From an uncultured Chloroflexia bacterium (GTDB lineage: Bacteria > Chloroflexota > Limnocylindria > Limnocylindrales > CSP1-4): a DNA stretch of 11,189 nucleotides. Below are positions 1 to 11,189 of the stretch, piece by piece (the stretch's first letter is position 1; each line of letters starts with the position of its first letter). The notes under the pieces are model-generated. The model did no database searches. It was not told the DNA's origin and saw nothing but the letters and a program-made list of their open reading frames with translations. A program made the translations under genes and the position numbers. Where the stretch lies: NCBI GenBank assembly GCA_963833225.1, contig CAWHXD010000001.1, positions 1 through 11,189 on the forward strand. The letters run 5' to 3'.

Positions 1-909
1 GACTCGATCGGCGATCCGGTCCGGTGTCAGGCCGAACCGCTCGAGCAGCCAGGCGTTGGGGGCCGATTCGCCCCATTCGTCATCGATTCCGATCGCCTCC
101 ACCCGGCGCGGCTGCGTCCGGGTGACGATCTCCGCGACCAGGCTGCCCAGGCCGCCGACGACCGTGTGCTCCTCGGTCGTCACGACCAGCGGCGCCTCGG
201 ATGCGGCCCCGGCGATCGCGTCGGCATCGACCGGCTTGAGCGACGGGACGTGGAGCACCCCGGCCTCGATGCCGTTTGCGCCGAGGAGCTCGGCGGCGGC
301 CAGGGTGCGGGCGGACTGCTGCCCCGTCGACACGAGCAGGACGTCAGTGCCGCCGCGCAGGCGCACGGCGCGGCCGGGGACGAACTCGTAGTCCGGGGCC
401 ACGATGTCCGAACCGCCCTCGCGACCCAGCCGCAGGTACACCGGGCCGGGCGTCGCCGTTGCCCATCGCACCATCGCGGCACACTCGGTCGCGTCGCCCG
501 GAGCGAGCACCGTCATTCCGGGCATCGCTCGCATGATCGTCAGGTCCTGGACGTCGAGGTGGGTCTTGCCGGTGAAGCCCGTCTGGACGCCGGCGTAGGC
601 GGCGCCGATCTTGACGTTCGCGTGGGTCTGAGCCACGGCCATCCGCACCTGGTCAAGGGCGCGATGGGTGAAGAACACGGCGAACGACGAGAGCCACGGA
701 ACGAAGCCCATGGCCGCCAGGCCGACGGCTGTTCCGACCATTCCCTGCTCGGCGATCCCCATCTCGTAGAAGCGATCCGGATGGACGTTCGCGAACCGGT
801 CGGCGCGCGTCGAGGTGGCCAGGTCGCCGTCGAGAACGAGCACGCGCGGATCCTCCGTCGCGACCTCGATGAGCGTGTCCGCCCACACGTCGCGCAGGGG
901 GCGGGTCAC
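1..909 (-). CDS. Transketolase C-terminal subunit (pyrimidine-binding + C-terminal domains) of a split two-gene transketolase; 3' end lies outside the window
   Basis: Not in the ORF track. Manual translation from GTG at 909 (GTGA overlap with the upstream stop at 906-908) stays open to base 1 (303 codons): MTRPLRDVWADTLIEVATEDPRVLVLDGDLATSTRADRFANVHPDRFYEMGIAEQGMVGTAVGLA...RALDQVR...GFTGKTHLDVQDLTIMRAMPGMTVLAPGD...GPVYLRLGR...SLKPVD...VVTTEEHTVVGGLGSLVAE...GIDDEWGESA. GIAEQ, RALDQVR, GPVYLRLGR and EEH..GGLG are hallmark motifs of this family. Confidence 0.95.
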   Translation of the reverse strand, partial: MTRPLRDVWADTLIEVATEDPRVLVLDGDLATSTRADRFANVHPDRFYEMGIAEQGMVGTAVGLAAMGFVPWLSSFAVFFTHRALDQVRMAVAQTHANVKIGAAYAGVQTGFTGKTHLDVQDLTIMRAMPGMTVLAPGDATECAAMVRWATATPGPVYLRLGREGGSDIVAPDYEFVPGRAVRLRGGTDVLLVSTGQQSARTLAAAELLGANGIEAGVLHVPSLKPVDADAIAGAASEAPLVVTTEEHTVVGGLGSLVAEIVTRTQPRRVEAIGIDDEWGESAPNAWLLERFGLTPDRIADRV

Positions 910-1805
910 GGGACGACCTCCCCGAGCTCGGCGCGGGCGGCCTCGGCCTCGGCCATCGTGGCCACGCGGCTGTGCCACTCGAAGGTGCCCTCGGTGAAGC
1001 TGAAGCCGCGGCCCTTCACGGTTCGCGCGAGGATCGCGGTCGGGACGGCACCCGCCCCGGCGGACCGCGCATCCCCGCAGGCCGCAAGGATCTCGCCCAT
1101 GTCGTGCCCGTCGATCTCGAGCACACGCCAGCCGAACGCTTCGAACGCCTGGCGCACGGCCACCTCGCCGAACGGGTCACGCCGGTCGCCTCGATGTCGC
1201 TCCCCTGGCCGGAGCGGCCAGCCGTACTGCTGCAGGCCGTTGCGGTCGATGATCGCGGTGAGGTTGCCCAGGCCGTACTTCGCGGCCACCGGGATGGCCT
1301 CCCAGGCCTGGCCCTCCTGCATCTCCCCATCGCCCAGCAGGACCCAGGTGTGGTTGTCCAGACCCAGGCGGCGAGCGCCCATCGCCATCCCCACGCCGAT
1401 CGAGAGACCCTGGCCCAACGAGCCGGTGGAGGTGTCGAGACCGGGCAGACGGGTCATGTCGGGATGGCCCTGGAGGCGCGTCCCCGCGGCGTCGAACGTC
1501 CGGAGCTCATCGATCGGGAAGCAGCCGCGGAGCGCCATCGCCACGTACAGCCCGATCGAGGCGTGACCCTTGGACAGGATGAACCGGTCACGCTCGGGCC
1601 AGTCCGGCCTTGCCGGGTCGATCCGGAGCACGCGGAAGTAGAGCGCGATCAGCAGATCCATCGCGGACAGCGGCCCGCCCACGTGACCGGCGCCGGCGCG
1701 GGCAACGCTCTCGATCACCAGCAGCCGTCCGCGCCGGGCGAGCGCCTCGAGGTCCGCGTCGCGGCCTGAAGCCGCCTCGCCGGCAGCCTCGGCCCGGCCG
1801 CTCAT
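906..1805 (-). CDS. Transketolase N-terminal (ThDP-binding) subunit
   Basis: This is the C-terminal 299 aa of track ORF 906..2309. The start is reassigned to ATG at 1805 (ATGA overlap with the iolE-like stop at 1802-1804). Motifs: GHVGGPLS, DRFILSKGHA, LQGHP, STGSLGQGLS, ThDP motif GDGEMQEG...DRNG, IDGHD, TVKGRG, WH. Confidence 0.95.
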   Translation of the reverse strand: MSGRAEAAGEAASGRDADLEALARRGRLLVIESVARAGAGHVGGPLSAMDLLIALYFRVLRIDPARPDWPERDRFILSKGHASIGLYVAMALRGCFPIDELRTFDAAGTRLQGHPDMTRLPGLDTSTGSLGQGLSIGVGMAMGARRLGLDNHTWVLLGDGEMQEGQAWEAIPVAAKYGLGNLTAIIDRNGLQQYGWPLRPGERHRGDRRDPFGEVAVRQAFEAFGWRVLEIDGHDMGEILAACGDARSAGAGAVPTAILARTVKGRGFSFTEGTFEWHSRVATMAEAEAARAELGEVVP

Positions 1806-2689
1806 CGCGCGCTGGCCGGGACGGCCAGCAGCCGCTCCAGGTACTCCCGGTTGGCGCGGGCGGTCTCGGTCGGGTCGCCCGGCGCCGTGTCCTGCTCGAT
1901 GACGTACCAGCCGTCGTAGCCGGCGGCCTGGATGGCCGCGACGACCTCCGGGATCCGCGCGATCCCCTCCCCCAGCGGAGGGAAGATGTAGGCGGCCAGC
2001 GCCTGCCCGAAGCTCCAGCCCTCCGCCTTCGCCCTGGCCAGCACGTCGCCGTCGACGTCCTTGATGTGGACGTGCCGCACGCGATCGGCATACCGCGGCA
2101 GCATGTCGATCGCGGCGCCGCCGCCGTACGCCAGGTGCCCGATGTCCAGGCACCAGCCCACCAGCGTCGGGTCGGTCTCGTCGAGCAGGCGTGCCGTCTC
2201 CACCGGGGTCTCGACGTACGTGCCGACGTGGTTGTGGAACACCAGCTCCATGCCCATCGGCTCGAGGCGCCGGGCGAGCTCGTGCAGGCCGCCGGCCAGG
2301 TTCCGCCACTGAGCGTCGGCGAGGCCCCGCGACTCGTCCACGTGACCCGCCTCGCCCCGGCGGCGGTCGTCGCCGGCCTCCGCGGCGATCAGCCGGGTGC
2401 CGCCGTTGCCCGCCAGGAATCGGGCGATGTCGAGCGCCCGCTCGAGCTCGGCGTCATGCCTGTCGGCGTCGCGAAAGCCGAGACCGACGAACGCGCCCAC
2501 CAGCTCGAGACCACGCGAGCGGAGATCCTTGCCCAGCACCTCGGGGTCGGTCGGCATCGAGGGGCCCCATTCGGTGGCGTCGTACCCTGCCTCGACGAAG
2601 TGGTCCATCGCCTCGCCGTACGGGATCCACGGGAAGACATCGGGGATGTCGGGGTTGTTCCAGTTGACGACGGCCGTTGCGATCCTCAC
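1802..2689 (-). CDS. iolE: IolE/MocC-like myo-inosose-2 dehydratase (xylose isomerase-like TIM barrel, sugar phosphate isomerase/epimerase family)
   Basis: Motifs AGYDATEWG, FHNHVGTYVET, CLDIGHL, HVHIKDVD, PLGEG and GYDGWYVIEQD. The GTG start overlaps the iolD stop (GTGA, 2686-2689), with GGAG upstream. The fold is secure; the exact IolE activity rests on motifs plus adjacency to iolD. Confidence 0.75.
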   Translation of the reverse strand: MRIATAVVNWNNPDIPDVFPWIPYGEAMDHFVEAGYDATEWGPSMPTDPEVLGKDLRSRGLELVGAFVGLGFRDADRHDAELERALDIARFLAGNGGTRLIAAEAGDDRRRGEAGHVDESRGLADAQWRNLAGGLHELARRLEPMGMELVFHNHVGTYVETPVETARLLDETDPTLVGWCLDIGHLAYGGGAAIDMLPRYADRVRHVHIKDVDGDVLARAKAEGWSFGQALAAYIFPPLGEGIARIPEVVAAIQAAGYDGWYVIEQDTAPGDPTETARANREYLERLLAVPASAR

Positions 2690-4575
2690 GCCAGCTCCCT
2701 CCGCTGCCGCCCAACGGCCTGGTCGTATTCCTCACGGGCGGCGCGCACGTCGCCCTGCCCGCTGGCTGCCGCCGGTGGCACGTCCCACCAGCCCTCGTAG
2801 CCCGGGGCGCGCTTGTCCGGGCTGACGTAGACGTGGATCACCGTCGTCCGGTCCGCGGTCCGCGCGGCGGCGATGGCGTCGCGGATCTCCTGCTCCGTGC
2901 GGGCGGTGACCCCGATCGCCCCCATCGCCTCGGCGTGCTTGGCGTAGTCGACCGGCACGTAGCCACCGGAGAGGCGGTTGCGGGCGTGGTCCCGGAATCG
3001 GAGCTCGTTGCCGAACTGGGTGGTCACGCCGACGTTTGCGGCGAGATCCTTGATGCACTGGAAGCCGTGATTGTCGAACACGACGACCGTGATCCGGATC
3101 CCCTCGGCGACAGCCGTGACGATCTCGCTGTTGAGCATCAGGTAGGTCCCGTCGCCGATCGCGACGACCACCTCGCGCTCGGGCTCGGCCATCTTGACGC
3201 CCATGCCCGCCGGGATCTCGTAGCCCATGCACGAGTATCCGTACTCGAGGTGGTAGGCCTTGCTGTCCTCGGGCCGCCACAGCTTGAGCAGGTCGCCGGG
3301 CAGGCTGCCGGCCGCGCACACCACCGTCGCGTGTCCGCCGACCGCGTCGTTGATGATGCCGATCACCTCGGGCTGGGCCATGTCCGCGGTCTCGCCGCTG
3401 GGCGTGCGGTGGTAGTCGACGCGGGCGTCCCACTCCTCCTTGAGGTCGCCGATGCGATCCCGGTACGCCTGGCCCGTCCCTGCGTGGCCCGCCGCGCGCA
3501 GCGACGCCGTCAGCGCGGCGAGCGCCTCCCGTGCGTCCGCGACCATCGGCACGGCGTGCAGCTTGATGGCGTCGAAGCCGTTGACATTGATGCCGACGAC
3601 CGTCGCGTCCGGGTTCTGGAAGATGCTCTTGGACGCCGTGACGAAGTCGCCCAGCCGGCCCCCGATCGAGATGACGAGGTCGGCCTCCTTTGCCAGCCGG
3701 TTGGCCGCCAGACCGCCGTTGGCGCCGATGGGTCCGACGTTCATCGGGTGGTTCCACGGGAGGACGCCCTTGCCGGCCTGGCTCTCGCTGACCGGGATGC
3801 CGAACGCGGTCGCGAACGCATCGAGCGCCGCCTCGGCGCCCGAGTAGATGGCGCCGCCGCCGGCCACGACCAGCGGCCTGGTGGCTGCCTGGATCAGCTT
3901 CGCGACCTGGGCCACGACCTCCGGCTCCGGCAGCGGCCGCCGGATCCGCCACACGCGCCGCTCGAAGAACCGCTCGGGCCAGTCGTACACCTCGGACTGA
4001 ACGTCCTCGGGCAGCGAGATCGTCACCGCGCCGGTCTCCGCGGGATCGGTCAGCACCCGGAACGCATCGGGCAGGCTGGACAGGAGCTGCTCCGGCCGTG
4101 AGATGCGGTCGAAGTAGCGCGACACGGGGCGGAATGCATCCGACGCGGACACGTCGTGCTCGATGGGATGCTCGACCTGCTGGAGGACCGGGTCGGGCAG
4201 GCGGTTGGCGAAATAGTCCGACGGGAACAGCAGGACCGGCAGCCGGTTGACGGTCGCCTGCGCCGCGCCGGTGATCATGTTCGTCGCGCCGGGACCGATC
4301 GAGCTGATGCAGGCGAAGGTCTGCATCCGGTTCCTGTGCTTGGCGTACGCCGACGCCAGGTGGACCTGGGCCTGCTCGTTCTGCGGCCGGTAGTACGGCA
4401 TCTCGCACTCGTCGCCCAGCTCCTCGAGCGCCTGCCCGAGGCCCGCGACGTTGCCGTGCCCGAAGATGCCCCACACCCCGGCGATGAACCGGCTCTGAAC
4501 GCCGTCACGCTCCACGTACTGCTGGGCCATGAACTTGACGATGGCCTGTCCGACCGTCAGGCGAACTGTGCTCAA
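2686..4575 (-). CDS. iolD: 3D-(3,5/4)-trihydroxycyclohexane-1,2-dione acylhydrolase (decyclizing), ThDP-dependent
   Basis: 629 aa with IolD-typical motifs RLTVGQA, IFGHGNVAG, NEQ, SSIGPGATNM, ATVNRLPVLL, PDPVLQQ, DAFRPVSRYFDRI.RPEQL, AAGSLPGDL, YHLEYGYSCMGYEI, GDGTYLM...DNHGF and WWDVP. TTG start with GGAGG (4582-4586) 6 nt upstream. Confidence 0.96.
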   Translation of the reverse strand: MSTVRLTVGQAIVKFMAQQYVERDGVQSRFIAGVWGIFGHGNVAGLGQALEELGDECEMPYYRPQNEQAQVHLASAYAKHRNRMQTFACISSIGPGATNMITGAAQATVNRLPVLLFPSDYFANRLPDPVLQQVEHPIEHDVSASDAFRPVSRYFDRISRPEQLLSSLPDAFRVLTDPAETGAVTISLPEDVQSEVYDWPERFFERRVWRIRRPLPEPEVVAQVAKLIQAATRPLVVAGGGAIYSGAEAALDAFATAFGIPVSESQAGKGVLPWNHPMNVGPIGANGGLAANRLAKEADLVISIGGRLGDFVTASKSIFQNPDATVVGINVNGFDAIKLHAVPMVADAREALAALTASLRAAGHAGTGQAYRDRIGDLKEEWDARVDYHRTPSGETADMAQPEVIGIINDAVGGHATVVCAAGSLPGDLLKLWRPEDSKAYHLEYGYSCMGYEIPAGMGVKMAEPEREVVVAIGDGTYLMLNSEIVTAVAEGIRITVVVFDNHGFQCIKDLAANVGVTTQFGNELRFRDHARNRLSGGYVPVDYAKHAEAMGAIGVTARTEQEIRDAIAAARTADRTTVIHVYVSPDKRAPGYEGWWDVPPAAASGQGDVRAAREEYDQAVGRQRRELA

Positions 4576-4644
4576 CGGGTGCCTCCGCTCGCTGCACTTG
4601 CGCGCGGACCCGGGGCCGCCGCTCAGCTGCTGGACGGCGGTTCG

Positions 4645-4658
4645 GGTAAGCGCTTACA
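4645..4658. promoter_or_regulatory. LacI-family operator O1 (gGTAAGCGCTTACA)
   Basis: Perfect 12-bp palindrome GTAAGCGCTTAC (4646-4657) with a central CG, as is typical for LacI/GalR operators. It lies in the AT-richer spacer between divergent iolD and the LacI gene. Confidence 0.85.
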
Positions 4659-4673
4659 CTCGATGATATGCCA

Positions 4674-4702
4674 AATGTAATCGGATACATCGGCGGCTGC
4701 AA
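4674..4702 (-). promoter_or_regulatory. Putative sigma70-type promoter of the iolD-iolE-transketolase operon
   Basis: The minus strand reads TTGCAG (4702-4697), a 17-nt spacer, then TACATT (4679-4674). The predicted start is near 4667, which puts O1 just downstream of it. Confidence 0.6.
4675..4690. promoter_or_regulatory. LacI-family operator O2 (ATGTAATCGGATACAT)
   Basis: Imperfect palindrome (12/16 symmetric) with a central CG at 4682-4683, 31 bp from the O1 centre. It overlaps the predicted -10 box. Confidence 0.7.
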
Positions 4703-4762
4703 GACCCAACCTCGAGCCCTGCCGGCCGGGACCGGGCCGATCGCCTCGGCGAGCCGCCTCCG

Positions 4763-5863
4763 ATGACGGACGGGCCGCGCGGCCGTCGGCGCCGGCCACA
4801 CCCGACGGGACGCCCCGTGGTGACCATCGAGGACGTGGCCGCCCAGGCGGGCGTCTCGATCGCCACCGTCTCGCGCGTGCTGACCAACGCCAAGGTGGTG
4901 CGCCCCGAGACCCGGAGCCGGGTCGTGGGTGCCGTCGAGGCGCTCGGCTATCGACCCTCGGGCCCCGCCCGCGCCCTCGCCCGGAGTCGGACCCACACGC
5001 TGGGCCTGATCATGACCGACCTCGCCCAGCCCTTCTACGCGGAGCTCACCCGCGCCGTGGAGGCGGCGGCCCGGACCCACGGCTACGCGCTGGTGCTGGC
5101 CAACGGCGCCGGCGACAGCCGGCGCGAGGCGTCGTACCTCGACCTGCTCGCGGAGCGCCGGGTCGACGGCATCCTGGTCGCCTCGTGGGGCATCACGGAG
5201 CGGCACGTCGACTGGCTGGTGCGGGCGCCGGTCGAGGTCGTCCTGGTCTCGTGCCGGGCGCCCGGCGTCACTCTGCCCGGCATCGTGGCGGCCAGCCGCG
5301 ACGGGGCGCGCCTGGCCGCGGAGCACCTGCTCGCGCTGGGCCACCGGCGGCTCGGCGAGGTCACCGGTCCGCCGCACAGCGCCGCGGCGCCGGACCGCCA
5401 CCTGGGCGTGCTCGAGGCGCTCGCGAACGCCGGGATCGCGGCGGACGGGCTCGCGGTCGCCCACTGCGACGGGGACTTCGAGTCCGGCGGGCGGGCGACC
5501 GCCCAGCTGCTCGCGCGGTCGCCCCGGCCGACGGCCGTGCTCTGCTACAACGACCTGGTGGCGGCCGGCGCGCTCAAGGCGGCCCGTGCGGCCGGGTTGT
5601 CGGTACCCGGCGAGCTGAGCGTGATCGGCTTCGACGACGTGCCCCTGGCCCGCATGGTCGAGCCCGCCCTGACCACCGTCGCGCAGCCCGTCGCCGAGAT
5701 GGGCGCCTGGGCGGTGGAGCGGATCCACGCCGCGCTGACGACGCTGCTCGACCCCACCTCCGGGCCCGAGCCGATCGACCCCCAGGTCGTCCGCGGCCCC
5801 GCCGTGGTCGAGGTGCCGTGCCGGCTGGTCGTCCGGGACAGCACGGCACCGCCGCGGGCCTGA
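4763..5863 (+). CDS. LacI/GalR-family transcriptional regulator, probable local repressor
   Basis: HTH TIEDVAAQAGVSIATVSRVL, hinge LGYRPSGPARAL, and sugar-binding domain motifs RVDGIL, AEHLLALGHRR, PTAVLCYND, VPGELSVIGFDD, PALTTVAQP, LVVRDST. The start is uncertain (ATG 4763, or GTG 4817/4820). Confidence 0.95.
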   Translation: MTDGPRGRRRRPHPTGRPVVTIEDVAAQAGVSIATVSRVLTNAKVVRPETRSRVVGAVEALGYRPSGPARALARSRTHTLGLIMTDLAQPFYAELTRAVEAAARTHGYALVLANGAGDSRREASYLDLLAERRVDGILVASWGITERHVDWLVRAPVEVVLVSCRAPGVTLPGIVAASRDGARLAAEHLLALGHRRLGEVTGPPHSAAAPDRHLGVLEALANAGIAADGLAVAHCDGDFESGGRATAQLLARSPRPTAVLCYNDLVAAGALKAARAAGLSVPGELSVIGFDDVPLARMVEPALTTVAQPVAEMGAWAVERIHAALTTLLDPTSGPEPIDPQVVRGPAVVEVPCRLVVRDSTAPPRA

Positions 5864-5911
5864 CCGGCGGCCCCGGGCGCGCGGCGCGCTGCACAAGGCC
5901 TCGATCGATGG

Positions 5912-7136
5912 TCAGCCGACCGTGATCGCCACGCGGTCCGGCACGGTCGCCGGCGGCGAGGGGACCCGCACGATGACGGCCAGTCCGAGCGCGAGCATCC
6001 CCAGCACCAGCAGCCAGGCACCGACGACACCCGCGAGCCCGACCACCAGGCCGAGCCCCAGCGGCGCCGAGAAGATCGCGAGACCCGATGCGGCCGGGAG
6101 CCGCGCGCTGGCCAGGACCGGGGTGTCCGGCGCGTGCGCGATGGCGAGGCTCGCGCCCAGCGGGTACGCCGGTGAGATCCCGAGCCCGCCGAGCAGCAAC
6201 CCCAGTCCGGCCAGCGTCTGGTCGACGGCCAGCAGCGTGAGGGCCGCGCCAGCCGCGGCCAGGATCGTGGACGCTCGCAGCACCATCGTTGGCCGCCATT
6301 CGGTCGCGAGACCGGTCGACAGGGCGAGCCGGCCGGCGATCATCCCGGCCACGTACAGCGACGCCAGCCCGGTCGCCCCGACGTCACCGATCCCCGCCCG
6401 GGCCGACACGACCTGCGAGCCCCAGACCACGAACGAGAACTCGGCGCCGATGAGCATGACCATGAACAGCCAGCTCAGCCAGTAGGCACGGGGCAGCCCG
6501 GCCAGGACGGTCTCGCGGGCGGGCGGGCGATCGGCGCTCCGCGCCGCGGGCCGGTCGAGGTCGCGGCGCCGCGGGCCGGTCGAGGTCGGGCGCGGCCGGC
6601 CGGTCGCGGGCCGGCGACGGCGGCAGCGCCAGCGCCAGCACGGCCAGGAACGGCACCGGCGCGAGCAGGCCGAACCACCAGCCCACCCCGGTCGCGGCCG
6701 CCGACAGGACGAGCGGTCCCGCCAGCCCGCCCGCCACCGACCACAGGTTGGCCCGGGTGAGCAGGGTTCCGCCGCGCCGCCCGCCGCCCAGCGCGCTGTT
6801 CACGTGCACCAGCACGCCGCCGATCGAGGCCCCGAACAGGAGCGCCCCGAGCAGGATCAGCAGGATCGAGATCGGGGTGGCCAGCAGCAGCGCGGACAGG
6901 CCCATCAGCACCGTCCACGCCCGGACCGCCGCGCGCGGCCCGATGCGAGCGTTCAGCCGCCCGGACAGCACGCTCGCGCCGACCAGGCCCACCGCCATCG
7001 CCGAGCTGGGCAGGGCCGCCAGCCACGGCGGCACGCCCAGGTCGTGACGCAGGAACGGGGCGATGAACCCGACTGCGTAGATCAGGTAGCCCTCGCATGC
7101 CATCAGCAGGTAGGCCGTCCACGTCAGCAGCGACAA
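5912..7136 (-). pseudogene. MFS transporter split by a +1 frameshift in the central loop (real pseudogene or sequencing error)
   Basis: The N-half (track ORF 6384..7136) has hydrophobic helices and motif-A-like GRLNARIGPR. The C-half (track ORF 5912..6463) extends upstream in its own frame as ...ETVLAGLPRAYWLSWLFMVMLIGAEF. Removing one base near 6563 joins them into a 407-aa protein, a normal 12-TM MFS length. TTG start with GGAG 10 nt upstream; the start is uncertain. Confidence 0.85.
6515..6605 (-). repeat. Degenerate 24-nt tandem repeat encoding DRPAAPDL-like units in the MFS central loop
   Basis: Units: DRPAAPDL (6605-6582), DRPAAP + extra C + DL (6581-6557, 25 nt), DRPAARSA (6556-6533), DRPPAR (6532-6515). 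The exact 23-mer gcgccgcgggccggtcgaggtcg occurs at 6541-6563 and 6566-6588. Confidence 0.85.
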
Positions 7137-7200
7137 GGGCCCTGGTCTCCGGGTGAGGTCCCGTCGGCGCCGCCGGCCGGCGGGCAGGGACGGGCGCTAG

Positions 7201-7214
7201 AGTCATCGCTTACA
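7201..7214. promoter_or_regulatory. LacI-family operator O3 (aGTcAtCGCTTACA)
   Basis: 11/14 match to symmetric TGTAAGCGCTTACA, with an 8-nt right part CGCTTACA identical to O1. It lies in the spacer between the divergent MFS and SDR genes. Confidence 0.6.
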
Positions 7215-7281
7215 TGATGCCGCACCGCGCCCGACGGCCGATCGTTGCTCGGTGCGGGCCGGTGCCCAAGGAGCGGGACCC

Positions 7282-8025
7282 ATGGAACGCATGTCAGAGC
7301 TGTCGGGCCAGGTCGCCCTGGTCACGGGCGCCTCACGGGGCATCGGCCTCGAGCTCGCCCGCGCGCTCGCCCGAGCCGGCGCCACCGTCCTGGCCGGCGT
7401 CCGCCACCTGGAGCATGCGCCGGCGGGCGAGGACGGCGCGATCCGGCCGCTGGTGATGGACGTCCTCGACATCGAGGCGACCCGGCGGGCGATCGACCGC
7501 GCGGTCGCGGAGCACGGGCGGCTGGACATCCTCGTCAACAACGCCGGGATCGGCGCGGAGCACGATCCGCTCGACGTCACCGAGGCGGATTGGGACACCC
7601 TGGTCGATGTCAACCTCAAGGGCGCGTTCTTCACGACCCAGTCGGCCGCCCGGCACATGCTGGATCGCGGGTACGGCCGGGTGATCATGATCAGCTCCCA
7701 GGCGAGCCTGGTGGGGCTGCCGCGGTCGGCCGTGTACTGCGCGGCCAAGGCCGGGCTCAACGGGCTGGTCCGCTCGCTCGCGATCGAATGGGGCGCCCGG
7801 GGGGTGACCGTCAATGCGGTGGCGCCGACCTGGATCTACACGCCCGGCACGGCCGATCGCCTCGACGATCCGGAGTTCCTGCGGGGTGTCCTGGCCCGCA
7901 TCCCGGCCGGCCGGATCGGATCGACCGACGATGTCGCGGCGGCCGTCAGCTACCTCGCCTCGCCGGCGGCGGGCCTGGTCACGGGCACGGTGCTTTCGGT
8001 CGACGGGGGGTGGACCGCCCAGTGA
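7282..8025 (+). CDS. Classical short-chain dehydrogenase/reductase (gluconate 5-dehydrogenase/KduD-like), probably NADP(H)-preferring
   Basis: Motifs TGASRGIG, LDILVNNAG, VNLKG, ISS, YCAAK, VNAVAPT, RIPAGRIG and VTGTVLSVDGGWTAQ. The start is placed at ATG 7282, with AAGGAG (7268-7273) 8 nt upstream. Arg rather than Asp after beta-2 (LAGVR) suggests NADP(H). The substrate is unknown. Confidence 0.9.
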   Translation: MERMSELSGQVALVTGASRGIGLELARALARAGATVLAGVRHLEHAPAGEDGAIRPLVMDVLDIEATRRAIDRAVAEHGRLDILVNNAGIGAEHDPLDVTEADWDTLVDVNLKGAFFTTQSAARHMLDRGYGRVIMISSQASLVGLPRSAVYCAAKAGLNGLVRSLAIEWGARGVTVNAVAPTWIYTPGTADRLDDPEFLRGVLARIPAGRIGSTDDVAAAVSYLASPAAGLVTGTVLSVDGGWTAQ

Positions 8026-8044
8026 CAGAGCCCGCCCTGGGTCC

Positions 8045-8914
8045 CTAGCCGGACGGCGGCGGTGCTTCAGGCTCGGCAGAGGCGGTGGACGCCTGCAGCT
8101 CGTCGAGCTCGCGCGACAGATCCTCCAGCTCCTCGCCGCCACCCATCAGGCCGAGCAGCTCGTTCATGCCGACCTCGCCGCGCTTGAACACGCCGAGGCT
8201 CTGGCCGTGGCTCAGGATCGTGAACTTGTCCCCCACCGGCAGCGCGTGCTGCACGTTGTGGGTGATGAAGATCACTGCGAGTCCACGCGACCTGGCCCGG
8301 ACGATGTGTCGCAGCACAATCGCGGCCTGCTTGACCCCGAGCGCTGACGTCGGTTCGTCAAGGATCAGGACACGGGCGCCGAAGTACTCGGCACGGGCAA
8401 TGGCCAGCGTCTGGCGCTCTCCGCCCGACATCGTCCCGACCAGCTGGCTGGTGTCGCGGACCTCGATCCCGATCTCACGCATGTGCTCCTGGGCGGTACG
8501 GTCCGCGTACGCCATGTCGAACCGCCGGAACGGCCCGCGACCCTTCGTCGGCTCGTTGCCCAGGAAGAAGTTGCGGCTGACGCTCATCAGCGGCAGGACG
8601 GCAAGATCCTGGAACACGGTCGCGATCCCGTGCGACTGGGCGTCGTGCGGCGAGGACAGGCTGACCGGGTGGCCGTCGATGAGCAGCTGGCCGTCGTCCG
8701 GTCGGTGGACGCCGGACAGGGTCTTGATCAGCGTCGACTTGCCGGCTCCGTTGTCGCCCAGGAGGCAGTTGACCTCGCCGGCCTTGACGGCGAGCGACAC
8801 GTCCTTGAGCGCCACCACGCGCCCGAAGTACTTGGAGATGCTCCGCGCCTCGAGCACCGGGGTGTCGGAGGCGGCGGCCGAGGTGTCGGAGGCGGCGGAG
8901 GGTGCGGTCGTCAT
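8045..8914 (-). CDS. Sugar ABC transporter ATP-binding protein (single nucleotide-binding domain)
   Basis: C-terminal 289 aa of track ORF 8045..9373; ATG at 8914 overlaps the permease stop (ATGA, 8911-8914). Walker [11 protein letters not shown]-loop VFQD, signature MSGGERQ, Walker B LILDEPT, H-loop ITHN. Confidence 0.95.
8861..8898. repeat. In-frame 21-nt-period duplication in the ATPase N-terminal tail
   Basis: ggtgtcggaggcggcgg at 8861-8877 and 8882-8898, encoding [13 protein letters not shown]. Confidence 0.8.
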
Positions 8915-9981
8915 GATCGGGCTCCCGAGGCGCGGCGCAGGATCCAGTTGTTCACCAGGGCGGCGACGAGCAGGAGGGCGCCGAGGACGAACGCGTACCA
9001 ATCGGAGTTGAAGCCCGGTACGAAGAAGATGCCGAGCTGCGTCACGCCGAGGATGAACGCGCCGAACGCTGACCCGAGCGCGGAGCCGTACCCGCCGGTC
9101 AGCAGCGTCCCGCCGATGACCGCGGTGATGATCGCCTCGAACTCCTTGCCGGTGCCGCGCAGGACGTCGGCGTTTCCGACGCTCAGGACCTGGATGCAGG
9201 CAAACAGCGCGGCCGACGCCGCGGTCGCCATGAACAGCAGGATCTTCACGCGATTCACGGGAACGCCGATGTTCCGGGAGGCTTCCTTCGATCCGCCGAC
9301 CGCGAAGATCCAGTTCCCGAATCTCGTCCGCAGCAGGATCCAGGTCGAGATGCCGACGACGGCGATCCACCACACGAGCTCGATCTTGAAGTCACCGCCT
9401 TCGATCGTGAACAGGACGACGTTGAACAGCTTCGAGATGGGGTCGTCCGCGGCCGCCGTACCGACCCCGCTGACGATCGTCTGGCCGTTCGAGACCAGCC
9501 TCGTCAGGGCGAGGCCGGCGCCCCGGAGCATGTACAGGGAGCCGAGGGTCACGATGAATGAGGGCAGGCCGGTCCGCACGACGATGTAGCCATTGAGGGC
9601 GCCGACGGCCAGGGCGAACGCGAAGGTGATGACGAGTCCGAGCCACAACGGCAGGCCGAACTGGGTGATCGAGAGGCCGAGGATCAGGCCGGCCGCGCCG
9701 ACCATCGAGCCGATCGAGAGGTCGAACTCGCCCGCGATCATCAGCAGGGCGACGGTGGCGCCGAGGATCCCGACCTGGGCCGCGACCTCGATGTAGGCCG
9801 CAAACCCCTGCCAGGACATGAAGCCCGTGCCGACGGTGAAGCCGGTGAGGGCCCAGAAGACCACGAAGATGAGGATCGCCCCGACGATCGACCCGAACTC
9901 GGGCCTCGTCAGCAGCTGGCGAAGGGGACTCGCCCGGCGGAGCCGCTGGGCCTCGGAGGCAGTGCCATCGACCGTCGTCAT
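8911..9981 (-). CDS. Sugar ABC transporter permease (RbsC/BPD_transp_2 family)
   Basis: Hydrophobic 356 aa with [63 protein letters not shown] lies upstream of the ATG. Confidence 0.95.
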
Positions 9982-10001
9982 GGGCGTCCCTCGGAGCTGC
10001 G

Positions 10002-10032
10002 GTCAGGGCCGCCCGAGTCGGGCGGCCCTGAC
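10002..10032. terminator. Strong intergenic stem-loop between binding-protein and permease genes (mRNA stabiliser or partial terminator)
   Basis: Perfect 15-bp inverted repeat gtcagggccgcccga-g-tcgggcggccctgac. No U-tract follows on the coding (minus) strand. Confidence 0.7.
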
Positions 10033-10051
10033 GCTTCGGTTGCCGCAAAGG

Positions 10052-11035
10052 CTAGCGGGTGGTACCCGTGTTTGCCTGGACCGTTGCGACGTTGTCCTTG
10101 GTAACGAAACCCGGGCCGGTAGCGACCGGCTGGCCGCCACCCGGCATGAGGCCGTAGAGGTGGTACAGGGTGAGGAACGTGATCGGCAGGTACCCCTGGA
10201 GGTACTGCTGCTGGTCGATCGCGAACAGCATGGAGCCGTCGGAGATGGCGGCGAGGACGTCCTGCGAAAGGTCGAAGGTGCCGACCTTGATCGTGGTGTT
10301 GCCCATCTGCTTGAGGGCGGCGATCGTCGGCGTCGAGCCGGTCGGGCCGAGGGCCATGACGGTGTCGATCGTCGGGTCGGCCGTGAGGGCCGCGGCGATC
10401 TTCTGCTGCGCGGTCGTCGGATCCTTCAGGTCGACCTGGAGGACGGTCGACGTGCCGGGGGCGAACCCTTCGGCAAAGCCGTTGCAGCGGGCATCGAGGC
10501 CGGCGTTACCGACCTCCTGGTTGACGCAGATCGCGTTCTTGCCGCCAGCCGCGGCCATGCGCTCGCCGGCCGCCTTGCCGGCCTGCGCCTCATCCTGTCC
10601 GACGTGGGTCAGGATGCCGAGCGCCTTGTACGCGTCGGAACCGGAGTTCGCGGAGATCACCGGAATACCTGCGGTGATGCACTTGGTGACGCTCGGGCCG
10701 AGCGCCGTGGCATCCGGAAGCGAGATGACGAGGCCGGACGGCTTCTTGGCGCAGGCAGCGTCAATCAGCTGGCCCATCTTGACCATGTCGAAGGTGTCGG
10801 GGGCGCTGTAGTTGGCCGTCACGCCCATGTCCTTGGCGGCCTGCACCACGCCGTTCTTGAAGATCGACCAGAACGGATCCGAAGCCTGGCCGTGGGTCAC
10901 GACCTCGATGTCGATGCCGGCGCGGTCACTCGACCCGCCGCCACCGCCGCTCGGCGCCGGCGTCGCCGAGTTAGAGCAGGCGGACGCGGCGAGCGCGACC
11001 GCTGCCAGGCCAATCGCCCATTTGCTGAACTTCAT
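10052..11035 (-). CDS. Sugar ABC transporter substrate-binding lipoprotein (periplasmic binding protein type 1), probably inositol/cyclitol-binding
   Basis: Signal peptide with lipobox LAASA-C20 and a flexible [14 protein letters not shown] linker. Motifs [35 protein letters not shown] and [12 protein letters not shown]. Strong SD GGAGGAG upstream. The ligand is inferred from context. Confidence 0.93.
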
Positions 11036-11189
11036 GTGGTCTCCTCCAAGTCGGATCTCCGGGCCGTCGTTCGACCCGGTTCCTTCCGCTCCTCGCGGTG
11101 CGCAATGTCTCCTCGCCCGCGGTGCGGGCCTTGCGGCACCAGTGGCGAACGCCCTCCTTTCCCCAGTCGGGTGCCCAGGGATTCCGATG

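Follow-up and report, generated by a model that had tools for sequence, protein, structure and literature searches.

The 11,189-nt window analysed here, one entire contig (C1) of an uncultured Chloroflexia bacterium, encodes a split transketolase that, judged from sequence and gene neighbourhood, is genomically dedicated to inositol catabolism. It belongs, as a specialised member, to a separate class of split transketolases (referred to as class 2 in this text) and is not a pentose-phosphate enzyme. It may open an undescribed, kinase-free route for cleaving an inositol-derived six-carbon acid in this soil bacterium. Inositol from plants and soil is a major source of carbon. The canonical catabolism (Bacillus subtilis type) proceeds through IolG, IolE, IolD, IolB, IolC, IolJ and IolA, and bacterial inositol catabolism is considered solved with this route and one Thermotoga variant. 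A literature search found no description of an inositol pathway with a transketolase step.

The ORF list and family scans of the window define four genes on the minus strand. The iolD gene (2686–4575, 629 aa) encodes a ThDP-dependent trihydroxycyclohexane-1,2-dione hydrolase that passes the TIGR04377 equivalog cut-off (878 vs 715 bits, model positions 1–615 of 616). The iolE-like gene (1802–2689, 295 aa) encodes a TIM barrel of the xylose isomerase fold (PF01261) that aligns over the full length of TIGR04379, but below the equivalog cut-off (209.8 vs 290 bits). It is the best of three IolE-like genes scanned (the other two score 188.1 and 147.2 bits) out of four copies in the genome, the fourth lying at C17:120965-121870, and is probably an inosose dehydratase. 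The transketolase consists of tktN (906–1805, 299 aa), the ThDP-binding N-terminal subunit (PF00456, E 2.6e-51), and tktC (1–909), the C-terminal subunit with the pyrimidine-binding and C domains (PF02779 and PF02780). All domains of a split transketolase are thus present, and NCBIfam transketolase models match each half. TktC is cut by the contig end: its 303 aa are about 10 aa short, the orthologues measuring 310–315 aa.

Reading the minus strand confirmed the three 4-nt stop/start overlaps that the earlier note had described between these genes (GTGA 2689–2686 for iolD/iolE-like, ATGA 1805–1802 for iolE-like/tktN, GTGA 909–906 for tktN/tktC). Likewise, family scans of the called genes found no iolB, iolC, iolJ or iolA in the window, as that note had stated. 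As the window spans the entire contig, its flanks lie beyond the sequence. Orthologous loci of the same genus run iolD-iolE-tktN-tktC-iolG. The window carries most of a predicted LacI-repressed inositol operon, with iolG, the next gene in the relatives, expected just past the contig end.

A gene for a LacI-family repressor (4763–5863, plus strand; PF00356, PF13377) diverges from the operon and occupies the same place in the orthologous loci of the genus. The 187-bp spacer between iolD and lacI contains two LacI-type palindromes, O1 at 4645–4658 (GGTAAGCGCTTACA, one mismatch to a perfect 14-bp palindrome) and O2 at 4676–4689 (TGTAATCGGATACA), and a third candidate operator lies at 7201–7214. 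Allowing up to 3 mismatches, 3 palindrome matches were seen vs 0.07 expected, and none of 200 shuffles gave 3. Both an HTH LacI domain and a palindrome in the target promoter are present, as in a LacI regulon; by sequence, the sites are candidate operators, in keeping with the LacI-controlled promoter predicted ahead of the operon. The third site precedes a gene for a short-chain dehydrogenase (SDR; 7252–8025, plus strand) resembling GolD, DthD, KduD and gluconate 5-dehydrogenase. This gene is kept beside the operon across the genus and is a probable regulon member. Between lacI and the SDR gene lies a putative membrane-protein gene (5948–7136, minus strand) disrupted by a frameshift near 6559–6597: in a tblastn comparison, the match to the intact 382-aa orthologue is split over two frames, and 25 nt at 6541 are missing from related contigs. 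The remaining minus-strand genes encode the ATPase of a sugar ABC transporter (8045–8914, PF00005, start picked by GC3), a probable permease (8911–9981) and a periplasmic binding protein (10052–11035). The permease is a gene call named by its position between the other two genes, where its orthologues also sit. The binding protein resembles that for rhizopine (an inosamine), but does not reach the cut-off (NF052284, 313 vs 420 bits).

The linkage of the transketolase to iol genes is conserved in relatives. Of 80 metagenome loci whose TktC is 60–94% identical to that of the window, 66 place an iol gene next to the transketolase. The other 14 are short, each with under 2.3 kb of flank; where a side extends to 3 kb or more (40 loci), an iol gene is always adjacent. 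In a quick tree, the clade of the window comprises nine rows (SH-aLRT 97), all iol-linked. The iol-type transketolase occurs in 16 of 31 genomes of the genus, all 16 of them iolD-positive, and in none of the six iolD-negative ones; nine further genomes are iolD-positive without it. In six genus genomes, the iolD of the transketolase operon is the only one. In the group below 67% identity, 18 loci reach 2.5 kb or more downstream, and 16 of these have iolB adjoining the transketolase; iolD is found in 11 of 11 loci that reach 3 kb or more upstream. No locus of the group has a transaldolase-like or an IolC-like gene. One IolB of this group reaches 260 bits (TIGR04378, cut-off 205), and a lactaldehyde/GapN-like aldehyde dehydrogenase closes its cluster. 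Two loci (L021, L024) combine iolG, iolB, iolE, IolD or an IolD-like gene and the transketolase within a single operon; their genomes contain no IolC above the cut-off and no transaldolase-like gene at E<=1e-20. In other lineages, iolB shares the operon of the transketolase, and neither a kinase nor an aldolase or transaldolase lies near. One related cluster type (L015/L119) has an IolC-like kinase (258 bits, cut-off 300) and a LacD-like aldolase beside the transketolase.

An alignment of 87 split transketolases places the window TktC in class 2 (28 rows). In class 1 (52 rows), the canonical substrate-site His and Asp are present in all rows by definition of the classes. In class 2, this His is replaced by Tyr in 28/28 rows, the Asp of the GEDG motif (position 113) is lost in all 28 (T in 19, A in 5, S in 2, G and N in 1 each), and Lys115 is gained in 23. 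The window enzyme carries Tyr105, Thr113 and Lys115 and lacks the canonical pair, so that its pocket for the sugar is remodelled. Arg6, Ser33, Glu54, His117 and Arg163 are each conserved in 28/28 class-2 rows; in TktN, His41, His81, His114 and His278 are invariant among 22 sequences, and Pro45 and Asp105 are class-specific. We take the replaced His to be E. coli 461 (human 416), the lost Asp to be E. coli 469 (human 424) and the phosphate-site residues Arg6, Ser33 and Arg163 to be E. coli 358, 385 and 520. Glu54, His117 and the TktN histidines would, by the same mapping, be the cofactor-activating Glu and the catalytic His residues. Class 2 thus appears to retain the ThDP machinery and both phosphate-site arginines, whereas the phosphate-contacting His and the GEDG Asp are replaced. 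Class-2 clusters of Bacillales that are not linked to iol genes contain a TRAP transporter, idonate-5-dehydrogenase-like enzymes and a succinate-semialdehyde-type dehydrogenase, neighbours that point to acid sugars.

It is most improbable that we are dealing with a conventional pentose-phosphate transketolase paralogue whose co-regulation with the inositol genes simply serves extra sugar-phosphate flux. The retained ThDP machinery, catalytic His residues and phosphate-site arginines, as well as the NCBIfam matches of both halves, would fit such a role. However, a separate canonical transketolase with the motif THDS...GEDGPTHQ is encoded at C7:254389-256378 of the same genome, and the uniform substitutions of class 2 and the strict linkage to iol genes also argue against it. 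The earlier proposal of a transketolase dedicated to the inositol pathway is supported by these same features.

The genome shows no IolC above the cut-off. Its best match scores 165.8 bits vs a cut-off of 300 (the genome is 86% complete), no IolC above the cut-off was found in any of the 31 genus genomes, and the five other genomes with iol-linked transketolase homologues have none either. Among 23 further iolD-positive genomes of the phylum, eight contain IolC, and none of these eight has a class-2 transketolase or a transaldolase-like gene. The clusters read contained no identifiable IolJ. Two IolB copies are encoded elsewhere in the genome (289 and 285 bits, cut-off 205), which would supply the isomerase expected from outside the window, and so is MmsA/IolA (603 bits, cut-off 448.5). 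The genome also contains a phosphoketolase and three iolD paralogues, and its two paralogous transketolase operons differ in their transporters. Compared with the canonical pathway, IolD, the IolE-like protein and an IolG-like protein (iolG from the relatives) are shared in the operon, and IolB and MmsA/IolA in the genome; the difference is that the clusters contain a transketolase and a transaldolase-like gene instead of an IolC above the cut-off.

This transaldolase-like gene follows both iolB copies, and one copy has mmsA/iolA after it too. The gene occurs in 31/31 genus genomes; in the genus, iolB lies outside the transketolase operon and always has the transaldolase-like gene behind it. 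The protein retains the Schiff-base Lys context. The copy beside iolB on contig C8, outside the window, weakly matches the sulfofructose transaldolase BmSF-TAL (PDB 8BC3/8C4I, E ~1e-6); by analogy, it may transfer a C3 unit, the donor being an anionic ketose that lacks a phosphate. The transaldolase-like gene alone could replace IolC/IolJ.

We propose the following scheme. IolG, IolE and IolD would open the ring to 5-deoxy-glucuronate, which IolB would convert to 2-deoxy-5-keto-D-gluconate, a carboxylate look-alike of xylulose 5-phosphate. The transketolase would then transfer the C1-C2 ketol unit of this keto-acid to glyceraldehyde 3-phosphate, forming xylulose 5-phosphate and releasing (R)-3-hydroxy-4-oxobutanoate (D-malate semialdehyde). 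Since the xylulose 5-phosphate could be recycled via phosphoketolase or the pentose-phosphate pathway, no kinase would be needed. This branch would run beside, or together with, the transaldolase-like enzyme, which may split the same keto-acid into a C3 unit and malonate semialdehyde for MmsA/IolA. The placement of the transketolase after IolB is suggested by the group below 67% identity, with iolB beside it in 16 of 18 loci and no transaldolase-like or IolC-like gene, and by the operons of L021 and L024. Cleavage of the putative substrate 2-deoxy-5-keto-gluconate into C2 and C4, the reaction put forward in the earlier note, is the best fit. The scheme as a whole is a serious possibility, which we judge to fall somewhat short of probable. 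The idea of a transketolase bypass of the kinase and aldolase steps therefore stands in part: it agrees with the lack of IolC above the cut-off and with iolB-transketolase operons devoid of kinase, aldolase and transaldolase. It agrees less well with the transaldolase-like gene after both iolB copies, with the nine iolD-positive genus genomes that have no iol-type transketolase and with the kinase and aldolase of the L015/L119 type, and no C4-aldehyde dehydrogenase is linked to the transketolase operon in this genus. Four ALDH-family genes were detected in the genome, none close to the cluster-linked ALDHs, and no archaeal-type GAPDH or D-malate dehydrogenase scored above the cut-off. Moreover, the GEDG Asp presumably binds the C4-OH of the donor, and one would not readily predict its loss in an enzyme whose donor retains this hydroxyl, which counts against the proposed one.

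Two further readings of the inositol linkage have to be considered. The transaldolase-like enzyme might itself split 2-deoxy-5-keto-gluconate into malonate semialdehyde and a C3 unit, with the class-2 transketolase as its partner acting on a different ketose (one formed in the transaldolase step, or a sugar-phosphate analogue bearing a carboxylate) and recycling acceptors in a pentose-phosphate-like shuffle. The gene order after both iolB copies, with mmsA following in one, and the kept Lys context are in line with such a division of labour. So are L109, where a single cluster holds iolB, the transaldolase-like gene, iolD, iolE, the transketolase and iolG, and G018, where the two gene sets are fused. 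A separate class-2 type adjoins the transaldolase-like gene and MmsA in L019 and L020 and, by coordinates, in G010, G001 and G046, which hints that transketolase and transaldolase-like enzyme work together instead of competing. We nevertheless consider this partnership rather unlikely, since only 1/80 metagenome loci (0/18 in the group below 67% identity) has a transaldolase-like gene near the transketolase, the L021 and L024 genomes do without one at the above threshold, and no concrete reaction scheme needing both enzymes could be drawn up.

It seems less likely still that the operon serves another cyclitol (an inosamine or rhizopine-like compound, a methyl-inositol or another stereoisomer) whose variant ring-opened ketose is cleaved by the transketolase. 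The binding protein with its sub-threshold resemblance to the rhizopine type, a sugar aminotransferase in the closest clusters outside the genus, and the paralogous iolD genes and transketolase operons in the genome would be consistent with this. However, the window IolD scores above the equivalog cut-off, the iolD of the transketolase operon is the only one in six genus genomes, and, once an aminotransferase or dehydrogenase had acted, the chemistry would lead to the same inosose.

The closest solved structure is the split transketolase of Carboxydothermus hydrogenoformans (PDB 6YAJ/6YAK; TktC vs 6YAJ, E 2.5e-76). Both enzymes share the two-gene architecture, but Tyr105 and G-F-T-G-K of the window enzyme stand where the C. 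hydrogenoformans protein shows the canonical His and the GEDG motif.

Dedicated catabolic split transketolases are known from SqwGH, acting on sulfofructose, and AptAB, acting on apulose 4-phosphate. These follow the same logic of a two-subunit transketolase inside a catabolic operon, while the proposed substrate and pathway differ here. SqwGH cleaves a non-phosphorylated ketose with another anionic group, like the donor proposed for the window enzyme.

If transketolase cleavage of 2-deoxy-5-keto-gluconate is correct, it would constitute a new lower inositol pathway that saves the ATP of IolC and keeps all six carbons, divided between a C4 acid and pentose phosphate. Moreover, it would enlarge the small set of transketolases acting on non-phosphorylated anionic ketoses. 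A broader generalisation, which we regard as doubtful, is that class-2 split transketolases are 'carboxylate-sugar' transketolases. With the divergent transaldolase-like enzymes and with IolB or small cupins as isomerases, they would make up a parallel to the non-oxidative pentose-phosphate pathway that works free of phosphate. Keto-acids such as 2-deoxy-5-keto-gluconate would replace xylulose 5-phosphate in it, and bacteria of several phyla would use it for a kinase-independent degradation of inositol and further acid sugars, in which a pentose phosphate and D-malate semialdehyde as C4 acid are gained and no CO2 is lost. The class-2 signature (Tyr in place of His, no Asp in GEDG, usually Lys) is a simple marker by which thousands of genes annotated only as 'transketolase' could be re-annotated, and the class-2 enzyme offers a natural biocatalysis scaffold for keto-acid donors.

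Gene calls and family scans bore out the arrangement on the minus strand that an earlier note had read from the sequence: iolD (2686–4575; TIGR04377, 878 bits against a cut-off of 715), a gene for an IolE-like TIM barrel (1802–2689; TIGR04379, 209.8 bits, below the cut-off of 290), and the two subunit genes of a split transketolase, tktN (906–1805) and tktC (1–909). The contig end deprives tktC of about its last 10 codons; a full-length orthologue is found in locus L098. All three stop/start overlaps claimed for these genes are present in the sequence. A LacI-family gene is divergent from the iolD operon. Two LacI-type palindromes lie in the iolD/lacI spacer and a third upstream of an SDR gene; the window thus holds three such candidate operators, against 0.07 expected from shuffling. 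Its other genes encode a putative membrane protein (frameshifted), the SDR and an ABC importer (ATPase, putative permease and a binding protein that resembles rhizopine binding protein at a score below the cut-off). The membrane-protein gene (5948–7136, minus strand), located between lacI and the SDR gene, is split across two frames near 6559–6597. Its orthologue in genome G010 is a single ORF of 382 aa, and 25 nt at 6541 are absent from contigs of related salt-marsh strains; the break is either a frameshifting insertion or an assembly error. The window makes up the whole of contig C1 (11,189 bp), in an assembly of 3.89 Mb with 71% G+C and 86% completeness. Contigs from four DNA runs differ from the window by strain variation only, and no RNA run was listed as containing it. 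The nearest named homologues are Chloroflexota MAGs, which hints at the lineage.

The operon most likely runs on into iolG past the contig end, because iolG follows tktC in the orthologues from the genus and from metagenomes. The orthologous locus of three same-genus genomes reads binding protein, permease, ATPase / SDR / membrane protein / iolD, iolE, tktN, tktC, iolG, with a LacI gene ahead of iolD in two of them. Likewise, iolG comes after tktC in all 14 metagenome loci with at least 67% identity and at least 2.5 kb of downstream sequence.

The neighbourhood check suggested earlier, for co-occurrence with iolD/iolE, gave a uniform picture: iol genes are found in all 40 metagenome loci having at least 3 kb on one side. 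When all 80 metagenome loci are considered (TktC 60–94% identical), an iol gene neighbours the transketolase in 66; in the remaining 14, both flanks are shorter than 2.3 kb. The window's clade in a quick maximum-likelihood tree (9 rows, support 97) consists of iol-linked loci only. Within the genus, an iol-type transketolase (identity of 65% or more) is present in 16 of 31 genomes, every one of which is iolD-positive and 15 of which also have iolB; none of the six iolD-negative genomes carries it, and in six genomes the sole iolD found is that of the transketolase operon, all of these linkage counts being descriptive, as related loci and genomes are not independent.

The substrate site of the enzyme is also distinctive. 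When the window C subunit was aligned with 86 further ones from retrieved loci, three groups emerged. Class 1, with 52 rows, is marked by His and GEDG; class 2, to which the window belongs, has 28 rows; and 7 rows are unassigned. At position 105 of TktC all 28 class-2 rows have Tyr, at 113 none has Asp (T in 19, A in 5, S in 2, G and N in 1 each), and at 115 Lys is present in 23. From an alignment with human transketolase and from residue numbering, we take 105 and 113 to be the positions of the phosphate-contacting His and of an Asp binding a substrate hydroxyl. Arg6, Ser33, Glu54, His117 and Arg163 are retained in every class-2 row. The N subunit shows class-specific changes as well: at TktN position 45 Pro takes the place of Ser, and at 105 Asp that of Arg. 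The pocket appears to have been rebuilt for an anionic group nearer to the cofactor than a phosphate ester, and a carboxylate would fit. It is well supported that the transketolase is a dedicated, remodelled enzyme of the inositol pathway.

It is not the housekeeping enzyme, since the genome has a separate canonical, full-length transketolase (THDS...GEDGPTHQ) at C7:254389–256378. That gene is spread over two reading frames, likely owing to an indel. A paralogous operon, LacI / iolD-iolE-tktN-tktC, lies at C8:600459–606889 (L011), its proteins 69–78% identical to those of the window. Apparent frameshifts interrupt its iolE beyond aa 218 and its tktC near aa 280; downstream of the operon are an RbsB-type ABC importer, a second IolE-like gene and iolG. 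The frameshifts at several genes of this assembly, the canonical transketolase included, may be assembly errors. Two further class-2-like split transketolases, at C8:949039–951244 (L014) and C7:311346–313227, bring the count in the genome to four; a 122-aa cupin and a Liv-type ABC importer are encoded upstream of the C8 copy.

The isomerase step expected from outside the window has a match in iolB, of which the genome has two copies, both on C8. Each is followed by a divergent transaldolase-like gene (113 and 102 bits against a cut-off of 367); the two regions are C8:611546–615244, in which the transaldolase-like gene occupies 613153–614292, and C8:788492–790376. One of these pairs is followed by mmsA/iolA, and the other belongs to an IclR-iolD-iolB-transaldolase-like-iolG-iolE cluster. 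The transaldolase-like protein retains the Lys context of the Schiff-base site and is a candidate for a transaldolase-type bypass of the kinase IolC and the aldolase IolJ. No IolC above cut-off was found in the genome (best match 165.8 bits against 300). A phosphoketolase gene is present.

As to the step served by the transketolase, loci of less than 67% identity are informative. Their layout is iolD-(iolE)-tktN-tktC-(GFO)-iolG-iolB, then a regulator and an importer. iolB occurs in 16 of 18 loci with sufficient downstream sequence and iolD in 11 of 11 with sufficient upstream sequence, while transaldolase-like and IolC-like genes were sought in these loci and found in none. One IolB of this group passes the 5-deoxy-glucuronate isomerase model (260 versus 205), and the last gene of the same cluster encodes an aldehyde dehydrogenase of the lactaldehyde/GapN/sulfoacetaldehyde type. 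In two MAGs from named phyla (L021, L024), iolG, iolB, iolE, an IolD or IolD-like gene and the transketolase form a single operon; neither genome has an IolC above cut-off or a transaldolase-like gene at E ≤ 1e-20. Judged by gene content, these lineages have no visible enzyme other than the transketolase that would cleave a carbon-carbon bond after IolB. Another iolD-tkt-iolB cluster (L146:5213–20902) is flanked by an AraC regulator, an MFS transporter, an IlvD/Edd dehydratase, a GMC oxidoreductase with a gluconate-2-dehydrogenase subunit-3-like protein, a phosphodiesterase and a phospholipase C, which suggests inositol release from phosphoinositol lipids.

The earlier note had proposed that the transketolase cleaves the IolB product, 2-deoxy-5-keto-D-gluconate, into C2 and C4 units and so bypasses kinase and aldolase. 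The donor chemistry (CH2OH-CO end, D-threo diol) held when re-derived on paper; the reaction itself we infer. As a carboxylate analogue of xylulose 5-phosphate, the compound would serve as transketolase donor, and its cleavage would leave (R)-3-hydroxy-4-oxobutanoate. This reaction is the best single hypothesis, with a chance of being right that we put slightly below even. A C4-aldehyde enzyme linked to iol genes was sought in the window's genome and none was found, nor was an archaeal-type GAPDH or a tartrate/D-malate dehydrogenase above cut-off. One LarA-family gene, at C19:423347, has no visible iol link. Of ALDH-family genes only four were detected in the genome, none of them close to the ALDHs that accompany such clusters in other lineages. 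MMSDH-family genes occur in 5/5 comparison genomes, so that their presence does not discriminate.

Against a simple replacement of IolC/IolJ, however, speaks the genus itself: iolB is never inside the transketolase operon but is paired with the transaldolase-like gene, this gene is present in 31/31 genomes, and 9 iolD-positive genomes are without the iol-type transketolase. Cooperation of the transketolase with the transaldolase-like enzyme would be another solution, which we consider rather unlikely. One cluster, L109, unites iolB, the transaldolase-like gene, iolD, iolE, the transketolase and iolG. Furthermore, a different class-2 type with a small cupin upstream adjoins the transaldolase-like gene and MmsA in L019 and L020, the orthologues of L014, and by coordinates in three genus genomes; because of this adjacency, the two enzyme types may work together. 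Less probable still is a variant cyclitol as substrate. The closest non-genus clusters (L015, L119, L113, L123 and L130), which likewise speak against a simple replacement of IolC/IolJ, have four extra genes beside the transketolase, for an aminotransferase, an IolC-like kinase (258 bits versus 300), a LacD-like aldolase and a second IolB. The order of the L015/L119 type is iolD, sugar aminotransferase, IolC-like kinase, iolB, then LacI-tktN-tktC-iolG and the second iolB; the LacD-like aldolase gene lies between iolB and LacI in L119, and L015 has an ORF without assigned family at that place. Clusters of this type resemble an amino-cyclitol route that would proceed both by kinase and aldolase and by transketolase.

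Another check suggested earlier was for anti-correlation with iolC. IolC above cut-off is found in 0/31 genus genomes. Our phylum sample of 151 genomes contains 24 that are iolD-positive, and among the 23 besides the window's own, a small number, IolC never occurs together with a class-2 transketolase or a transaldolase-like gene. Eight have IolC above cut-off, three a class-2 match (adjoining iolD in one genome, elsewhere and at 53% identity in two) and three the transaldolase-like gene, G126 having both of the latter. Searches of openly accessible full texts turned up no paper in which inositol is degraded through a transketolase or transaldolase; PMC13311982 proposes an alternative aldolase, not a transketolase. 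Ten of the 23 genomes have no IolC above cut-off, class-2 transketolase or transaldolase-like gene, and further unknown lower inositol pathways may exist. Four of these ten, all complete genomes, belong to a single genus, and each has two copies of iolD.

Class 2 extends beyond iol clusters. In Bacillales, its non-iol members stand with a TRAP transporter, idonate-5-dehydrogenase-like enzymes and a succinate-semialdehyde-type dehydrogenase, which would fit a general acid-sugar role. Cultured representatives are Lysinibacillus (L027), Salinicoccus (L028) and Psychrobacillus (L029). The first has LacI, two Zn-dehydrogenases (idonate-5-dehydrogenase-like) and a succinate-semialdehyde-type ALDH, and the second a TRAP transporter, Zn-dehydrogenases, an Fe-ADH and a lactaldehyde-type ALDH. 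Taken together, the three clusters suggest a so far uncharacterised pathway for acid sugars in strains that can be cultured.
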